From: Candidatus Heimdallarchaeota archaeon
GTDB taxonomy: Archaea > Asgardarchaeota > Heimdallarchaeia > JABLTI01
Assembly: GCA_018238155.1 (NCBI GenBank)
Contig: JABCTZ010000037.1
Coordinates: forward strand, 69,256 to 133,255
Direction of reading: 5' to 3'
Length of the DNA stretch: 64,000 nucleotides
Part shown: positions 1-64,000 of the stretch, one piece after another
Numbering within the stretch: the first letter of the stretch is position 1
How the letters are laid out: each line of letters begins with the position of its first letter
Made by a program: the position numbers and the translations under genes
The notes under the pieces: model-generated
What the model was told of the DNA's origin: nothing
What the model saw: the letters and a program-made list of their open reading frames with translations, nothing else
Database searches by the model: none

Positions 1-1
1 A

Positions 2-576
2 CAAGAAGATATTAAATATGCAATTAAGGCATTAATCAATCAATGTATAGCTGAAAAGGGCAAAATTGGAATAACATGGATGAATTTTGGTGGTTACAAT
101 TATTGGTTTCAAATAACAATAGCATTAAGTGAATTTGTCAATACAATAGTCAAAAAGGTGATCAAGGTTATGATATTCACAAGATACTTTGGATTAAATA
201 CGAAATTTGGTGCAAAGACGTCCAATGTCATGGATATAAAAACGATAACATAAATCAATTTGTGGTTTCATCTATAACTTTTCTTACTTTAAGAGGTTCA
301 AGACTTTGGAGTGGCACTGGTAAAAGATATGCTGCTCACATAGAGTTCGGCTATACAACAACTTTTCCCGTGAGTGCAGATACAGCTGATATCATACCAT
401 TTAGTGCACTTGGAACCTCATGGACATCTGTTGAACAAGGTTGGGGAATATTCTATAACTACTGTATATATGGACATTACTCATTAAGAGTGTCTTTAGC
501 AATACATAGAAAGCAAGCTAGTTTATGGATAACAAAAGCTGTAGCAATCAGTTTTGCTCAGTTCTATGTCTTCTAG
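2..576 (+). pseudogene. 3' end of an unknown gene entering from the left edge, apparently frameshifted near 120-135
   Basis: Frame 2 is open 2-252 (QEDIKYAIKALINQC...GGYNYWFQ) and frame 1 is open 133-576 (ICQYNSQKGDQGY...FAQFYVF*). No recognisable motif. Confidence 0.35.
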
Positions 577-579
577 TAC

Positions 580-2265
580 TCAAGGGGAATCTCTTATTGA
601 GATTTTACTTTTTTTCATTGATACTAAGCCGTCATTTATTATTTTGCCATCATTAATTTCTATTGCTCTATGATTTTCTTGAAGTAAGGATAAATCATGT
701 GTAGCAATTATTAAAGTGATTTCTATTGCCTTATGGAATTCAACAAGTTTGTTAATTGTTTCTTTAGCTAAATCATAATCCAGATTTGCAGTTGGTTCAT
801 CAAGGAATAAGATTTTGGGATTCCTATATGCAGCTATAGCTAAACTCGCTCTCTGTAATTCCCCACCAGAAACCTCTAACGGAAATGATTCTTGTCTATG
901 AGCGATTTTATATCTACTTAATAGCTCATCTATTTTTTGTTTTGTGTTGTTGTCATTGTTCTTATCTTTCAGAAAAATGTCTTTGATATAAAAATTCTCC
1001 TTTACTGTGAGGTGCGGGTGTAAATTTCCTTGTTGAGCAATTAATCCAAAATTTCTCAACCTGAAATCTGCTTTTTGAGCATCAGATAATACTGAGAAAT
1101 CAGTACCAAGTATTTCAATAGAACCACTTGAACTTGGTTCTAATCCTGTCATGACTTTCAGAAGCGTTGTCTTACCTGAACCACTTGGTCCTAAGATGAA
1201 TAATAGTTCACCTTCAAAAACTTTCAAGCTAATACTGTTTAAAACTTTGATTTTGCCATCACTAATTTCGTAGCTTTTGTTAACATTTTTGAGATGTATG
1301 ACTAATTCTTTTCCCTTTTTGTATTTACTTGGGATTTTTTTCAAATCTAGTTTCTTAGGCACTGTAATTGGTTTAGGAGGGATTATTTTTTCAGGAGAAA
1401 TGCTTTTAGGATTCTTGATTGTTATTTCACTATTTTCAGATACTTCATATTCAACATCAGTCTCAAGTTTTAACGCATCATAAATTAAATCTGGAATTCT
1501 TGCACTTCTCGTTGAATCAATATGACTTTTTAGATGCAAGGGAAAAGTACTTTGTGCTTTTCTTTCTTCTTCATTTAATATTACAGAAATTCTACCATTT
1601 CTTATCTCACAGGTTTTGCTAAATTCATCGAGAAAACGAAGATCATGTGTTACTACTAAAATAGTTGTTTTGAATTCTTTTGAAACTTCCAATAAAAGTT
1701 TCTTAACTTTTTCAGTATTATCACTATCTAATTGTCCTGTAGGTTCATCGCACAGAATTACTGGTGTTTTTTTAGCTAAAGCACATGCTATTGCAACTCG
1801 AGTCATTTCACCACCAGATAGTGTTTTCACTATTCTATTTTTCAAATGCTCTATCCCTAATTTCTCAAGTATTTGATTTATTCGAGAAATTAAGCTCGAC
1901 ACGAATCCAAATCTTAACATTTGATAAAATTGCACGTTGTCGATAACTGATATATTTAAAAAGAGGTTTCTTTCAGGAAATTGATCTACATTACTGATCA
2001 TATTTAATCTATAAGCATTTTTTTCTTCTAAAGACATTTTCTCAAGATTATAACCTGCAACTTCAACAAATCCACTAGTTATCGTTTCAAGTCCTGATAA
2101 GATATTTATAAGAGTAGTTTTTCCAGACCCACTAGGACCCACTATTGAGATAATCTCCCCTTCTGTGATATTTAGATCAGTTCCACGCAATGCTGGAATT
2201 TTGATTTTTCTGTCATTATCAATATAGATTTTTATCAAATCTCGACATACTATCATTTTCATCAT
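580..2265 (-). CDS. LolD/MacB-type ABC transporter ATPase with two NBDs and an AbrB-like linker
   Basis: Two Walker A motifs (GPSGSGKTT), signatures LSGGE and VSGGE, Walker B ILCDEPT and LFLDEPT, H-loops. Start placed at ATG 2265, which overlaps the upstream stop (ATGA). Confidence 0.9.
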   Translation of the reverse strand: MMKMIVCRDLIKIYIDNDRKIKIPALRGTDLNITEGEIISIVGPSGSGKTTLINILSGLETITSGFVEVAGYNLEKMSLEEKNAYRLNMISNVDQFPERNLFLNISVIDNVQFYQMLRFGFVSSLISRINQILEKLGIEHLKNRIVKTLSGGEMTRVAIACALAKKTPVILCDEPTGQLDSDNTEKVKKLLLEVSKEFKTTILVVTHDLRFLDEFSKTCEIRNGRISVILNEEERKAQSTFPLHLKSHIDSTRSARIPDLIYDALKLETDVEYEVSENSEITIKNPKSISPEKIIPPKPITVPKKLDLKKIPSKYKKGKELVIHLKNVNKSYEISDGKIKVLNSISLKVFEGELLFILGPSGSGKTTLLKVMTGLEPSSSGSIEILGTDFSVLSDAQKADFRLRNFGLIAQQGNLHPHLTVKENFYIKDIFLKDKNNDNNTKQKIDELLSRYKIAHRQESFPLEVSGGELQRASLAIAAYRNPKILFLDEPTANLDYDLAKETINKLVEFHKAIEITLIIATHDLSLLQENHRAIEINDGKIINDGLVSMKKSKISIRDSP

Positions 2266-5195
2266 TCCTGTTTTTCTGGGTGATAATTTTTTATTACATG
2301 AATCAGATTTGTTATCCAACTACTATAGACGGCTATAAATTCAAGCCCAAAAGTTAAAACGTAAATCCATATTGGTGTGAATAATTCGAATTTTTTGAAA
2401 ACTGGATATTGAATTATGAACATATTCTCAATCAAATTTATTATTGGAAAGCTTATTAGAACTGACATTAGCAATGGTACAAATGAAATAAAAAATAACT
2501 CAGAAGCAAAACCTAATCCCAAAAGCTTCTTGCTTACTCCAGTCTGATATTCGATTTCAATAATTTTATTTCTACTGCTTAATATCATACTTGATGTTGT
2601 GTATCCATATAAAAGTAGTAATAATATGGTAAAAATTGTTGTCAGTATTAAGATAAAATTTGTGAATTTGAAACTGCTCAAAACATTACTATAATTATAA
2701 TCTGCATTAGATAAGGCTGTAATATCATAATCTCGGCTTAAAATTAATTGAACATTACGAATTGAGTTTTGATCCTTTGTTTTTATTAATAGTAGATTTG
2801 ATTTTGTTATTTTAGTATTTTTTGCATTAAATTCTACTTGCGAAGCTGTCTTAGTATTTGTAACTAAGCTGAATGTAATATCAGTGTTAAATAATGGATA
2901 ATAAGTATCCTGTAATTGTATCAAAGGAAAATACTGAAAACTTCCTACAAATGTTAATGGAAATTCGTTAAATACATCACAGAAATGTGAGTTGAAAAGA
3001 ACACTATCTTCATCGAAATTATTCTTTGAAGCATATTCAGTATTCATCAAGTATGTATTATCTATTACTAGCTCTTGAATTTCTTCTTCTGAAATAATTT
3101 CCTTTTCAAATTTTTCATAATTGATTATTTTGCTAAAATTTATTGGATCCTTGATTGCAAGAATATTTACAACGATTTTTTTTGAAATAAAGTGGTCATC
3201 GTCATTATATTCGAGTTTATACGTAGTTACCTCTGTTGTTAATTCTACATTAGGAATATTTTCAATTCCCTCAAATATTGTTGTATTGAAATTCCAATCT
3301 GGAATTATTATGTCCGCAAACCCTGACTGCAAATTTGCTTCAATTATTACATGGTTATTTAATGAAGTTTGAAAAGTTAATCCAGGGATGATGCAGATAC
3401 CAGACATTAAAATAATAGTAATTAATTGTCTATAATTAATGCTATCGCTTGCCAAATTTTTCAATGAAAGCGAAATTGGGTTTCGCTTAATTTTCCAGAG
3501 CATTTTACTGAAGAACGTAGTAAAAATAATGAGTACTCTTGATAGTAAATAACTTAGAGAAAATGTAACCAATATGATTCCAATAAAAAATAAGCTTGTT
3601 GAAGTAACTAGCGTTGTTTGTAATATTGCTTGAGTTTCGTTAAATGCTGTATCAGGTAAACCTACAAATAATAATCCAATGACTCCAAATCCGAATATAA
3701 ACAAACCAGGAATAATTGTAATTAATTCTTCTATAGAAACTAATTTCTTGAATATTCGTTTCCGTAAATTCTGATGCTGCTGTGATATAACGATTGATGA
3801 TTTGTTTAGAATTCTAACTTCGGATAAATAACCACTTGAGAAAAAAAGTATTGAATATATCAAGAGTGAATAAAATAACAATGGTTTAAAGATACCACCT
3901 AGAAATGCGATGAAATTTACATTATGACCAAATGATATGAGTGAAAATGCACTTAATATTACTCCAAGAACAATACCAATCAGTAAACAAGCTCCACTTA
4001 GAATAAGATTCTCTAGTAGTAAAATTTTTCGTATATTTTTGCCTTCTAGTCCTTGTTTCTTGAATAATTTGAATGTTGAATTGAGAAAATTTTTCTCTAA
4101 ACTAAATATTGCCATAGAAAAATAAATCAAAATTGAAATTAGAGGAATAGCTAATGCAAAATTACGAACCGTATCTCTTAACCAAATACTGTTGAACTCT
4201 ATTAAGAAATCTAAGATATCAGTATTCCAACTAAACGATTGTGAATAAACTAAATTTTGATTTCCATATAAATCTGATAATGTCATGTGCCAATAAGAAC
4301 GTGTTTTCTCAAATTTAGTGATATATGAAGGTATTTTACTAAATTTAATTGCTGTACTATCATAGATAAAGTCAATTGCTATGCCAATTATAGTTGCTAT
4401 TTCAGGATAACTATTTACAATATCAAAAAAATAATCCTCTGTGGTAAATAATTTATGATTTGTATAAAAACTGTCAAAATTCTCTGAATCAATATATTTT
4501 TCCCAACTTAAAATGTCAGATGATCGATTTGCTTCAACAAATGCTTTCTCTAAATTTTCGACAATACCAACAATAGTAAAATTCTGTTTATAATCTGGTT
4601 GATTTCTTATCGCATATAAAGAAACAATATCATTTATTTGAAACTGATTTGAATTTGCTCCTGCTTTATAATATATAATCTCTGAATAATTTGTTGGAAA
4701 TCTCCCTTCAGCAATATTTGAAGCAACCAATTGAAATTCTATTTCACCAAATCCTGTTAACCCAAAGTATGGATTTGAAGTGCCCTCTTGGAAAAGTTGT
4801 ATATTTAGAGAGCTTGAAGTCAATCCCTCAACAGCTAATCCCGGGATTATATGGTCGAATTTGTTCTCAATTTCATTTGATACTTTGCTGAGGAGATTAC
4901 TCTGAAAGTCAGGTTTTAAATTACCAGTGAATTGACAACTATAAGCTCCAATCCTTTGATCACTTGCCCAATTACTATTCTCATTAACATGATTTGAAAA
5001 GGAATTGATCTGATAAACATTCCAAGTCATTAGAAATGCACTAATAAATATGAATATGAGAGATCCAACAACTAAGTTGAAAATGATTCTCTTTTTATTT
5101 ATCTGGAGGAAGAATTTAGCAAATGGTCTGATTTGAATATTCCTTTTTATAGGATATTTCCTTCTGTTATTATTTTCCATTTCTTTATTTGCCAT
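2262..5195 (-). CDS. FtsX/MacB-like ABC transporter permease (two extracellular domains, about 10 TM)
   Basis: N-terminal TM, 'EGRFPTNYSEII' and 'FTIVGIV' extracellular motifs, two FtsX-like TM clusters, coupled to the ATPase. Confidence 0.8.
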   Translation of the reverse strand: MANKEMENNNRRKYPIKRNIQIRPFAKFFLQINKKRIIFNLVVGSLIFIFISAFLMTWNVYQINSFSNHVNENSNWASDQRIGAYSCQFTGNLKPDFQSNLLSKVSNEIENKFDHIIPGLAVEGLTSSSLNIQLFQEGTSNPYFGLTGFGEIEFQLVASNIAEGRFPTNYSEIIYYKAGANSNQFQINDIVSLYAIRNQPDYKQNFTIVGIVENLEKAFVEANRSSDILSWEKYIDSENFDSFYTNHKLFTTEDYFFDIVNSYPEIATIIGIAIDFIYDSTAIKFSKIPSYITKFEKTRSYWHMTLSDLYGNQNLVYSQSFSWNTDILDFLIEFNSIWLRDTVRNFALAIPLISILIYFSMAIFSLEKNFLNSTFKLFKKQGLEGKNIRKILLLENLILSGACLLIGIVLGVILSAFSLISFGHNVNFIAFLGGIFKPLLFYSLLIYSILFFSSGYLSEVRILNKSSIVISQQHQNLRKRIFKKLVSIEELITIIPGLFIFGFGVIGLLFVGLPDTAFNETQAILQTTLVTSTSLFFIGIILVTFSLSYLLSRVLIIFTTFFSKMLWKIKRNPISLSLKNLASDSINYRQLITIILMSGICIIPGLTFQTSLNNHVIIEANLQSGFADIIIPDWNFNTTIFEGIENIPNVELTTEVTTYKLEYNDDDHFISKKIVVNILAIKDPINFSKIINYEKFEKEIISEEEIQELVIDNTYLMNTEYASKNNFDEDSVLFNSHFCDVFNEFPLTFVGSFQYFPLIQLQDTYYPLFNTDITFSLVTNTKTASQVEFNAKNTKITKSNLLLIKTKDQNSIRNVQLILSRDYDITALSNADYNYSNVLSSFKFTNFILILTTIFTILLLLLYGYTTSSMILSSRNKIIEIEYQTGVSKKLLGLGFASELFFISFVPLLMSVLISFPIINLIENMFIIQYPVFKKFELFTPIWIYVLTFGLEFIAVYSSWITNLIHVIKNYHPEKQE

Positions 5196-5200
5196 TGATA

Positions 5201-8107
5201 TTACTCCTCTTTAACAGCTCTATATTTGTTTAATTTATACCGAATACCTACAATCCATCCTATCATAACAAGTATTTCAATTGGAATCATCATTATAATA
5301 ATTAGATACCACGGTGTCCAAAGGTTGAAACTGTTGTAAATCTCCTGTAGGTCAATAATCAATTTAGATAAAAGTAGAAAGAACAACTGACCATTAATTA
5401 CAGATAATAGTACAGGTATAATTGTAATTATGAAAATTTCAAAGGTTAGATTTCTCCTAATTAATTCTCTACTTAAACCAGTTCTATATTCATATTCAAT
5501 TATAGGTTTGCGTTTTGAGTATACATTTTCTGATAAAATATATCCAAGTAAAATCATAATGATTGAAGATAAGATAGTGCTTGCCTTTAGAAAATTGACT
5601 TCAAGAACATCTACACTTTGGTACAAGGTTCTTGATACTTCGTTAAAATTTTGATATTCAATTTTATAGATGTCTTGTAAAGTTCTGCAAATATCAGAAA
5701 TATATGAATTTTCTTCTACTTTGATTAGAAGATTCTCAGATTTAGAATATATTGGATTTATATTGATTTCATTGAACATTTCCGCTGTTGAGTTTCCAGT
5801 TACTATTGAGTAAGCAATGTATTCTTCAGAACCAAAAGTATCATCATAACTTGTTGGTATTAATGGAAAGTATTCAAAGTAGTCAATGTATTCTAATGAA
5901 AAAATCTTTGTTACTTTTCCAAAAATGGTTGTATACATTTTGTTATCTTTATTGTATCTCCTTGTTTTCGCTTGATCTTTTTCAATCATAAATGTCAAAT
6001 TATTTTCTAAAAGAATAATATCATCTAATGTATAGCTAACTGAACCCAATTTCATATAATCAATTACTTGAGCAAATTGTTGTGGATTTTCTAATACAGT
6101 TAAATCTACTACTACTGTTATTGGATAGAGATTTTCTATCAGCGTTTATTATTCTCCATAATAATGTGAAACCACTGTTGATTTATCGATACCATTGATA
6201 TTTTCAATTTCTACTTGGGAGTAATTATAGGAACCCCAATTAGGAATTAAAATATCAGCGCAACCAATTGATAAGTTGCTCTCTAAAACGATATGTTTTT
6301 CAATCGATGTACCAATGAAAATACCAGGTATAAATGCAATACTGATCAATGCGAGGATCATTGCGAATTTTTCATAATGCTTTTTGTTTATTTGAATGGA
6401 TTTCAATGCAAGTGTTATATTTGATTTCCTTTCAAGCCATTTTTTTTCTCCAAAAGATACATAAATGAGAATTACTGCTTTTAAGATGAACAGTAATAAA
6501 ACAGATGTAGCTATTACAATTCCAATATATAAGACAACCCAACCTATTATTGCTATCAGATTTTGAATCAATGAATAGCTTCCAATATCTAAATCTCTTA
6601 CTGGAATAATTCTTACAATTATTATACCAGGTGTAATAAGCAGTGTACCTAAACCTATTAACAGAAGTTCCATAAACGAGAAGATTTTTCTAAATTTAAA
6701 CTTACTTTTTAAGTCTTTATCTTTTGGATTGGCAGTTTGTATCCTTCTAGCAATAGTTAATTCCATTACAATGCTTATAAGAATTAAACAAAATAAAATG
6801 GTAATCAAAATTATTATAATAAATGATTCTCCTAAACCAGAAATGTAGTTATTTAATGAAATACCATATTCATAATTTATTACAAATAAATATCCAAAAA
6901 TGATTCCAAATATTATCCCAAAAAACGAACTATTTACTGCAACAAGTAAATTCTTTACTAATAAAGTATTGTTTATTTTGGAGTTTTCTATCCCTGACAT
7001 TTTCATCTTTTTTATATTTGATTCTAATTGAGGTTCACCTATCTTATACATCTCAATACTGATTAGAAAGATTGGAAATATAATTGGCAAGCAAATAATG
7101 AATGACTTTAGGGTTTCTTGAATCCAATAAATATTAAAGTTTGCCAGTAAAGCAAATAAATCCTCACCAAGAGAAATCTCAACCTCAGGGTCAATCATTA
7201 ATTGAAAATTAGAGCCTATTTGTTTTTGATAGTTATTTAGATATAATGATAATTTCCTGATGTTTATTTGCTCGGAATTGTAGTTAAAATCTACCATAAC
7301 AGCTCTTCCATTATTCAATATTGGAAAATTGTTCAAAATATCAAAATAGAATGTTTGACTTGTGATAAAACTTTCTTGACTAGAAAACATATATCTATAG
7401 TTTTCAATATAATTTCTCCAATTAAACAAATCTTGAGAATAACCATTTTCAGCTACTGAATATGCAAGGTTTTTTACAATTCCAACTATTGAAAGATTTT
7501 GTGAATAAGTTTCTCCCTCAGTTGTAGTTTGAAAAATGATTTTATCATTAATTTCTCTAATAATCGTATCATCTCTTATACAGTAAATAATTTCAGAGCT
7601 ATTTTCAGGCATTCTTCCTTTAATCAAGTTATTTGATAAAATTTCTGTCAAATTATCATTCATAGTTAAAAATTCACATTTTGTTATTTCAGTTGAGTTA
7701 TCTTTGAAATATATTTCTGAGCTCATTAAAGCTGATACATTATTATTAGCAATCTCTGTGATGATCTCATTATAAGAATCCATTGCTTGAATAACAAATC
7801 GATCTAGATAATCTTCTGCATAATTCGGAACGAAATTGATTTCTATTGTACTATAATATGAGCTAATTTTTTGATTGTTATTCCAATTGCCAGATTTAGT
7901 AAGAAAAGAATCGAATTCGTAATATTGATTTGAATACCAAATTAGAAGAAATGAGGTCAATATAGAGACAATTAATGTAAAGCAAATAAAAATAATAATT
8001 AATCTGTTTTTGTTGCTTTTAAGAAAAATCTTTAACAAATACTTTATTCTAATCTGAGAAAATGTAGTTGTTAAACTAGCAAATGAATTCTTCTCCAAAT
8101 AATTCAC
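5201..8107 (-). pseudogene. Second FtsX-like ABC permease, split by tandem in-frame TAA TAA at 6146-6151
   Basis: ORFs 6149-8107 and 5201-6055 are in the same frame. The bridge after the stops (TLIENLYPITVVVDLTVLENPQQFAQVIDY) aligns with the paralog's KKIVVNILAIKDPINFSKIINY. Confidence 0.75.
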
Positions 8108-8283
8108 TTTCCACTGATTTCCTTAAAACTAAATAGTACTAAGATGTGTTTAAAGTCTTCTGTTTATTCTGAATCTTTGAGTAATTACATTAGATTAAGA
8201 AAAAGAAATGCGAAGGAATATTTTTCATCGTATGATGTTTTCATTTGAATCTATGGGAGGATAAGTAAGCAAGGTGATTTAAT

Positions 8284-8430
8284 ATGAAGACACATGTCTT
8301 TCACTTACAATTCAGCAACAGAAAAGTTGTCAAAGGGATTAATGACAAATTGAGAATCATTTACGTAAGATGGTATCTCAAGCTCTTGATTTATGCCTCT
8401 ATGATTAATAAGATTTCACATGATATTTAG
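8284..8430 (+). CDS. possible 48-aa small protein
   Basis: AAGGTGAT SD-like motif upstream of ATG. Reads MKTHVFHLQFSNRKVVKG...KISHDI*. No motif recognised. Confidence 0.2.
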   Translation: MKTHVFHLQFSNRKVVKGINDKLRIIYVRWYLKLLIYASMINKISHDI

Positions 8431-8749
8431 TGAACAACGAGTGTTGTATTTACTTTGTAAAGAGACTTTAATACCTCTTTTTATGTAAAAAAGTCCAATT
8501 TTCAAATCTTTCACCTTTTTATAGCAATTGACTTTCGCTATCTATAATATTATCACCAGAATAATATTTATTTCTTCTCTTCATTTTTTCCTCTTTTTGC
8601 CTACTTTGGAACCCTTCCGAAAGTTTCTGTTCACTTAGTATATTTTCTCTCTCCTCCTAACTAATAGTATTTCAGTTGAAAGAAATAACCACATTTTTAG
8701 ATTTCTTTACATAGACATAAAACATCACAGTGGAATTAATTTTAACTTT

Positions 8750-10138
8750 CTATTTGCTGTTGATTTCACCTGAAACAAGAGCACTCGTTCGAGTGGTTCC
8801 TCCACCACCATCAACTTTAGCGGGTTGCCACTTCCCACAATGACCATTCCCCATTTCTAGTCTCCAATCATTTGCCACGGCATCAATTGACTTTAGCACT
8901 TCGAATGCATTTCCTGTTACGGTTACATTCTTCACGAGTCCACCGATTTCACCATTCTTTATTTCATAAGTTTCTGGCATGGAAAACATAAATTCTGCAG
9001 TGCTATCTGCTTGTCCTCCACCTGGACTTACTAGATAATAACCAAATTTTATTCCCTCAAAGAGCTCTTCTTTCTTGAAATCACCTGGTTCTAGGTAAGT
9101 ATTCCTCATTCTAATAAGTGGTTCGTGATTATATTCAAACGCACGTTCGTTTCCAGTCGGTTCCACACCAAAATGATGTGCAGAGAAACGACTATGCAAA
9201 AATGATTTCATTATCCCTTTCTCAATGATAACCGTTTTCTGTGGTTTTACTCCTGCATCATCTACTGGTAACCAACCTGAAGCATAATCTTGTTCTCCAG
9301 TATCTACCATTGTCACAAGTTCACTGGCAACTTTTTTACCGATGGTACCTTTTGCAGCACTTCCAGACATAACAAAATCGCTCTCAACTGTATGACCAAT
9401 TGCTTCATGTGAGATTATCCCCACTACTTTTGGATCCATTACTACGGTGTGTTTTCCTCCTTTTGCAAGAGGAGCATCAAGTAATTTCGTTGATATTCTA
9501 ACAGCATTTTCAACCATTTTCTCAGGGGGTGAAATTTCAAATAGTTCCCAACCACCACATAATCCTCGAGCATCCATAAATGGCATCATTTTCCCTGCAT
9601 CGTGTGCTATTGCTTGAACGTAAAAGTCATGTTTACTATCGAACACTTCAGCATTTGATCCATCAGAATTCATAACTATTCTATGATTTTGATATTCTCG
9701 TAAAAAGATCAGTGAGCCTTTGATTTTCTTATCCGCTTTCAGAACTAGTTGGTCTGTATCAGCAACAAGTTTTACTCGTTCTTCTATACTATGATTAACT
9801 AATGGGTCTTTCCCCAAAGATTTGAAAACACCTATTACAGGTTTGATTGGTGCTAACTCAATCTTTTCTTTCATGCTTGGAGCTAGATTTCTGGCAGCAG
9901 CAATCGCATCATTTAGCGTTCTCTTTACTGTAGATTTGTCTAATTTACTGGTGCTCGCAAAACCCCAGGCGCCATCCACCAGAACGCGTATTCCTATACC
10001 AGCAAAATCATCAACAATTGCTTTCTGAAGTTTCCCTTTATTAGAGCGCACTTCAATTTTTTTTCTTTGATGATATCTTGCTTCTACATGAACGCCATCT
10101 GATCGTTTATCTATTACTGATTGTAGTAAGTCTTTCAA
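8750..10138 (-). CDS. tldD: TldD/PmbA family metalloprotease (TldD subunit)
   Basis: GIGIRVLVDGAWGFAS, HEAIGHTVESD (HExxGH), RMRNTYLEPG, C-terminal CGK-Q-V-GG. TTG start. Confidence 0.92.
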   Translation of the reverse strand: MKDLLQSVIDKRSDGVHVEARYHQRKKIEVRSNKGKLQKAIVDDFAGIGIRVLVDGAWGFASTSKLDKSTVKRTLNDAIAAARNLAPSMKEKIELAPIKPVIGVFKSLGKDPLVNHSIEERVKLVADTDQLVLKADKKIKGSLIFLREYQNHRIVMNSDGSNAEVFDSKHDFYVQAIAHDAGKMMPFMDARGLCGGWELFEISPPEKMVENAVRISTKLLDAPLAKGGKHTVVMDPKVVGIISHEAIGHTVESDFVMSGSAAKGTIGKKVASELVTMVDTGEQDYASGWLPVDDAGVKPQKTVIIEKGIMKSFLHSRFSAHHFGVEPTGNERAFEYNHEPLIRMRNTYLEPGDFKKEELFEGIKFGYYLVSPGGGQADSTAEFMFSMPETYEIKNGEIGGLVKNVTVTGNAFEVLKSIDAVANDWRLEMGNGHCGKWQPAKVDGGGGTTRTSALVSGEINSK

Positions 10139-10301
10139 TAAAAAACACCGTTTGGATTAATTCTGTTATTTTAATAGAAAACTACTATATACAAGTATAA
10201 TATTTTTTGGTTATCTTATAGAATTAGAACTGTAACTATATTACAAATAGCAAAAAATAATCAGCAGAAGAAATTGATGTGAGTAGAATTAATATATTCT
10301 A

Positions 10302-10556
10302 CTAATGCTTTCTTCTTTTGTCCGCTTTGTGGATAACACTGTAATCTTTTATTTCATATTGTTTTATTGCAACCATATTTTCTCCACAGGAGACACAGAG
10401 AACGTTATTTGATTCATTTAAAGTTTTACAGTTTGGGCATTCAATTTGCTTTTCTTTGGGAATGGTTGTTTTGTGTTTAGCTAAACTTTCTTCTATTAAC
10501 TCTTTATCTCTTCTTTCATGTTTTTGTGCTTCATCTATTGGCATAATATGTATCAA
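10302..10556 (-). CDS. small zinc-ribbon protein with basic C-terminal tail
   Basis: CPNC-x10-CVSCG. AGGAGG lies 8 nt before the TTG. Paralog of 11133-11453. Confidence 0.7.
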   Translation of the reverse strand: MIHIMPIDEAQKHERRDKELIEESLAKHKTTIPKEKQIECPNCKTLNESNNVLCVSCGENMVAIKQYEIKDYSVIHKADKRRKH

Positions 10557-10643
10557 ACATTTTTCCTCCTAGTATAAATTGTTCAAATGTATATTTAAGC
10601 ATAAGTGAATAGTGGTTTAAAAAATAAAAATAAGGAGAGATAA

Positions 10644-10956
10644 CTATTGATGTTTGCTTCTCTTCCGTGTCCCTCGCATTCCACTGAAATCATAGGGTTT
10701 GATATTTAATATTGAATAAAATTTATCCCGCAAGATGAACACGTAACACTATTTGGTTCATTGAGGTTTTGATATTTAGGACAGACAATTTTGTGCCCTC
10801 CAGTTTGATCCGTTATCAGAGCTTTTTGGGAGTCTATCTACAATTTACTCATAATTTGTGTCCCTTCCGAAGAAATTTTCCACAATGTGGACATTTTACA
10901 GCTTGAATAATCCCTTTATCAAGAGAAGCGAGTTTCCAATTAATTAATCGTTCCAT
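10644..10956 (-). pseudogene. degraded double zinc-ribbon paralog
   Basis: Reads MERLINW...KCPHCGKFLRKGHKL*VNC, frameshift, KIVCPKYQNLNEPNSVTCSSCGINFIQY*, frameshift, NIKPYDFSGMRGTRKRSKHQ*. Collinear with 11133-11453. Confidence 0.8.
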
Positions 10957-11132
10957 ATCTATTTCCATTTTAATTTTGAGTGAAGCTGTATTCAAAGTTG
11001 AGCAATCAAAATGAATTTTTTTTATGAAATCGTTTATTTGGATTCTTGGAAGCATTTTGGAACAAAAGAAAATTATTTAAAATTAAGTAAATATAAAAAA
11101 GGAGAAATCAAAGAGAAAAACCTCAATGATAC

Positions 11133-11453
11133 TTATGCTCTCTTTCTCTTTCGTAAAGCACTCAAGCCACTAAGATCTGGTGGTTTTGACATTTCATATT
11201 CAATATAGTTTACTCCGCATGAAGCACAGATAACGCTATCAGGAGCATTCAAGCTTTTACACTTAGGACACTCTTTTTCCATAGCAATTTTTTTGCCCGG
11301 ATCTAATGCCATATTTGGATCATTTTGACAATAAGAACAAAGTTTTTTCCCGATTTTCGTGGGTTTCCCACAGTGTGGACATTTCCCAGTTACATTCTTT
11401 GCTTTTTTTGCTAAATCCTTTCTAAGTGCAAATTCTATTAAAGTACTTCTCAT
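11133..11453 (-). CDS. double zinc-ribbon protein with basic tail
   Basis: CPHC...CSYC and CPKC...CASC pairs. Ends RKRKRA. Confidence 0.8.
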   Translation of the reverse strand: MRSTLIEFALRKDLAKKAKNVTGKCPHCGKPTKIGKKLCSYCQNDPNMALDPGKKIAMEKECPKCKSLNAPDSVICASCGVNYIEYEMSKPPDLSGLSALRKRKRA

Positions 11454-11597
11454 ATCTTATCAAGAGCAATTGGGCTGAATGATTATATAAAGCTTGAGCT
11501 TTGTTTTAGGGATTAAAGTTATTTTTGAATAAAGATAGATGCTTTTTTGGTGCAAAAGAAAATTATTTATACCGTTATTAGCAAACACTATAACACT

Positions 11598-11660
11598 CGA
11601 TGGTGATGAAGTCCACCTTGACACCTGTCTGAACCGCATATGGCTGATGACTTCTACTTT
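11598..11660 (+). ncRNA. fluoride (crcB) riboswitch
   Basis: GGTGATGAAGTCCACC...AACCGC-ATAT-GGCTGATGACTTCTAC matches the consensus. Pseudoknot GAAGTC/GACTTC. Directly upstream of crcB. Confidence 0.92.
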
Positions 11661-11686
11661 TAGAATTAAGGTGGAAAAAAGTAAGA

Positions 11687-12070
11687 ATGAATTCAATATT
11701 AATAGTTGGTATAGGCGGATTTGTAGGAGCGATTCTAAGATATCTCTTAAGCACTTGGATACAAAATGGTGGAGAAACATTTCCCTACAGCACATTAACG
11801 GTAAATGTTATTGGAAGTTTCCTACTAAGTTTGATAATGTTTACTTCAGAGTACATAGATATTTTTCCGGATGAAACAAGAATGTTTCTAACAGTAGGAT
11901 TATTAGGAGCATTTACCACCATGTCTACTTTTAGTTATGAAACTTTCAAATTTTTTGAAATGGGTGAAATGATCATGCTAACGAAATATGTTGTTGGAAC
12001 AATCGTTTTGACCCTTCTAGCAATTTATTTAAGTAAAACAATTGTTGTGGCAATTATGGGAGTAAAATAA
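11687..12070 (+). CDS. crcB: fluoride channel CrcB/Fluc
   Basis: GGFVGAILRY, TLTVNVIGSF, GLLGAFTTMSTFSYE. Confidence 0.95.
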   Translation: MNSILIVGIGGFVGAILRYLLSTWIQNGGETFPYSTLTVNVIGSFLLSLIMFTSEYIDIFPDETRMFLTVGLLGAFTTMSTFSYETFKFFEMGEMIMLTKYVVGTIVLTLLAIYLSKTIVVAIMGVK

Positions 12071-12101
12071 GAAGAGGAAAAGAGAAAAGAAAAACGAAAA
12101 A

Positions 12102-12185
12102 TGCCGGGGACGGGATTTGAACCCGCGAGTGCGGAGGCACAATGGATTAGCAATCCATCTCCCTACCAGGCTAGGAAACCCCGGC
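12102..12185 (-). tRNA. tRNA-Ser(GCT), long variable arm, CCA not encoded
   Basis: Acceptor GCCGGGG/CCCCGGC, anticodon arm ATGGA-TTGCTAA-TCCAT, variable arm GTGC-CTCC-GCAC, T-arm GCGGG-TTCAAAT-CCCGT. Confidence 0.95.
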
Positions 12186-12311
12186 GAATAGTCATAGATT
12201 ATTTTTGTTTTTTCTGAAATTTGTTCATAAAGATTATGGTTAAATTGTGATTAGTGTTTTTTAAAAGGTTTTTGAAAATAACTTAATAGGAATAGTGTAC
12301 TATTTTTCTAT

Positions 12312-13019
12312 ATGAGCCATTTAGATGATTTTGCCATTCCAGAAGAGTATAAGGATCTTCTTACTCCAATTAGGGATAAACAAATAGAGTTGGCATCTGA
12401 AATTTCTCTCGAGACTCGAGTCAGTTTCAGTGATATTAGAATTATTGCTGGCTTAGATGTTGCATTCTCAAAGAAAGATGATCTAGCTTGTGCAGGTATT
12501 AGTATCATTGATTCTCGTTCTTTTGAAGTATTGGAGGAGCAAGTAACATTCTTTAAACCACGAATTCCTTTTATTCCTACTTTTCTCCATTATCGGGAAT
12601 CCCCTGGATATCATAAGATTTTATCACAAATAAATGAAATGCCTGATGTGTTAATCTTTGATGGTAATGGGATCATCCATCCTTTTGGGATTGGCATTGC
12701 TAGTCAAATGGGCTTAGAATTTGATATTCCTAGTTTTGGTATTGCCAAAAAATTACTTCTTGGTGAGTACGATAATCGTTTAAATCGTGGTGGTTTCTCA
12801 GATATCGTGTATAAAGAAAAAAATCTTGGCATTGCATTTCAGAGTCTTGCTCCACCAGCTAAACCCATTTTTGTTTCTCCAGGTCACTTGATTGATTTTA
12901 AGGCTATAACGAATATTCTTCGAGATTTTAATTTGCAGCAAAAATATCCTTCAAAATTACCTTTACCACTCGCGTTAGCAAATAAACTCGTAAAAGAAAA
13001 ATTAAAGTTAGGCACGTGA
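12312..13019 (+). CDS. nfi: endonuclease V
   Basis: IAGLDVAF, PFIPTFLHYRE, IFDGNGIIHP, GIAKKLL, PIFVSPGH. Confidence 0.88.
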   Translation: MSHLDDFAIPEEYKDLLTPIRDKQIELASEISLETRVSFSDIRIIAGLDVAFSKKDDLACAGISIIDSRSFEVLEEQVTFFKPRIPFIPTFLHYRESPGYHKILSQINEMPDVLIFDGNGIIHPFGIGIASQMGLEFDIPSFGIAKKLLLGEYDNRLNRGGFSDIVYKEKNLGIAFQSLAPPAKPIFVSPGHLIDFKAITNILRDFNLQQKYPSKLPLPLALANKLVKEKLKLGT

Positions 13020-13103
13020 TTATCTTTTAAACAAAAAAATGATAAAAAATGAAAATAGGATTTCGCATAGTAAAAAATGAAGCGAAATTCTTTTCCTTAT
13101 TGA

Positions 13104-14207
13104 TTATTTCTTTTTTATTGAAGCTTGGGCGATTTTCTGGAACCCTCTTGCATTAGCCATTACAGGATCTTCTGGCACAACAACCTCATCCGGAGAGTGT
13201 ACAATATTGTGTTCTGTAAGAATGGTTTTCATATTTTTGCCAAAAACTTCTGCACCACCACCTGTTAAAATTACTTTCTCTATCCATGCATCGAGTGGTA
13301 AAGTTCCTAGTAAAGTTGAAACCTCATCTACAATGATATCGGCGATTGTATTTACATAATAATCTGTTGTTTCGGTGATATCATATTGTTCTCCTGCGAT
13401 CATGACACTATCACGACCAATTTCTATTGCTTTAATTAATTCAAATGGTCGTAGAATTTTCCCAGTTTGTTTGTTAAGATTATCAGCAATTCTTCCTGCA
13501 AGAGTTGTTATCGATTCGTGAACACTACCACTTGCAGTTCTCATTAATCGTCCTTCATATACAGTTAGAATATTTGTTGCACCAGCACCTATGTCTATTA
13601 CTACAGCATCTACGGCTCTATCTTCCCCAGATGTTTTCAAGATTTCATAATAAGATCCATAACAAACAGGCATAACTAAACATTGGTCAATCTTTAGATT
13701 GATTTGTTTTTCTTCCCCTGTTGCATCATTAGCCACATTAATAGTCATGGTACCTTTCAGACCAGAACTAAGTGTTGTCATTTCTTCTTGAGGGCTGGCG
13801 ACTGGCACACCAGTTGCAATCACAAAATTTGCATAATCTTTTTTCACAAAAGTGGATAAGGCAGCTTGAATTGCAATTATTGCATCCTTTAAGCTTTTCA
13901 TTTTTCCATCTGCAGCGAGTGGACGCTTGATTTCACTTTGAAGTCTAGCTAATTCACCAACAAAGTATTTCGTTCCGGCATCTGTTGTTAAAACAAGATT
14001 GTTTATCCATGATTTGTCAGTTCCCAGTCCTTTCCATCCTGGATTTGGATCACCTACAAGACTCGGAATTTTTATTTCTGTTTTACCATCTGGACCCACC
14101 AGTTTTGATAAGCTAGTTCCAAGATCAATTCCAATTGCCTTTGTATTACTTTTATCTCCAGATTTAGATTTCGATTTAGATTTTGACTTTTTGGACAAAG
14201 TTTTCAC
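13104..14207 (-). CDS. actin-fold ATPase (ParM/StbA/Ta0583-like actin-like protein)
   Basis: Phosphate-1 IGIDLGTS, IPSLVG, YFVGELA, TGVPV, phosphate-2 VIDIGAGATN, adenosine ILTGGGA, DPVMANARGF. Confidence 0.9.
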   Translation of the reverse strand: MKTLSKKSKSKSKSKSGDKSNTKAIGIDLGTSLSKLVGPDGKTEIKIPSLVGDPNPGWKGLGTDKSWINNLVLTTDAGTKYFVGELARLQSEIKRPLAADGKMKSLKDAIIAIQAALSTFVKKDYANFVIATGVPVASPQEEMTTLSSGLKGTMTINVANDATGEEKQINLKIDQCLVMPVCYGSYYEILKTSGEDRAVDAVVIDIGAGATNILTVYEGRLMRTASGSVHESITTLAGRIADNLNKQTGKILRPFELIKAIEIGRDSVMIAGEQYDITETTDYYVNTIADIIVDEVSTLLGTLPLDAWIEKVILTGGGAEVFGKNMKTILTEHNIVHSPDEVVVPEDPVMANARGFQKIAQASIKKK

Positions 14208-14230
14208 CCTACTTTATTGAAGGAATAATT

Positions 14231-14252
14231 TCTTTTTATAGATATAAAAAGA
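14231..14252. promoter_or_regulatory. perfect 10-2-10 inverted repeat between a TATA-like box and the actin-like gene start
   Basis: TCTTTTTATA-GA-TATAAAAAGA. On the minus strand GAAAGTATTTAAAA (BRE/TATA-like) lies just upstream, at about 14257-14270. Confidence 0.45.
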
Positions 14253-14289
14253 GGATTTTAAATACTTTCTATTTGGGACATGAGAGAGT

Positions 14290-15633
14290 TTATTCTGGTT
14301 GCGGGTTAGCTCCTACATGGATATCAGCAGCAGCTGTTTCCTTCTCATCTTGGGATCCTTCCTTGATTGAGTGGATAACTTTGCCACCAGAGGTTTTTTC
14401 GAACATTTTTTTAGCTACTCTTCTTTGTATTGCTTGAACAATTAATCCCACTACCATGAAGAAAATAGCTAATGGTATTAGAACTAGCATTACCATTTCA
14501 GGTTGTCCGCCTTCAACACTAGTTATTATTGAATCAGGAAAATTAAGAAAAGTCAGTACTGGTACAGGATTCAATGCTAACCAGGACATAAATAGCAAAG
14601 TAACCATTCTTAACAGCGTACCTGATAGTACTATCAACAATAATCTCATCATTGAGGGTGTATAAGCAGATGCTGAAAGAGAGACGGAGATAAATGGATC
14701 ATTCTCTTCTAATTTCAAAAAATAATTTTTAAGTCGATTATTCAATTTATCCCAATCTTCTTGTGGTGAGATTCTAAAAAGTTTCTGACCAACTAAAGCT
14801 CTAATTTTGGAGAAGGAAGTGGTTACTTTCAATAATGATGTTGAAGTTTTCTTGCCTTTAATTGTTGATTCATCTTCAGCAATTGGTTTTTTTACACCAA
14901 TAGGCATCTTAAATTTCTTAAGGCGTTCAATGTTGCTTGATATTCTACGATGTCTTTGAACATTCGGTCCAATGACATTAAAGATATAACTAGCTTGGAA
15001 ACTTAATTCAAGTGAGAAGTAAATAAGAAATGCAGTAATAACCATTTTTGAAAATATCATTTGGAAAAAGTTTCCACTTGAAAATTCAAGGTTTAGCAAT
15101 AGTTTTCCATTCATTGCCGCAATGCCTAATACAATATTCATTGAAAAAAAGGATATAGCTGAGAGCGCGGGATTACATTCCTTCAAAAATCCTATTCCAG
15201 ACACAAATGCAATAATAATTGCCATTACAATAGCAAATGCAAATCCGGCATCTAAGAGATCTTGTTGTAATGGGATTTGTAGTGGATTAAGAATCAGTTC
15301 ATCAATTGGTATACCTATTACCGTTTCATTTCCACCAAAAATAGCTACATGAATAGCACTCATAATCGCTACTGCCCCGCTATCTCCATAACCTAAAATG
15401 AAAGCAATTCCATATCCAATGAGCAAGAACAATAATTCGAAGAAAAAGATAAACATCTTTAATCCATACCAAAACGATTGGAAACGCCAAATAACAGGGT
15501 CAACCGAGGTCATTACTAAAATAAAAGCAGCCAAAGATATTAAACCTGCAACTATTCGTGTAGAAACTAATAATGTCCTCATTTTTCGTACTCGATCTTT
15601 CTCAACACGAGAGCTTATAGATTGTTCAGACAA
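14290..15633 (-). CDS. polytopic membrane protein of unknown function (about 7-8 TM)
   Basis: Many hydrophobic segments and a cytoplasmic basic loop. Overlaps the DUF58 gene stop by 8 nt. Confidence 0.75.
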   Translation of the reverse strand: MSEQSISSRVEKDRVRKMRTLLVSTRIVAGLISLAAFILVMTSVDPVIWRFQSFWYGLKMFIFFFELLFLLIGYGIAFILGYGDSGAVAIMSAIHVAIFGGNETVIGIPIDELILNPLQIPLQQDLLDAGFAFAIVMAIIIAFVSGIGFLKECNPALSAISFFSMNIVLGIAAMNGKLLLNLEFSSGNFFQMIFSKMVITAFLIYFSLELSFQASYIFNVIGPNVQRHRRISSNIERLKKFKMPIGVKKPIAEDESTIKGKKTSTSLLKVTTSFSKIRALVGQKLFRISPQEDWDKLNNRLKNYFLKLEENDPFISVSLSASAYTPSMMRLLLIVLSGTLLRMVTLLFMSWLALNPVPVLTFLNFPDSIITSVEGGQPEMVMLVLIPLAIFFMVVGLIVQAIQRRVAKKMFEKTSGGKVIHSIKEGSQDEKETAAADIHVGANPQPE

Positions 15634-17023
15634 GTCCTATACCTCTCCTTTTTGCTTCAATATATTCGTTAATAACTGAAACTAAGAAATCATCTGGTCC
15701 AACAGAAATCACTCCGGCACGATATCTCTTAATATCTTTACTAAGTCTTCTACGTATTTCATAGTACTCTTCAGCAATAGCTTCTCCTAATGCTCTTTCT
15801 GTAGGACCAAGTAGAGTATTTTGTATTTCGAAGAAGGGACCAAAAGGTGAAATGATTATTACATCAAAACCTGCTGCAGATGCTTTTCGAATTCCACCAA
15901 GAATATCTTTTACGCTTCCTTCAAGATCAGAAATAATAATTAGCAAACCTCTGCTTCTTGTTCTCATAATCAAATTTTGTACCGCATTTATGAGATTTGA
16001 AGGACCTTTTGGTGTGACATAAGCAAGATTTTCTAAAATTCTGTTTAAATGTGATGAGCCTTGTTTAGGAGCTAGAAACGTATTTACTCGACTACTATAT
16101 GTTGCAATGCCCACCAAATCTTTCCGTTCAGAAGCCATATGTGCTAATAATACAACAGCACGAATACTGAACTCTAATTTCGTGTTTCGAATTAAACCTT
16201 GTTCCATACTTCGTGAAGTATCAAGTAAAACCATAACTCGAACATTTTTTTCAGTTTCAAATTCCCTAATTTGTAATTTATTTGTTCTGCTGAAGGCCTT
16301 CCAGTCAATGTGTCGGAAAGCATCTTCAGGATAATAATCGCGAATGCCCCAGAAATCCATTCCTGTTCCTTTCAATTTTGTTTTGTGGATACCAAATATT
16401 TTTCCTAATTGCCTCTTTGCACCCAATGTTTTCAGTTTAGCAATATCTTCATAGGATGGATAGACTAAGATTTCATCATAATCTTGCTTGACTACCGCTT
16501 CTTCATAAAAACCAAGACGGTCATGAATGATCACTTTTGTTGGTCCGATTTTATATAACCCTCGAACTGGAGTTCTCACTATATAAGAAAAGTCTACTTT
16601 TGCTCCGGCGTTCAATCTTGTATAAAGGTAATTTTCTCCAAGAACTAAATCCATTGTTTCGGGGTATGCATCATAAATTTCTAAATGATCAATAGCATTT
16701 GGTGAACCATTTTTTACCATTATTTTTACGTGAATATAATCTCCTGCAAAGCATTTTCTCTTTTCGAGGATTCTGTGTACTTGTATTCCTTCAGAATTTG
16801 CTTGAATTCTGAAAATCGGGTATCCAAATGTTGTGCCTATAACCATTAAAATCCCAACTAATAGAAAATAAGTGGTAATGGCATTAGGAATAGGATAGGT
16901 TACTTCTTCTAATGCGAAAAATGCCAGGATGTCAAATATCGGACTTATACCTTCAAAGGCAAGCCCTACAGATATCATAAACATCCCTCCGAAAAGGATA
17001 AATGAACCTCGTTTGGAAATCAT
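15626..17023 (-). CDS. DUF58 / VWA-domain membrane protein (MoxR partner)
   Basis: GTGMDFWGIRDYYPEDAFRHIDWKAFSR, REFETE, MIDAS-like LLDTSRSM, IISDL. Confidence 0.9.
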   Translation of the reverse strand: MISKRGSFILFGGMFMISVGLAFEGISPIFDILAFFALEEVTYPIPNAITTYFLLVGILMVIGTTFGYPIFRIQANSEGIQVHRILEKRKCFAGDYIHVKIMVKNGSPNAIDHLEIYDAYPETMDLVLGENYLYTRLNAGAKVDFSYIVRTPVRGLYKIGPTKVIIHDRLGFYEEAVVKQDYDEILVYPSYEDIAKLKTLGAKRQLGKIFGIHKTKLKGTGMDFWGIRDYYPEDAFRHIDWKAFSRTNKLQIREFETEKNVRVMVLLDTSRSMEQGLIRNTKLEFSIRAVVLLAHMASERKDLVGIATYSSRVNTFLAPKQGSSHLNRILENLAYVTPKGPSNLINAVQNLIMRTRSRGLLIIISDLEGSVKDILGGIRKASAAGFDVIIISPFGPFFEIQNTLLGPTERALGEAIAEEYYEIRRRLSKDIKRYRAGVISVGPDDFLVSVINEYIEAKRRGIGLV

Positions 17024-17084
17024 TTTTCAACAGTCCTTAGTATATATTCTTGAAGCAATTTTTTGTTTTTCGTTGATTTTAGAA

Positions 17085-18101
17085 TTACCTCGTTTCTCTA
17101 AATGGAATATCTCTGATAATATCTCTTACAATTGTTTGTGCTGTTATGCCTTCCAAATCAGCTTCAGGTTTTAAGATAAGTCGATGATAAACAGATTCAA
17201 CTACTATCCTTTTGATGTCATCTGGTACAACAAAATCTCGACCGCACATGGCAGCAAATGCTTTCGAAGCACTTAGCATAGCAATACTTGCTCGAGGGCT
17301 TCCTCCAAGAATCAAACGTGGATCAGTTCGTGTTCTCATAGTAACATCACGAATATATTCAATTATTCCTTGATCTACAAAAACACTATCTCTGACAGTC
17401 TTCTGTAATCTAACGATTGTTTCAGCAGTAGTTATCTCATTTATATGATTATCAACGGGGCGATGCTTTAATTGAATGATTTGTTCTTCTTCAGAAGCAT
17501 TTGGTAACCCAACTACTGATTTCATCAAAAATCTATCAAGTTGAGCTTCAGGCAATGGATACGTTCCTTCTTGTTCAATTGGGTTCTGTGTAGCAATTAC
17601 AATAAAAGGTGAGGAAAGAGCATAGGTATTCCCTTCTATCGATACTTGTCTTTCTGCCATTGCTTCAAGAAGAGCACTCTGTGTTTTTGGTGGAGCTCTG
17701 TTTATTTCATCTGCTAAGAGGATATTTGTGAAAATAGGTCCTCTTCTTAGTTTAAAAGTACTAGACCTTTGGTCAAAGACATTTGTTCCTAAAACATCAG
17801 AAGGAAGTAAATCAGGGGTAAATTGTACTCTCTTGTACTTGCACCCCAATGTTCTTGCAAACAGTTTTGCTAAAGTAGTTTTAGCAATTCCAGGTACTCC
17901 TTCCAGCAAAATGTGTCCATCACATAATAGACTAATCATTAAGTTTTGAACTACATTTTTCATGCCAATAATATGTTTCGAAAGTTCGTCTTGAATACTT
18001 TTAGCTATTCTTTCTACATCGGAAATATCCACAAGCCCACCTGCAGATCCAGAGACAATTTTCTCTGAGGGAGGAGGGGGTGGTGGTGCAAACTCAGACA
18101 T
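17085..18101 (-). CDS. moxR: MoxR family AAA+ ATPase
   Basis: GHILLEGVPGIAKT, RVQFTPDLLPSD, LADEINRAPPKTQSALLEAM, ATQNPIEQEGTYPLPEAQLDRF. Confidence 0.95.
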   Translation of the reverse strand: MSEFAPPPPPPSEKIVSGSAGGLVDISDVERIAKSIQDELSKHIIGMKNVVQNLMISLLCDGHILLEGVPGIAKTTLAKLFARTLGCKYKRVQFTPDLLPSDVLGTNVFDQRSSTFKLRRGPIFTNILLADEINRAPPKTQSALLEAMAERQVSIEGNTYALSSPFIVIATQNPIEQEGTYPLPEAQLDRFLMKSVVGLPNASEEEQIIQLKHRPVDNHINEITTAETIVRLQKTVRDSVFVDQGIIEYIRDVTMRTRTDPRLILGGSPRASIAMLSASKAFAAMCGRDFVVPDDIKRIVVESVYHRLILKPEADLEGITAQTIVRDIIRDIPFRETR

Positions 18102-18164
18102 TTTTTTACATACCCCATTTGTATTTTTTTTTTATTTGATTTTTTTTAAAAAATATTTTCTATA

Positions 18165-19664
18165 TTATCGTAATCCTTGTTTAGTTATTATATCTTCAAT
18201 ATTTTTCATCTCCAATACTAGAGCAAGGAAATTTTCCTCTGTAAGTTTCTTCTTCTTTTCAGTAAATAATTCTACATTATTGAGATTCTTCGAAAGAAGA
18301 TCATAATTGAATTTATCGGGATATTGCTCTTTGAGTAATTCCACAATCTGATTGAAATTAATTGTCAATCCGCAATTGAATTTCTTATCAAGTCTTCTTT
18401 TCAAACGTTTATACAGAACATTTAACGCTTTATCATATTGTTCATAGTTAACGTACCAAGACATTTTTGCGGCAAAGAATGATCGAGATCTTTTTTGTTT
18501 AATTTTTGTCATTAATAATGGAGACGCGCTTCGACCTTTTGGATAGTTACGTTTTAGAAAAATTAAAGCTATAATTGGGAAAAATGGCGCTAACAATGGA
18601 AACATTGTAAATGAATTAATGTAGCGCAAATACATACTCACATAGCTAAAGGGATCCAAAATACTCAAAGGTGCTCTAGCTTTAGAAGGTGAAAGATGTC
18701 CTTCATCATAGAAGATAGTTCTTGAGCCATTGATATCCAACCAATCAAATAGATTGCTAGCGTATTGAGCATTATCATATTCAGGCAACCTCATTAACTC
18801 ATTGGTGAAAATACTTGGATCAGAACAAATCAAAATATTACCTAATCCTGCAGCACCCAAAGGTAAAGGAGCCATAATAGAAAATGGTACACCGCCCCAT
18901 TCACCTTCATCTTGAGAAAATTCACCTCTTCTTGCTTTCTTAACATCCTGTTCCAATGAGCTATTACTGGTACTTCCGGCAATTCCAGTAAGGATTGGAT
19001 TTCCTAGAACTGTGAAGGTAGGAATCCATCGAGCTGAATCTAATGCTTCATCATAAGCTAAAAAGCCTATTGCTGAAGGATAACTTGTAACTACTTGAGT
19101 CACACCAACGATAGAAGGTAAACCGGGAGCACTTAAGAAATTCTTAATTACGGGCATAACTGGACTCTGATGATATGACTCATAGTCTAGTAGTAATGAT
19201 TTATTCACTTTCAACCCTAGAATTGGAAGACCACCTCCAAAACCAAATTCGGACATATTGATACTATCCAAGTATGGTGCAATTATCGCATTTATAAGAC
19301 CAAGAATGTCATTCGCACTTCCAAAATCATCTGCAATAAGTACGCTTCCTCCTCTCATTACGAAATAAGCTAAAGCTGCTGTTTCTGTTGGGTCATAATA
19401 TATTGTTGGACCCACAAGAGCTAATACTCCTAAATCGTCTATTCGTGTCAATACATTCAATGTCGAAACAATGGGCTGAAATTCATATCCTTCACTTTCT
19501 AAATTTTCCTTCAGAATACTTGTACCATCCCAGTTGGTATTATAAACAGAAAACTGGCGAGTTTCTTCTAAGCCTATTCTAGCAACTGATAAAACAATTG
19601 GCAAACAAAATATGATAAACAATATCGTTAACATAAATGCATTTCTATCAAATTTTAAAGCCAT
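18165..19664 (-). CDS. DUF4350 (GIFT-fold) membrane-anchored protein
   Basis: FSVYNTNWDGTS, GGSVLIADDFGSAN, SDPSIFTNEL, IFYDEGHL. N-terminal and C-terminal TM segments. Confidence 0.8.
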   Translation of the reverse strand: MALKFDRNAFMLTILFIIFCLPIVLSVARIGLEETRQFSVYNTNWDGTSILKENLESEGYEFQPIVSTLNVLTRIDDLGVLALVGPTIYYDPTETAALAYFVMRGGSVLIADDFGSANDILGLINAIIAPYLDSINMSEFGFGGGLPILGLKVNKSLLLDYESYHQSPVMPVIKNFLSAPGLPSIVGVTQVVTSYPSAIGFLAYDEALDSARWIPTFTVLGNPILTGIAGSTSNSSLEQDVKKARRGEFSQDEGEWGGVPFSIMAPLPLGAAGLGNILICSDPSIFTNELMRLPEYDNAQYASNLFDWLDINGSRTIFYDEGHLSPSKARAPLSILDPFSYVSMYLRYINSFTMFPLLAPFFPIIALIFLKRNYPKGRSASPLLMTKIKQKRSRSFFAAKMSWYVNYEQYDKALNVLYKRLKRRLDKKFNCGLTINFNQIVELLKEQYPDKFNYDLLSKNLNNVELFTEKKKKLTEENFLALVLEMKNIEDIITKQGLR

Positions 19665-19701
19665 TTCATTTTACCTCAATATACTTTATCTCGTTTTTAA
19701 A

Positions 19702-22182
19702 TTAGGGTTGAACATTTTTTGGTCCTTTATCTGTTGCAAGCAGAATGTTATGTAAAGCTTGTCTTGCTTGTGTGAAAGAGTTCTTTGAAATCTTATGATC
19801 ACTAAATCGAGATTCTTCATATCGCATTACTATCATAGTAACATCTCTCACAGGAACTCTGTTAGTTGAAGCAATTATACGTGCTAGCTCTCTAGGAGAG
19901 ATTGAAGGAGCATTTGATATACCGAAACTCTTCATACAAATTGACTCAAATGCACGATAACAAAGAACTGAAGCTCGTTTGTAATCTTTTGCGTTCTCAG
20001 ATTCATCAATTAATTTCAATATTGAGTTCAGGTCGTATTGATCGACCCCTACAGCCATTCCAGGTTGGGTCTTCTTTGACTTTCTGAATCGACCGAAAGC
20101 ATAAACAGTTGATATTATTATTATTCCAGATACCATAGCAATTAATATTCCAATCAATATAGGGCCCAAGTTTTCATTGCCTCCATTTGGTGTTGATGAA
20201 CTCACACTTGTAGGTGTAGGCGGATCAGGATATACTTGAAAGTTAACTCTAAAACTAAAGTCAATATTTTCCTTTAAGGTTATTATTATAGAATAATCAA
20301 TATTTGTTAATAAAGTTTCATCACCAGGGAAGAAGTAACTAAAATTACCATTATCTGATAGACTTCTAATAACGCTTTCATATTGCTCAATTGTTATGTT
20401 AACAATTCTATCAACAATCGGTCTACCAAATTGATCCGTTAGAGTTGCTTGGAGTGTATAAGTGGAATTATTATACAATGGATTACCATTAAAGGCATTG
20501 TATTCTGCATCTTCAATAACGCTCGAAGAATTTACCATAACAGCAAAATTAACTGTGGTGAATATATCAAGAGTAAAGCTTGTATTTGAAGAATCAAAAT
20601 AAGTGGTTGATGATGCTTCAATATTTATTGCCCACTGACTAACTACAACTGTAAATGAAAGTGGAACTGTCATTATAATAGTAAAGATTCCAAGAGCAGA
20701 AGTATTGCTATTATAAACTGGACCAGTATCGTTCCATTGTGCTGTTATAGACATTCCCTCAATAACACGATTATCATAAATGTCTCGTAATGTACCAGTT
20801 ACTTCAATAGACTCTCCAGGCATAACCATAATGGTATTAGTAAGAACGTTAGAACTGTTTACTGCTGAATTTCGAATTGTTGAATTTCCTACAACGGTTA
20901 GAATTTTGGTTTCAGTTGTCGCAGTTATTCCTTGCCCTGCAACTACATCAACCCAAATATTATTGTCACCTACAGGAAGATAAGTTCCAATAACTAGAAA
21001 AGTAGCATTAAATAGACCTGTACCACCAGCAGCAACAGATGTGGCTTGTAATGTTGTTGCGGTTTTTGTTGAACCTTGATCAACATAAATCTCAAGATTA
21101 ACAGGGGATGCATACGGATTGCTATTTGTATCTTCTATTAATCCTGTTATTGTAACACTGGTTTCATTACGGAGAATTACAGGATCACCTCCAGGACCAA
21201 GAGCTACTGGTTCGTCGATTGAAAAAGTAATCCCAGCACCGGAAAAGACAGTTATATCCACAGTTTCATTTGCCCAATCTGCAGCAGGAGTACCAATTAA
21301 AGCCTCATTTCTAATATCACCCACAACATAAGAAAGACTTAGAATACTAACATTGAATGAACCTTCTAAGGTATGTTGAGTTAATGGTGTTCCTAGTGGG
21401 ACATTAAATGTTGTATTTGTTATGAAACCCATAATTGTATCATTATAAGTAGACCCTAACCATTCAAAATTAATATCTTTTCCATTGGATTCAGGAATTA
21501 AAGGTAAAGGATCACTGTCATAATATAGCAAACCAGCAACAGCAAAGAAATCAGCTTGTTCACGTACAAGTGTTGTATTTGTAGACATACCCATGTAGAT
21601 ACTTGCATAACATTCTACGCTTTCTGAGATAACCTGTCGATTTTCTTCGATAGGACCCAGTAATGGATCTCCAGGAAAGACTGTATAAACAGTTACTACA
21701 CCAAAATCTTTTGAGTAATCTATATCACGACATAAGATTGAAAAATCACCATTACTATCTGTTCGATCCTCACCAACTAGATAAGCATTCTTTAAACCAG
21801 TTCGATCTGCTTCATAAGCAGCCCAAGAGAAAATTGACCAGAAAATCTCTATTGGTTCATCTGCCCACCCTACACTAGTTATTGGATCTTCTAAGCGACC
21901 TGTAACTACAAATGAATTTCCTCTAATAATAACTGTAGGAGTAATAGTTTTTGGTGAAAAAGATCCTTCTTTGGTTATGCTTTTTTCTCCAAGTCGAGGA
22001 TTTGTTATCTCAGCAGAGAGAGATGTTTTAGCCGAAAATGGTTTCTGTTCAACTACTTGTGAATAATCTTCAGAATAAAATGCAAAATTAGTAACTGTAA
22101 AAGATATACTCATTATTACAATAAAGATAATCGTAACTACCTTTAAGCTAGTTTCATTCCGATTCAAATTATATGTCTCCAA
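19702..22182 (-). CDS. large cell-surface protein with Ig-like repeats and C-terminal DUF4129
   Basis: N-terminal TM, repeated 'VTGxLxD' beta-sandwich units, PT linker, TM, then SPRELAR...YEESRFSDH (DUF4129-like). Confidence 0.8.
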   Translation of the reverse strand: METYNLNRNETSLKVVTIIFIVIMSISFTVTNFAFYSEDYSQVVEQKPFSAKTSLSAEITNPRLGEKSITKEGSFSPKTITPTVIIRGNSFVVTGRLEDPITSVGWADEPIEIFWSIFSWAAYEADRTGLKNAYLVGEDRTDSNGDFSILCRDIDYSKDFGVVTVYTVFPGDPLLGPIEENRQVISESVECYASIYMGMSTNTTLVREQADFFAVAGLLYYDSDPLPLIPESNGKDINFEWLGSTYNDTIMGFITNTTFNVPLGTPLTQHTLEGSFNVSILSLSYVVGDIRNEALIGTPAADWANETVDITVFSGAGITFSIDEPVALGPGGDPVILRNETSVTITGLIEDTNSNPYASPVNLEIYVDQGSTKTATTLQATSVAAGGTGLFNATFLVIGTYLPVGDNNIWVDVVAGQGITATTETKILTVVGNSTIRNSAVNSSNVLTNTIMVMPGESIEVTGTLRDIYDNRVIEGMSITAQWNDTGPVYNSNTSALGIFTIIMTVPLSFTVVVSQWAINIEASSTTYFDSSNTSFTLDIFTTVNFAVMVNSSSVIEDAEYNAFNGNPLYNNSTYTLQATLTDQFGRPIVDRIVNITIEQYESVIRSLSDNGNFSYFFPGDETLLTNIDYSIIITLKENIDFSFRVNFQVYPDPPTPTSVSSSTPNGGNENLGPILIGILIAMVSGIIIISTVYAFGRFRKSKKTQPGMAVGVDQYDLNSILKLIDESENAKDYKRASVLCYRAFESICMKSFGISNAPSISPRELARIIASTNRVPVRDVTMIVMRYEESRFSDHKISKNSFTQARQALHNILLATDKGPKNVQP

Positions 22183-22925
22183 ATAGTTATAGCTTAATAT
22201 TATTTACATCACAGACTATTTTAGATATATCTGAATGAGCAATCATACTATTTATTAGTTGTCTATTACGCATTCGTGAATAATAATTATAATGGTACAA
22301 ATCAATAGACCAGATGGGTGATCGAGAAAAACATCGCAGAAATTTCCGAAGCTTTAACTCGACCAACCAAATACACAATAAACATACGGTTTGGCATTCT
22401 AGGACTCATCTATTATTATCTATTGTGTTCCGGTATTTTCAACGTTCTATCATTTCAAGCACTATTCTCTTCTCTCGGGCAATCAAGAAGATTTCTCGTT
22501 TACTTTGGTGGCTCTATAAAAACTCTACCCGCTACATTGAGTATTTATCCAAAGTAAATTTAGAGTGTGCTCCTAAACAGAACGAGAAGCATAAACTGAT
22601 AGATTACCACTCCTTCCTCTTAAGAATAAAGAGGACAACTCTTCTATTAAAAACTTTACTAGTGCACACATCTTTGCATCTTTTGCAAAGGGATTGTAAT
22701 TGAAAGAAAAGAACACATACACCAAATTGTAATATAATTACAAAACTTTATATACTGTTTTGTGTAATATTAATACAGAAAAGTGTAAAACTTTTACTTG
22801 GAATTGAATAAAAATGATTAATAAAAAGAATAAAGTCAAAGAACAAGTCCGAAAAGACATTGATAGAATACGAATGAAAATGGCTCTGGTAACAGGAGCC
22901 TAATATTAATTTTGAGGTGAAAGTA

Positions 22926-24014
22926 ATGTCAAAAGAAAAAAGAAAGAAAGAATTAGAAAAAGAAATCGAAAAATTACAGAGCAAACTCAGTGGTTTGGAT
23001 GATGGAAAACGAAATGACAATGACGATGTTTTTAATGAAGAAAGAAAAGCTCGCCGTAGAAGAAGATCTGAACATATGGAAACATTAAATCCTGTACCGC
23101 CACTACCACCGAAACATGAGGGTTCACGCAAACACAGAAAAACTGGAAGAGTAGTGAAAGTTATTGGGATCAGCGAAAAAGAAAGAGAACAATTACGTAA
23201 AGAAGCAGAACAACTGAAACAAGAAAAACTTCGTTTAAGAGAAGAAGCTCATAGAATGAAAGAATCTCTGAATGTAAAGAAGCGTGAATTTACTGATTTT
23301 CGTAGAGAATTAAGAGAACGAGAAAATGATCTTAGAGTACGAGAACGCGATTTACGAACTAAGCGTGTTCAAAGTCATAGCTATTCTTGGGACTCGGATA
23401 TTGATGAAGATATGGAGACCTTAACAGATGATCTTGAGCTCCAGCTTGGCGACTACACACGCTCAATTCTGGCATCTGTTGCTCAAAGTCTAAAATCATC
23501 AATGGGAGTAGTTGTGAGAGGAGCAGATGATGTTGGAATGGAAATGAAGCAAGTAGGAATCGAGCTTGATAAAATCGGAAAAGAAATTGGCGAGAAACTC
23601 ACCAAAGAAGTTTATGTGAGTGTAGGAGCAAATATTCCTGAAGATAAACTCGAAGAATTTTATGAAATTGGGTCTACAATTGTAGCGGCTATTGGTGACT
23701 CAAATCGTTTGAAAATTCTCAAGGAATTAGAACGTGGACCAAAGTACCAAAAAGAGCTTAGCGATATAACAAACCTCAGAGGTGGTACGTTTAAGCACCA
23801 CATGGATCGTCTTCTAGCCAAAGAAGTTAAATTTGTCACTCAAGAAGTCGTTCGAGGTAGATATTTGTTAACTACTCGAGGTCGAGAAGCTTTGAAACTA
23901 GCAGAGATGCAATTTAGGCGCTATCTTCAAGAGAAAGAGCGCGAGGATATGTCAGGTTCTCTTAATAAAGACAAACTTGACCTCGATGAGGAATTCGATG
24001 TGGATATTAAATAA
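22926..24014 (+). CDS. coiled-coil protein with C-terminal ArsR-type winged HTH
   Basis: AIGDSNRLKILKELERGPKYQKELSDITNLRGGTFKHHMDRL...RGRYLLTTRGREAL. Long E/R/K-rich N-terminus. Confidence 0.8.
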   Translation: MSKEKRKKELEKEIEKLQSKLSGLDDGKRNDNDDVFNEERKARRRRRSEHMETLNPVPPLPPKHEGSRKHRKTGRVVKVIGISEKEREQLRKEAEQLKQEKLRLREEAHRMKESLNVKKREFTDFRRELRERENDLRVRERDLRTKRVQSHSYSWDSDIDEDMETLTDDLELQLGDYTRSILASVAQSLKSSMGVVVRGADDVGMEMKQVGIELDKIGKEIGEKLTKEVYVSVGANIPEDKLEEFYEIGSTIVAAIGDSNRLKILKELERGPKYQKELSDITNLRGGTFKHHMDRLLAKEVKFVTQEVVRGRYLLTTRGREALKLAEMQFRRYLQEKEREDMSGSLNKDKLDLDEEFDVDIK

Positions 24015-24020
24015 TCTGGA

Positions 24021-24749
24021 GTGTATAAAGCAATGAAATTAGAGTTAATTAACGAGCCCTTACGAACAACTCAAAGAGCGATCATTATAGACCTTGAAGA
24101 TACAATGATCACTATTAGCAAGAGATCACATATTTTTCCAGTGATTGATACACGAACGTATGAAAATATCGGTTATTACCTTATAGGAGATATTTATCTT
24201 GGTTCTGATACTATTGTTAACACTGCTAAAGGCGCTGTAGGAAGCTCCATTGAAAAGCTTGCTCGAGAAGCTTTCATTAAATGTGAAACGATTGATTTCT
24301 CCAATACTAAAGCAGATAACTTGTCTGATAAAGACTTTAGAAAAGTCGAAATCAAAGCTTATCGTCATTTTGAAAAAATCTACAAAAGCCATTTCAATGG
24401 AAAAAGTAACCTTACAATTAACAACAAAAGGTTTGACAAATATAACAAAATAGAGGATCTGGAATTCTACACCTATTTATTCGATCCAGAAGAATTTATT
24501 TTAATTAAGGATAATCACACAATTGTTGCCATCGCCAGTTTAGAAAAAGATGTTATTATCTGTGACAAAAAGAAGAACTCCTATATTAAAGTATCAAAGG
24601 ATACAGGTGTTAAAATTCACAATGATGACGGTCAAGTTGTCAATGTTGATTCAACAGGTGGAATCATTATCAACGGAAAAAATCTTAAAGAAGTGATTTC
24701 AGGAGCATTAAAACCTCTTTCCAACATGTTTGATAAAAACAATCATTAG
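24021..24749 (+). CDS. hypothetical protein, co-transcribed with the ArsR-like gene
   Basis: Long ORF starting 6 nt after the upstream stop. Confidence 0.7.
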   Translation: MYKAMKLELINEPLRTTQRAIIIDLEDTMITISKRSHIFPVIDTRTYENIGYYLIGDIYLGSDTIVNTAKGAVGSSIEKLAREAFIKCETIDFSNTKADNLSDKDFRKVEIKAYRHFEKIYKSHFNGKSNLTINNKRFDKYNKIEDLEFYTYLFDPEEFILIKDNHTIVAIASLEKDVIICDKKKNSYIKVSKDTGVKIHNDDGQVVNVDSTGGIIINGKNLKEVISGALKPLSNMFDKNNH

Positions 24750-24776
24750 AAAAAGGCAAGATACAAGCCTTTTTCA
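24749..24776. terminator. hairpin between convergent genes
   Basis: GAAAAAGGC...GCCTTTTTC inverted repeat. Confidence 0.35.
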
Positions 24777-24796
24777 GTTACTTTTTAACAACGATT

Positions 24797-25561
24797 TTAC
24801 TTTGGAGAAGACTTAATTGCTTTCGCTTCTTTTGCCGCTTTTTTCAAGGTAGTAATTTGTCTTTTCATTTTCTTAATTTCTTTATCATTTTTTGTTACTT
24901 GATCCATCAGTTTAGTGATTTCAGTTGTAAGTGACAAAACTTTATCGTCTAATGATACATATGTCTCAGGTGATTTAATTTCTGTTTGAGTAACAACCTC
25001 TTCCTCTATTGAATCTGTAGGAGGTTGATATGCTTCACTCATCGTCTCTTTACGACGCAAAGGTTTTGGCGTTTTAAGCTGATATCTACCTGTGCTATCT
25101 GAAGTAGCATCAAATTTAGATTTCTCTGGAGGGTGATATTCAATTGAAGATGTTTTACCAGATCTTCTATTAGAGTGAGCAACAATATTCTTAACGTTTA
25201 TTGATTTTGGTACTAATCTTTTTTCTACTTCAACCACAGGTTCCTTTACGTCTATTTCACCATCTTGAGGAACTTGTTCGAGAAGTTCATTCACTACTCT
25301 ATCAACAACTACAGGTGAGATATAAACCTCCTCTGCATCAAGCATGAATCTCAACCCTGTTTCTACTTCTTGGGGTAATTCGTGTAATGATGTCCCTCTT
25401 AAGAGGGTCAATGTCTTGGATTGAATAGGTTGTCTTCCACGCATTAGAAATATGGCATAATATTTTCCATCGATTCCAAATTGGATTGAATATGTGGTTC
25501 CTGGAATTTTAGTTATGGCTTCATTCAAAGTAATACTTCCTTTTGTTACTCTATTGTACAA
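24797..25561 (-). CDS. hypothetical protein: globular N-domain, disordered linker, C-terminal coiled coil
   Basis: Composition, with heptads in LDDKVLSLTTEITKLMDQV...KKMKRQITTLKK. Confidence 0.7.
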   Translation of the reverse strand: MYNRVTKGSITLNEAITKIPGTTYSIQFGIDGKYYAIFLMRGRQPIQSKTLTLLRGTSLHELPQEVETGLRFMLDAEEVYISPVVVDRVVNELLEQVPQDGEIDVKEPVVEVEKRLVPKSINVKNIVAHSNRRSGKTSSIEYHPPEKSKFDATSDSTGRYQLKTPKPLRRKETMSEAYQPPTDSIEEEVVTQTEIKSPETYVSLDDKVLSLTTEITKLMDQVTKNDKEIKKMKRQITTLKKAAKEAKAIKSSPK

Positions 25562-25666
25562 TTTCTCGTATAAATCCCTTCTCTTGTTGACATGAAAATT
25601 TTATTCCTTTTTTTAAGATAAATTGATTAGTTAGAGAGTATATAGATATGAAAATTATCGATTTAG

Positions 25667-26488
25667 ATGCGATGTTTGGTGAAAAAATTGGTAAAAGAAG
25701 AAAATCAACCATATAATCTTTTTAACATAATAAATGATAGACGGTCAATTAGAAAATTTCTCGATAAAGATGTTCCAGAGGATGTTATTGAAGAAATATT
25801 GAAAGCAGGGTTTCGAGCACCTTTTGCTTATCAAATAACGAGTATAGTTTACACTCTTGACAAAGAAAAAATGAAAAAATTGAAAAGAATGGGTCTTTAT
25901 CCTTCCACCAATCTTTTTATGGTATTCTTTTTTGATTTTAATCGAATGGAAAAAATCATTCGAGCTAGAAATTACGAATACAACTTTGATGACAGCTTAC
26001 TCTTGTGGATCGGATTACAAGATGTATCACTTGTAACTGAAAATGTAATTTTAGCTGCTGATGCTCTTGGGTTAGGGTCAGTTCTGCTAGGTGGAGCTCC
26101 TTTGATGGTTGAGCAAATAGCTGAAGTATTTAATGTCCCAGCTAAAGTTTTTCCCGTTGTTGGTTTATGTTTAGGTTACCCTGATCCAGAACATAAGATG
26201 GAAATTCGACCTCGATTTCCATTAAAACATACGGCTTTTAAAGATAAATACATGGAACTCTCTGAAAAGGATTTGAAAGATTGTATGCACTCAATGGATG
26301 ATGGATATATTACTCAAGGTTACTATATTAAACAAAATGCGAAAATTCCTTTAGTAAAAGGAGATGATAATATAGAAATGAGTAGATATTCTTGGTGTGA
26401 GCATATCAGTAGAAAAATATCACAAGGGATGTGGTCTGATAAATCTCTAATTCAATTATTAAGAGAGCAAGGATTCAATTTAGATTGA
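25667..26488 (+). CDS. NfsA/NfrA-type nitroreductase
   Basis: RRSIRKF, AADALGLGSVLLGG, FPVVGLCLGYP, RPRFP. Confidence 0.9.
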   Translation: MRCLVKKLVKEENQPYNLFNIINDRRSIRKFLDKDVPEDVIEEILKAGFRAPFAYQITSIVYTLDKEKMKKLKRMGLYPSTNLFMVFFFDFNRMEKIIRARNYEYNFDDSLLLWIGLQDVSLVTENVILAADALGLGSVLLGGAPLMVEQIAEVFNVPAKVFPVVGLCLGYPDPEHKMEIRPRFPLKHTAFKDKYMELSEKDLKDCMHSMDDGYITQGYYIKQNAKIPLVKGDDNIEMSRYSWCEHISRKISQGMWSDKSLIQLLREQGFNLD

Positions 26489-27112
26489 ATCCAGATTCTT
26501 TTTCCCAAATTGGCAATCTTCTCTTAAAAAACAGCTACTACATAAAGGATTAGTTTTCCTACAATAGGTTTTAGCATGAATTACAAGTAAAGCATGAAAT
26601 TCATTAAAAATGGAGATTTTTTTTTCGATCTTTTTCTCAAAATATTCCTTCCACTTACTTTTACTTTGAAAAGAACCAAGACCTATTCGCTCGCTAATTC
26701 GAATGGTATATGTATCAATGATAAATTCGGGAGTGTTTAACAAGTAAAGTAAAATTGAATCTGCAGTTTCAGCTCCTATACCTTTTACGGCTAATAATTC
26801 TTTTCGAGATGGATTCGGATTTTCAATCCATAATTTGGACAAATTTTTTAGATATATTGATTTTTGATTGAAATATCCCGAGGGTTTTATTTGTTCTTTC
26901 AAAAAATCGTTCTTACTTTGTAGAATTGCATGAGGATTAAGAAGAGATGCTTTACTTAGATTTTTCAAAGCCTTTTCTACATTTTTCCATGAAGTATTCT
27001 GCGTGAGAATAGCACCAATTGCTATCTCAAAACCTTCTCCTGGCCACCAATTTTGATCACCATAGAAAAGATGCATTTTATTGAACAACGATTTTGGATC
27101 CATAATATTCAA
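26480..27112 (-). CDS. endonuclease III-related HhH-GPD DNA glycosylase
   Basis: GAILTQNTSWKNVEKAL, LLAVKGIGAETADSILLY, C-x6-C-x2-C-x5-C Fe-S motif. Confidence 0.9.
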   Translation of the reverse strand: MNIMDPKSLFNKMHLFYGDQNWWPGEGFEIAIGAILTQNTSWKNVEKALKNLSKASLLNPHAILQSKNDFLKEQIKPSGYFNQKSIYLKNLSKLWIENPNPSRKELLAVKGIGAETADSILLYLLNTPEFIIDTYTIRISERIGLGSFQSKSKWKEYFEKKIEKKISIFNEFHALLVIHAKTYCRKTNPLCSSCFLREDCQFGKKNLDSI

Positions 27113-27202
27113 TTAAGCTCTTTAGTAAAATAACTTTAGGGAGAAAAGACAAAACTTTAATCAATAATTTTATCCTTGTGTTTAAAAGAAGGCGAAATAA
27201 AA

Positions 27203-27880
27203 ATGACCACGAAAATATCTATTGTTTATGATGATCAATCCTCAAAAGGATTTATCACTGGTTGGGGATTCTCAGCAGTGATAGAAAGAGATGGCAAAAT
27301 ATTGTTATTTGATGCTGGTTGGGATGGAATAGCATTATTAAAAAATTTAAAAACAGCCAATTTTGATCCGAAAAAATTTAGCCATATTATTATCTCACAC
27401 AAACACTGGGACCATATTGGAGGTTTGAATGCCGTTTTGTATCAAACAAATAATCCAACAGTCTTTGTTCCTTCATCTATCTCATCTCGATTAAAAGCAG
27501 AAATAACCAAATTTGCCGATTTAAGAGAAGTTGTTGATGTAAAAGCAGAAATTACATCAGAAATTTGGACCACACCTCAAATGAAAACGGATATTGCAGA
27601 CCTTCAAGAAATCTCCTTATTAATTCAAACAAAAAAAGGGATAGTAATCATTTGCGGATGCTCACACTCGGGATTAGATAAAATAATCAAAGTTGCTACT
27701 AAATTTGGTAAAGTTCATGCAGTCATTGGCGGGTTCCATGGTTTTGATAAACTAGACTATCTCGAGAGTATAGAAGTAATTATCCCTTGCCATTGTACTA
27801 AAAATAAGAGAGCAATTTTAGAAAAATATCCCGAAAAAAGCATAAAATGTTATTCAGGGTTAGAAATAACCTTTGAGTGA
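27203..27880 (+). CDS. metallo-beta-lactamase fold hydrolase (COG1237-like)
   Basis: LLFDAG, SHKHWDHIGG, GCSHSG, GGFH, PCHCT. Confidence 0.88.
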   Translation: MTTKISIVYDDQSSKGFITGWGFSAVIERDGKILLFDAGWDGIALLKNLKTANFDPKKFSHIIISHKHWDHIGGLNAVLYQTNNPTVFVPSSISSRLKAEITKFADLREVVDVKAEITSEIWTTPQMKTDIADLQEISLLIQTKKGIVIICGCSHSGLDKIIKVATKFGKVHAVIGGFHGFDKLDYLESIEVIIPCHCTKNKRAILEKYPEKSIKCYSGLEITFE

Positions 27881-27974
27881 AAATTTTGACTGTTCTTTAC
27901 AGAAAAAATTAATTAGAATGGTTCTCTATTGTACCGTAATTATTATTTCTTTTTGTAAATTTGGAGACAGAAGA

Positions 27975-28382
27975 ATGAAATCAACAGAAATAGTTAGAAT
28001 AAACGAAAAAGGCGAATTGACTATTCCTGAAGAGATTCGTGATAGTGTTGGAATAGTTGAAGGAATGCATGTATTGTTGAAAATGGATTTGGACAGAAGA
28101 GAAATCCGAATCATTCCATTTACTACTTCGGAAGTAGATTTAGTTGAATTTACAATAACTTTGGCCGATGTTCCAGGTGCTTTAGGTAAATGTGCTACAT
28201 TTCTTGGCGAGAATAAAATTAACATGATGGCAAGTGAATCAAAGATACTTCAAAGTGGTGAAATTGCCGAGTGGATTATCGTTGCAGATATCTCTAATTG
28301 TAAAGCAAATATTAGAGATTTATGTAAAAGGATTGTTAATGAAGGATATGCAAAAAATTCTGTTTGCCGTAGTTTTCAATGA
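27975..28382 (+). CDS. AbrB/MazE-fold DNA-binding domain fused to an ACT domain
   Basis: RINEKGELTIPEEIRDSVGI (AbrB) and LADVPGALGKCATFLGENKINM (ACT). Confidence 0.85.
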   Translation: MKSTEIVRINEKGELTIPEEIRDSVGIVEGMHVLLKMDLDRREIRIIPFTTSEVDLVEFTITLADVPGALGKCATFLGENKINMMASESKILQSGEIAEWIIVADISNCKANIRDLCKRIVNEGYAKNSVCRSFQ

Positions 28383-28404
28383 TCAATCCTATTTTTATAT
28401 TTTT

Positions 28405-28794
28405 TTATTCCATTTCACTTTCGGATTCATCAACTAAGTTTGATATTGGTTCAATAGTAACAAGAGGTTCTTTTTTTAGTCTCTTAGCAGAAGCTACTAA
28501 AACGGTTCCAATAGTAATACCAATTACGGCAAGTATGTATCCTATTATCTGTTCAATTAACAAGGCTAATTCATCAGGTTGTCCAGGATGATAGAAATAA
28601 GTTATTATTACTAATGGAATAATAATGGAACTCAATATAATTAGCAAAATACCAAACAAACGGTAAAAAGTGCTAGAAATTTTGCGTTCTCTCTTGAGAA
28701 TTTGTAGTTGTTCTGAGGTTATTTTGAGTTCATCTGTATCATCTTGATCTATACTTTCAACAGACAGATGATTGCTTTCTTCCAATTTTAGCAC
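28405..28794 (-). CDS. two-TM membrane protein
   Basis: Two hydrophobic helices and acidic termini. Confidence 0.65.
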   Translation of the reverse strand: MLKLEESNHLSVESIDQDDTDELKITSEQLQILKRERKISSTFYRLFGILLIILSSIIIPLVIITYFYHPGQPDELALLIEQIIGYILAVIGITIGTVLVASAKRLKKEPLVTIEPISNLVDESESEME

Positions 28795-28977
28795 CTTTGG
28801 TATTCTATCTAGTAATTTTTAATGATTATGTCTAAAGTACCTCATATATCTCTTTTGACAATTTGCTATTAAACCGATAAAGAATATATTAACGTATAAT
28901 CATATTACATCACTCAGAGAAAAGGTTTATTTCAACTTACATCTCTCTTATTTATAGAATAATTGTGAGGTTGTAAA

Positions 28978-30438
28978 ATGTCAAATAACATTTTAGGAAA
29001 CTTAGAACCGAAGCTTATTTGGGAAATTTTCGAAGAAATAACGACCATTCCAAGACCTTCTAATAAGGAAGAAAAGATTCGTTCTTGGATTAAGAAATGG
29101 GCTAAAAAAAATAATATTACAATTAAAAATGAAGATAAAGTTGGAAATCTTCTTCTTAGAAAAGAAGCAACAAAAGGCTGTGAGAAGTTTCCCACTTTAG
29201 TTATACAAGCTCACTTGGATATGGTTTGTCAAAAGAATGCTGGTGTAGAAATAGATTTTGAGAATGATCCTTTAACTATTGTTCTTGAAGACAATATCGT
29301 TTCAGCGAAAGGTACGTCCCTTGGAGCTGATAATGGTATTGGGATGGCATATGGTTTAGCAGCCTTAGTAGATAGTGAACTAAAACATGGACCTTTAGAG
29401 TTGCTTTTCACAGTTGATGAAGAAACGGGATTAACTGGAGCTTTTGCTCTTAAACCGGGTTTCTTTTCAGGCAAGTATCTATTAAATGTTGATAGTGAAG
29501 AGCTAGGAACAATTACTATAAGCAGTGCAGGCGGAGGAGGAACTGATTTCACTCTACCTATTAATTTTAAAGAGCTTCAAGATTCGCATGCTATGGAAAT
29601 CTTTGTTTCAGGTCTACAAGGTGGTCACTCGGGCATTGATATTGATCTTCCTCGCCTTAATGCAATAAAAGTTGGATTAGACGGATTACTAACACTGCAA
29701 GATGAAAACATTCAGATTAAAACAATAATTGCCGGAACAGCACATAATGCAATTCCAAGAAACTTTACTGCGGGAATCGTTTTTCCAAAAGAAAACAAGA
29801 AAAGTGTCAAGAAAAAACTTAATGACTGGAAAAATAAAACGCTATCAATTGGAAGAGAAGCTGAATCAAAACTTAAAATTGAAATTAAGGATAGTTCTGC
29901 ATCTAAAGCAATTTCTAAAGAGAAAACAAAGGCGGTTCTTGAATTATTAGAGAGTATATTTCATGGACCAATTTCCTTTAGCAAAGAAATAAGCGGTTTA
30001 GTTCAAACATCCAATAATTTAGCAACAGTAAAAATGACAAAAAAAGATATACAGGTGCATGTTAGCACTAGAAGCTCTGTAGATGAAGAAATGAATGAAG
30101 CCCGAGAAAAGCTGAAAAAAGTAGGAGAAGAAGTAGGATTTATCGTAAAATTAGATAAGGCATATCCTGGATGGAGACCTGATACTAAATCACCTTTTCT
30201 GAAACTTGTTCAAGAGAAATATGATGAAGTGACTCAAACTCCAACTAAATTAATTGCAATTCACGCAGGATTAGAGTGCGGTCTTTTTCTTGCACTGGAC
30301 TCCAATTTACAAGTGGCGTCTATAGGTCCAAATATCAAAAATGCTCATAGCCCAGACGAATATGTTGAAATTACTAGTGTAGGAATAATTTGGAATGTAA
30401 TCAAAAAATTAATTGAAAACATGGGTGCCTTAAACTAA
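28978..30438 (+). CDS. pepD: aminoacyl-histidine (cytosol non-specific) dipeptidase, M20C
   Basis: QAHLDMVC, LGADNGIG, TVDEETGLTGA, NVDSEE, GGHSG, HAGLECG, AHSPDE. Confidence 0.95.
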   Translation: MSNNILGNLEPKLIWEIFEEITTIPRPSNKEEKIRSWIKKWAKKNNITIKNEDKVGNLLLRKEATKGCEKFPTLVIQAHLDMVCQKNAGVEIDFENDPLTIVLEDNIVSAKGTSLGADNGIGMAYGLAALVDSELKHGPLELLFTVDEETGLTGAFALKPGFFSGKYLLNVDSEELGTITISSAGGGGTDFTLPINFKELQDSHAMEIFVSGLQGGHSGIDIDLPRLNAIKVGLDGLLTLQDENIQIKTIIAGTAHNAIPRNFTAGIVFPKENKKSVKKKLNDWKNKTLSIGREAESKLKIEIKDSSASKAISKEKTKAVLELLESIFHGPISFSKEISGLVQTSNNLATVKMTKKDIQVHVSTRSSVDEEMNEAREKLKKVGEEVGFIVKLDKAYPGWRPDTKSPFLKLVQEKYDEVTQTPTKLIAIHAGLECGLFLALDSNLQVASIGPNIKNAHSPDEYVEITSVGIIWNVIKKLIENMGALN

Positions 30439-30605
30439 GATAGATTTTTTTCAACGGCATCTTTTTTTTAATATTTGTAGAGATTTACAGCAAAAAAAGT
30501 CTCTTTTTGCTTCTTTTTTACTAAAAAATTATAACTGCTTTTAATATAATAGTCAGTACTATACGAATAAGAATATAATAACTCCAACAATAGGAGGATG
30601 TTACT

Positions 30606-31502
30606 ATCAAAAAATTTAAGGGAATATTTGCATCCACACTCACTCCATTTGACAAAAATGATGAAGTAAATTATCAAATATTAGAGAAGCAAATTGAACA
30701 TATTGTAAGCAAAGGTGTTCATGGAATAGTTGCAGCCGGGATAAATGGTGAATTTTCTAGTATGGATTTAATTGAAAGGAAAAAAGTAATTGAGGTATCG
30801 GTAGAAGCAGCTAAAAATCGTGTGCCAGTTATAGCCGGAGCATATTCAACAAGTTGGAAAGAAGCTCTCGAACTGATTAAATTTTCAGAAGAGAAAGGTG
30901 CATCAGCAGCTGTTCTAACTACACCGTTTTTCTTTAGAAGGCCAACAAACGAAGGATTATATCAATATTTTAGTAATATTTTATCTGAAGTAAAGAAATT
31001 TCCAATAATATTATGTAATGTTCCCATTTATTCATTGATAGAACTGAAACACGATTTAATTGAAAGCCTTCTTCTAAAACATAAAAACATTGTTGGAATT
31101 AAAGATATAAGTGGAAAACCTGATAGCATAACAGCCTATTCAGGAGTATTCGAAGATTTATCTGTTCTTATTGGAAGTGATCGGTTAGTTTTTCATGGTC
31201 TCAATATTCAATGTGATGGAGCTGTTAGTGCTATCGCAAGCATTTTTCCAGATTATGTTTTAAAAATTTATAATGCCTATGAAGAAGGAAATATTGATCA
31301 AGCATGGATAGAACAAGAATCCTTGACAGGAATCCGATCTCTGCTGAAGAGATTTCCTTCAAGAGCGGCGCAAAAATTCATCTTTTCAAAAATTGCCGGT
31401 GAAGAATCATACGTTCGTGCTCCATTAAGAAATCTTTCACAAGAAGATAAAGACAATTTGCAGTTTATTCTTGAAGAACATGGGTTACTTTCTTTAGATT
31501 AA
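30606..31502 (+). CDS. DapA/NanA (class I aldolase) family protein, probable ATC start
   Basis: Frame is open from 30594: IKKFKGIFASTLTPFDKNDEVN...AAGINGEFSSM. Schiff-base motif GIKDISG. AGGAGG lies 8 nt before ATC 30606. Confidence 0.85.
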   Translation: MKKFKGIFASTLTPFDKNDEVNYQILEKQIEHIVSKGVHGIVAAGINGEFSSMDLIERKKVIEVSVEAAKNRVPVIAGAYSTSWKEALELIKFSEEKGASAAVLTTPFFFRRPTNEGLYQYFSNILSEVKKFPIILCNVPIYSLIELKHDLIESLLLKHKNIVGIKDISGKPDSITAYSGVFEDLSVLIGSDRLVFHGLNIQCDGAVSAIASIFPDYVLKIYNAYEEGNIDQAWIEQESLTGIRSLLKRFPSRAAQKFIFSKIAGEESYVRAPLRNLSQEDKDNLQFILEEHGLLSLD

Positions 31503-31645
31503 ACAGCAACATTGTAAGCTCTTTCGTGCTCATTCAGCATTCAAGTAAAAATCTGAAACATAACTTCTAATGAAAGTTTTTTATAGTTCAAAAACTGCAA
31601 TTGTTTGAGCTTATATTAATAAATACTAAATTGGAGCTATTTAAA

Positions 31646-32512
31646 ATGTGTAGAAGACAAAAGGAAGACCTACGCTCAGAAGTGGAAAAATTAGGCAAAG
31701 AAACATATTATACAATGTCCGATGGGACAAAGGTAAGAGTACTTGTATTCGATTCAGCCGAAAACATACATGAGTATTCGATATTTGTCATTCCAGGATT
31801 TCTCACGGTTTTTCAAGGATGGGATGATGCAATTGCGCCTCTTTCTAAAGAATACAAAGTTTATTATTTTGAGTCTCGAGAGAAATCTTCAAGCATAATG
31901 CCTAACAAAAGAATTGAACGAAAAGTTACCCTTACAAGAATGGCTTATGATCTTAAAGAAGTCATTGAACAAATGAAGCTTGATAAAACAAAGTACATTA
32001 CTGTTTGTAGTTCTACTGGCGGTACAATACAAATCGAAGCTCTGAGTAATAAATGGATAAATCCACCTGGAGCTGTAATGGTTGGTCCATCTACACAGTA
32101 TAATCTTCACCTCATTGTTCCAATATTGCTTTATATGGTGCCTAATTTCGTTAAGAAAATCTTTATGCCAATCTTTCGATTCTACATGGGAAGATTCCAT
32201 GTTGATAAAAAGAAATATCCGGAACAGTATAGGAAATATGTTCGTGCAGGTGAGGAATCTAATCTTCGAAAGATTCGTAAAGCCATTTGGAAAATGGGTA
32301 ACAAATACAGCTGCTGGGAAATGGTTCCAAAGGTTGAAACAAAAACACTACTGATTGGTGCTACAGAAGATAAAATGCACACCGCAGAGATAACTCAACG
32401 CGTACATGAATTGATGCCGAATTCTGAATATAAGGATCTAGGAACAAATAAAGCTACGCACGGTCAGCCATTAGTTGATATTGTGAAGAAATTCATTAGT
32501 GAATTAAAATAA
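31646..32512 (+). CDS. alpha/beta hydrolase
   Basis: VIPGF oxyanion loop, nucleophile elbow CSSTGG, acid ATED, His in ATHG. Confidence 0.8.
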   Translation: MCRRQKEDLRSEVEKLGKETYYTMSDGTKVRVLVFDSAENIHEYSIFVIPGFLTVFQGWDDAIAPLSKEYKVYYFESREKSSSIMPNKRIERKVTLTRMAYDLKEVIEQMKLDKTKYITVCSSTGGTIQIEALSNKWINPPGAVMVGPSTQYNLHLIVPILLYMVPNFVKKIFMPIFRFYMGRFHVDKKKYPEQYRKYVRAGEESNLRKIRKAIWKMGNKYSCWEMVPKVETKTLLIGATEDKMHTAEITQRVHELMPNSEYKDLGTNKATHGQPLVDIVKKFISELK

Positions 32513-32576
32513 TTATTGACAAAAATAGATGAAAAGAAAGAGTGCTATAGCAACTTTTTCTATTTTCATTCTCTAT

Positions 32577-33260
32577 TTAGAAATCGTCTTCTTCTGAGGC
32601 TGGTTTTCTACAACCTGTTGCTATAGATGAAAATTCGATTATTTTCCACTGACCATTTTTATTTTTACCCACTTGAATAGGAGTTGGATTGTCTTTCCCT
32701 CCACTTTGAATAAAGAGCTTGCCATATTTTCCATCCGAATTAAATGTAAGTAATGACATTGCAAGTTTCTTCTCATTAAATTTGTAATCATCTTTATAAT
32801 TTGCACCAAGATAAGATTTCACTATATTGATATCTTCCGCCATGTGCTTAAACAAATAACGATTCGATTTTCCAAGTTTGAGTCCAGTTAGTGTTGAAGC
32901 ATCCTTTTGATTGTGTTTCTTTGATAAAACAACAGTAGCCATAGGGTCACCAATTTCTGGATCAAGGCAATAATTATATGCAGCAATTAGCAAATGAAAT
33001 ACAGATTGTGCAGGATCAGAAGCATTTTTCTCCCAGCTTTTCTTGAATTTATCAAAATCAGTTATCATAGTCCCAGTGATTTTTTTAGACACTTTCATTC
33101 CACCATATTGTTTTGCAACAGTTCTATCACTATTTTCTTGAGCTTCACTTTCAGCTTTACTTATAGCCTTTTTAGCTTCTTTTTCTGCAGCATCTTCTGC
33201 AGAATCACGTACCACTTTTTTTACAGCTCTTGAAGCTTTTCTACGTATCTTGTCAAACAT
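32577..33260 (-). CDS. conserved hypothetical protein
   Basis: Long ORF. The C-terminal SGGKDNPTPI...GQWKIIEFSSIATGCRKP resembles an uncharacterised bacterial family. Confidence 0.7.
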   Translation of the reverse strand: MFDKIRRKASRAVKKVVRDSAEDAAEKEAKKAISKAESEAQENSDRTVAKQYGGMKVSKKITGTMITDFDKFKKSWEKNASDPAQSVFHLLIAAYNYCLDPEIGDPMATVVLSKKHNQKDASTLTGLKLGKSNRYLFKHMAEDINIVKSYLGANYKDDYKFNEKKLAMSLLTFNSDGKYGKLFIQSGGKDNPTPIQVGKNKNGQWKIIEFSSIATGCRKPASEEDDF

Positions 33261-33381
33261 TTATACCACATCATTATTTAAAAAATAGATGTTTTTTACA
33301 TAAGACTCCATATTTCTATCAATAAAGTAGCCTTACTCAAATTATATTTCTTTCTATTTAAGATTTATAAAGAATGGATGC

Positions 33382-34929
33382 TCATTTGATATCTGCTAAT
33401 TCTTCGTAGAGATTATTCTGTTTCATCGTTGTGTAAAGTTTGTTGTAAACATTGTAATATTTCAGGTATTTTTTCGCATTTTCCAAGATTGGTTTACGCT
33501 TTTCTTCAATGATTACCATTTCTTCTGCCGCTGCAGCAATATTTTTGTATAATCCCCCACCAACCCCAGCTAAAATTGCTGCACCCAAAGCAGTTGCTTC
33601 TTCTACTTTTCCTTTGATAACAGGCACATTGCATATATCAGCTTCGATTTGGTTCCAAATAGCATTTCGCGAAGCTCCACCAGTAATTCTTAATTCATCA
33701 ATTACAACACCAAGTTCTTTCATAACTTGCAGATTGGTTTTAATTTCGTAACAAGTAGCTTCCATTATTGCACGAATAATATGACTTCTTTTGTGACCCA
33801 AACTCAAACCAAAAATCAATCCTTTGGCTTTGGGATTCCAATGAGGTGCACCTGCACCAGTAAAGTGAGGTAACACCATAACTCCTTCTGAACCAGGAGA
33901 AATTGATTCTGCTTGCATACCCAATAAATCATATGAATCTAAATTGAGATTTGGAGCGAGACTTTTTTCAGCTGAAGAAAAATTATCTCTAAACCACCTT
34001 AAAATAGAACCTGTTGTGAAGATACTTGCTTCGTAAACATATTTACCCGGAATTGTATGACAACTACATAGGACTCTTCTTTTTGAATCTCGTGTACTTT
34101 TATCCAAAAATGCTAGAAGAAAGGTTCCTGTGCCAGTAGTTGCTTTTACTCTCCCTTGTTTTATAACACCAACACCTAAAGCAGCACATTGTTGATCACC
34201 GCCTCCAGCAATAATTGGCAATCCTTCGGGCAAACCAGTTTCAACAGCAGCCTTCTTTGTTAATCCACCTATTTTAGTGCCAGAAGGCATCGGTTTTGGC
34301 AGTTTTTCTTTTGGAATATCTAAAGCATTTAAAATCTTATCAGACCAAACCAATTTTTTTATATCAAAAAGCATTGTTCGCGAAGCATTACTAAAATCGG
34401 TAATAAATTCGTCTGTCAATTTCATTTGAACGTAATCATGAACTAACAAGAATTTGTGAGTGTTTTGAGAAATCTTTGGAAGATGCTGTTGTATCCAAAG
34501 TATTTTTGGTGCAGAGAAATAGGGATCAACAGTCAATCCAGTAATTTCATAAATTTTTTCAGAACCAATTTTTTCTACAATTGCTTTACATTCATTAATT
34601 GTTCGCCTATCTTGCCATACAATTGCTCGAGAGAGGGAGTCCCCTTCAACATCTACAGGTACAATTGTTTCTCTCTGATTTGTTACACTTGCACTAATAA
34701 TGTTTGATTGAGTGATTTTTGATTTAGTAAGCACTTCTTTAATAGTATTTTTTGTTACAATCCACCAATCCTCAGCATTTTGTTCAACCTCATTGGGAGT
34801 TGGAAAGAAGCAATCGTATTCTTGATACGCACTTTCAACAATCTCTCCTTTTTGATTGAAGAGAATTGATCTTCCCCCAGTTGTTCCAATATCAATGCTT
34901 AAGAGAAATCGGTCTTTTTTATTACTCAC
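33382..34929 (-). CDS. FGGY carbohydrate kinase (xylulokinase/glycerol kinase-like)
   Basis: SIDIGTTGGR, VTNQRET, AIVWQDRRT, TDFSNASRTML, GGGDQQCAA, ITGGASRN. Confidence 0.92.
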   Translation of the reverse strand: MSNKKDRFLLSIDIGTTGGRSILFNQKGEIVESAYQEYDCFFPTPNEVEQNAEDWWIVTKNTIKEVLTKSKITQSNIISASVTNQRETIVPVDVEGDSLSRAIVWQDRRTINECKAIVEKIGSEKIYEITGLTVDPYFSAPKILWIQQHLPKISQNTHKFLLVHDYVQMKLTDEFITDFSNASRTMLFDIKKLVWSDKILNALDIPKEKLPKPMPSGTKIGGLTKKAAVETGLPEGLPIIAGGGDQQCAALGVGVIKQGRVKATTGTGTFLLAFLDKSTRDSKRRVLCSCHTIPGKYVYEASIFTTGSILRWFRDNFSSAEKSLAPNLNLDSYDLLGMQAESISPGSEGVMVLPHFTGAGAPHWNPKAKGLIFGLSLGHKRSHIIRAIMEATCYEIKTNLQVMKELGVVIDELRITGGASRNAIWNQIEADICNVPVIKGKVEEATALGAAILAGVGGGLYKNIAAAAEEMVIIEEKRKPILENAKKYLKYYNVYNKLYTTMKQNNLYEELADIK

Positions 34930-34973
34930 GTTTATCCACCATTTTAATGAACAGCTTTGCAGCTATTTTGTTT

Positions 34974-35780
34974 TCATTGAATATGTTTCTTACTATTAAT
35001 AACTCGATTTTTCTTAGCTAAAATGAAAAAGCGCTGACTTGTTGTTTCGAAATACCCTTTCTTCTCAATTTCATAATGCATTTCTTTCAATTTGCTTAGA
35101 TATTTTTCAATCGTGAAATCAGGCAGTTGCCAAGGGATTGCTTTAAAATAGTAAACAATTGCACCAATATCAAAAGCTTTCGTTTTTGGCGAGTTTTCCT
35201 CCTCTTGAAGAATTGTAAATCCTACATCTCTCAATCCCTTTGCAGCATATTTTAGATTCCATTCAGAAGGCTGAGATATAATATCAATAGGTGCTTCAAG
35301 AAAAGCATTGAACTCCAAATCATTTTCTCCTCCAACTTGCTGAGTGACAAACAAACCGCCTTTCTTTAAGATTCTAAAAACTTCTTTAGGTGAATAGAAT
35401 TCATGCCTATTGATAATAAGATCAAATTTTTCATCTTCAAAAGGAAGTTTTTCATCATCTTCATCTATTTCAACAACTTTCACAGAAATTGGTTCAAGTT
35501 TTTTCTGAGCTACAAACACATTTGGTTTATACGCTTCCGTAGCATACGTATCCTTAGGTAAAGGTTGCAACGAATACAATAATTCTCCACCACCAGTTCC
35601 CATATCAAGTAATGAATTTGCAGATCGAATTAATGGAATAACTCTACTTTGATAACTCCAAGTTAGAGGTTCCATAACCATACGACCTTCAATATATGAA
35701 AAATCCCATCCAGAGAAATGATGCTTTGCATTATCCAAAAACAATTCAAATAGTTCTTCAGAGGTAAAATTTTCATTCAT
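34974..35780 (-). CDS. class I SAM-dependent methyltransferase
   Basis: LLDMGTGGGE, LPFEDEKFDLIINRH, FSGWDFS. Confidence 0.9.
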   Translation of the reverse strand: MNENFTSEELFELFLDNAKHHFSGWDFSYIEGRMVMEPLTWSYQSRVIPLIRSANSLLDMGTGGGELLYSLQPLPKDTYATEAYKPNVFVAQKKLEPISVKVVEIDEDDEKLPFEDEKFDLIINRHEFYSPKEVFRILKKGGLFVTQQVGGENDLEFNAFLEAPIDIISQPSEWNLKYAAKGLRDVGFTILQEEENSPKTKAFDIGAIVYYFKAIPWQLPDFTIEKYLSKLKEMHYEIEKKGYFETTSQRFFILAKKNRVINSKKHIQ

Positions 35781-35969
35781 GATAATTCATTTCCCAAAGA
35801 ATAGTCTTATATTTTACCTTTAAACTATTTCTTCAAGAAGCAAAATTTGCTAGAGATCTAATCTTTGTTACTTTATGGATATGCGCTATCCACAAGGTTC
35901 AAAATATGATGTATCTCTATTGTATTAAGATAATACAAATTTAGCATTAAAAGTGGATGGTTTTTAAAA

Positions 35970-36977
35970 TTGAAGATATTCTTTGACGAAACACAAAAAG
36001 AAAGGGGAAAAATAAACACTAACTATTCTATCCTTCGAGATTCTTTGAGAAGTGAAGGTTTTCAGATAGAAGTGTACGATGATTTCCCAATTTCAGCAAA
36101 GTCTTTGAAATGTGATGTATTTGTCTTTGCTTGCCCAGATGGGTCGAAATTAGCAAAAAATGAAATTGATGTTATATTCAATTTTGTTGAAAAAGGAGGA
36201 GGACTACTTGTTATTAGTAATGCAGGTGGAGATCGTGGATTAAGAACAAATATGAATGAAGTTTTGAATAGATTTGGTATTGAAATGTTATCAGATCAAG
36301 TCAAAGATGAAGCTAACAATGAATTTAATATGCCTACTCATCCTGTAATAAAAGATATTAAAAATCACCCGATTTGCTCTGGTGTATCAGAAGTTGTTGT
36401 TGTTGCAGGAAGTTCAATTAGAGGCTCCTCAAATATGAAAGGGTTGGCTTATACATCTCCCGCTGCAGATCCACCTAACTCACCAATAGTTGTTGCTGGG
36501 AATTTCAAGAATGGAAGAGTGGTAGCTGTTGGTTCATACCGATTATTTTCAAATTATGGAGCAGGATTATCTCTTCGAAATAACAAAACATTTGCGATGA
36601 ATATTTTTAGATGGTTAGCTGGTGAAACAACAGGCAAAGGAGCAGTAGCAACATCTACTCAAACGCTTCCATCCTCTTCCACTGTTCAATCACAAGTTAG
36701 TGCTGTTGTTCCCCCAAAACAAAAAACCACAACTACTTCAAAGAAAGCTTCACCTATTCCACCCACACCAACCAGTATAACAAGTAATTCGGCAATTGCA
36801 ACTACAGGACCAGCAAGTAACCAAGCAGTAATTCAAGAAATAGAAGGACTAAAATCTGAAATATCTGAAATGCGAGATATCATTGCTCGATTGTATACAG
36901 ATTCCCTTGGTTATCTTCAAGAAATGAAAGAAGAAGTAAGAGCTATGCTCGATTATATTCGTACTAAAGAAGGGTAA
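35970..36977 (+). CDS. cytoplasmic GIFT-domain (IFT52-like) protein with P/S/T linker and C-terminal helical region
   Basis: IFFDETQKE...NYSILRDSLRS...FVEKGGGLLVISNAGGD...TNMNEVLNRFGI...GRVVAVGS...NIFRWL. No signal peptide. Confidence 0.75.
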   Translation: MKIFFDETQKERGKINTNYSILRDSLRSEGFQIEVYDDFPISAKSLKCDVFVFACPDGSKLAKNEIDVIFNFVEKGGGLLVISNAGGDRGLRTNMNEVLNRFGIEMLSDQVKDEANNEFNMPTHPVIKDIKNHPICSGVSEVVVVAGSSIRGSSNMKGLAYTSPAADPPNSPIVVAGNFKNGRVVAVGSYRLFSNYGAGLSLRNNKTFAMNIFRWLAGETTGKGAVATSTQTLPSSSTVQSQVSAVVPPKQKTTTTSKKASPIPPTPTSITSNSAIATTGPASNQAVIQEIEGLKSEISEMRDIIARLYTDSLGYLQEMKEEVRAMLDYIRTKEG

Positions 36978-37090
36978 TTTTTTCCTTTCTTTCTATTTTC
37001 AATTATTTTTTTAATTTAAAACATTACATTATTAATTCAGATGTGTATTAAGCAATAATACGAACAAATTCAAAATTGACGGTTTAGATC

Positions 37091-38875
37091 ATGAAATACT
37101 CCATTTTGTCTGATATTTTCAAGAAACTCGATTCAACCACAAAAAGATTGGAAATGATTGAAATACTAATTGAATTATTTAATAAAACACCGATTGAAAA
37201 TTTCCGTCATGTTATTTATCTAACTTCCGGAAAAATCGGAGCAGATTATAAAAATCTTGATTTTGGTTTTGCCGATAAAATGGTTATAAAAGTAATTGCA
37301 AAAGCAGTGGGTAAACCTGTAAAACAAATTTCAGATTTGTATAAGCAAATTGGAGATTTAGGGGAAGTAGCAGAATTGTTGATTAAAGAAACAGGTCAAC
37401 AACATCTTGGAGCCTTTTTTCAAACAACAACTTCAAAACAGAAAAATTCTCTAACAATAGAAGACGTTTGGAATAATCTACATAAAATAGTAAATACAGA
37501 AGGAAAGGGTTCTGCAAGTAAAAAAACCAATATTTTACTGGGTATGTTTTCAGAAGCTTCACCGAATGAAGCTAAATATATTACTAGAACTGTTCTAACT
37601 CAACTAAGATTAGGTGTGAAGGATCTTACGATTATTGAGGCATTATCAAGAAAGTTTGGTGATGGAAAAGAAGCACGAGTTAAGATTGAACGAGCATATA
37701 ATGTTACAAGTGATATTGGTGAAGTGGGCGAAGTTCTTGCACGGAATGGGATGGAAGGAATTGAAAAAATAACCATTCAAGTCGGTCGCCCTATAAGAAT
37801 GATGGCTGCTCAAAGAATGGCATCTATTGAAGAAATATTAGAGAAACTAGGCGGAGAATGTGCTCTTGAATTCAAATATGATGGAGAAAGAGTACAAGGA
37901 CATATTCTTAATGATGATGTTTCTTTATATTCTAGAAATTTGAATGAAATTTCTAGTATGTATCCTGATGTAGAAAAAGCATTAAAGAACAGTCTTAAAT
38001 CTAAGGATATCATTGTTGAAGGAGAAATCACAGCATGGGATCCTGTTGATGAGAAACTAAAACCATTTCAAATTTTGATGTCAAGAAAACGAAAATATGG
38101 CATCAATGAAGCAGTTCAATCTATACCAGTAAAAGTTTTCCTTTTTGATATTCTCTATATTGATGGAGAAAGTTTACTAGAAAAATCTTATCCTCAACGA
38201 AGGAAAATACTCGAATCTAACATTTTGGATAACGACATTATTGTCCTATCTTCAAGGAAAATAGTCTCTTCTCCGGTTTTATTTGAAGAGTATTTCGAAA
38301 ATGCAATTGAGAATGGTTGCGAAGGGATTATGGCAAAGGATACTCGAGATGAAACACAATATCAAGCAGGGAACAGAGGATTCCTTTGGATAAAGCATAA
38401 ATTTGACTATTCAGAATCTTTTGCTGATAGTTATGATTTTATTGTTGTGGGAGGATTTTACGGCAAGGGAAGACGGAAAGGCACTTTAGGAACTTTGTTA
38501 ATGGCTGCATTTAATGCTGAAGAAGAGCGTTTTGAAACTGTATGTAAATTAGGTTCAGGTTTCACAGATGAAGACTTAGCTAAAGTTACTGAAGATCTTA
38601 TGAAGCTAAAAGTTGAACAAAGACCTAAAGATGTCATTTCAAAAATGACACCTGATGTTTGGATTCAACCTACCAAAGTGTACGAAATCCAAGGCGCAGA
38701 TCTCTCTACAAGTCCTATTCATACATGTGCATTGGATGAAATAAAGAAAGATACGGGAATTGCAATCCGATTTCCGCGATTTATTAGATTTAGGGATGAT
38801 AAAAATCCTGACCAAGCAACCACAACTAGCGAGATAATCAATGCTTATAAAAACCAAAGAACAAAAAACAGATGA
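37091..38875 (+). CDS. lig: ATP-dependent DNA ligase
   Basis: Motif I EFKYDGERVQ, EGEI, FLFDILY, EGIMAK, WIKHK, RFPRFIRFRDDK. Confidence 0.97.
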   Translation: MKYSILSDIFKKLDSTTKRLEMIEILIELFNKTPIENFRHVIYLTSGKIGADYKNLDFGFADKMVIKVIAKAVGKPVKQISDLYKQIGDLGEVAELLIKETGQQHLGAFFQTTTSKQKNSLTIEDVWNNLHKIVNTEGKGSASKKTNILLGMFSEASPNEAKYITRTVLTQLRLGVKDLTIIEALSRKFGDGKEARVKIERAYNVTSDIGEVGEVLARNGMEGIEKITIQVGRPIRMMAAQRMASIEEILEKLGGECALEFKYDGERVQGHILNDDVSLYSRNLNEISSMYPDVEKALKNSLKSKDIIVEGEITAWDPVDEKLKPFQILMSRKRKYGINEAVQSIPVKVFLFDILYIDGESLLEKSYPQRRKILESNILDNDIIVLSSRKIVSSPVLFEEYFENAIENGCEGIMAKDTRDETQYQAGNRGFLWIKHKFDYSESFADSYDFIVVGGFYGKGRRKGTLGTLLMAAFNAEEERFETVCKLGSGFTDEDLAKVTEDLMKLKVEQRPKDVISKMTPDVWIQPTKVYEIQGADLSTSPIHTCALDEIKKDTGIAIRFPRFIRFRDDKNPDQATTTSEIINAYKNQRTKNR

Positions 38876-38954
38876 AAAGCTCAAAGCGAAACTTTGAATA
38901 AAGAAGATTAAATATAACATATAGTTGATTATGTTAATCAACGGAGGAAAAACT

Positions 38955-39569
38955 ATGTCTAATTTGGATAACGAAGAACAAACTGAAGAAACTTTGGCAT
39001 TTGAAAATTTACTAACGAAAATTGAAATCGGTGGGAAAGAAATACTATCTGAAGAAATTACTCCTAAAAAGGCTCTTAAACATATTCGCACAATTATCAA
39101 CGAATATGAGGATTATCAAACTGTACCAAATAGAAGACAATCAGATGTCGTTTTTAGAAGCTACATTACCAAACAAATAAATTCAACAAATGATAAAATG
39201 AAACAGATTCATTCTCTTTTAATTGAGAAACAACAAATGTCCTCTTGGGCGATTACTGAACGCTTAATTGATGAATATGCATCTTTTTCAAGACAAGTTG
39301 ACAAAGGTGGATATGGGTTCACAACGTTCTTTGATAATCCTAAATTACTTGAAATGGATATTTCTCAATTATATTTGATTGATTTTGAAATGGTAGAATC
39401 TCTTAAAATTATGCGACAACGCACTTCAGCTTTTATGAAAGTAATCAATATGGATTATTTTGAAGATATTGATTTATGGATGGAAACTCTAGATCGTTTA
39501 ATTGGAAGAGTAATCAAATTATTTGATGATAGAGCAAAATTAGTAGGGTCATATGAAAGGATTTCCTAA
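38955..39569 (+). CDS. conserved hypothetical helical protein
   Basis: RRQSDVVFRSY...GYGFTTFFD...LYLID pattern resembles an uncharacterised prokaryotic family. GGAGG SD before ATG 38955. Confidence 0.7.
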   Translation: MSNLDNEEQTEETLAFENLLTKIEIGGKEILSEEITPKKALKHIRTIINEYEDYQTVPNRRQSDVVFRSYITKQINSTNDKMKQIHSLLIEKQQMSSWAITERLIDEYASFSRQVDKGGYGFTTFFDNPKLLEMDISQLYLIDFEMVESLKIMRQRTSAFMKVINMDYFEDIDLWMETLDRLIGRVIKLFDDRAKLVGSYERIS

Positions 39570-39572
39570 TAA

Positions 39573-39893
39573 TTATTCCTCGTTTTTTCTTTTTTCTTCC
39601 AAGAGTTTCTCTAGAATTAATGTCTTTGCCACATTACTTATTTTTACTATCTTATTTCTTGATGTTTGACCGGCAGTGATCTCAAAATTAGATAAGGGGA
39701 TTTTAAAAAAATTCGAGAGAATTTTTAATAATTCCTTATTTGCCTTGCCTTTATCAGGTGGAGCAAGAAGACGAATAAACAAGTAATTTTCTTTAGGTTC
39801 AATAATCAATTCTTGTCTTCTGCTATTTGGTTTTACAGCTATTTTCAATAGTATACTTTCTTTAGTTTCTTGTATGAACTTCAACTCATCCAT
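39573..39893 (-). CDS. DUF167 (YggU/UPF0235) protein
   Basis: VKPNSRR, APPDKGKANKELL, GQTSRNKIV. Confidence 0.9.
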   Translation of the reverse strand: MDELKFIQETKESILLKIAVKPNSRRQELIIEPKENYLFIRLLAPPDKGKANKELLKILSNFFKIPLSNFEITAGQTSRNKIVKISNVAKTLILEKLLEEKRKNEE

Positions 39894-40915
39894 TAAGCAA
39901 AATCCCTCATCATTTTCTCCGCTCTACGCAACATTTTAGCTGCATCTCTTGGTGAAGTATGTTTTGGGTTTTCAGCTTTGGATGATTTTGATAAAACGAA
40001 TAGGTGTAAATCATCTTCTTCAAGCATATGTTTAATTTTGATGATTTGATCTATCGTAGCTTCATCCTTTTTCAAAGGCATCCAGTCATTAGGTTTTTTC
40101 ATTCGTAAGAAACAAACAAAGAATGGGAATTTATTCCCCATATATTCATTTATTGTTACTTGTATAGCTAAAGAATCAAATGATTTTGGAGCATCTTCAA
40201 ATTCGATCATAAATCGAACATTGACAGGGAGCATTATTTCTCCTTCAGATGAAGACTTATCCTTAATTGGTTTTAATTGTACAGCTGCTTCTGTGACAAA
40301 CTCTACAGCATCTAAAAGGTCTACTTTAGAAAATTGATAATAAAATAGTATTTTTCTAAGAATATCGGGGCTCCAAACTTCAATGCGTACTGTGAACCAA
40401 ATTGGAATCATCAGAAGATAAATATCAAGTAAAAATATCATTGTGGAAAAATATAAGCGATTACTAAATGCAAGAACCAGTAGATATATGACTGTTGTTC
40501 CAGCAATTGATCCAAAAAAGACCCATTTCCCTTTTGATTTTGACAAGTCAAAAATTTCTGCTATTGATTTTTCCTTTAGTTTTCTTTTATTAATAATATT
40601 AAATACATTTGATAATTGCTTCATACTAGTGTCTTGCCATATTGGGGCAGCAGCATCTAATTTTGGCTCTTCAGAAATGTTCATTCTTTCTGGAAAGATA
40701 AAAAGAAGTGCAATAATAATTAGAACCAATCCAACAAAAAATGGTATAAAAGAGATTTTTTTTAATTCGTATGGAAAAATCCCATTAATCGGTATAAAAA
40801 TTTGTAACATTACTCCTGCAATGACAAAAAAAAATGCACAGACTATTCTAATTATTGGATGAATAGTTTTGAATATTTTAAAATCGGTTTTCGTAATATT
40901 TAACTCTACCATCAC
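39893..40915 (-). CDS. membrane protein (4 TM plus soluble C-domain)
   Basis: Two hydrophobic hairpins. 1-nt overlap with the DUF167 gene. Confidence 0.7.
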   Translation of the reverse strand: MMVELNITKTDFKIFKTIHPIIRIVCAFFFVIAGVMLQIFIPINGIFPYELKKISFIPFFVGLVLIIIALLFIFPERMNISEEPKLDAAAPIWQDTSMKQLSNVFNIINKRKLKEKSIAEIFDLSKSKGKWVFFGSIAGTTVIYLLVLAFSNRLYFSTMIFLLDIYLLMIPIWFTVRIEVWSPDILRKILFYYQFSKVDLLDAVEFVTEAAVQLKPIKDKSSSEGEIMLPVNVRFMIEFEDAPKSFDSLAIQVTINEYMGNKFPFFVCFLRMKKPNDWMPLKKDEATIDQIIKIKHMLEEDDLHLFVLSKSSKAENPKHTSPRDAAKMLRRAEKMMRDFA

Positions 40916-40994
40916 TCACACCTGCTATTCTAATTTAAGTAGAATATTTCAGTTAAAATTTATTGGGTAAGTTTTGTATTTTGTTTTAATAGTA

Positions 40995-41414
40995 TTATTT
41001 GTATTCGTCTTCATTTTTCTGAAGATGTTTTGGTGGAAAAATGAACATTTTTGTTATAAAACTTATTATCCAAAATAACATTGACATACCAATTATTAGT
41101 GAGATAATCCACCAATGTACATTGGCAAAGTAAAAGATTAACAGCGAAAAAACGCCCCCAGAAATAACCGTTACTAAAATTTCAAGTGTATTTAAACCTA
41201 TAAAATAGGTGGAAAACCAACCAACTATTAACCAAATAATAAGAGCACCAAAAACGAGATTATCATTCATTGAGGAAATTACTGTAGGTATTATAGCAAT
41301 TCCCGTACATATTCCACCTTCAATTAACCCAATACCACATGCTTTTGCAGCAGCAACAAAACGTTTCTTTCGAGTGTTTTCTTTTTCATTCGATGAATTG
41401 AGATTCATATTCAA
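40995..41414 (-). CDS. small 4-TM membrane protein
   Basis: Four hydrophobic segments. Confidence 0.7.
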   Translation of the reverse strand: MNMNLNSSNEKENTRKKRFVAAAKACGIGLIEGGICTGIAIIPTVISSMNDNLVFGALIIWLIVGWFSTYFIGLNTLEILVTVISGGVFSLLIFYFANVHWWIISLIIGMSMLFWIISFITKMFIFPPKHLQKNEDEYK

Positions 41415-41604
41415 GTATTTGTGTTTCTTAGTTAAAATCGTTTTTATTGTTAATCTTAGTCAAATATAAAGCGATAATTTTCAATTCTCTTCACAGCAAT
41501 AATCTAAAATGTCCCAAAGCCTAAAATAGTTTAAATAGATATATATCGAAACAATTAACGTATTGTTAGTTAAAGAATTAGTAACTAGTACCAGGTGGAA
41601 CTAT

Positions 41605-43488
41605 ATGCTACCGATTTTGAAAACCTTGGAATTCTCTAAAATTATTCCCTTAAGTGAAAGATCTGTTGAAAAAATTATTTTTAAAGATGGAATCAACAAA
41701 TTCCTAGCTGAAAACGGGTCGGGTAAAACTACTCTAACGGATTTAATTGAACACTCTCTTGTAAGAGATGCTCATGCTTTTGCTTGGAATGTTTTTTCGA
41801 AAAAAAGAGTGGATCGTACTGCTTATGTTAAATCTGAATGGGTTTTTGGTTCAGAAAAGAATTCTATCACCCATGAGTTAACTGATGCGGGTGCTAGGAC
41901 ACGTGTAACTTCCTCCAAATTTTCAAATAAAGCACATACAAAAGATATGTATTCAGATTTCATTTATTCAAAAACAAACTTATCTTTGGAACAAATACAG
42001 AAACTATTCGAAGGGGTCTATTATAAACGAGAGAATGATTTGAATCTTTTAGGAACCCCTGGTAAAGAGAGTTTGATGGATTTCTTTGAGCTTTTGAATA
42101 AAGCAATTAGAATGGATACTCCAACAACAATTAAGCTTCGCAATCAAATTGGTGAAATTAAACGTCAAATCGATTTAAGGAAAAATAACAAACGCAAAAT
42201 TGAAGCTACTCTTGAAAAGATGGAAATAATTTTTGCTGGAACTGATTCTTCAGCTGATGCTTTAGATAATATTGGCTCCAGAAAAGGTGATTTAGAACGT
42301 AGCAATAATCAATTAAAAAAAGAAGGTGATAATTCACGTTTAGCATTTTCAAATATTGAAGAAGAGGATAAAGAAATTCTTAACAAGTTAGACAGTGATC
42401 AAGAAGTATTACTTAAAATTAGAACTCAGCTTGATTCCTTGAAATCCAATAGGTTTGCTTTTCAAGCAGATCTAAATAATCTCAAAAACGAACTTGATGG
42501 TTTCAAAAAGTTAGGCAATGTTGATTATTCTTCCATCAAAGAAGCTTGGGAAAAGAAAGAAAATTGTGAACTTTGCGGAAGCTCAATTTTCAACCATTGG
42601 GAAGAACGAGTCAAGGAAGGTTGTCCTTCTTGTGGAACACTTTGGAAAAATATCCCTAAAACCATTCAAGAATTAATTTCTAATGGGCGAAAAAATAACG
42701 GTAAAGAAACACGTGATATTCAAACAGAAATTGAGAAAATTGAACTGGAACTCAGAACAACTCAAGAAGATATTGAGAGATTGGAGAAAGATGAGAAAAC
42801 AAATAATGTATCAGTGAAGAATTTAAGGGAGAAATTGGCTACTAATAATTCTAGAAGAAGAAAACTTCAATCGCAAAATGATGTAATTACTCAGAAAATA
42901 CATAGAATTGGTGTTGAACTTGGTAGTTTATCTGCTCAAGAAAAAATGGTTAATCAAGATGAAAGCATCGGTTTGCTGAAAGTAAATCTTGAAAAAATCA
43001 ATACAGAATTAGAGAATTATTATACTCAATTGGATCGATATGAACATGAACTTCCTGAACAAGAAGAATTACAACAAATTCTCAACAATTTTACTCGTTC
43101 CACGAAAGAAATTTTTGGTTATAGTATGTTAGCTGATACAGATACGAGAATTATAACAATATCGAAAGATGATTCTGAAAGAGATTTCGAGGCTATGTCA
43201 TGGTCTGAAAGGTATTTCATCGATGTTGTCTTTAGAATATCTGTTTTCAATTTCCTAATAGAAAACGGTATAATGAAGAAAGGGTTCCTTGTTCTTGATT
43301 CTCCGGAAGCTGCTCTTGATCCACATAGATTAGATTTACTCGCGAATTTGATCAATAAACACAAAAATAAAATCACTTTCACAATTGCAACACGAGTAAG
43401 CAAATTCTTTAACCAATTAGAAGGAAATCCATTGGAAATCCGAAAACAAACTCAAACAAGTTTATTCGATTTCATTAGTATGAGTTAA
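41605..43488 (+). CDS. SMC/Rad50-superfamily ABC ATPase with central Cys motifs and C-terminal PIP box
   Basis: Walker A AENGSGKTT, coiled coils, CELC...CPSC, signature MSWSE, Walker B/D-loop LVLDSPEAALD, terminal QTSLFDFI. Confidence 0.85.
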   Translation: MLPILKTLEFSKIIPLSERSVEKIIFKDGINKFLAENGSGKTTLTDLIEHSLVRDAHAFAWNVFSKKRVDRTAYVKSEWVFGSEKNSITHELTDAGARTRVTSSKFSNKAHTKDMYSDFIYSKTNLSLEQIQKLFEGVYYKRENDLNLLGTPGKESLMDFFELLNKAIRMDTPTTIKLRNQIGEIKRQIDLRKNNKRKIEATLEKMEIIFAGTDSSADALDNIGSRKGDLERSNNQLKKEGDNSRLAFSNIEEEDKEILNKLDSDQEVLLKIRTQLDSLKSNRFAFQADLNNLKNELDGFKKLGNVDYSSIKEAWEKKENCELCGSSIFNHWEERVKEGCPSCGTLWKNIPKTIQELISNGRKNNGKETRDIQTEIEKIELELRTTQEDIERLEKDEKTNNVSVKNLREKLATNNSRRRKLQSQNDVITQKIHRIGVELGSLSAQEKMVNQDESIGLLKVNLEKINTELENYYTQLDRYEHELPEQEELQQILNNFTRSTKEIFGYSMLADTDTRIITISKDDSERDFEAMSWSERYFIDVVFRISVFNFLIENGIMKKGFLVLDSPEAALDPHRLDLLANLINKHKNKITFTIATRVSKFFNQLEGNPLEIRKQTQTSLFDFISMS

Positions 43489-43545
43489 GATAACTATTTC
43501 AAGTAGTTTTGAAATGGTTGTTCTGTAGAAAGGAACGGTTTTCGA

Positions 43546-44895
43546 ATGAAAGTTACAATGAAAAAGGAAATTGAACGATATCGCGCAAAGCATAAGAAAT
43601 CTATGATTCTTTGGAAAAAAGCAAGACAACAATTTCCTGCAGGAGTTTCCCACAATATTCGAGATTTTCATATGAGTCATTTTGATTTAAGTCCACCTTT
43701 TATCAAAAAATCATATGATACTAAACTAGTAGACGTTGATGATAATATCTATACGGATTTTTGGATTGCTCATGGTGGGGCAATCTTAGGTCATGCACAT
43801 CCTGCAATAATAAAAGCTATAGAAAACCAACTACCTAATGGCAACCAATATGGAATGGTAAATGAAATTGCATTAGAATTAGCAGATAGAATCATTGAAG
43901 CTACACCTAGTGTGCAAGAGCTAAGATTTTGTTCTACAGGGACAGAAGCAACCATGTATGCTTCCCGCCTAGCTAGAGCATATTCTGGAAAGAAGAAAAT
44001 TGCTAAAGTTATTGGAGGATGGCATGGTGGGAATGATACTCTTTTCTATTTTGTTCAAGAAGTAAAACATGGTATTGAATCAAAGGGTATCCGAAATCAG
44101 ACCCAAGCTGGAATCCTAAGTTTTGATTATAATGATACTCAAGGAGCAATCCAAATTATACGAGAAAACAAGGAAGATTTAGCTGCTGTTGTTATGGAAC
44201 CAGTTTTAGGTGCTGGTGGGGCAATCCCTCCAAATGAAGGGTTCTTAGAAGCTATTCGTGAAGAAACTGAAAAAAATGATATTCTATTAATTTATGATGA
44301 AATCATCACCGGATTTAGATTATCTTACAAATCTGCGCAAGGGTATTTTGGTGTTACGCCAGATATAACAACCATGGGAAAAATTGTTGGTGGAGGAGCT
44401 CCAATTGGTATTGTTGGAGGACGAGAAGATATTCTTGAGCAAGCCAATTTACAAGAAGGTGGTGAAGTTTGGATTGGAGGTGGAACATTTTCAGGAAATC
44501 CCGTAAGCATGGCTGCCGGAATTGCCACTCTAGATACTTTGAAACAAGGTGGAGAAAAGCTTTATTCTGATTTAGATACTATGGGAAACAAACTTCGATC
44601 TAAAATTCGAGAGATAGTCGAGCAGAATAATCTACCAGCTTTTGTTACAGGAGTAGGATCAATGATTAGTATTCATTGGTTTAAGGAAAAACAAGAGAAG
44701 ATTGAGAACAGCACAGCAATCAAAGTTTTTCTTGACAAAGAAAAAGTTGCTAATTATCAATTACTGATGCTCAATAGAGATGTTCTTACTCGAGGTGGTT
44801 TAGGCTATTTATCAGTAAAACATACGGAATTAGATATCAAAAAAGCTTTAAAAGCTATCAATGAAGCTACTAAAATCATTGGAAATGATAAATAA
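43546..44895 (+). CDS. class III aminotransferase, glutamate-1-semialdehyde aminomutase-like
   Basis: FCSTGTEATMYASRLAR, LIYDEIITGFR, PDITTMGKIVGGG, GGTFSGNP. Confidence 0.88.
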   Translation: MKVTMKKEIERYRAKHKKSMILWKKARQQFPAGVSHNIRDFHMSHFDLSPPFIKKSYDTKLVDVDDNIYTDFWIAHGGAILGHAHPAIIKAIENQLPNGNQYGMVNEIALELADRIIEATPSVQELRFCSTGTEATMYASRLARAYSGKKKIAKVIGGWHGGNDTLFYFVQEVKHGIESKGIRNQTQAGILSFDYNDTQGAIQIIRENKEDLAAVVMEPVLGAGGAIPPNEGFLEAIREETEKNDILLIYDEIITGFRLSYKSAQGYFGVTPDITTMGKIVGGGAPIGIVGGREDILEQANLQEGGEVWIGGGTFSGNPVSMAAGIATLDTLKQGGEKLYSDLDTMGNKLRSKIREIVEQNNLPAFVTGVGSMISIHWFKEKQEKIENSTAIKVFLDKEKVANYQLLMLNRDVLTRGGLGYLSVKHTELDIKKALKAINEATKIIGNDK

Positions 44896-44986
44896 AATAT
44901 CGTTATCATCCCAATACTTTAAAAATAAAAGTTATGCAAACTAGTTTAGAAGGATTTTTTTGTACAGAGAAGCGAAGTGTAAAGCT

Positions 44987-45574
44987 ATGAGTGATGACGA
45001 AGAAATAAAGATAAAAAATCTCTTGAGAGGAATCAAATCAATCTTAAAGAGAAGAAAATACAAAATTGCCTCCGAAGAACGTTTTGAAAATTATATTGAT
45101 ATTCAATGTGAATTAGATTCAGATAGTACTCAAGAAATTCTTACTAGAATTTCCTTAGAGGATAAAGTTGGAGTAGCAGTTTTGCGCGAATATGTTAAAA
45201 AATTAGAAGAGGTTGAGCTAGAGAAAGGAGAAGAAAATATTAAAGGATTGTTAGTCGCTTCCAATCGATTCACTCATTATGCTCGGCGCGAAGCAAAGGA
45301 AAAGAAGATTTGGATAATTACTAGCAAAGATCCGAGATTCGACATCTTTACTCATGAACTCGTACCAGAGCATGTAATTTGTCCAGATGAAGAATTAAAA
45401 GATCTATTACTCAAATATAATATTCAAAGAAGGCAATTACCTAAAATTCTCATTAGCGATCCAGCAGTCAAAGCTATTGGTGCTAAACCAGGGCAAGTTG
45501 TTAAAATTTACCGAGAAAGTGCCATTGCCAGCGAATCTATCGCTTATCGGCTTGTTGTAAGTAGAGCAAATTAG
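44987..45574 (+). CDS. rpoH: RNA polymerase subunit Rpo5/RpoH with RPB5-like N-terminal domain
   Basis: C-terminal HELVPEH...QLPKILISDP...GQVVKIYRES...YRLV, plus about 115 extra N-terminal residues. Confidence 0.92.
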   Translation: MSDDEEIKIKNLLRGIKSILKRRKYKIASEERFENYIDIQCELDSDSTQEILTRISLEDKVGVAVLREYVKKLEEVELEKGEENIKGLLVASNRFTHYARREAKEKKIWIITSKDPRFDIFTHELVPEHVICPDEELKDLLLKYNIQRRQLPKILISDPAVKAIGAKPGQVVKIYRESAIASESIAYRLVVSRAN

Positions 45575-45871
45575 TTATGCTCTTCTTCAACCTTTCAAGC
45601 TCTCTTTTCTTTATTTTACCAGTTTCAATATTTCTTGATGTTTTTTACATCAATTATCCAAAAAGATTTAAACAATAACTTTACCAGTTTTTACTTGAAA
45701 GTAAAAATGGTTTCAATTTAGATATTAGATTAGTGTAGTGAAGAATTGATTTGAATAGCTAAAATCTTTCAAAGAGGCATTAAAAAATATCTTGAATGTG
45801 TTTGGACTTAGTTTAAATAGTACATTAGCAATTGAAACTTAATAACTGGTTTACTAAACGAGGAAAATATT

Positions 45872-46051
45872 ATGCCAACAAAAATTGACTTATCAAAATG
45901 CTCGAAATGTGGTACATGTATAGAAGTCTGTCCTGAAGAGGTTTATGACGAAGCAGATGATGGTGCACCAATTAACGCTCGTAAAGACAACTGCACTGAT
46001 TGTGGTATCTGTGTTGAAGAGTGTCCAGAAGTATGCATTGAATTAGTCTAA
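45872..46051 (+). CDS. 2x[4Fe-4S] ferredoxin (59 aa, below the ORF-track cutoff)
   Basis: MPTKIDLSKCSKCGTCIEVCP...NCTDCGICVEECPEVCIELV*. GAGG upstream. Confidence 0.93.
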   Translation: MPTKIDLSKCSKCGTCIEVCPEEVYDEADDGAPINARKDNCTDCGICVEECPEVCIELV

Positions 46052-46213
46052 GCTCTTCAGAATAGATTACTTTATTTACTAAAATTTTCTTTTTATTATT
46101 TTATTTTTCTCATTTTTTTAAGAATCTAATTATTAATAGAATGTGCAACAACCAAAAGCTTATGAAATATCTCAACACAGTTATGACATCCTTTGACAAT
46201 GGGTTGAAATTAG

Positions 46214-47122
46214 ATGGTAAATGAGTCACCTTTCTCCAGTAGAAATACTATTAAACTTTCAAATAACGCTCTTAAAGAATTACTTAGTCCTATATCAGAG
46301 AAAGAACTAATCAATAAAATTGCTAACATCAAGGGTTGGAAAACAAAGCGAGTACCATTTACAGCTAAGCAATCAAAAAGAGAGTATTTCTTAATGCACC
46401 TTGGTGCAAATATTTCTTTGGCAAATTTCCGCGAATTCCGTATTATTCGAGAACATTTTCAAATTTCGAAAATTAAGTGGAATGCATTCAGTTGGGATAA
46501 AAGTATAACACGATATTTTCCTGACAAACTAGAAAAGAAAATCGAAAATGTAATTCAAAATTTGACTGCAATGGTAAACTTAGACATTATATTAGTAGAT
46601 GAAGAGACAAAAACGATTTTTCTTTTATTGGAACAATGGCAAAATCAAATTGTATCAGACACCTTTCTATCAAGAGTTGAAACGAATATCCCAAAATATT
46701 TCCGTGCATATATGTGCTTGTCGAAAAAAATGCTCCTAGTTGAAAATAAATCAGAAAAAGCTACAAATGAGTTTGTTAAGATTATCGAACAAGCATTTAA
46801 TCTTACTATAGATAAGATTCGAATTAATGCAATGATTATTCGAGAGTTTGTTAAAAACAATCCTGAAAACTTAACACGATTGATTATTCGTGTTCCTCAA
46901 GAAGTAGCAGGTTTCGGAGGTTTATCTGAATTGACACTGCAAGGTTCGGATGTCATTATAGGCTCAAAGGGGTTAATGGATCGTCATGAAACCTCACCGA
47001 TAAATGTTGGACCTTGGACAGGAGTCTCAAATGCCAATATTAGCCTTGATGTAGGGAAACCCTTGAGAGCTTCCACTGTTAAGGATGCACTTCAACTTTT
47101 TGATCTTTTGAAAGAAATGTAG
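46214..47122 (+). CDS. hypothetical protein resembling kinetochore CENP-N/Chl4 (TBP-like/RdgC-like fold)
   Basis: The 302-aa ORF is clear. The family call rests on a by-eye alignment to recalled CENP-N (see findings). Confidence 0.55.
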   Translation: MVNESPFSSRNTIKLSNNALKELLSPISEKELINKIANIKGWKTKRVPFTAKQSKREYFLMHLGANISLANFREFRIIREHFQISKIKWNAFSWDKSITRYFPDKLEKKIENVIQNLTAMVNLDIILVDEETKTIFLLLEQWQNQIVSDTFLSRVETNIPKYFRAYMCLSKKMLLVENKSEKATNEFVKIIEQAFNLTIDKIRINAMIIREFVKNNPENLTRLIIRVPQEVAGFGGLSELTLQGSDVIIGSKGLMDRHETSPINVGPWTGVSNANISLDVGKPLRASTVKDALQLFDLLKEM

Positions 47123-47288
47123 AGGAAGTATTTTGTCAAAATAGAAACTTTTTTTAGTATAGTGGGAATAATTGCATCAAAAGTAGTATTATTATTTAGT
47201 AGCTACAACTTAATATATAGATAGAAAATATTTAACTATAGATAGAAACTAATCTAAAATATCTTAGTATTTAAGGTGGCAAATTAAA

Positions 47289-48068
47289 TTGAGCAACAAT
47301 CTAGATAATTTATTAAGTGATATTTATTCTTCAGAAAGTCAAAGTCAAGGCGTAAAAGAACTAGCGGTTTTAATTAATAATCTTTCAAATTTACTTCTTA
47401 AGTCGATTAGCCAATTGGAAAGCCGAGTGCTTAAACTTGAACAAAGTTCAGGAGGAGGAGTTAGTAGTCCTTTAGCTCCAGCAACAACTCCTGCACCCAA
47501 ACCAAAATCAGCATCTCCATTTAAACCGACAACTCCAGCATTGAGAACTCCACCGCCCCCTCCTAAACAAAGAGCTTCACCGGTAGCAACTCCAAGAGCT
47601 CAACCTACGGCTTCTGCAAGTGGAGCAGGACCAAGTTCAGCAGCACAAGCTGCTTCTATGCTAGGTGCAACACTTAAACCAGCACCAACGAAAACTCCAG
47701 CTGCAAGTGGAGCAGGACCTTCATTCTTAACAGGAGTTGTAAATCCAAATACAAGCCAAGCTTCACCAAGTACTGTTTCAACAACAGGAGCTACAATAGA
47801 TGCTTCAGCGCCAGTAAGTGCGGGAGGAGTTACTATAGATGCTTCAGCACCTGTAAGTGCAGGAGGAGGTATCGCTGGTCCCCGAGGAGGATTCAAAGGA
47901 GAATTAGCTGAAAAACTCGCAAGGAGAAGGGCAAAAGTTCAACAACAACTTGATGATGATTTTGATGCACCAGAAGAAGTGGAAGCTGAAGAAGAGGGTC
48001 CAAGTAGTGAACTTAAAACAGATTTGGAAGATGAACTTAGAAATGCATTTTCAAAACTACAAGGTTAA
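47289..48068 (+). CDS. proline-rich protein with WH2/GAB-like and VASP FAB-like motifs (candidate actin regulator)
   Basis: N-terminal coiled coil, PPPPP, AASMLGATLKPA, GGFKGELAEKLARRRAK, acidic tract, C-terminal amphipathic helix. Confidence 0.6.
   Translation: MSNNLDNLLSDIYSSESQSQGVKELAVLINNLSNLLLKSISQLESRVLKLEQSSGGGVSSPLAPATTPAPKPKSASPFKPTTPALRTPPPPPKQRASPVATPRAQPTASASGAGPSSAAQAASMLGATLKPAPTKTPAASGAGPSFLTGVVNPNTSQASPSTVSTTGATIDASAPVSAGGVTIDASAPVSAGGGIAGPRGGFKGELAEKLARRRAKVQQQLDDDFDAPEEVEAEEEGPSSELKTDLEDELRNAFSKLQG
47793..47867 (+). repeat. 39-nt tandem repeat encoding TIDASAPVSAGG x2
   Basis: acaatagatgcttcagcgccagtaagtgcgggagga / actatagatgcttcagcacctgtaagtgcaggagga. Differences are synonymous. 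Confidence 0.85.
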
Positions 48069-48077
48069 AGATCTCTT

Positions 48078-48809
48078 ATGCAGAAAAAAAAAGTTATTTG
48101 TTTGATTAGCGATGGGTTAGATTCACCTGTCGCAACTTTTCTTCTTGAACAAAAAGGATTACATGTAATAGGTATTCATTTTAATAACAAACCTTTTGTG
48201 GGAAAATCAAAATATCATAAAAACAAAGCTAAACCTTCAGAAGATCCTATACCTAGTAAGATACTTTTTTCTCAACAAATAGAACCAATTGCATATAAAT
48301 TAGTACATGCTTTTCAAAGTCAAAAATCATTCGAACTTTATATAGTACCACATGGTGAAGATTTAGGTGAAATAATCAAGAATTCTGGAGATGAAAAAAT
48401 AACTTGTATTCTCTGTAAACGATTGATGTTAAAAAAAGCCGAATACTTCGCCAATCAGGTGGGAGCTACTTTGATTGCTACAGGGGATATTTTGGGGGAA
48501 CAGGCAAGTCAAACTATTGATACTCTAAAACTTATCGAGAGTTCTCTTTCAAGTACAAGACTAATTCGACCAAATATTGGTCTAAATAAAGAGGAAGTGA
48601 TAGCCATTTCTAGGAAGATAGGAACATATCAACATTCAGAATTAGCAGCTAAGTTCACTTGCACAGCGGTTCCAACAAAACCCTCAACAAGAGCAGCTGA
48701 GGAAAGAATTGAATTAGCTGAAGCAAAACTTAATTTTGATGAAATGATCGTGAAAAGCTGGGCAAAAGCAGTAACTATAACTATTTCTGAATTTAATGAT
48801 AAAAATTAA
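48078..48809 (+). CDS. thiI: ThiI-like tRNA sulfurtransferase catalytic domain (no THUMP)
   Basis: PP-loop LISDGLDSPVA, CILCKRLM, TGDILGEQASQT, RPNIGLNKEEVI, CTAVP. Confidence 0.8.
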   Translation: MQKKKVICLISDGLDSPVATFLLEQKGLHVIGIHFNNKPFVGKSKYHKNKAKPSEDPIPSKILFSQQIEPIAYKLVHAFQSQKSFELYIVPHGEDLGEIIKNSGDEKITCILCKRLMLKKAEYFANQVGATLIATGDILGEQASQTIDTLKLIESSLSSTRLIRPNIGLNKEEVIAISRKIGTYQHSELAAKFTCTAVPTKPSTRAAEERIELAEAKLNFDEMIVKSWAKAVTITISEFNDKN

Positions 48810-49038
48810 TCATCAAAAAGATTTTTCTAGTGCCCTAAACAAAAAAACATTTTAATAGATATTAAATCTGTAATATAACGAGAATGATATCTTTACTAAA
48901 GTTAAAATACTAGCAAAGAATTCAAGTTAATAAATTGAAACTTTCATCTAATAATACCAACCAAAACATTGGTATATAGAGAAAGTCTTTTGAATGAGTA
49001 TAAGAATGAATGGTAAAATAAAAAAGGATGATGATTAA

Positions 49039-49452
49039 TTGAAAGGAATTATTACAGCTTCCAAACTTGTCTCATCTCCAAAGGAGATAGCTTTTCCAGA
49101 TTCCGTTATGACTAACCTTGAAGAATTAAGCGGAGAAAGTGGAAAGATTTTGATTGTTTATGCTTCAAACGTAAAGGCAATTTATTTCTTTTCTGTGGAA
49201 TCGGAAGTAATTAAAATTGGCATCAAGATTTATCCATTAACATCTAGAATTGTTGCAAAGATAATGGCTAAAATCAACGAATTCGCAAATAAGATAACTT
49301 ATTCAACAGGTCTCTGTCTTGTAGATGATGTCTGTGTCTGGGAAGGATTTCTTGAAACCCGTCATCTTACTAGATCTAAAGAAGAAGTTAAGAACCTTCT
49401 AAAAGAAATTGAAGAAGTTCAAGATGTTGCAATCGAAGAAGTACCTCATTAG
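49039..49452 (+). CDS. divergent AbrB-ACT-like protein
   Basis: Paralog of 54916-55356, sharing YSTGLC-x4-C-x-[WF][ED]GF. Confidence 0.65.
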   Translation: MKGIITASKLVSSPKEIAFPDSVMTNLEELSGESGKILIVYASNVKAIYFFSVESEVIKIGIKIYPLTSRIVAKIMAKINEFANKITYSTGLCLVDDVCVWEGFLETRHLTRSKEEVKNLLKEIEEVQDVAIEEVPH

Positions 49453-49565
49453 AGGTCTTTTCTTTTACTTTTCAAATAACCTATATTCTTTATTTCAATA
49501 ATTATTTCCACCATTTCTAGGTAAAATCATTTTAAATAGAATCTTATTAATATTTCAAAGGATAA

Positions 49566-50585
49566 ATGGTCAATTGTCACTTGAGGTCTTCTCTATTGAA
49601 TTACACAATAAAAGATGTTGGTGAAAGAACTCTACTAAAGATGTTCGAAGAACTAATTGATGCGGGAGATTTACCTTATAATGATGATGCAGTTGCTTTT
49701 TCACTCTCTGAGAATCTATCTCTTGTGATAAATATTGATACCTTTGTTGCAAAAACAGATGCACCACCAGATATGACGCCATATCAAATGGGAGCAAAAA
49801 CTGCTACAATGGCTATAAGTGATTTAGGAGCAAAGGGAGTACAACCTCTATTCACAATCGCATCAGGTGCTTTCCCCTCAGATTTCAATGTTGAGAAAAC
49901 TGTTGAAATAATAAAAGGAATAAAAGAAACTTCAAACAATTATGGTGCTAAATATCTTGGTGGAGATACCAATGAAGCTGATGATATCATTTTATCAGTT
50001 GTAAGTGCTGGAACAGCAAATAAAGAGAAACTTATAAAACGAAATGGAGCACAGATTGGAGACATTTTACTCACTACAGGATATTTCGGATATACGGGTG
50101 CCGGATTCAAAGTGTTCTTAGAGCAATATGAGGTTAGAAAGACGCAATGTGAGAAATTCAAAGAAGCAATATACAACCCAAAAGCACGTTTGAAAGAAGG
50201 ATTACTACTGGCAGAATTCGGTAAAATTACTAGCTGTATTGATAGTAGTGATGGATTAGCTTGGTGCTTGACGGAAATTCTTCGAAGAAAAGAAGGGTAT
50301 GGGATAACAATTGAAAAAATGCCAATTGATGCAACTATATTAGAATTTGCAAAAGAAAGAAATCTTAATGCATATGATTTGGCTTTGTATTCGGGTGAAG
50401 AGTTTGAATTAGTTTTTACAGTCAACCCAAAAGATTTAGCAGATCTTACTTCCTTTATGAAGAAAAATGGAGCTAAGATATTTCCTATTGGTAAAATAAT
50501 TGAAAGTTCAACAAATAAAATACAACTTGAAACAGAAAGTGAAATAATAGACATTCAACCAAAAGGTTGGGAGCATTTCAAGTAA
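49566..50585 (+). CDS. thiL: thiamine-monophosphate kinase
   Basis: GERTLL, NDDAV, ISDLGAKG, GGDTN, CIDSSDGL, GEEFELVFT, GWEHF. Confidence 0.93.
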   Translation: MVNCHLRSSLLNYTIKDVGERTLLKMFEELIDAGDLPYNDDAVAFSLSENLSLVINIDTFVAKTDAPPDMTPYQMGAKTATMAISDLGAKGVQPLFTIASGAFPSDFNVEKTVEIIKGIKETSNNYGAKYLGGDTNEADDIILSVVSAGTANKEKLIKRNGAQIGDILLTTGYFGYTGAGFKVFLEQYEVRKTQCEKFKEAIYNPKARLKEGLLLAEFGKITSCIDSSDGLAWCLTEILRRKEGYGITIEKMPIDATILEFAKERNLNAYDLALYSGEEFELVFTVNPKDLADLTSFMKKNGAKIFPIGKIIESSTNKIQLETESEIIDIQPKGWEHFK

Positions 50586-50621
50586 AGATAATAGAAAATT
50601 AGATAAAGCAAATCTCTGTGT

Positions 50622-51953
50622 TTGAAAAATATGATAGAAGTTGCCAAAAAGATTTTGACCGAACAATTTCTTTGTACACATTGCTTAGGAAGGCAATTCG
50701 CTTTGCTTGGCTATGGGTTATCTGATAAAGAAAGAGGAGAGATAATTCAGAATGCTCTGGTCATGGAATATTACGAACATATTAGTACTGATGAAGAAAT
50801 ATCACAGATGATAAAAAATATCTCAAAGTGTAATAATGAAGTGGCAACAAGATCCTTTTACAAAGCAACCAAAGAAAAAGTGGAACAAGATAAAATTACT
50901 TGTGAATTGTGTGACGGATTATTCGATAAACTCTCAGATTTTGTATTAGAGATAAAGCAACTATTACTCAAAGAAGATTATCAGAGTTTTCTTATCGGAG
51001 CGATATTTCCTGTTAAGCTGATTGAAAGAGAAGATAATTTTAGAGCTAAATACAGTATTACTACAAGTGAAACAATGAAAGAGGAGTTTACTCGAGAGAT
51101 AGGCAAAAGCTTGAGTAATGAAACAGGAAAGGCTCCAAGTTTCGATTTACCGGACATGACCATTATCATTGATTTGCAATCCAATAAAATCAAACTTGAA
51201 AAAAGATCACTCTATATTTACGGAAGATATCGAAAATATATTCGAACTATCCCACAAACAAGATGGCCTTGTTGGGAGTGTGACAGTAAAGGTTGTAAGA
51301 AATGTAATTTTACTGGAAAAATGTATCAAGAAAGTGTTGAAGAATTAATTGCAAACCCAGTTATCAAAATTACCGGTGGAACAGGTTCCAAATTCCATGG
51401 AGCAGGTAGAGAAGACATTGATGCATTAATGTTAGGAAATGGCAGACCATTTGTTCTTGAAATTCAAGACCCCAATATTAGATCTGTAAATCTAAAAAGA
51501 ATTAAAAAAATAGTTAACAGAAAGGCGAAAGGAAAAGTAAAAGTAGGTCAATTAGCAATTACTTCTAAAAAGAAATTACAACATATAAAAAACTCCTCAA
51601 CAAAGACCAAAAAAACATATCGAGCTAAAATTTCACTTGAAGATGAGATTTCTTCAGAGCTAATTCTAAAAATCATTCAAGAATTACATGGTGTTGTAAT
51701 TAAGCAAAAAACACCACAAAGAGTTATGCATCGAAGAGCAAATCTTGAACGACCCAGAACTGTTTATGATATTAAGGTTAAAAAAACAGGAGAAAAAGAA
51801 ATTGAAGCCGAGATTACTGGACAAGGAGGATTATATATTAAGGAATTAATTTCAGGTGATGATGGTAGAACTCTTCCTAGCTTTAGTAGTATTATTGGTT
51901 TTAAAGCTAAATGCTATCAGTTAGATGTAATAAGATTACACTACGAATATTAA
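50622..51953 (+). CDS. pus10: tRNA pseudouridine(54/55) synthase Pus10
   Basis: CTHCLGRQFA, GRYRKYIRTIPQTRW, HGAGREDIDALMLGNGRPF, GLYIKELISGD. Confidence 0.95.
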   Translation: MKNMIEVAKKILTEQFLCTHCLGRQFALLGYGLSDKERGEIIQNALVMEYYEHISTDEEISQMIKNISKCNNEVATRSFYKATKEKVEQDKITCELCDGLFDKLSDFVLEIKQLLLKEDYQSFLIGAIFPVKLIEREDNFRAKYSITTSETMKEEFTREIGKSLSNETGKAPSFDLPDMTIIIDLQSNKIKLEKRSLYIYGRYRKYIRTIPQTRWPCWECDSKGCKKCNFTGKMYQESVEELIANPVIKITGGTGSKFHGAGREDIDALMLGNGRPFVLEIQDPNIRSVNLKRIKKIVNRKAKGKVKVGQLAITSKKKLQHIKNSSTKTKKTYRAKISLEDEISSELILKIIQELHGVVIKQKTPQRVMHRRANLERPRTVYDIKVKKTGEKEIEAEITGQGGLYIKELISGDDGRTLPSFSSIIGFKAKCYQLDVIRLHYEY

Positions 51954-51963
51954 AATGGTCTTG

Positions 51964-52527
51964 CTAAGACAACCATTCACTCATAAGGCTAGAATATAAT
52001 TCATCCTTAACCTTAACTTCTTCATATTTTTCCGTCCGTTCTGAGATTTCTCTTGCTAACAAATGGTAACACGAGGGAACATCTCTGCGATAAAGAGCAT
52101 TAAATAAAAAATCCTTACACGAACAATATGTGTGCTCAATTACAAGATAATCTTTTTCTTTTCCACCGGTTACAACCCATCGGATTACTCCAGATGGTAT
52201 GAAGGTGTATTTATGGATTTTTTTTTCGCCAACTAATTCCAAGGCTTTTTTTACTCTATCACCAAAGATAGATTCCAGTTGCTCTATATCCTCTAAACTC
52301 AATCGGCTATCTTTTTTTAATTGTAAAACTATTTCTGGAAATACCTCAAAAACCTTTAATTTTTTAATGCTCTTGGGTGATTTTCCTTTGATATTTTGAT
52401 ATTTTGACAATTTTTGGATAACTCCTTGTAAATCTGTTTCAATTGAAGTTCTTAAACTAATCGCCAGAGTTTCTTTCTTTCTTCTGGCAAAGAATTGCTT
52501 CTTCAATGCTAATAAGACCACAAGCAA
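51964..52527 (-). CDS. SWIM zinc-finger protein (true start probably near 52467)
   Basis: YCSCKDF...CYHLLA. Confidence 0.8.
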   Translation of the reverse strand: MLVVLLALKKQFFARRKKETLAISLRTSIETDLQGVIQKLSKYQNIKGKSPKSIKKLKVFEVFPEIVLQLKKDSRLSLEDIEQLESIFGDRVKKALELVGEKKIHKYTFIPSGVIRWVVTGGKEKDYLVIEHTYCSCKDFLFNALYRRDVPSCYHLLAREISERTEKYEEVKVKDELYSSLMSEWLS

Positions 52528-53296
52528 CTTTTGTTGCTAACTCTTTTGTAATAGTTACATCACCTTTGGAATATTGTCTTGATAGTACTTGAATTTCTTT
52601 CAATTCACCATCAGATACTTCCAATTTTTCAATGCACTGTACACTTTCTCCATAACGAAAAGCTATTTCCATAGCTGCTGTTGCATCCTTCCCTCCGCTG
52701 ATATCAATACCCAATCTAGTGCCATTTTTCAAAGCTGTTTTTGCTGTTTCGTTATTCATTGGTGTGGTTTCTAATTCATCGACAACTTCAAGATCAACAT
52801 CATTTGGTTTAGCATTTAACAACTCATTCATTAATAAAATTCTACGATAGCCACCTGTAGAACCCAATCGAATTAAAGCCATTTTTGCAGGTGTGTTCTT
52901 AATTGAAGTAATTACATAATTTACTGCTTCTTTTATAACTCTAGTTTCTAAGGTCGCACGTAAACAACCATCAGCTATTACTGCCACTCCAATAGTCAAT
53001 CCGGGATCTACACCCACGATTACAGATTGCCAAATATGTTTGCCTTCTAACCCTAAAGTAATTTTTGATATTGCCAAATTAATATTGCCTGTTTCTACCA
53101 TACTTAGAACTATTTTTTGAGGATAATTTGTTGCTTTGATTTTTTCTTCCATTTCAGTTGTTACTACGATGATTGAACCCTTAGAGGGTCTGTCACTTGG
53201 AGAAATATGTTCAACTAAAAAACCACCCTTTTTCAATCGCTCGCTAAGTAAATGACATAACCGAAAATCCATAGTTGCAAGAGAAATTAACAACAT
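52457..53296 (-). CDS. RNase H-fold (YqgF-like) nuclease-domain protein
   Basis: IVGVDPGLTIGVAV, VVDELETT, KDATAAMEIA. Confidence 0.7.
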   Translation of the reverse strand: MLLISLATMDFRLCHLLSERLKKGGFLVEHISPSDRPSKGSIIVVTTEMEEKIKATNYPQKIVLSMVETGNINLAISKITLGLEGKHIWQSVIVGVDPGLTIGVAVIADGCLRATLETRVIKEAVNYVITSIKNTPAKMALIRLGSTGGYRRILLMNELLNAKPNDVDLEVVDELETTPMNNETAKTALKNGTRLGIDISGGKDATAAMEIAFRYGESVQCIEKLEVSDGELKEIQVLSRQYSKGDVTITKELATKVACGLISIEEAILCQKKERNSGD

Positions 53297-53464
53297 AGCA
53301 CCTTCAATGAACTCTTAATCATTTTAGAGTGATTATTGATATTAAAGATTATTTCTTTTTTGAAAAAAAAACATTAAATAGATGATACTGAAAGAATATT
53401 TAAAGAAGAACATTTTGATATTAAAAAGAAATATTTTATGGATAAAAGAAAACGTGGAATTGAA

Positions 53465-54145
53465 ATGGCAAAAATTACATATCCTCTTCTATTGGTAAAC
53501 TTCAAAACATATAGTGAAGCAACTGGAAAGAAAGCTCTTGAGTTAGCAAAAATTTGTGAAAAAGTAATGAAAGAAACTAGTGTTTGTGTTGCTGCTGCTG
53601 TGCAAGCAACAGATATTCGAATGATAGCTTCTGAAGTAGAAATTCCTGTTTTCGCTCAACATATTGACCCAATCAAACCGGGCAGCAACACAGGGCAAAC
53701 AATGATTGAGACGGTGAAAGAAGCAGGAGCAGTTGGAACACTAATCAATCATAGTGAAAGGAGAATTAAACTTTCGAGTATTGATGAAATTTTAACACTC
53801 ACGAAAACGCATGATCTTTTCTCATGTGTCTGTGCTAGTACACCACGAATTGCAGGTGCTGTTGCAGCATTAGAGCCCAATTGTTGTGCAACAGAGCCCC
53901 CAGAGTTAATTGGTTCAGGAATATCTGTAAGCACTGCTCAACCTGAGATTATTACTGAAACAGTTAATATAATAGCAAAAATCAATCCATCAGTTGTTTC
54001 GCTTTGTGGAGCAGGTATAACTAACAGTCAAGATGTTAAAATTGCCCTTGAATTAGGAACAAAAGGAATACTTATTGCATCAGGGGTAGTTAAAGCTGCT
54101 AACCCAGAGAAAGTACTTATGGAAATGGCTTTGATTACAAAATAA
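53465..54145 (+). CDS. tpiA: triosephosphate isomerase (archaeal type)
   Basis: VNFKTY, AQHID, INHSERR, EPPELIG, LCGAGI, ASGVVKA. Confidence 0.96.
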   Translation: MAKITYPLLLVNFKTYSEATGKKALELAKICEKVMKETSVCVAAAVQATDIRMIASEVEIPVFAQHIDPIKPGSNTGQTMIETVKEAGAVGTLINHSERRIKLSSIDEILTLTKTHDLFSCVCASTPRIAGAVAALEPNCCATEPPELIGSGISVSTAQPEIITETVNIIAKINPSVVSLCGAGITNSQDVKIALELGTKGILIASGVVKAANPEKVLMEMALITK

Positions 54146-54319
54146 AGAAGATATCAGAAAAAATTACTAGAGAAACAAATCTTTAGAAAAAATTTCTGTA
54201 ACAATAATATTTAATAAGTTAGAAAAAAACAAGAATAATAACTCAAAGAGAATGTAACTAATAGATAACAATCGAAGTTATTTACCTTCTCTCAGAGAAT
54301 AGTAATTGAGGTTCAAGCA

Positions 54320-54850
54320 GTGCCAGAAGAAATTAAATTTCAGGTTCCAGTTAAAGTTGCTGATTTCATTGATAAATTAACTAAAGATGGTTATTTTAAT
54401 TCTAGGGAAGATTTTGTTCGATGTTCTGTTGATATTCTTACTCAGCTTTATGGTCTTTCAAAGACATCAAAAGGGGGTAAATCATTATTAGATGTTTTAT
54501 CTGACAATAAACAAACAGAAGCAAAAACAACGAAAAAAGTCGAACCCACCAAGCAAACTACTACGACTAAAAAAGTTACTTCATTCACGCCAAAACCATT
54601 ACCAAAGAAAAAATCAACTGAAGCTCTAACACAGGAAGATTATGATGTGCTTGATTTATTTGCGGGAATGAAATTTGAATTTGAAGATGCTTTGCATGCA
54701 AGATTTACAATGGAATTAATGAAGCAAGCAAAAGCACCTATACCTAAAGAGCAATTTCTTAAGATATTAGCGAAACTCCAAGCAAAAGGCAATCTAGAAA
54801 AGAGCAATCATAATAACAAAATAGTTTGGAAGCTTATTGAAGGATATTAA
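54320..54850 (+). CDS. ribbon-helix-helix protein with T/K linker and C-terminal winged helix
   Basis: IKFQVP...FIDKLTKDGYFNSREDFVR (RHH) and KEQFLKILAKLQAKGNLEK...VWKL (wH-like). Confidence 0.75.
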   Translation: MPEEIKFQVPVKVADFIDKLTKDGYFNSREDFVRCSVDILTQLYGLSKTSKGGKSLLDVLSDNKQTEAKTTKKVEPTKQTTTTKKVTSFTPKPLPKKKSTEALTQEDYDVLDLFAGMKFEFEDALHARFTMELMKQAKAPIPKEQFLKILAKLQAKGNLEKSNHNNKIVWKLIEGY

Positions 54851-54915
54851 TTAAACAAATAGCTAGCTTTTTTTGTGAAACTAGCTCAACGTTCCTTTAT
54901 CTATTAGTGAGGGAG

Positions 54916-55356
54916 TCATTCTACTGATAAGACTTTAATATCTACCCCTGTTATTCCGTCAATGGTCATGATGTCTTCCTTTAATTTCTCAATATTAATT
55001 TTATCAAACTCTTCTGCATCAATGAAGCCATCAAATACACACTTATCTTCTAGAAAACACAAACCAGTAGAATAAAGCGCTTTTAAACCTAAACTCAAAA
55101 ATAAATTACCAATCCTCTTAAGAAAATCTGGCGTTAACTGTCCAATATCAATAGCTATTTTATACACCTTATCTGTCATGGTAGGAATTATACGAATAAT
55201 TTTAGTGTTTGGGGTTAGAATAACTGCAGCATAATTTCCTTCTTCTGGTTTAAGGGCATCAAGAAAATCAGCATTAAGTTGTAAAGCTTGTTCTGCTTCT
55301 AATTTAAACATACGAGCCATTGTTATTTGAGGAATTTCGACTTTTTTCTTGGTCAT
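54916..55356 (-). CDS. divergent AbrB-ACT-like protein
   Basis: IIRIIPT hinge as in 27975-28382. YSTGLCFLEDKCVFDGF. ACT-like C-terminus IDGITGVDI. Confidence 0.7.
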   Translation of the reverse strand: MTKKKVEIPQITMARMFKLEAEQALQLNADFLDALKPEEGNYAAVILTPNTKIIRIIPTMTDKVYKIAIDIGQLTPDFLKRIGNLFLSLGLKALYSTGLCFLEDKCVFDGFIDAEEFDKINIEKLKEDIMTIDGITGVDIKVLSVE

Positions 55357-55492
55357 TTATTTTTACCTCTGATTCTGAGTTAATTTTGAGAAATAAAAAT
55401 TATCAAAAATTATTGACATATTTATTTCTAGTTATGAATTAAAATTATAGTAATTAAATAATTCCTAAAAAAAATCATTTTTGTCGTTCTTT

Positions 55493-56476
55493 TCAAACAC
55501 TTAGAACAATTTTTGGTGCACTTGCTACTTTAAAGTGATAAAATGACCATTTTTTAGAAGCAAGTACAGAGGTTACTTTATTGGCATATTTTTTTAGTGT
55601 TACAATTGTTATCAAATTTCCACCACCAATGAGAAAATATGCTGGGATACCATCCTTCCTCATTTGATGAATATCATTACAAAGTTCCAACATCTCTGGT
55701 TTTCTTACAACCAACCCAATTTCCTCTAACAATTCATGTGCATTTCTAATGTTTTCTTCAGCTGACTCTAAAACAGTAAGAAAATCTTTGGTATCCAAAG
55801 CAGTCTTTATACGTTTAACCCAATTTGGAATGTTCAAGACACGCTTCTCAAAATTCTGGCTTGTAATTATTCCTGCATGTATTTCATCAGCAGTTATACG
55901 TGTATCAAAATTAAATGGAACTGAAAATAACTTGATTTCTTCCAATTCAGAATGAGAAGCTAGTTGTAAGACAGTTGGAGGTGAAGTATTAGCAAGTGTT
56001 AGAGTTAAACCTCCGAACAAACTTCGACCCGCACTTTCTGATCCGCGCATAGAGTACTTCAATAATTGCTCTTTACTATATTTTAAGTCTAAAATATCAT
56101 TTAGAGCAGTAAAAAGAGCAGCTAAGCCTGAATCTGAACTTCCGCTAAAAATATTATAATTGGTTGAATTGACTAAAAGATTTGCAGTAATATCACTATT
56201 CTGCATAAAGGATTTAATTGCTAACACAATTTGTTCTCCCCGCAATCCAGTTAGTTCTTTTCCCCCAAGCATAAATTTAACATAAGGTGTTTCCCTTTTC
56301 GAGGGAAGTTGATTATCAGGGATAATTTCAATGGAGGTTTCAGTGCGAGTTATTCCATCATGACTTGTCACCGCAAGACCCATTGTATCATAGATTGGTG
56401 TTCTATCAGAATTGATTCCACCGAGAAAAATGATTGGTATGGTGGGATAAGCTACAGCAATAGATTTTTTCTTCAT
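55493..56476 (-). CDS. mevalonate-3-kinase (Thermoplasma Ta1305-like, decarboxylase-homologous GHMP kinase)
   Basis: AYPTI..LGGI..RTP, SGSSDSG, SESAGRSLFGGLT, AYFLIGGGN (no catalytic Asp). AAGGTGA SD before ATG 56476. Confidence 0.8.
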   Translation of the reverse strand: MKKKSIAVAYPTIPIIFLGGINSDRTPIYDTMGLAVTSHDGITRTETSIEIIPDNQLPSKRETPYVKFMLGGKELTGLRGEQIVLAIKSFMQNSDITANLLVNSTNYNIFSGSSDSGLAALFTALNDILDLKYSKEQLLKYSMRGSESAGRSLFGGLTLTLANTSPPTVLQLASHSELEEIKLFSVPFNFDTRITADEIHAGIITSQNFEKRVLNIPNWVKRIKTALDTKDFLTVLESAEENIRNAHELLEEIGLVVRKPEMLELCNDIHQMRKDGIPAYFLIGGGNLITIVTLKKYANKVTSVLASKKWSFYHFKVASAPKIVLSV

Positions 56477-56508
56477 TTGTTTCACCTTGCAAAGAAATAA
56501 CTGAAAAT

Positions 56509-57396
56509 TCAATAACTTTTTCGCTCTAATTTCAACTTTTCAATATAATCAATTGAATTCTTGTTTTCTTTAATATTATTTATTTTTCTTATTCTCTCGA
56601 AAAGATAAGCATAGGTTTGATCAAGCCCTTGTTGGAAATCATCAATATCAATGATTTTTAGATTATATTTTTCCGCTACATCACATAGATAATTTTGAAG
56701 CAAAAGATATTTATCCATTTGCTCGAGTAAACGAGTACTTGAACTATGCAAATGTGAAAAAAGAGTTCTGGATTTCAATCTTTCTGAATACACTTCACGA
56801 TCCCTGATTCTTAGAATAATCGGGATAAAACTTGGATGTGCCAATATTTGCTTGTCAAATTGTGAGGGTAAGAAGTGAAGATACTCCACAAGTATACTTT
56901 CCCCATCTCGAATACCTCTATCAGCAATCATTCTTTGAACTGCTTGATTCATGATTTCAGATTGTTTTTTGTATCCTAGTATAAGATTTTGTTCGGTGTA
57001 ATCACCAAAATGCTTCCAAGAATTGTAAACACTGGTAAAGAATTCTTTATTCTCATTATATGATAAAATACTTCGAAAAGAAGAGCGAAGAGCATCTCCA
57101 CCTATTATTAGACCAATGTTTAATGCTGCTGAAATTTCTTTTGCCATAGATGTTTTTCCCACACCAGGTAGACCGGCAATAACCAAACAAAGGGGAAGTT
57201 TTTGAATTCCTTTTCGTACTTGAGTAGAATACTCTTTCATTACTAAGTAGCGTTGCAGATATTTTTCCCCACAATTTTGTAAAGCATTGAACAGGTCATC
57301 TTCAGTAGAAGAACTACAAATTATTTTACTTATTTGTTGTAAAGATAACCCTGTAGCTAATAATAATGAATCCTCATTTCGGAAAATCATAGACAA
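56509..57396 (-). CDS. mevalonate-3-phosphate 5-kinase (2-phosphoglycerate-kinase family, Ta0762-like)
   Basis: GLPGVGKTS, GDALR, TSVYNSWKHFGD...GYKKQ, RL..R...SHLHSSSTRL. Adjacent to the M3K-like gene. Confidence 0.78.
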   Translation of the reverse strand: MSMIFRNEDSLLLATGLSLQQISKIICSSSTEDDLFNALQNCGEKYLQRYLVMKEYSTQVRKGIQKLPLCLVIAGLPGVGKTSMAKEISAALNIGLIIGGDALRSSFRSILSYNENKEFFTSVYNSWKHFGDYTEQNLILGYKKQSEIMNQAVQRMIADRGIRDGESILVEYLHFLPSQFDKQILAHPSFIPIILRIRDREVYSERLKSRTLFSHLHSSSTRLLEQMDKYLLLQNYLCDVAEKYNLKIIDIDDFQQGLDQTYAYLFERIRKINNIKENKNSIDYIEKLKLERKSY

Positions 57397-57621
57397 ACCA
57401 ACTTTAACTAGTCACTTTACGGTACCTTTAGATAAATATATTTTACTTTTCGATGAATATTATTAAAATTATACTCAATTTAGGAAAAAAACCAATTTAA
57501 AAAGGAAATTTTTCTCTTCATATTTCGTTAGAAGAGCAATATTTTTAATTAGCTATTCTTGCAAATGATACATAGAATAAAAACTTTCTATAGATTAAAG
57601 AAAAATTAAGGAAGAAGTAAT

Positions 57622-58065
57622 TTGTCAGTAGTAGAAATAACTCAAGCAGAAATTAAAAAATTCCAATATATGGGACTTAACTTTGAACAAGTCCAAGCTC
57701 TATCCATGGATGAATTCATTAAGATGCTTCCATCAAGAAAGAGAAGGAGTCTTAGTCGTCAATCATACTGGACACCTAAAAGATTAAAGCTTATAGCTGA
57801 TATTCGAACCCAAGTGAAAGGTATCAAAGAAGGCAATAAAAGGGTAAAAACAGTGAAAACTCATTTGAGAGATATGGTTATTCTCCCAGAAATGGTAATG
57901 GCTAAAATAGGCATTCATAATGGAAAGGATTTCATTGAATTCCTTGTTAGACCGGATATGATCGGACATATTTTCGGTGAATTTGCTCCATCAACAAAGT
58001 TAGTAAGACATGGTTCTCCTGGAATGGGTTCAACCAAATCAAGTCTTTATATTCCATTAAAATAA
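57622..58065 (+). CDS. rps19: 30S ribosomal protein uS19 (S19P)
   Basis: LPSRKRRSL, KTHLRDMVILPEMV, HNGK, MIGH.FGEF, HGSPG.GST.SS.YIPLK. Confidence 0.96.
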   Translation: MSVVEITQAEIKKFQYMGLNFEQVQALSMDEFIKMLPSRKRRSLSRQSYWTPKRLKLIADIRTQVKGIKEGNKRVKTVKTHLRDMVILPEMVMAKIGIHNGKDFIEFLVRPDMIGHIFGEFAPSTKLVRHGSPGMGSTKSSLYIPLK

Positions 58066-58077
58066 TTCTTATTTGTT

Positions 58078-58115
58078 TTGGGTTAAATGGTTAATAACCC
58101 AATTCATCTTTTCTT
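58078..58115 (+). terminator. hairpin plus pyrimidine tract after rps19
   Basis: TTGGGTTA-9nt-TAACCCAA followed by TTCATCTTTTCTTTC. Confidence 0.45.
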
Positions 58116-58243
58116 TCATTTGAACGTATTTTTGACTTTAGTAGTCATTCCATTAACCTTTTAATTAAAAAGTGAAATAGCTCTAATTGGATTGTTTGAG
58201 TATCTGTCTCGAAATGCTTATTATCCTTAAAGGAGCAACAAAA

Positions 58244-58645
58244 ATGTCAAAATTTTCCTTATCAAATATTGGCAATAAAAGAGCAAAGAAAGGTTTAAGG
58301 AAACAGATAATAAGCATTTTTAGTATTATTGCAGATAAAATGGGACCACAAGTTGATTCTGTTGCTTCTCCATATGAGAGTGCTCCTATATTTAATGAAA
58401 GAGAAATTTCAATTTTATTCACTGCAGTAACAATGCTAGATATTCACGAGATGTTGATGGGAGAACTGAAATTAATTTTTGAGATAATGGATTATACTAT
58501 GTCTGATGGTCGCCCTTCAAAAAAGATTTTTGTTGTTGTTTGTGGGTGTGAAGCTGTAAGCAGCCAAGTAAGAACTATGGCCAGAAATTTAATACTTAGT
58601 TCAGATGTTGCGATAAAGAATCTTGAAAATATAATGGAAAGATAA
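58244..58645 (+). CDS. small protein with longin/uDENN-like N-terminal motif
   Basis: IISIFSIIADKMGPQV resembles the 'F..FD...GP' start of uDENN/longin domains. Confidence 0.5.
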   Translation: MSKFSLSNIGNKRAKKGLRKQIISIFSIIADKMGPQVDSVASPYESAPIFNEREISILFTAVTMLDIHEMLMGELKLIFEIMDYTMSDGRPSKKIFVVVCGCEAVSSQVRTMARNLILSSDVAIKNLENIMER

Positions 58646-58772
58646 GAAAACGATGCAAAAAATGCTTTTTATTGTTTTATAAACACAAGAATATTCATTT
58701 TCAACAAAAAGATTTTGGTCTATCATTGTAAGATTTCTTGCGAGTCTACTGGACATTGGCTGTTAAGCATAT

Positions 58773-59220
58773 TCAAGAGCTGTTTATCGCAAAAAACAAC
58801 TTTCGAAAATCCATCAAAAGTTGTTGCCCGATCAAAGGGCGTTCTTGTGATAGGGAAAGAATTGCTAAGAATCTCTGCATAATATTTACAGATACATTGA
58901 TATCTCGGTCAATGGTTAATCCGCAGTTCTCACATTTAATAGTTCGTTCATATAACTTCCTTTGTTCTTTCTTCCCACAATAACAGCATCTCTTTGTCGT
59001 TCTTCTTTCACTGATTCTTATTACCTTCTTACCTACTCTTTCTGCTTTGTAGATTAAGAATTGAGCAAATCGACCAATAACACCACTATTGTGTACGCTT
59101 CGGTGAAGACTCTTTTTATTCTTCTTTTCACCTTTTCTCTTTTTACTCATATCTTTTGCATTCAAACGCCAATAATAATTGTATTTGCCTGGTATTCTCA
59201 ACTATTTTTTTGCTAATGAG
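58773..59220 (-). mobile_element. tnpB: IS200/IS605-family TnpB remnant (5'-truncated, frameshifted)
   Basis: ISKKIVENTR / NTIIIG / LNAKDM recovered across two -1 indels, then FLIYKAE, SERRTTKRCCYCG, CENCGLTIDRDINVSVNI (Zn ribbon plus RuvC III). Confidence 0.88.
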
Positions 59221-59234
59221 AAAAAACTAATTTC

Positions 59235-59708
59235 CTAAACACTTTCTTCTAAAGCGGAATCTCTGACAATATTTAATCTTTGAGTACAAACATCAATAAT
59301 TGCTCTTTGAAGATGGTCCAAGATAAAATCTCTGGGATTGCTTATGTCATAGAAAAGAAAATCATAATGCCTAACGTCTCCAGGAATATCATTAGGATCA
59401 TCACTTGTAATGAAGATAATTTGTTTCCCTATACCTAAAGAATAACCAACTTCAACCATAACATTTGGATTTCCACCAGAACAAATAGCTAATACAATAT
59501 CTGTTTTGTCTTTGGAATCAATTATTTTTTCAAAATAACTTGAGGATGACCAATATATTTCATCAGCTCTTTTACAATCAATATTAAACATATACTCTAC
59601 ATGTTTTTTGACGGAAAGGTAAAACTCGAGTAATTCATCTTTAAAAGGCATAAGAACAAACATTTTGAGTTTAGGAAGGACTCTTTGAATTCGGTTTTTT
59701 CCATTCAT
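59235..59708 (-). CDS. nucleoside 2-deoxyribosyltransferase/TIR-like domain protein
   Basis: FVLMPF, CKRADE, NPNVMVEVGY, IPGDVRH. Confidence 0.8.
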   Translation of the reverse strand: MNGKNRIQRVLPKLKMFVLMPFKDELLEFYLSVKKHVEYMFNIDCKRADEIYWSSSSYFEKIIDSKDKTDIVLAICSGGNPNVMVEVGYSLGIGKQIIFITSDDPNDIPGDVRHYDFLFYDISNPRDFILDHLQRAIIDVCTQRLNIVRDSALEESV

Positions 59709-59935
59709 CTTGATCCTACTATTGGTATTTAGTAATTAATATATAAGATAACAAATTGATTATCCATGATTGGGATTTCTTTAGTTGCAATTCATATATA
59801 ATCACCAATAGTTTTTTTTCAAGATTAATCGTTCAAAGAGAAAGAACAATTGATCATATAATATATCTTTTATTTTATTTATAAATAATGCCATTTTAAT
59901 TAGAGCAATTCAAAGAAGTAGCTTTAATTAATAAA

Positions 59936-60919
59936 TTAATCCTGTTCAGAAGTAAAGGCCATCACTAACTTATAGAGAAACACTTGACTTTCTAAGATTT
60001 TACCAATTTGTTCAGTATCAAGGAATTTACTATAAACATTGCTCTTTAATTCTGATAGGATTTGAGGGTTATTTTTAAGAAATTCGCTATGAGTTTTATG
60101 GGGCATATAATCAAAGTGTTTGATAAAAGTATAAAAGACAGTTTTTGTATTCTCAGAGAGAGAACTTAAACTCATAAGATTCTCGAACATTTCTTCTATG
60201 AACTCTTCTACAACAGGTAATTTAGTAAACAAAGAAAGAACGGGTGCACCATTTAATCTCAACAATTCAACTGGAGAAATATCACCTTCCTGTAAAGCGT
60301 CTCTCAAATAGTACAAATAATTTATTGAAAATAAATGTAAGTTATAATGTGATTTCACTTCTTTTCTTTTATTTAAAATTTCAGAGATTTTTCTTCTATC
60401 ATCTAAAAAATCATCTAAATTACATTTATACAAATCCCACCCCCAGTAGATCAGATTATTAACACAAATATTGGAGAAAATGATGAAGGATTCAAATATT
60501 GAAAGCTTCACTTGTAAATTCAGTTTGACAGAATCAAATAATAACCTTTTACCATAAATAATATCTTTAATTATAATAGGCTTTTTTCCAAATTTTTTCT
60601 GCTGTATGGTAAAATCAATGCAGTTATATCCTCCATGTATATCATCGGTTCCACCAAAACAAGCAGTGAATACTTCATCTAATTCCATCTCTTTGCTATT
60701 GTGAAAATGATCAGCAAAATTGCGAGGAAGTTTTCTTTTTCTTTTGGAATTATTATAGAGATTGTAAAGGAAATTGTATGCTTTATTTGGCTCTTGTTGA
60801 TTACCTTGAAACGGTTCACAACCAATCTTTATATCATCAATAATACAAACAGCTATTGGATCCACTAAATGGAGTAACAATGGTATGGATTTAATTTCGA
60901 TGATTTTTTTCATTTGCAA
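59936..60919 (-). CDS. hypothetical protein
   Basis: 327-aa ORF with no motif recognised. Confidence 0.6.
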   Translation of the reverse strand: MQMKKIIEIKSIPLLLHLVDPIAVCIIDDIKIGCEPFQGNQQEPNKAYNFLYNLYNNSKRKRKLPRNFADHFHNSKEMELDEVFTACFGGTDDIHGGYNCIDFTIQQKKFGKKPIIIKDIIYGKRLLFDSVKLNLQVKLSIFESFIIFSNICVNNLIYWGWDLYKCNLDDFLDDRRKISEILNKRKEVKSHYNLHLFSINYLYYLRDALQEGDISPVELLRLNGAPVLSLFTKLPVVEEFIEEMFENLMSLSSLSENTKTVFYTFIKHFDYMPHKTHSEFLKNNPQILSELKSNVYSKFLDTEQIGKILESQVFLYKLVMAFTSEQD

Positions 60920-61073
60920 ACAACTCCCTACTAATTACTGAATAGTTAATAGATTAAATTAAATAACCTTTCTAATTTACAAAATTACAAAGTAAACATT
61001 TTACAGTATAAACTAATTAGTTATTTAAATAGAAAACTAAGTAATAACTATTGATTCAAATGAATTCGAAAAT

Positions 61074-64000
61074 ATGAAAAAAAATTGGAATACTTATAAT
61101 TATTTTATTTATAAGTTCAAGCGTATTATCCACAAATGCTCTCTCAAAGCAGAGTGGTGAGTACCTTTCGCATAGAGAGGTTATTGCAGAACAGAAAAGA
61201 AACTCTGTTGAAATGTTAAAAACCAATGAATTATCAGAAGAACTGAAAGCAATTCTTTCTAATGTTGATATTGATATTAACTTGAGATATTTAGTTGCTC
61301 AAAAATTTGCTCAACTTTCGGAGGATGAGAATGCCATTCTTTTCTTAATAGCAAGTGAAATTGGCAAAGCTTTTCTCGCTGATATAAAACCATTGGATTC
61401 CGGATATTTGATATATTATGAGAATTCTTGGGCTGTTTTTCTCGAGCATGGAGAGGATTTACTTAAATCTCAGAGAACATCATTAATTGTCAACTATTTA
61501 TCAAAAAATTTTGATGATGTTTTATTGGCTTCATGTAATTCAGAAAAAATAGCTCACAATTTTGAAAATGTTGTTGGTTTTAAAGGAAGTATATCGGTTC
61601 AACAAATAGTTGGATTTCTAATGTCAGTAATGAGTTTTCAAGAAAATTGCATTCGAGTTTTACTAAAAAGTAAATTGAGTGAATATCAACTATTAGTTAC
61701 AGTAGTGCCTTTTGGCAAAGATTTTTTTGCCATTGCCCCTAAACAAGATGAAAGTTTCAGACAATGTGCCTGGAAAAATTACTACTTACTTACTCTATTA
61801 GGATATCATGGTTCAATTTCACTCTATCCAGGTACAGCAAATTGGGGTGCAATACATATAAACAATAAATGTACAAATCCAAAAAAACCATTACCAATCA
61901 CTGATTCAGTATTAGACGAAATTTTAGTTCGAGGTGATTGTGGGGTTAGTATTTTTTTTGATATAATAAGTAGGAGTTATAAAGTAATCATTACTATCTT
62001 GAATCCTTATTCAGCACAAAATTGGTTTGTTGCTACTATGCTCGTAGGACCTCAACCAACATATTTAGACTGTTTAACTATATTATCAGCTGATTTATGG
62101 AGCAAGAAGACGTCAGGTACACCTCAACCAACTTTAATAAAAGCTATGGACAATTTCTTAGACCATTGGATGAAAAACGGAATTGTAGTATATGAGCTCT
62201 TCCCTCCTGATGTTAGCAAAAAGAGAAGAACAGCACCATTCGAAATGCTTGGTTGTGCAGATGCTTATCAAACGGGAAAAGATGCCTATATAGAAGAACA
62301 AGCAAGGGAACTCGCAGCAGAATTTATTGCAGATTGTCTGTTTGAGCCTGGGTTTATTTGGAATGTTCTAATTTGGACACTAAATGATGAAATAGCAAAT
62401 CTATATGGCGAAAATACTCACATATATTACCTTAGCTGGATAATAACTGTTTTCTTTATATTATCGATAGTTTTAGCAGTGGTTGCTCTTATTGTTCTTG
62501 CGATAGCATTTCCTCCAGCGTTAGTAGTAACAGCTCCGACAGTTGCTTGCATGATATTTGGGTCAGGATTATTTGCGAATTTTCAATTCTCTGGATTCTC
62601 GACTCAGGATATTGATGAAGACATGAGATCTATCGGTCAAGATGATTATGATTCACAATCATACTACTTTGACGATGATAATGACGGCATTGTGAATGCG
62701 ATTGAAATTGCATATTACAGACTGTACATTGAAGAAGGATTGGGAGGATTGGAAGGACCTTATTATCTCGGTGAGGGTGAATTAGATGTTGATCCTATTA
62801 CTAATCCTATTACAATAGATCCAACTACATGGATGAATCCTTTTTATGACAATGACGGTTTAGTAACTTTTACCGAAATAGTGCATGATACAAATCCATT
62901 CATTGCTGATACCGATGGTGACACTTTACTTGATAGTGAGGAAATTGTGGTATCTGAATCAGTATACAATGTTACAGCTATGTTAACGGATTCAAATTAT
63001 GATGGAGTATTGGATTTACAAACTGTTCCCTCACAAGGCCAGATAAATCATAAATCAAATCCTTTATTCTTTGACACGGATCATGATGGTTTAAGTGATA
63101 AAGATGAATTTGATATTCCAGGTTGTGATGTATATAATCCAGATTCAGATGGTGATACCCTTTTAGATGGTTGGGAAGTATATGCAAACTCATATGGTTG
63201 GAATTTAGGTTTAATAAATGATGATTCAATACTTGATCCCGTAAATATACCTACAGATCCTGCAAACTGGGCTGGATTGGATATTGATAATGATGGATTA
63301 AATAATACCATGGAATCAATATGTTTTACAGATCCAAGAAACAGTGATACAGATGGAGATGGATTGCCTGATTATTGGGAATTTTACCGTAATTTTGATC
63401 CTACAGATGAAACAGATGGTCTATTTGATCATGATAATGATGGAATAGCAACTGGTATTGAATATTCAGTTTACGGTACTCACTGGAATTGGAATGATAC
63501 TGATTCGGATGGTTTGCTCGATGGTGAAGAAGTAAATACCTATAATACTGATCCTTGGGATTATGACTCTGATAATGATAATATCGATGATTATGAAGAA
63601 GTAAATGTAGGTAGTGATGGGTATCTAACAAATCCTAATAATGACGACACCGATAACGATGGACTTTCTGATGGTGAAGAAATAGATGTTTATTTCTCCA
63701 ATCCACTAAATGCTGATACTGATGGAGATGGGTTGACAGACGGAGATGAAGTGAATATCTACAACTCCAGTCCAACGGATACAGACACAGATAATGATGG
63801 CTTACTTGATTGTGATGAAATCTTTCATCATAATACTGATCCCAATAATGAAGATAGTGATTTTGATGGGCTTACAGATGGTGAAGAGTGTGCATATGGT
63901 AGTGAAACCGATCCACTAAATGCTGATACTGATGGAGATGGGTTGATAGATGGAGACGAAGTAAATACATATCTTTCTGATCCTACTGCACCAGATTCTG
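61074..64000 (+). CDS. large secreted/membrane protein with TSP3-type Ca-binding repeats, 3'-partial, +1 frameshift in an A8 tract after the ATG
   Basis: Frame 1 is open from 61078 (translated by hand to about 63100, then repeats to the edge). Signal peptide KKIGILIIILFISSSVLSTNA, hydrophobic hairpin at about 62437-62577, D-x-D-x-D-G-L-x-D-x-x-E repeats from about 62670. Confidence 0.85.
63701..63946 (+). repeat. identical 36-nt direct repeat within the TSP3 array (210-nt spacing)
   Basis: atccactaaatgctgatactgatggagatgggttga at 63701-63736 and 63911-63946. Confidence 0.85.

Follow-up and report, generated by a model that had tools for sequence, protein, structure and literature searches.

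Ta0583 of Thermoplasma acidophilum (PDB 2FSJ/2FSK/2FSN) is an archaeal ParM-like actin homologue on which the Pfam domain MreB-like_C (PF21522) is based; its gene is chromosomal and has no ParR/parC partner. To our knowledge, natural hydrolysis-dead cytomotive proteins are rare, and they can tell how nucleotide turnover tunes filament stability. Hydrolysis-dead bacterial actins have been engineered, ParM E148A being one of them. MamK provides another case: neutralising the same glutamate (E143A) leads to static filaments, and with the E143A/D161A mutations ATP is still bound, the filaments are static and stabilised, and the mutants are dominant over wild type (PMC5059902). The hydrolysis motif 'E...T-X-[D/E]' combines a glutamate that positions the attacking water with a threonine-acid pair that takes its proton, the actin equivalents being Q137 and H161 (PMC9597168). 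A natural protein without this motif is Spiroplasma MreB3, which still polymerises, with a Pi release too slow to measure (PMC9597168). In Spiroplasma eriocheiris MreB3 (PDB 7E1G) is one of several paralogs; it has lost the motif, has kept nucleotide binding and occurs alongside catalytic paralogs. Its K174T/S176D variant regains ATPase activity, and for MreB5 and actin Pi release is on the order of 1 nM Pi/s/uM. Among the ParM proteins proper, the plasmid-borne members (R1, pSK41, Alp7A, B. thuringiensis) are accompanied by chromosomal ParMs (cParMs, for instance Dh-cParM1, PDB 8X1I), which are genome-encoded (PMC12270681).

The window analysed here is a stretch of 64,000 nucleotides from a Candidatus Heimdallarchaeota contig of more than 133 kb that carries housekeeping genes, the gene order at the locus being inherited across a family. 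On its minus strand, an open reading frame of 367 aa with a GTG start (13104..14207), singled out in the first-pass annotation, was found to be a strongly conserved actin-fold gene (Table 1), the product of which we term the V-type protein. Like Ta0583, it is chromosomal and archaeal, is composed of the same two Pfam domains and stands without a ParR/parC partner; the two proteins are about 23% identical, and Ta0583 has Gln and T-D in phosphate-2 where the V-type protein has Val and A...N. The V-type protein shares its fold class with the plasmid ParMs and the cParMs, and is genome-encoded as the latter are. It differs from ParMRC systems by the absence of a ParR gene, of centromere repeats and of the catalytic Glu/Gln, and from plasmid ParMs in being vertically inherited in one archaeal family and not mobile. 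Compared with the engineered MamK mutants, it represents a natural state with several further changes in the pocket, kept by purifying selection. MreB3 belongs to the MreB subfamily, is bacterial and reads D...K-x-S, whereas the V-type protein, known from its sequence, reads V...A-T-N. The best reading of these comparisons is that the V-type protein would be a natural analogue of Spiroplasma MreB3.

Table 1. Features of the V-type locus and of the cassette upstream of it, in window coordinates
Feature	Position	Strand	Remarks
CDS, V-clade ParM/Ta0583-type actin-like protein	13104..14198	-	TTG start (M-S-K-K...) to TAA stop
Adenosine motif G316-G-G-A-E320	13248..13262	-	glycines G316-G318 intact, invariant
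Phosphate-2 motif D205-I-G-A-G-A-T-N212	13572..13595	-	catalytic paralogs: D-I-G-H-G-S-T-D
Val181-Cys182 codons GTT TGT	13662..13667	-	first turn of connect-1 helix; Glu-Pro in others; water-positioning Glu/Gln site
Phosphate-1 motif G26-I-D-L-G-T-S32	14112..14132	-	intact; D28 aligns to MreB D16
Disordered Lys/Ser-rich N-terminal tail	14139..14195	-	pLDDT below 50, residues 2-18
Putative promoter and ribosome-binding site	14204..14268	-	both boxes, same spacing, in orthologs at 12 other loci
Polytopic membrane protein	14290-15633	-	last cassette gene, directly upstream of V-type gene
DUF58/vWA protein	15626-17023	-	Pfam; upstream cassette
MoxR AAA+	17085-18101	-	Pfam; upstream cassette
DUF4350 protein	18165-19664	-	Pfam; upstream cassette
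Ig-like/DUF4129 protein	19702-22182	-	Pfam; first gene of upstream cassette (14290..22182)

Family assignment was consistent between sequence and fold. Pfam ALP_N (PF17989) matched residues 26-180 (50.0 bits, cut-off 26.3, E 4.8e-13) and MreB-like_C residues 203-327 (55.8 bits, cut-off 27.8, E 8.9e-15). The closest solved relative by sequence was Ta0583 (5.7e-11, aligned over residues 21-363), followed by CorM and chromosomal ParM. The AlphaFold2 model, computed from 75 relatives, had a pLDDT of 88.3 and a pTM of 0.86, with disorder limited to the first 18 residues. Foldseek again returned Ta0583 as the top match (E 1.5e-20, TM 0.81), followed by B. thuringiensis ParM, Alp7A, Dh-cParM1 and CorM; the top 16 matches were all Ta0583, ParM, Alp7A, cParM or CorM, and MreB, MamK and actin ranked lower. 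By family and fold, the V-type protein is a uniform actin-like protein of the ParM/Alp/Ta0583 branch and does not belong to the eukaryote-like actins. The first-pass annotation had described it as a mosaic of ParM/Alp-type, MamK/MreB-like and true-actin motifs. The motifs it had quoted are present (GIDLGTS, IPSLVGDP, FVGELA, TGVPV, VMPVCYGS, TVYEG and DPVMANARGF), except that RPLADG actually reads RPLAADG, but a mosaic or chimeric origin was rejected because a single family matches the protein from end to end. The segments compared with true actin reflect likeness at the level of the superfamily only, the match to Pfam Actin (PF00022) remaining below cut-off (19.8 bits vs 27) and extending over residues 200-295 only. 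The score against the NCBIfam ParM model was 57 bits vs a cut-off of 417, and the relatives are labelled 'ParM/StbA family protein' or 'hypothetical' in NCBI and other databases. The Asgard family is tight, with at least 230 bits between its members vs less than 100 bits to all else; members of this chromosomal, tightly conserved ParM/Ta0583-like family occur in the Heimdall, Loki, Hel, Njord and also the Sigyn lineages.

We then compared the catalytic site across 120 listed homologues, 44-94% identical and nearly all named as Asgard archaea, and across 129 distant actin-like representatives. HMMER alignments placed opposite Val181 the Q of Ta0583, the E of CorM and the Q of Dh-cParM1, and MAFFT paired it with E143 of E. 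coli MreB (E143-P144); this MreB alignment was used in place of the HMMER pairwise alignment to MamK, which mis-registers the connect-1 segment. The same column contains Q in 108 and E in 13 of the 129 distant representatives. Among the matches listed, residues 181-182 are V-C in all 31 close orthologs and E-P in all 90 others. The water-positioning Glu/Gln (MreB E140/E143, MamK E143, actin Q137) is thus replaced by Val181 in 31/31 orthologs, in agreement with the initial observation of a missing catalytic residue, and the GTT codon reported for it was confirmed at 13665-13667. This codon differs synonymously between species (GTT, GTC, GTA) and, together with the fixation of V-C, this variation indicates that the substitution is neither due to chance nor to a sequencing error. 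The second half of the motif is changed as well. In the MreB alignment, T170, T171 and E172 of the E. coli protein lie opposite A210, T211 and N212, with A210 and N212 standing in for the T and the D/E of the 'T-X-[D/E]' pair and A208 for a His; the Thr/Ser-x-Asp/Glu proton-relay pair is absent (A210-T-N212 vs S/T-T-D in the catalytic paralogs) and the full 'E...T-X-[D/E]' motif reads V...A-T-N. Only six columns carry fixed differences between the 31 V-clade and the 90 E-clade sequences, namely E181V, P182C, H208A, D212N, A232S and T237A, to which a looser filter adds S/T210A and Y/H320E. At position 320 a Glu is fixed in the V clade, where 53 of the other sequences have Tyr and 34 have His.

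The residues that hold the nucleotide are conserved. The phosphate-1, phosphate-2 and adenosine binding motifs (DxG, DxGxxT, GGG) are all present; G26, D28, G30, D205, G207, G209, T211 and G316-318 are invariant among the 75 relatives, as are L29, T31 and S32 of phosphate-1. At or beside the three motif positions, the V clade has not gained a fixed Glu, Gln, Asp or His. The acidic residues specific to the clade are E188, two turns down the connect-1 helix, and E320 in the adenosine motif, both of which, judged from motif positions, should not be near the gamma-phosphate. The N212 and A208 changes by themselves would not prove inactivity: Asn is found at 212 in 23 of the 129 distant ParM-like proteins, and Ala at 208 occurs in MamK too. 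In addition, the A208, A210 and E320 changes might alter or weaken nucleotide binding, and not hydrolysis only. Since the motif residues are lost and the phosphate- and adenosine-binding residues are kept, ATP binding with poor hydrolysis, as proposed from the first inspection of the locus, is the best reading. In three more distant family members (P0123, P0124 and P0125, 38-43% identical), the catalytic Glu is likewise absent, the pair being Asp-Ala, Gly-Pro and Ser-Ser, respectively. The site may have been lost or weakened repeatedly within the family.

The start of the gene was examined by aligning the regions upstream of 13 loci. The longest open reading frame begins at the GTG at 14207, from which residue numbers are counted, three codons before a TTG. 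Common to the 13 upstream regions are this TTG followed by TCC AAA AA (M-S-K-K), a GGGTG(A/T) box 5-8 nt ahead of it and an AAAG(T/C)(A/T)TTTAA box about 60 nt upstream; 12 of the 13 aligned loci keep the TTG together with the Shine-Dalgarno-like GGGTG(A/T) box. In the window, the TTG lies at 14198-14196, GGGTGA at 14209-14204, 5 nt ahead of it, and a TATA/BRE-like box, AAAGTATTTAAAA, at 14268-14256, about 60 nt ahead of the start. On the basis of this conservation, the true start is probably the TTG at 14198, and the V-type gene probably has its own promoter, with the boxes as its putative elements. The basic Ser-Lys tail noticed at first reading is real, although it corresponds to a hexanucleotide tandem repeat (14160-14183, period 6, 4 copies) that encodes the (K-S)n run and is variable in length. 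Tail length is very different among orthologs, most of which open with a short M-S-K-K, and the conserved part of the tail is this short basic N-terminus only. The copy number of the Lys-Ser repeat differs even among the closest relatives (G001, G009), so that it resembles a slippage-prone microsatellite within a coding region.

The genome to which the window belongs contains three paralogs at unlinked loci: the V-type gene, E60 (60% identical, contig 15, C15:223158-224219) and E51 (51% identical, contig 17), the latter two reading E-P and S-T-D. In a mixture-model tree of 47 sequences, the V clade was monophyletic (100/100), with a stem of 0.53 vs 0.16 for its sister, and grouped with the clade of the catalytic E60 paralog (99/96); a quick tree of 117 rows agreed. 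All 12 of the 12 species-level genomes of the family to which the window belongs (f1) have the V type, whereas none of 71 genomes from six further families in this class do; in those families there are one or two catalytic copies, or no copy could be detected. Both catalytic paralogs are present in every f1 genome, the exception being a 64%-complete genome with a single one detected. Median pairwise dN/dS was 0.065 for the V type vs 0.040 and 0.055 for the catalytic paralogs, values that are rough because dS is largely saturated. Identity between V-type proteins of different species is about 84%, which is the level of MoxR, neighbours such as endonuclease V being at 55-60%, with endonuclease V itself near 55%, and it ranges from 77 to 94% across two genera. 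A decaying pseudogene was rejected on the grounds of this low dN/dS, of the identity across genera and of the synonymous Val codons; the V-type gene is functional and constrained, under strong purifying selection. The second genus is represented by one genome, and its V-type gene (L022:2474-3529, on G011:C275) carries an in-frame TAA at the Glu92 codon (LQS*IKRPL); on a near-identical metagenome contig (L010, protein P0025) the gene is intact. Either the assembly is wrong at this codon or the gene was inactivated recently in that lineage.

Family membership, motif loss, clade restriction, selection and gene order being established, we consider it probable that the V-type protein is a duplicated ParM/Ta0583-type paralog which binds ATP, is deficient in its hydrolysis and supplies long-lived filament subunits or a long-lived partner. 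A catalytically normal paralog would have been duplicated in the ancestor of one Heimdall-group Asgard family, and a burst of change following the duplication would have rebuilt the nucleotide pocket. The water-positioning Glu would have been exchanged for Val, beside P182C, the Thr/Ser-x-Asp proton-relay pair for Ala-x-Asn, H208 for Ala and Y/H320 for Glu, while the glycines and aspartates predicted to hold the phosphates, Mg and adenosine were all kept, the protein having been under strong purifying selection ever since. The present protein would still bind ATP and take the polymer-competent ATP state, but would hydrolyse ATP extremely slowly or never, giving long-lived, non-dynamic subunits and slow-turnover filaments. 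Homopolymers built from such subunits could be stable; alternatively, the subunits could enter the filaments of the two catalytic paralogs present in the same cell, cap them or nucleate them. That the protein binds ATP, has lost hydrolysis, polymerises and has any partner is inferred.

The same pocket could also serve a protein that does not polymerise. As an ATP-bound regulator, ARP-like or dominant-negative-like, the V-type protein would cap, nucleate or sequester the filaments of the catalytic paralogs, its locked nucleotide state amounting to a permanent 'on' conformation. It always co-occurs with a catalytic sister to which it is about 60% identical, its conserved weak TTG start would fit a sub-stoichiometric protein, and the hydrolysis-dead MamK allele is trans-dominant over wild type (PMC5059902). 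However, co-occurrence is a trivial outcome, because the duplication happened in the ancestor of the family; the three paralogs are encoded at unlinked loci, and a TTG start says little about abundance. We consider this regulatory role unlikely, and retain the hydrolysis-deficient filament subunit as the preferred reading.

The genomic neighbourhood was then considered. As originally stated for this locus, plasmid-type parR/parC elements are absent: no ParR-like gene or iteron array was found nearby, and tandem repeats are limited to the coding Ser-Lys repeat plus one A-rich 10-mer. Instead of the partners of a ParMRC system, the V-type gene has a polytopic membrane protein and endonuclease V as neighbours. 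In every V-type genome (11 related genomes of the family, together with other metagenome contigs, L006-L010) it follows the co-oriented genes for DUF4350, MoxR, DUF58/vWA and a membrane protein of 440-460 aa. The cassette itself, including a 25-32% identical membrane protein, was recovered in 39 of the 41 sampled genomes of the class. Outside family f1, nothing actin-like follows it in the six other families compared, nor is there a common replacement gene downstream: the genes there (a 177-aa unknown, MFS, acyl-CoA synthetase, nucleotidyltransferases, CheR and EF-G-like) are mutually unrelated. On the other side of the V-type gene, the endonuclease V gene is kept equally faithfully. Family f4 (L033 and L037) differs in having DUF58 ahead of MoxR, which inverts the arrangement seen in the window and the remaining families.

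These observations bear on the idea that the V-type protein is a cytoplasmic scaffold or effector of the DUF4129-DUF4350-MoxR-DUF58-membrane cassette, recruited to organise or anchor an envelope complex, the loss of ATPase then reflecting a static structural role. The V-type gene is directly downstream and co-oriented in 12 of 12 V-type species and on further metagenome contigs, its conservation equals that of MoxR and DUF58, and its basic N-terminal tail could bind the membrane. Against this, six other families keep the full cassette with no actin-like gene behind it, the conserved TATA-like and Shine-Dalgarno-like boxes within the 67-180 nt gap point to separate transcription, and the equal retention of endonuclease V indicates that gene order may reflect shallow divergence only. 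For these reasons a functional link between the V-type gene and the cassette is no more than possible, and we regard the scaffold role as distinctly improbable. A complex prediction for the actin-like protein (A1) and the upstream membrane protein (A2) gave a score of 0.00 which, obtained without controls, is neutral on binding.

A normal, dynamic ParM-like ATPase, in which N212 activates the water or the catalytic residue could come in trans from a partner, is very improbable: about 6% of the 129 distant representatives also have no Glu, Gln or Asp at position 181, and the relay residue of actin is a His and not an Asp, so that the chemistry is flexible (PMC9597168), but here all three motif positions changed together, to Val and Ala, neither of which can accept a proton, and to Asn, a poor base, no replacement residue is fixed around them, and the closest natural precedent, MreB3, with the three motif positions altered, is nearly inactive (PMC9597168).

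Studies of the Asgard cytoskeleton have mainly dealt with lokiactin, ARPs, profilin, gelsolin and tubulins, and in the literature searched on Asgard ParM-like/Ta0583 proteins we found no paper describing the present family. Its existence points to a second actin-fold system in these archaea. Within it, one Heimdall family has expanded its complement to three paralogs, one of which cleanly lost the hydrolysis motif under selection. The V-type protein provides a ready natural 'E-to-V' control, with an active, 60%-identical sister in the same cell. A further and rather doubtful proposition is that a division of labour of ParM-type proteins evolved independently in Asgard archaea, the hydrolysis-dead paralog co-assembling with the catalytic ones or anchoring them to the MoxR-vWA membrane machine. 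If this were true, the hydrolysis-dead paralog would set filament stability, as the non-hydrolysing site of alpha/beta-tubulin or the Arps for actin do, and the closest archaeal relatives of eukaryotes would possess a second, non-eukaryote-like, regulated actin cytoskeleton.

The catalytic paralogs have neighbourhoods of their own. The E51 paralog (C17; L005:6599-10310; L023-L029) heads a co-oriented string in its genome, composed of the actin-like gene, a 229-aa unknown overlapping it by 23 nt, an unknown of 372 aa and an Arf/Ras-like GTPase. The single catalytic copy of other families in the class is located about 0.1-8 kb from a homologue of that GTPase (27-30% identity). The recurrence of catalytic copies near the same GTPase across families points to an ancestral association of the actin-like protein with the small Arf/Ras-like GTPase, and may hint at a GTPase-actin coupling. 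The E60 paralog (C15; L004:2165-10235; L011:9001-17034) adjoins another conserved string, made up of an Arf-like protein (184 aa), three proteins of 520, 465 and 532 aa without Pfam matches and a HEAT-repeat protein. The Arf-like neighbours of E60 and E51 were not detectably alike by BLASTP (E = 0.037). An adaptor gene common to the paralog loci was also considered and rejected, the genes of about 228 aa beside E60 and E51 being unrelated (E = 13). Elsewhere, the same genome encodes two proteins that match Pfam Actin, a genuine eukaryote-type actin with 445.6 bits (C45:43051-44163) and, more weakly, an ARP-like protein with 95 bits (C20:28919-29974); with these two genes at other loci, the cell has at least five actin-fold cytoskeletal candidates.

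Follow-up and report, generated by a model that had tools for sequence, protein, structure and literature searches.

Chromosome biology relies on two universal ring machines, the SMC-family proteins and the sliding clamps. In eukaryotes, the coupling between them is indirect, as in the acetylation of cohesin by a PIP-bearing enzyme. Clamp-tethered factors include MutS and MSH6, which carry clamp motifs, Eco1/ESCO2, which has a PIP box, and CrfC of E. coli. Of the known archaea, Heimdallarchaeia are among those most closely related to eukaryotes. In Thermococcales, the coupling of an SMC-type protein to the clamp goes through Mre11: PCNA of P. furiosus recruits and stimulates Mre11-Rad50 via a C-terminal PIP-like peptide on Mre11, which works without the Gln, and makes no direct contact with Rad50 (PMC6009593). 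LmuB is an immune sensor (PMC12663957). According to the same paper, its short form has about 600 aa, coils of roughly 20 nm, a Walker B motif of the form hhhhD[Q/S/T/E], and at most two CxxC motifs (or none), and some Lamassu systems have lost components. LmuB is a slow ATPase (bioRxiv 10.1101/2025.03.14.643221). Several ASRPs were reported in Heimdallarchaeota, and the published Heimdall sequences have the Walker A motif N-A-T-G-K-S-S (PMC9389158).

We analyzed a 64,000-nt stretch of the Candidatus Heimdallarchaeota contig JABCTZ010000037.1 (here called the window), to which all coordinates refer. One of its genes codes for a stand-alone ATPase with short arms that belongs to the Rad50/SbcC/LmuB ("CxxC") branch of the SMC superfamily and has to date been seen in Asgard archaea only. 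The invariant PIP tail of this Rad50-like ATPase suggests a previously undescribed connection of an SMC-type clamp with replicating DNA, with the binding itself putative. We lean slightly toward reading the protein as a PCNA-tethered, slowly hydrolysing DNA clamp in replication-coupled genome maintenance, in which binding to PCNA is again putative. The reading frame is open from a TTG at 41563. The Shine-Dalgarno-like element favors the ATG at 41605 as the start, and the same N-terminal MLP residues are found in all full-length homologues in the alignment. Both observations agree with the start and the length of about 627 aa that had been predicted originally; the product has 627 aa. The features of the gene are listed in Table 1.

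Table 1. Features of the SMC/Rad50-like ATPase gene, with positions in the 64,000-nt window
Feature	Residues	Position	Strand	Basis or remark
Shine-Dalgarno-like AGGTGG		41593..41598	+	Read from sequence; 6 nt 5' of the ATG
Coding sequence, SMC/Rad50-like ATPase	627 aa	41605..43488 (stop codon included)	+	35 homologues
Walker A / P-loop	35-43	41707..41733	+	GKTT invariant
Q-loop position	140-145	42022..42039	+	Alignment to M. jannaschii Rad50; motif table
Ascending coiled-coil arm	173-304	42121..42516	+	AlphaFold2 model, pLDDT 84; break at 210-216
Apex, putative Zn(Cys)4 site		42565..42639	+	Two CxxC motifs 15 residues apart
Descending coiled-coil arm	365-504	42697..43116	+	AlphaFold2 model; breaks near 450-455 and 481-484
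Signature motif	530-536	43192..43212	+	S-W-S-E-R vs S-G-G-E-Q in Rad50
Walker B and D-loop	561-572	43285..43320	+	Alignment and motif table
H-loop position	592-598	43378..43398	+	T-R vs T-H in Rad50
Head-to-PIP linker	605-616	43417..43452	+	AlphaFold2 mostly coil; last two blocks pLDDT ~60
PIP box QTSLFDFI	617-624	43453..43476	+	Three more residues precede the stop

The protein has the layout of the SMC superfamily, in which an N-terminal Walker A motif and C-terminal signature and Walker B motifs, with an antiparallel coiled coil between them, form one head. This split ABC head and each of the motifs named in the original prediction were found at the positions given there. At the Q-loop position, Arg142 stands where Rad50 has Gln, and Glu143 is invariant. 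The signature reads MSWSE (residues 531 to 535) and the Walker B motif LDSPE (residues 564 to 568); in the latter, Asp565 is invariant, the catalytic Glu is replaced by Ser566, and Asp572 is the D-loop Asp. Arg597 occupies the position of the H-loop His. None of the 35 aligned members has the Q-loop Gln, the Walker B Glu (and thus the Asp-Glu pair), or the H-loop His of the canonical catalytic set, and the deviation of signature and Walker B that had been noticed in a single protein holds across the whole family. The Walker A Lys, signature Ser, Walker B Asp, and D-loop Asp, which are ATP-binding residues, are retained. With three catalytic residues lost family-wide and the ATP-binding ones kept, this protein may be a naturally occurring example of an SMC head latched by ATP.

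Two coiled-coil arms of about 130 residues each lead to and from an apex that carries CELC (residues 321 to 324) and CPSC (residues 340 to 343). The four cysteines (C321, C324, C340, and C343) and Pro341 are invariant in all 35 members. Judged from the CxxCG...GCPxCG pattern, the apex holds a putative self-contained zinc site; a fold search with the apex model returned no informative match. The description of an orphan, short-armed SMC-superfamily ATPase with two CxxC motifs at its apex is supported.

The terminal PIP box is located where it had been predicted and agrees with the consensus Q-x-x-[LIM]-x-x-[FY]-[FYLI], taken from PMC4929162 and PMC6009593. It lies at the extreme terminus, beyond a short linker that is mostly unstructured in the model and basic directly before the motif, and it is kept among orthologues; in these sequence features the protein resembles a PIP client, with PCNA binding itself putative. 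The core is invariant in 31 homologues with identities as low as 33%. In all 35 aligned members, with identities as low as 20%, a PIP-type motif (L/I at position 4, an aromatic residue at 7, and a hydrophobic one at 8) is found 21 to 24 residues past the H-loop Thr, so the proposed tail passed the conservation check by which it might have been refuted. The motif could instead contact another partner, or act as a regulatory latch that folds back onto the head or coiled coil of the same protein. In favor of this explanation are the 6 of 35 members that lack the Gln at position 1 (it is present in 29) and one subfamily in which the motif is internal, with about 25 to 45 more residues after it. 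However, the Gln-less PIP-like motif of P. furiosus Mre11 is functional (PMC6009593), and the fit to the archaeal consensus, the linker, and the basic residues before the motif all argue for a PCNA site. We searched the same genome for the terminal pattern and found it in 19 open reading frames of at least 200 aa, compared to 3.6 expected from internal windows (about 5-fold). The matches are mostly known PCNA clients, including PolD (DP2), RFC-L, Fen1, RNase HII, NreA, a Y-family polymerase, and Mre11, although a few enzymes that are not clients, such as SAICAR synthase, fit the pattern as well. On this evidence, we regard a tail directed at something other than PCNA as very unlikely.

To place the ATPase, we compared it with the described SMC-like families, as the original prediction had proposed. 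Its head is closest to archaeal Rad50: the scores for archaeal Rad50 were equal to or higher than those for LmuB, with small gaps that lie largely inside the error of the tools. The best score on the NCBIfam Rad50 equivalog model was 25.8 bits, far under the cut-off of 700, a threshold that the 959-aa Rad50 of the same genome likewise misses with 214 bits. That separate Rad50 is adjoined by Mre11 on another contig. Compared to archaeal Rad50/SbcC, which has about 900 aa and a single half-hook, the 627-aa ATPase is shorter, has two CxxC motifs, has its Q-loop Gln, Walker B Glu, and H-loop His replaced, has no Mre11 partner, and bears a PIP tail of its own. It is not a canonical SMC protein either, as it has a Cys4 loop at the apex and no hinge, and neither scpA nor scpB lies next to its gene; an SMC of roughly 1100 to 1200 aa is encoded separately in the genome. 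The difference from Mre11-Rad50 of Pyrococcus lies in where the motif sits: there it is Gln-less and carried by Mre11, whereas the Asgard ATPase itself carries the motif in canonical form and lacks a nuclease partner. With MutS/MSH6, Eco1/ESCO2, and CrfC it shares the logic by which a short clamp-binding peptide brings a DNA-binding ATPase or cohesion factor to new DNA. Its homology to MutS is limited to the ABC fold, and it has none to Eco1 or CrfC; the mismatch-binding domain of MutS and the acetyltransferase domain of Eco1 are both absent. The literature searched described no SMC-family ATPase that carries a clamp-binding peptide of its own, in agreement with the original prediction that no characterized member has such a tail.

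ASRPs (ClsN/coalescin and Sph1/2) resemble this protein in being short archaeal SMC-related proteins that have CxxC at the apex and occur alongside SMC and Rad50. An ASRP of the ClsN/Sph type would shape chromosome compartments as coalescin does, and the length, the apex, the occurrence of several ASRPs in Heimdallarchaeota, and a match to the NCBIfam ASRP model NF045487 (E = 3e-16) are all compatible with such an assignment. That match, however, covers only the coiled coil and reaches 59.2 bits where the cut-off is 300, and the Rad50 of the same genome scores higher, with 102 bits. Moreover, the Walker A motif is unlike that of the published Heimdall ASRPs, and ASRPs have one CxxC motif against the two found here. 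The genome also encodes a separate 613-aa ASRP-like protein with an ASRP-type Walker A, one CxxC, and no PIP tail, and PCNA is not mentioned in the ASRP paper (PMC9389158). We consider an ASRP role highly improbable; as far as its sequence allows it to be classified, the 627-aa ATPase is not an ASRP.

The length, the D-S Walker B, and the double CxxC match the anatomy given for short LmuB in PMC12663957, which bears out the Lamassu-like Walker B of the original prediction, and solved LmuB chains (PDB 9hqu and 9hqx) are among the top fold matches. The protein could be a Lamassu-type sensor that is an orphan or has its partners encoded at a distance. In that case, an LmuB-like dimer would use PCNA to sit on replicating DNA, where it would sense DNA ends or the replication of foreign DNA and alert an effector that is unrecognized or encoded at another locus. 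The slow ATPase activity of LmuB and the loss of components from some Lamassu systems would fit such a sensor, as would its patchy distribution in Asgard archaea. So would a distant homologue on a contig labeled Candidatus Hodarchaeota, which is followed by a 150-aa open reading frame with a weak LmuC match (E = 2e-4) and then by an unknown one of 375 aa. On the other hand, we found no LmuA or LmuC neighbor in the window or around the gene in families f1, f2, and f6, nor in any of the three main clades, and the gene is not part of a Lamassu operon there. The top LmuC match in the same genome had an E value of only 0.05, and the same model fires in 4 of 14 control genomes. The ATPase gene is single-copy where found, syntenic, vertically inherited, and surrounded by housekeeping genes, outside any defense context. 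A clamp-binding tail is not mentioned for Lamassu in the examined parts of PMC12663957 and bioRxiv 10.1101/2025.03.14.643221, and the literature searched contained no link between Lamassu and a sliding clamp. Taking both sides together, we judge a Lamassu-type sensor unlikely; if the protein were nevertheless a Lamassu relative, it would give the first hint of such sensors reading replication via the sliding clamp. The PADLOC LmuB model PDLC03859 gave 67.5 bits for this ATPase, 83.5 for the Rad50 of the same genome, and 110 for its ASRP-like gene; as the Rad50 control scores higher, the match is nonspecific, and we dropped it as evidence of membership.

Returning to the PCNA-tethered clamp, we envision an ATPase dimer whose heads close upon ATP binding and retain DNA, forming a clamp with a long lifetime and slow hydrolysis. 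Through its PIP tail, it would dock on the single homotrimeric PCNA, in line with the one PCNA gene in the genome. Such docking would let the ATPase act on newly replicated or repaired DNA, as we propose. The housekeeping context, the vertical inheritance, and the absence of an effector gene beside it argue for a genome-maintenance factor and not a defense module; behind PCNA, it may tether, protect, or sense DNA. Conservation, a tail like that of PCNA clients, a vertical tree, and the lack of viral relatives together suggest such a clamp. From the original prediction, the orphan SMC-like ATPase, its family-wide deviant motifs, and its conserved PIP box stand; the role in cohesion or repair at forks we can only infer. 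An ATPase that is itself wired to PCNA would offer a simple, testable model of clamp-coupled SMC-like loading in the lineage nearest eukaryotes. In a bolder version, which we consider quite unlikely, PCNA would install a dedicated SMC-type protein with a Rad50-like scaffold and a very slow, latch-like ATPase behind the Heimdallarchaeia fork to hold or mark sister DNA. If true, this would amount to a prokaryotic version of replication-coupled cohesion or of fork protection.

The family is rare, with 26 clusters among 1.84 billion representatives, and the members with a named source are all from Asgard archaea, mostly Heimdallarchaeia; the NCBI records MHA1448230.1 and TXT65402.1 are among the distant members. 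Mean column identity is 76% in an alignment of 31 sequences, each carrying genome yields one match, and the tree agrees with the taxonomic families f1, f2, and f6. Housekeeping genes surround the gene, with synteny kept, and it is adjoined by no conserved LmuA, LmuC, Mre11, or kleisin partner; at the window locus itself, the absence of adjacent mre11, scpA/B, or effector genes had been correctly predicted. The distribution within Heimdallarchaeia is patchy: no match was found in any of 23 genomes of one genus, and 1 of 21 genomes of another had one, which is unusual for a core replication factor. This patchiness was counted against the clamp, together with the fit to short LmuB, the weakly LmuC-like open reading frame on the Hodarchaeota-labeled contig, and a gyrase linkage seen in one family only. 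In that family, f2, the gene lies directly 3' of gyrB-gyrA; no gyrA was found in the genome of the window, which is 91% complete, and gyrase was rejected as a general functional link.

No relative was detected in the viral contigs searched, and metagenome scans with the Hod-type alignment and one distant member gave zero matches. A profile of the distant members found no match in 87 genomes of another Asgard class, a weak result in that the search had no positive control. A search of sequencing runs listed no RNA run and just one DNA run, in which a small fraction of the words occurred. Two sets of weak profile matches were set aside because they have the canonical D-E and T-H and no PIP tail: Loki-type ATPases of 425 to 431 aa, which have no CxxC, and a 789-aa protein, which has a single one. 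In the ESM Atlas, which provided no eukaryotic lead, the nearest clusters were short bacterial and archaeal AAA_23/SbcC-like ATPases.

The open reading frame of the PIP-tailed ATPase translates without a stop. Although the longest ORF at this gene begins at an upstream TTG, we take the ATG at 41605 as the true start, because the residues that follow it are common to all full-length homologues, AGGTGG lies 6 nt 5' of it and, about 60 nt 5' of it, the sequence is TATA-like. Reading the sequence, we found the Walker A, signature and D-S-P-E Walker B motifs and the terminal QTSLFDFI where the original prediction had placed them, and its two CxxC motifs were also confirmed, 15 residues apart.

Coordinates of the PIP-tailed ATPase gene and of other features discussed in the text
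Feature	Location	Coordinates	Strand	Length
PIP-tailed ATPase	window	41605-43488	+	627 aa
Longest ORF, TTG start	window	41563	+	
Terminal PIP box, QTSLFDFI	window	43453-43476	+	
Rpb5-type RNA polymerase subunit	window	44960-45574	+	
GyrA, Ca. Heimdallarchaeum	L024/L025	4143-7952	+	1269 aa
Possible Lamassu-like region at the distant family member, Hodarchaeota-labelled contig	L030	3565-5161	+	
ASRP/ClsN-like gene	L045, G000:C43	55784-57625	-	613 aa
Mre11	L044, G000:C6	58934-60220	-	
PolD large subunit	L043, G000:C41	3269-8179	-	1636 aa

Searching 5.8 billion proteins through a word index returned 35 relatives, the named ones mostly from Heimdallarchaeota or Asgard MAGs; 30 are full length with 58 to 90% identity, and one has 33%. 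When 1.84 billion cluster representatives were searched exhaustively with HMMER, only 26 clusters matched, and no fused form was found among these representatives (none exceeds 653 aa). The distant clusters (20 to 28% identity, 599 to 653 aa) are labelled, where a source is named, as Hodarchaeales, Lokiarchaeota/Promethearchaeota and Heimdallarchaeota. A 31-sequence alignment had a mean column identity of 76% and no variation at the four Cys, Pro341 or the PIP core. With distant members included (35 sequences), Pro15, the Walker A GKTT, Glu143, the four Cys with Pro341 and the Walker B Asp remain invariant, and at least 90% of the sequences keep the PIP-box residues Leu620 and Phe623.

The tail conforms to the archaeal PIP consensus (PMC4929162, PMC6009593); it stands three residues before the C terminus, with basic residues ahead of it. 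All 35 members have L or I at position 4, an aromatic residue at position 7 and a hydrophobic one at position 8, 29 have Q at position 1, and in every one the motif lies 21 to 24 residues past the H-loop Thr. Members at about 20% identity carry QKNLFDFL, QLSLDSFF and QRSIMDFI, and L078, a distant homologue outside the alignment, has a terminal QYSLEAFF plus four residues. One subfamily, to which the homologue on the Hodarchaeota-labelled contig belongs, has a motif without the Q and about 25 to 45 more residues after it. As a control, we scanned every ORF of the genome that holds the window for a terminal PIP pattern. It occurred in 19 ORFs of at least 200 aa, versus 3.6 expected from internal windows, and the carriers include PolD DP2, the RFC large subunit, Fen1, RNase HII, NreA, a Y-family polymerase and Mre11. 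Given this terminal enrichment and the known clients among the carriers, the motif predicts PCNA clients well in this organism, whose genome holds one PCNA gene. Docking of the tails onto PCNA is strongly suggested, and we regard a ligand other than PCNA as distinctly unlikely.

The family profile matched the Rad50 heads of M. jannaschii (E 9.5e-19) and P. furiosus (E 1e-12). In the profile alignment, the Rad50 signature S-G-G-E-Q, Walker B D-E-P-T, H-loop T-H and Q-loop Gln correspond in the family to S-W-S-E-R, D-S-P-E, T-R and Arg142, the last followed by the invariant Glu143. A motif table of the 35 members showed the catalytic Glu and the H-loop His in none of them, and the Walker A Lys, signature Ser, Walker B Asp and D-loop Asp largely or fully conserved. 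From these motifs, we infer that the heads still bind ATP and engage, with hydrolysis either slow or dependent on other residues; Glu568 is a candidate substitute in the main clades and is not conserved in the distant ones.

An AlphaFold2 model built from the 35-sequence alignment (mean pLDDT 84) has a Rad50-like head and coiled-coil arms formed by helices 173-304 and 365-504, about 130 to 140 residues each, with short breaks at 210-216 and 450-455. Taking 0.15 nm per residue, each arm would measure roughly 20 nm. From about residue 605 the chain is a coil that leads into a short terminal helix (620-626; pLDDT about 60). Structure comparison gave T. maritima Rad50 (26.7), P. furiosus Rad50 (25.8; rmsd 3.0 Å over 287 residues), SbcC (25.3), the Smc head (24.4) and LmuB (23.2), in which neighboring values are close to tied by the rule of the comparison tool and their order carries little weight. 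The apex is modeled less confidently (pLDDT 60 to 78) and, in isolation, gave no informative fold match, so the Cys4 apex is considered a putative zinc site from its CxxCG...GCPxCG pattern, of the kind usual in paired zinc knuckles.

With moderate confidence, we favor a PCNA-docked Rad50-like clamp whose ATP-engaged heads would release slowly. The protein would homodimerize into the clamp, with zinc probably held at the Cys4 apex; its heads would engage on ATP and, consistent with the observed loss of catalytic residues, would presumably release slowly. The predicted PCNA docking would in turn place its action on DNA just replicated or repaired. Full-text literature searches turned up no description of an SMC-family ATPase that itself bears a PIP box, and no paper that connects Lamassu with a sliding clamp. 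The nearest precedent is P. furiosus, in which PCNA acts on Mre11-Rad50 via a PIP-like peptide of Mre11, without direct contact to Rad50 (PMC6009593).

Established models matched the protein well below their cut-offs: Pfam SMC_N at 18 bits (cut-off 40), NCBIfam ASRP at 59 bits (cut-off 300; coiled coil only) and NCBIfam Rad50 at 26 bits (cut-off 700). The PADLOC LmuB model PDLC03859 matched almost the full length at 67.5 bits. This match does not discriminate as evidence of membership, since in the same genome the true Rad50, which adjoins Mre11, scores 83.5 bits and the ASRP-like gene 110; a 995-aa SMC-like gene scores 58. The anatomy does agree well with short LmuB as described in PMC12663957 (about 600 aa, roughly 20 nm arms, Walker B hhhhD[Q/S/T/E], zero to two CxxC), and a Lamassu-type sensor with its effector encoded elsewhere is an unlikely, though not negligible, reading. 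Heimdall ASRPs have a Walker A of N-A-T-G-K-S-S (PMC9389158 supplement). The separate ASRP-like gene has this Walker A, a single CxxC and no PIP tail; therefore, the PIP-tailed ATPase adds another SMC-superfamily paralogue to a genome that also encodes SMC, Rad50, the ASRP-like gene and the 995-aa protein. An ASRP-type compartment organizer seems highly improbable. In a distant-member profile search, the next matches were archaeal Rad50/SbcC, and the ESM Atlas neighbors are short AAA_23/SbcC-like ATPases. We file the protein as a new family in the CxxC (Rad50/SbcC/LmuB) branch and do not class it as a Rad50, LmuB or ASRP member.

The score of the ASRP-like gene is the top PADLOC LmuB score in its genome, and a 587-aa gene lies 19 bp downstream on the same strand. 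Loci L079 to L081, from a second class of the phylum, encode a different ATPase (425 to 431 aa) that has the canonical D-E and T-H motifs and neither a CxxC nor a PIP tail; a gene of about 360 aa adjoins it in every case, and the two are likely a separate two-gene system.

Counting strong matches in 301 genomes of the phylum, we found the gene in 9 of 10 genomes of the window's own family (f1), 3/3 of f6, 6/29 of f2 (0/23 in one genus) and 1/21 of f4, with one match per positive genome. In a maximum-likelihood tree of 18 members, which lacks L065, L066 and L078 (missed by the motif filter), f1 and f6 were fully supported and f2 had 91/99. No relative was found on viral contigs. This distribution fits vertical descent with lineage losses rather than a mobile defense gene.

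Within f1, about 20 kb of synteny is kept around the gene, with an Rpb5-like gene, a DNA ligase, a YggU-like gene, two opposite-strand membrane proteins and a class-III aminotransferase among its members; we attribute it to relatedness and not to an operon. In f2, which includes Ca. Heimdallarchaeum, gyrB-gyrA precedes the ATPase gene on the same strand by about 40 to 70 bp at five of six loci; the sixth lies on a short contig that shows just the end of gyrA ahead of the gene. Downstream genes vary at the f2 loci, and f6 has yet other neighbors. No gyrA was found in the window's own genome (91% complete). PADLOC gave no matches among the neighbors within the window; the only hint was at L030, where an overlapping 150-aa ORF that matches LmuC weakly (E 2e-4; with this model, 4 of 14 control genomes also gave a match of E 0.1 or better) comes after the distant member and precedes a family-less 375-aa ORF. 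Judged by these ORFs, L030 may be a three-gene Lamassu-like unit.

The Rpb5-type subunit has an N-terminal domain weakly matching inactive Mrr-like restriction-endonuclease folds. The Ca. Heimdallarchaeum clade shares a conserved block of amino-acid kinase, gyrB, gyrA and the PIP-tailed ATPase, and we suspect an intein in the GyrA of L024/L025, which compares with 835 to 854 aa in related genomes. The PolD large subunit has a canonical terminal PIP box and an intein (NCBIfam intein N-terminal region at residues 909-1006). Mre11, directly upstream of a 959-aa Rad50 gene, bears a canonical PIP, Q-x-x-L-x-x-F-I, six residues from its C terminus, whereas Thermococcales Mre11 has merely a PIP-like motif without Gln. 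Strong terminal PIP boxes, e.g., a Fen1-type tail ending in FF and Q-K-S-L-F-D-F-V, also occur in four proteins encoded outside the window in its own genome, L031 (344 aa), L040 (241 aa, DUF6884), L041 (474 aa) and L042 (303 aa). These match no family or only one of unknown function, and we consider them candidates for new partners of PCNA in this archaeon.

Follow-up and report, generated by a model that had tools for sequence, protein, structure and literature searches.

The 302-residue protein encoded at positions 46214-47122 of the window, the 64,000-nucleotide stretch of Candidatus Heimdallarchaeota archaeon DNA analysed here, is probably a homodimeric, DNA-binding, chromosome-associated clamp that belongs to the RdgC/CENP-LN superfamily and has its domains in a CENP-N-like order. 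Based on its predicted fold, we place it in a new family within this structural superfamily and not among the CENP-N orthologues, because every test of membership by sequence model failed and because its genome encodes no paralogous partner. A preliminary description of this DNA had presented the gene product as an archaeal homologue of the kinetochore protein CENP-N/Chl4. The fold and the domain order of the model agree with that proposal, but the sequence and the lack of a heterodimer partner do not, and the body of the modelled protein matches CENP-L and RdgC as well as it does CENP-N.

CENP-L is paralogous to CENP-N, and each consists of an LN-homology domain (LNHD) of ~130 residues and a C-terminal dimerization domain, to which CENP-N adds a pyrin domain of ~80 residues; the pair makes up a basic vault gripping a single DNA duplex (Pesenti et al., bioRxiv 10.1101/2022.01.06.475204). 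In this work on the human CCAN structure, CENP-LN was related to the RdgC homodimer, and the pair was proposed to have originated from a duplicated DNA-binding homodimeric singleton (bioRxiv 10.1101/2022.01.06.475204). A study devoted to this question detected no significant sequence similarity of CENP-L or CENP-N to other proteins (Tromer et al., PMC6601020).

In the ORF list of the window, which has a G+C content of ~32%, the gene appears as a single 302-codon frame from ATG to TAG with exactly the ends given in the preliminary description, and all the archaeal strings quoted there are present in its translation (Table 1). In the spacer in front of the gene, T-runs follow the upstream ferredoxin gene, and A/T boxes resembling TATA elements lie ~45-85 nt 5′ of the ATG, which makes a separate promoter probable. 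Taken together with the T-run past the stop codon, these signals suggest that it is probably monocistronic.

Table 1. Features of the gene, its product and its flanks, in window coordinates.
Feature	Position	Strand	Remarks
Protein-coding gene, 302 aa	46214..47122	+	pI 9.46, net charge +9; no Pfam/NCBIfam model
N-terminal helical domain, residues ~10-84	46241..46465	+	four helices, two short strands, net charge +8
TBP-like / LN-homology-type curved beta-sheet domain, residues ~85-204	46466..46825	+	
C-terminal alpha/beta domain, residues ~205-302	46826..47119	+	from whole-chain structural alignments
Most conserved motif of the family, residues 228-270	46895..47023	+	starts PQEVAGFGGLSELT, ends VGPWTG
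A/T-rich spacer, 162 nt	46052..46213	+	read by eye
T7 run	47149..47155	+	27 nt past the stop codon; archaeal terminator-like; read by eye
SMC-like ATPase gene, 641-aa ORF	41563..43488	+	
RPB5 (RNA polymerase subunit H) gene, 204 aa	44960..45574	+	
Pro/Ala-rich gene, 259 aa	47289..48068	+	

AlphaFold2, run with an alignment of 29 sequences, produced a model with a pLDDT of 83.7 and a pTM of 0.81, in which a helical N-terminal domain (residues 10-84) is followed by a curved β-sheet (85-204) and an α/β C-terminal domain (205-302). The N-terminal domain carries a conserved basic loop (residues 43-56), and the tip of a long β-hairpin in the TBP-like domain (147-156) was modelled with low confidence. 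When the model was compared with the PDB by Foldseek, the best 27 matches were exclusively Iml3/CENP-L, Chl4/CENP-N and RdgC (E 6.8e-8 to 5.4e-3), after which unrelated folds appeared. An independent all-against-all structural search covering 48,161 chains, together with a fresh alignment of the top 1000 from Foldseek, agreed. The scores in this search were 12.7 for Chl4, 12.2 for CENP-N (residues 1-211 against model residues 12-302, with 193/207 residues aligned at an rmsd of 4.1 Å), up to 11.8 for CENP-L (60-338), 11.0 for Iml3 (1-239) and 11.0 for RdgC (1-300), the last three aligning with model residues 77/85-302. The next entry was a generic TBP-like domain at 8.4; such matches covered residues ~76-204 only and fell well below the full-length matches to CENP-N/L and RdgC.

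The preliminary description had foreseen that a CENP-N homologue would match CENP-N structures in both the N-terminal helical and the TBP-like domain, and these two domains fell within one rigid alignment. It had also held that a merely generic RdgC- or TBP-like match lacking a pyrin-like N-terminal domain would speak against the idea. In the all-against-all search, CENP-N and Chl4 scored highest, with the N-terminal domain aligned. All CENP-N and Chl4 chains (PF05238; PDB 6EQT, 6C0W, 6QLD_N, 7PKN_N) aligned from model residues 5-16, so the alignment takes in the N-terminal domain and the modelled domain order is that of CENP-N/Chl4. CENP-L/Iml3/Fta1 (PF13092; PDB 4IT3, 4JE3_A, 7XHN_L, 7PKN_L) has no helical N-terminal domain, unlike the 302-residue protein, and neither does RdgC, the bacterial recombination-associated DNA ring (PF04381; PDB 2OWL, 2OWY). 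CENP-L, Iml3 and RdgC chains aligned from model residues 77-85 to the C-terminus, with one CENP-L chain starting at residue 31.

The start and end points of these alignments indicate that the modelled protein joins the pyrin-plus-LNHD arrangement of the N-terminal half of CENP-N to the LNHD-plus-dimerization arrangement of CENP-L and RdgC. The LNHD common to CENP-N/Chl4 and CENP-L/Iml3, a TBP-like curved sheet of ~130 residues, is present in the model, and residues 205-302 are the structural counterpart of the C-terminal, dimerization part of CENP-L/Iml3 and RdgC. In rigid alignments, this C-terminal domain superposed on its CENP-L counterpart and not on the one in CENP-N. The non-rigid Foldseek alignments to full-length human CENP-N extended over 309-325 columns. 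The TM-scores were moderate, at 0.37-0.47 by query, with rmsd values of 4-5 Å across ~200 residues, and all the structural comparisons start from predicted models. In the ESM Atlas, the top TM-score by query (0.58) belonged to a eukaryotic CENP-N cluster, followed by a CENP-L cluster at 0.54 and three unannotated clusters at 0.51-0.54; these last three are partly labelled "Bacteria/Bacillota", taxa that rest on few records. YejK, a nucleoid-associated DNA clamp of E. coli (PDB 9BE2), matched much more weakly and only in part, and differs in its C-terminal domain and clamp architecture.

The N-terminal domain was also considered by itself. Folded separately, it reached a pLDDT of 84. Foldseek found no matches for the isolated domain, and the matches obtained otherwise were weak, aligning model residues 12-86 with CENP-N 1-80 in a list that consisted mostly of death-fold domains. 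The model is thus compatible with a pyrin- or death-fold-like domain on weak matches, and a SAP-like reading is equally possible. Both pyrin-like and SAP-like domains are small, DNA-facing helical modules. The pyrin-like domain that had been claimed for this region may be present: a four-helix domain aligned with CENP-N/Chl4 in the whole-chain comparison, but the match is weak once the domain is isolated.

Two copies of the protein were predicted to bind each other, with an ipSAE of 0.59 against 0.00 for the best control. At least 89% of the contacts were common to three runs, and the partner pLDDT was at least 82. In the calibration, 20 of 30 proteins solved as same-chain pairs attained this mark, as did 1 of 23 solved as single chains; the pass may be due in part to the likeness of the protein to solved RdgC or CENP-LN complexes. 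The core of the predicted interface is formed by residues 231-255, on the invariant motif, where strand 239-243 runs antiparallel to its twin on the two-fold axis. Further contacts were predicted for residues 13-23, residues 72-76 and the hairpin tip (147-160). The prediction favors a homodimer, not a role as half of a heterodimer. The preliminary description had asked how a homodimer model would compare with CENP-LN: self-pairing is indeed predicted through the C-terminal motif, but the genome has no CENP-L-type partner gene. A heterodimer of paralogues joined through their C-terminal domains, as is characteristic of CENP-L and CENP-N, was not found, there being one gene in the host genome, nearly always one in each of the other Asgard genomes that have it, and a predicted homodimer. 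CENP-N differs further in recognizing the CENP-A nucleosome as a member of the CCAN, a setting that, like the spindle, the archaeon presumably lacks. The median pI is 9.2 for the wider family, against 9.1 for mammalian CENP-N.

By sequence, the protein has no detectable similarity to CENP-N/Chl4. Searches of Pfam and NCBIfam by hmmscan gave no CENP-N, CENP-L or RdgC match for the 302-residue protein, and searches of all PDB sequences by phmmer and with a 29-sequence profile returned nothing relevant. When the family profile was compared by hhalign with a mammalian CENP-N alignment, which is narrow, having been built from the best 120 matches listed, all mammalian, the E-values were 0.55 and 0.39. 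The best segment, itself non-significant, paired model residues 86-146 with CENP-N 80-142. Against shuffled sequences, human CENP-N 1-212 reached z-scores of 1.5 (local) and 2.2 (semi-global), and a full-length CENP-N orthologue scored below 0. In six-frame translation, the host genome had no match to PF05238 (CENP-N). PF13092 (CENP-L) matched neither the protein nor its genome, and in 400 Asgard genomes it gave noise only, none of it at the loci of the family. PF04381 (RdgC) had no match among 33 family members (E ≤ 10) or in the host genome, in a scan where the E. coli control scored above the cut-off.

The similarity to CENP-N seen by eye in the preliminary description, said there to be collinear from end to end, is therefore not demonstrable, since the profile and pairwise comparisons were at chance level and the Pfam, NCBIfam and PDB searches were null. 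The register that it implied matches the structure-based ranges and the best, non-significant hhalign segment, but the sequence similarity does not exceed chance. The human strings quoted there are accurate: a 78-residue bait was 100% identical to a PDB chain of human CENP-N, and the later strings occur in the mammalian consensus. Weak matches to CENP-N were seen in other members of the family. One of the 33 members, P0057, matched the Pfam CENP-N model with an E-value of 0.19 (residues 260-289 against profile positions 366-395 of 410), and the six-frame scan of 400 Asgard genomes gave sub-threshold PF05238 matches inside the family genes of genomes G305 and G304 (E 0.031 and 0.2), covering profile positions 333-395 and 366-395. 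All three appear to come from one distant subfamily. They reach 11-14 bits against a cut-off of 25, and they place the conserved C-terminal motif of the family on the C-terminal, CENP-L-binding part of the profile. By a rough estimate, the chance of such a match in that gene in any of 108 genomes is ~2e-3, and we regard the matches as a suggestive echo of relationship at most. A Chl4-type C-terminal motif had been claimed for the 302-residue protein; these weak matches in one subfamily point in that direction, but the protein itself gives no such match.

In an Asgard family that lacks the gene, the same scan picked up stop-free ORFs of 294-313 aa matching the N-terminal part of PF05238. The five longest and one shorter ORF were checked with the family HMM, and the candidates were rejected as chance matches because the recovered ones went unrecognized (E > 0.1) and two of them had AbrB-like N-termini. 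The latter, 296-aa ORFs at L069 1028-1918 (+) and L071 424-1314 (-) with spurious N-terminal matches (E 0.2-0.4), represent a trap when Asgard genomes are scanned with PF05238.

The gene is real, conserved and single-copy, and the family to which it belongs is previously undescribed; the main texts of recent structure-based surveys of Asgard proteins mention neither CENP, kinetochore nor RdgC. There are 45 close homologues with 45-87% identity, the full-length ones mostly of 301-306 aa. The named ones originate from assemblies of the Heimdall group or of other Asgard archaea, except for two that carry the labels Thorarchaeota and Bathyarchaeia. When 1.84 billion cluster representatives were searched exhaustively, ~30 more distant relatives (32 matches) with 20-38% identity were added, those with names being from Heimdallarchaeaceae, Hodarchaeales and Helarchaeota assemblies. 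With a profile of the wide alignment, the gene was found in 108 of 400 Asgard genomes, nearly always as a single copy, including 77 of the 82 genomes of the window's own class; some large Asgard families lacked it (0/135, 0/19 and 0/14). In the genome from which the window comes (90.7% complete), the family profile picked out a single gene, without any paralogue at E ≤ 1. Across 185,579 species, each represented by one genome, a degenerate-pattern scan returned Asgard records only, and the family is, as far as sampled, restricted to Asgard archaea. Three glycines (G233, G244 and G266) are invariant across all subfamilies (alignments A1 and A2). Two distant relatives have C-terminal extensions: that of P0068 (377 aa) contains a PCI/winged-helix match (PF01399, E 1.4e-4), and that of P0066 (339 aa) has no Pfam match.

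We infer DNA binding from the fold relatives and the charge of the protein; the geometry of a ring or vault and the role in the cell are likewise inferences. According to the clamp model, which we favor, two copies would pair via the conserved C-terminal strand and loop (residues 231-255) to form a two-fold symmetric vault or ring, and the basic inner surfaces of this assembly, together with the basic N-terminal domains, would grip double-stranded or histone-wrapped DNA. Such a clamp would act on the chromosome, in chromatin organization, recombination control or segregation. On another reading, the protein would be of the RdgC type, an archaeal factor of the nucleoid or of recombination whose homodimer forms a ring and binds DNA without specificity; it would be no closer to CENP-L/N than bacterial RdgC is, its N-terminal domain being an independent add-on, for example SAP-like. 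We think this less likely. The RdgC Pfam model finds nothing in the 33 family members or in the host genome, Foldseek puts the eukaryotic proteins before RdgC (7e-8 versus 1.5e-5), and the N-terminal domain and LNHD superpose rigidly as a unit on CENP-N/Chl4, which would not be expected of an unrelated add-on. The weak Pfam CENP-N matches on the C-terminal motif of one subfamily also argue against it. RdgC is bacterial and this family is Asgard-restricted as far as sampled. The RdgC homodimer closes into a ring around DNA, and the homodimer predicted here may do likewise.

The protein might alternatively use a common TBP-like scaffold and not act on DNA at all, serving as a protein-binding adaptor or as an effector or regulator of small GTPases. 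A Ras-family GTPase gene (PF00071, E 1e-42 to 3e-56; 176-200 aa) does adjoin the homologue in 6 of 23 sampled loci from five GTDB families (L054, L055, L059, L064, L067 and L012), either co-directional and upstream, with one overlapping start, or divergent. Asgard genomes encode a great many Ras-like GTPases, and chance alone should place some of them next to the gene; the window itself has no GTPase gene next to the 302-residue gene. Since the protein is also strongly basic, and the generic TBP-like matches stop at the β-sheet domain, far below those to full-length CENP-N/L and RdgC, we consider this scaffold reading improbable.

How the kinetochore arose is an open problem. The gene is near-universal in Heimdallarchaeia, a class to which the closest archaeal relatives of eukaryotes known so far belong. 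It is possible, although we hold it only tentatively, that the homodimeric DNA-binding singleton ancestral to CENP-L and CENP-N has a descendant surviving in archaea, namely this Asgard family, which would already have had a CENP-N-type N-terminal domain and clamped histone-bound DNA. The family fits the singleton proposal in being single-copy, basic, predicted to self-pair and organized in the CENP-N domain order, and it provides that proposal with a concrete, testable protein. If the descent were true, this would be the first component of the CCAN (inner kinetochore) besides the histone folds to be traced to the archaeal ancestors of eukaryotes.

In the window, the gene order is SMC-like ATPase, hemL, two-domain RPB5-like protein, ferredoxin, the 302-residue protein, the Pro/Ala-rich protein, thiI and further genes. 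The 12-kb synteny is kept only within the window's own family. Another subfamily adjoins a pyruvate:ferredoxin oxidoreductase operon, where the ferredoxin match is the delta subunit of that enzyme. A reading of the neighborhood as a chromosome-cytoskeleton operon was rejected on these two grounds, and across the subfamilies there was no conserved operon and none pointing to chromosome function. The SMC-like ATPase belongs to this syntenic block throughout the genus and family, with 62-90% identity. The RPB5 protein has a full C-terminal Rpb5 domain (PF01191, E 3.5e-28) and an N-terminal extension of ~120 residues with weak, restriction-endonuclease-like matches to NA-iREase1 (E 1.9e-5) and Mrr_cat (7.5e-4), as well as to Rpb5_N (E 0.024). 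It has the eukaryote-like two-domain form, its gene is not followed by rpoB, and it is 64-91% identical in the genus and family.

The 259-residue Pro/Ala-rich protein has a coiled-coil-like N-terminal segment and an acidic, helical C-terminus; its long, low-complexity middle is rich in Pro, Ala, Ser and Thr and contains an internal repeat that is nearly exact. The sole Pfam match of this protein is a weak one to DUF6400 (E 0.003). Nowhere but in the window's own family, where it is 46-76% identical, does its gene lie downstream of the 302-residue gene, and because of this confinement the pairing does not speak for a functional connection. A small gene for a zinc-ribbon plus winged-helix protein lies directly upstream of the homologue in two other lineages (L051 5975-6418 (-) and L061 4381-4782 (+)); this neighbor and the PCI/winged-helix extension may hint at a DNA-binding context. 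One further Asgard family has a UPF0047 (YjbQ-like) gene (E ~1e-36) directly upstream, at L056 4551-4970 (+) and L057 5877-6302 (-).

Follow-up and report, generated by a model that had tools for sequence, protein, structure and literature searches.

A conserved, mostly disordered Asgard protein with VASP FAB-like and WH2-like motifs as a candidate actin-assembly factor

Asgard archaea crawl with actin-filled protrusions, and the regulators of this actin named in the works consulted are profilins and gelsolins only, the nucleation machineries of these organisms being still to be found (PMC9433394, PMC13716822). The question raised by the gene described here is whether it might encode a factor of the missing kind. 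The gene lies at 47289..48068 (+) of the window, that is, of the whole stretch of 64,000 nucleotides from a Candidatus Heimdallarchaeota genome that was analyzed. The first-pass annotation read its product as an Ena/VASP-like module, in which a poly-proline run, a GAB/WH2-like motif, a FAB-like helix, an acidic tract and a tetramerizing terminal helix follow one another as in the C-terminal half of VASP, an N-terminal coiled coil replaces EVH1, and the whole forms an oligomeric, profilin-fed elongation or bundling factor. In human VASP, the EVH2 region carries the GAB at residues 223-239, the FAB at 259-278 and the tetramer coil at 343-380 (PMC10340426).

The gene and its host genome

The ORF is intact, starts with TTG at a site common to the 259-aa protein and its orthologues, and encodes a mostly disordered protein. 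Five helices were found in its AF2 monomer (aa 3-14, 20-55, 118-124, 202-225, and 241-258), the remainder being disordered; this model is of low confidence (mean pLDDT 59.6, pTM 0.20). The motifs quoted in the first-pass annotation are indeed present where it had placed them (poly-Pro at aa 87-93, GAB-like at 112-132, FAB-like at 200-216, an acidic tract from aa 222 and a terminal helix at aa 241-259), and the VASP sequences that it had quoted are correct, the GAB being that of PDB 2PBD_V, the tetramerization coil that of 1USE and the FAB that of residues 259-278 in PMC10340426.

The actins of the host genome comprise a conventional one (C45, E 1.5e-133), a divergent actin-related protein and two that are ParM-like; two gelsolin-type proteins are encoded as well. 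Its profilin (C7:46651-47022) was missed by the Pfam profilin search of the genome and was recovered with a same-genus query. Homologues of the gene (n = 42) carry mostly Ca. Heimdallarchaeota or Asgard labels, and the GTDB records harboring it include JABLTI01, which we take to be a placeholder of Gerdarchaeales. In 9/9 related genomes checked, the gene is flanked by a conserved upstream 302-aa ORF with no Pfam match (46214-47122, +) and by a ThiI-like gene; the neighbors differ in the other lineages inspected, and no actin-system gene adjoins it. A recent duplication of 11 residues in the linker (aa 170-180 and 183-193; 47796..47867, +) is absent from most orthologues.

Some other ORFs of this genome deserve mention on their own account. 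On C17, a 229-aa ORF (L004:480-1169, -) that overlaps a ParM-like actin gene at its end contains a Pro-rich stretch ending in LKKV; it is the best, non-significant Pfam WH2 match of the genome (E 0.88) and is possibly an adaptor of the adjoining ParM-like actin. Within the window, two small ORFs that resemble each other (137 and 146 aa; 49039-49452 and 54916-55356, both +) have a common YSTGLC motif, the former having no useful Pfam match, and a 641-aa SMC/Rad50-like coiled-coil ATPase with CxxC pairs (41563-43488, +) falls under the Pfam cut-offs.

An Asgard family and its N-terminal coil

Lack of conservation of the motifs had been named beforehand as one observation that would speak against the Ena/VASP-like reading. 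This objection does not apply, because 37 orthologues from the Gerdarchaeales-like lineage of Heimdallarchaeia show the motifs as conserved islands: the mean column identity is 0.89 for the WH2-like unit, 0.91 for the FAB-like helix and 0.94 for the terminal helix (0.91 for the N-terminal coil and 0.80 for the poly-Pro run), versus 0.31-0.51 for the linkers between them. Two additional motifs are PKPKxASPF (aa 69-78; 47493..47522, +), with a column identity of 0.88, and GPSFL (aa 143-147; 47715..47729, +), found as P[S/A]FL in 37/37 orthologues. One sequence (P0002) was left out of this set, being a chimera with an ABC-transporter tail. Some orthologues carry a Bathyarchaeia or a Zixibacteria label, probably through mislabelling or mis-binning: an actin labelled Bathyarchaeia shares a 90% cluster with that of the host, and a record of this sort was found in one GTDB set with Heimdallarchaeota records.

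A long form was detected in 9/10 and 27/31 of the genomes searched in two groups, the latter being Heimdallarchaeaceae, whose protein gives a reciprocal match to the 259-aa gene alone (E 4e-4; profile-profile P 98%). Other Asgard lineages harbor a short form of 130-200 aa, consisting of a coil, a Pro/Gly tract and one terminal helix, in 147/301 genomes when a Freyarchaeia profile was the query and in 163/300 with a Thorarchaeia protein, with lineage names deduced for those genomes that carry no label; the coil profile of the Freyarchaeia short form matches the long-form family with P 96%, the links between the two forms resting on the coil and the helix motif. The copy number is nearly always one per genome. 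Judging from these profile comparisons, the family spans most of the Asgard lineages searched, and the 259-aa gene is its long form. Curated resources do not name it: a Pfam scan run on the query, on 38 close orthologues and on more distant members returned generic coil matches only (DUF6400 under its cut-off), the ESM Atlas gave unnamed Asgard clusters only, with scores <0.9, a PDB sequence search with the whole family retrieved no WH2, VCA or VASP peptide, and a literature search with little reach into subscription journals found no description of the family.

Proteins of similar anatomy were met in the course of these searches. In Hodarchaeales-type genomes, a paralogue-like protein with a coil, a poly-Pro run and a terminal ELK helix stands beside the main orthologue (L167:1584-2228 and L168:1146-1853). 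The host genome has a 204-aa ORF (C6:55442-56053, +) with an R-x-x-x-L-E coil, a Pro-rich linker and a terminal amphipathic helix, which scores weakly against the short-form profile (E 0.11). At another locus (L032; G138:C3:50357-53689), two or three small coiled-coil ORFs, one of them with a seven-proline run, come after an actin-related gene; here a convergent coil protein accounts for the weak match to the 259-aa family. Finally, 705-aa and 671-aa proteins of two Loki-type genomes (L217:790-2904 in G312 and L215:736-2748 in G311) contain an internal poly-Pro run and FAB-like helix and carry a C-terminal hydrophobic segment, the gene upstream of the former encoding a gelsolin.

As the first-pass annotation had proposed, a coil stands in the place of EVH1: the N-terminus is a 55-aa helical coil, and no match to EVH1 (PF00568) was obtained in the protein or in the genome (the controls were silent). 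The coil (aa 20-55; 47346..47453, +; pLDDT 86-94) is common to the whole Asgard family and embeds the trimerization motif R-h-x-x-h-E (aa 46-51; 47424..47441, +), as defined in PMC3653964. This motif, which favors parallel trimers, yet is present in some dimers too (PMC3653964), was found in 37/37 and 36/36 long-form orthologues (73/73 in all) and in 32/66 short forms, and the PDB matches of a pan-Asgard coil profile are mostly parallel trimers. The N-terminal coil is thus probably a homotrimer.

The other end of the protein gave a different picture. Compared with the tetramerization domain (TD) of VASP, the C-terminal helix ranks 2850/3648 among the ORFs of the genome, that is, at chance level, and spans about 18 residues versus 38; no family member was returned for VASP_tetra (PF08776) in the query, in the orthologues or in the Pfam genome searches. 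Oligomerization, predicted at the outset, would more likely occur through the N-terminal trimer-type coil than through the terminal helix to which it had been ascribed.

The motifs of the disordered arm

The FAB/C-like basic amphipathic helix (aa 200-216; 47886..47936, +), the hallmark of the family, is present in 37/37 orthologues. It has 8/20 residues identical to the human VASP FAB, and the protein ranks 7th when this peptide is compared with the 3,648 ORFs of its own genome. In Thorarchaeia, the terminal helix agrees with the human VASP FAB at 11/20 residues, the Gly run and the basic end among them. With a profile derived solely from archaeal short forms, the VASP FAB obtains 22.6 bits, above all of the ~1.17 million genome windows; once the Thor rows are removed, the score is 16.5 bits and is exceeded by one genome window. 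At the sequence level, then, the likeness to FAB is borne out by the rank of the protein and by the top placing of the VASP FAB with the family profile. A PDB search with the FAB-like helix retrieved no VCA or VASP peptide, the VASP FAB itself being absent from the PDB set. The order of the motifs also exceeds chance: for GAB followed by FAB the protein ranks 2nd among the ORFs of its genome, and no other of the top eight has an upstream PPPP. The ranks as a whole (FAB 7, GAB 159, TD 2850, ordered pair 2) indicate that the order is real and that the TD match is at chance level.

Among the genome windows scored with the short-form profile, aa 200-214 come first and aa 244-258 are within the top six, an order that is reversed without the Thor rows. 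Because these profiles place its window at the top or in the top six, the terminal amphipathic helix (aa 239-259; 48003..48065, +) resembles a duplicate FAB-like motif, devoid of the basic tail, and not a tetramerization coil. We also considered whether this helix might be a MIM1-type motif recruiting Vps4 or another MIT domain, which would make the protein an ESCRT adaptor. When the MIM1 consensus is used for comparison, the last helix is hydrophobic at i, i+4, and i+7 and then basic, as are the C-termini of two ESCRT-III proteins of the same genome, but the third of these hydrophobic positions is not conserved in the family as a whole, the profiles score the helix as a FAB-like copy, no ESCRT gene is adjacent within the window, and such a motif would account for neither the LKKV repeats described below nor the basic helix; we regard this explanation as very unlikely.

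Between the two helices runs an acidic tract with a conserved DDF (aa 222-237; 47952..47999, +), and Trp occurs neither there nor anywhere else in the 259 residues. The tract bears on the idea that the protein might be the precursor of a WAVE/WASH-type nucleation-promoting factor, with a Brk1/Abi/WHD-like coil followed by Pro, V, C and A segments and acting with a divergent actin-related protein. The trimer-type N-terminal coil, the Pro region and the V-, C- and acidic segments do occur in the order known from WAVE/WASH factors, in which BRK1, Abi, CCDC53 and HSBP1-type proteins form trimeric coils (PMC8047104); a divergent actin-related protein is encoded in the genome, BRK1 (E 0.01) and Abi2 (E 0.014, 58/71 profile positions) are among the 435 PDB matches of the coil profile, and HSBP1 is matched by 7/32 family members. 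However, BRK1 and Abi2 rank under many unrelated trimer coils in that same list, the coil matching no better than generic trimer coils, so that they represent a lead and not homology; no Trp is present in the acidic tract, after which comes a further helix, and V and A are missing from the short forms. On these grounds, a precursor of this type seems improbable.

The WH2/GAB-like unit (aa 117-133; 47637..47687, +), a short helix followed by LKPA, occupies the same position as repeats of the sister lineages. Taken singly, it is weak: 5/17 residues are identical to the human GAB (rank 159/3,648 among the ORFs of the genome), and the sister-lineage repeat profile gives 5.9 bits on it, a score equalled by 668 genome windows. 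L[K/T]K[A/V/T] is found at this place in 28/37 orthologues, the LKPA of the query lying outside the pattern. In the sister lineages, from one to three tandem units of a helix plus L[K/Q/T]K[V/A/I] are present at this position in disordered linkers. A further family (L100) has a single unit, 31/36 Heimdallarchaeaceae have two, and a Kariarchaeaceae-like family has three, as do the two closed genomes of the Ca. Heimdallarchaeum type. These units often end in LKKV, each being a short helix ahead of the LK motif (AF2, low confidence), and WH2 proteins typically vary in the number of their tandem units. The repeat pattern occurs 0.11 times per 1,000 aa in the host proteome, and two or three copies appeared in 0/5,000 shuffles, figures that are only descriptive because the pattern was defined after the sequences were seen. 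Compared with WASP-type WH2, helix and LK lie closer together; Pfam WH2 (PF02205) gave no family member at E<=0.5 across 83 Heimdallarchaeia genomes and none in the query or its orthologues, and WH2 peptides were not retrieved from the PDB with the repeat profile. Short motifs of the LKxV type do bind actin in Asgard gelsolins (PMC9433394). The claim of a GAB/WH2-like motif can therefore be maintained in part: the unit is tandemly repeated, with LKKV-type ends, in the sister lineages, but it is weak in the query, which has LKPA and no Pfam WH2.

The five-Pro run (aa 88-92, within TPPPPPK; 47547..47567, +) is found as PPPP in 33/37 close orthologues and in 16/3,648 ORFs of the genome. PPP occurs in 0/36 Heimdallarchaeaceae orthologues. 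Set against the human site, the profilin of the host presumably retains just a portion of the aromatic surface for poly-Pro. As reported in PMC8410842, the Loki, Odin and Heimdall LC2 profilins do not bind the VASP poly-Pro, while others bind at 0.3-3 mM. The "profilin-fed" part of the original prediction is doubtful, given the shortness of the run, its absence in Heimdallarchaeaceae and the failure of several Asgard profilins to bind such sequences; profilin hand-over is optional at best. The same considerations weigh upon the reading of the protein as a true EVH2 module, tetrameric through its C-terminal helix and fed by profilin-actin. The motif order, the FAB match and the profilin in the genome fit it, but the terminal helix has half the length of the VASP TD and neither a TD rank above chance nor a VASP_tetra match, the trimer motif sits at the N-terminus, and poly-Pro is absent from 36/36 Heimdallarchaeaceae orthologues, which leaves it an extremely unlikely explanation.

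A proposed actin-binding scaffold and its possible meaning

We lean, with little more than even confidence, towards a homotrimeric, multivalent actin-binding scaffold working like VASP or tandem-WH2 factors. This reading is favored by the wide and mostly single-copy distribution of the family, by the FAB likeness, the tandem LKKV-type units and the trimer motif, and by the conventional actin, profilin and gelsolins of the host. It is weakened by the lack of any Pfam or PDB match to WH2 or VASP, by LKPA, by a negative co-immunoprecipitation (see below) and by the lack of synteny with actin genes; moreover, short amphipathic helices converge easily and the repeat pattern is post hoc.

According to the mechanism that we propose, three chains would join through the N-terminal parallel coiled coil, a long disordered arm trailing from each. 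The WH2-like unit of each arm might bind an actin monomer weakly, with its helix in the barbed-end cleft and its LKxA stretched out on the surface; the end or the side of the filament might be bound by the basic FAB/C-like helix, the terminal helix being a second, modified copy of this docking helix. The clustering of three arms would provide the avidity for barbed-end tracking or nucleation and for filament cross-linking or bundling. The ancestral form, as in Loki, Thor, Odin, Freyr and Hod, would have possessed the coil, the Pro/Gly linker and a single FAB-like helix only, and one to three WH2-like units and the second helix may have been gained in the Gerdarchaeales-like lineage, in Heimdallarchaeaceae and in two further Heimdallarchaeia families.

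Tandem-WH2 nucleators and elongators include Spire, Cobl, and VopL/VopF. The sister lineages resemble them in carrying two or three helix plus LKKV-type units on an oligomerizing scaffold; they differ in the shorter helix-to-LKK spacing and in falling short of Pfam WH2, and the query has one degenerate unit. With Ena/VASP, the protein has in common a Pro region, a WH2-like unit and a basic FAB-like helix in a disordered arm, plus an oligomerizing coil. Unlike Ena/VASP, it has no EVH1, its coil is N-terminal and trimer-type, GAB and FAB are about 66 aa apart versus 18-40 (PMC3034019), LKPA stands for LRKV, an acidic tract and a second helix are added, and no Pfam match exists. Since EVH1 and TD are both missing, we do not assign it to Ena/VASP; it is worth noting that clustered WH2 and FAB suffice for elongation without profilin (PMC3034019). 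The Asgard gelsolins and profilins belong to the same organisms, and the gelsolins bind actin by an LKxV-type WH2-like motif; in contrast to them, the query protein has no folded actin-binding domain, and a nucleator or elongator of this kind is not described in the works on these regulators (PMC7444086, PMC9433394, PMC8410842, PMC13716822).

Published data on Lokiactin partners bear on the point. In L. ossiferum, the orthologue is located at 2,628,799, directly after NEF87_002200, whose product of 24.03 kDa corresponds in mass to GNAMCCOK_02218 of the published proteomics tables (24.01 kDa; 10.1101/2025.11.30.690169); the orthologue should therefore be GNAMCCOK_02219, probably the same as NEF87_002201, an identification that we infer from the neighbor. 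This protein was detected in 16/16 proteomes with a mean log2 of 18.47, the profilin Pro2 being lower (17.38) (10.1101/2025.11.30.690169). It is missing from the rows of the cross-linked Lokiactin co-IP that span ratios from +10 to -1.06 and hence is not enriched with Lokiactin; five gelsolin-domain proteins and one profilin are enriched in the same experiment (10.1101/2025.11.30.690169). This result, obtained with a short Loki form devoid of the WH2-like unit and in an assay that loses weak or membrane-bound binders, lowers the odds of actin binding without refuting it.

A different reading is that the helices dock a non-actin partner, for instance a small GTPase or a protein that shapes membranes or acts in trafficking, and resemble VASP through the convergence of basic, Gly-rich amphipathic helices. 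The co-IP result just described would fit, as would the silence of the curated models, the absence of synteny with actin genes and the occurrence of the Pro plus helix motif inside an unrelated protein of 670-705 aa in two Loki-type genomes. However, it leaves unexplained the LKKV repeats and FAB look-alike in VASP order and the 11/20 match of Thorarchaeia. We hold it to be possible, though doubtful. We likewise advance only tentatively, as a rather unlikely extension of the scaffold reading, the idea that the WH2/FAB(C) arm of actin assembly originated in this archaeal family, from which the Ena/VASP arm, and perhaps the coil-plus-VCA plan of WAVE/WASH, would descend.

As a multivalent actin-binding scaffold, the protein would be a good candidate, still unproven, for the missing archaeal actin-assembly factor. 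Conserved, mostly single-copy, and disordered, with VASP-FAB-like and tandem WH2-like motifs, it is of a type that domain and fold searches miss. If actin binding were disproved, a near-universal Asgard protein would still be in need of explanation. If the idea of descent is correct, Asgard archaea would have in this family the actin elongator or nucleator that they have so far seemed to lack, and if a role in actin assembly is confirmed, barbed-end assembly factors would predate eukaryotes.
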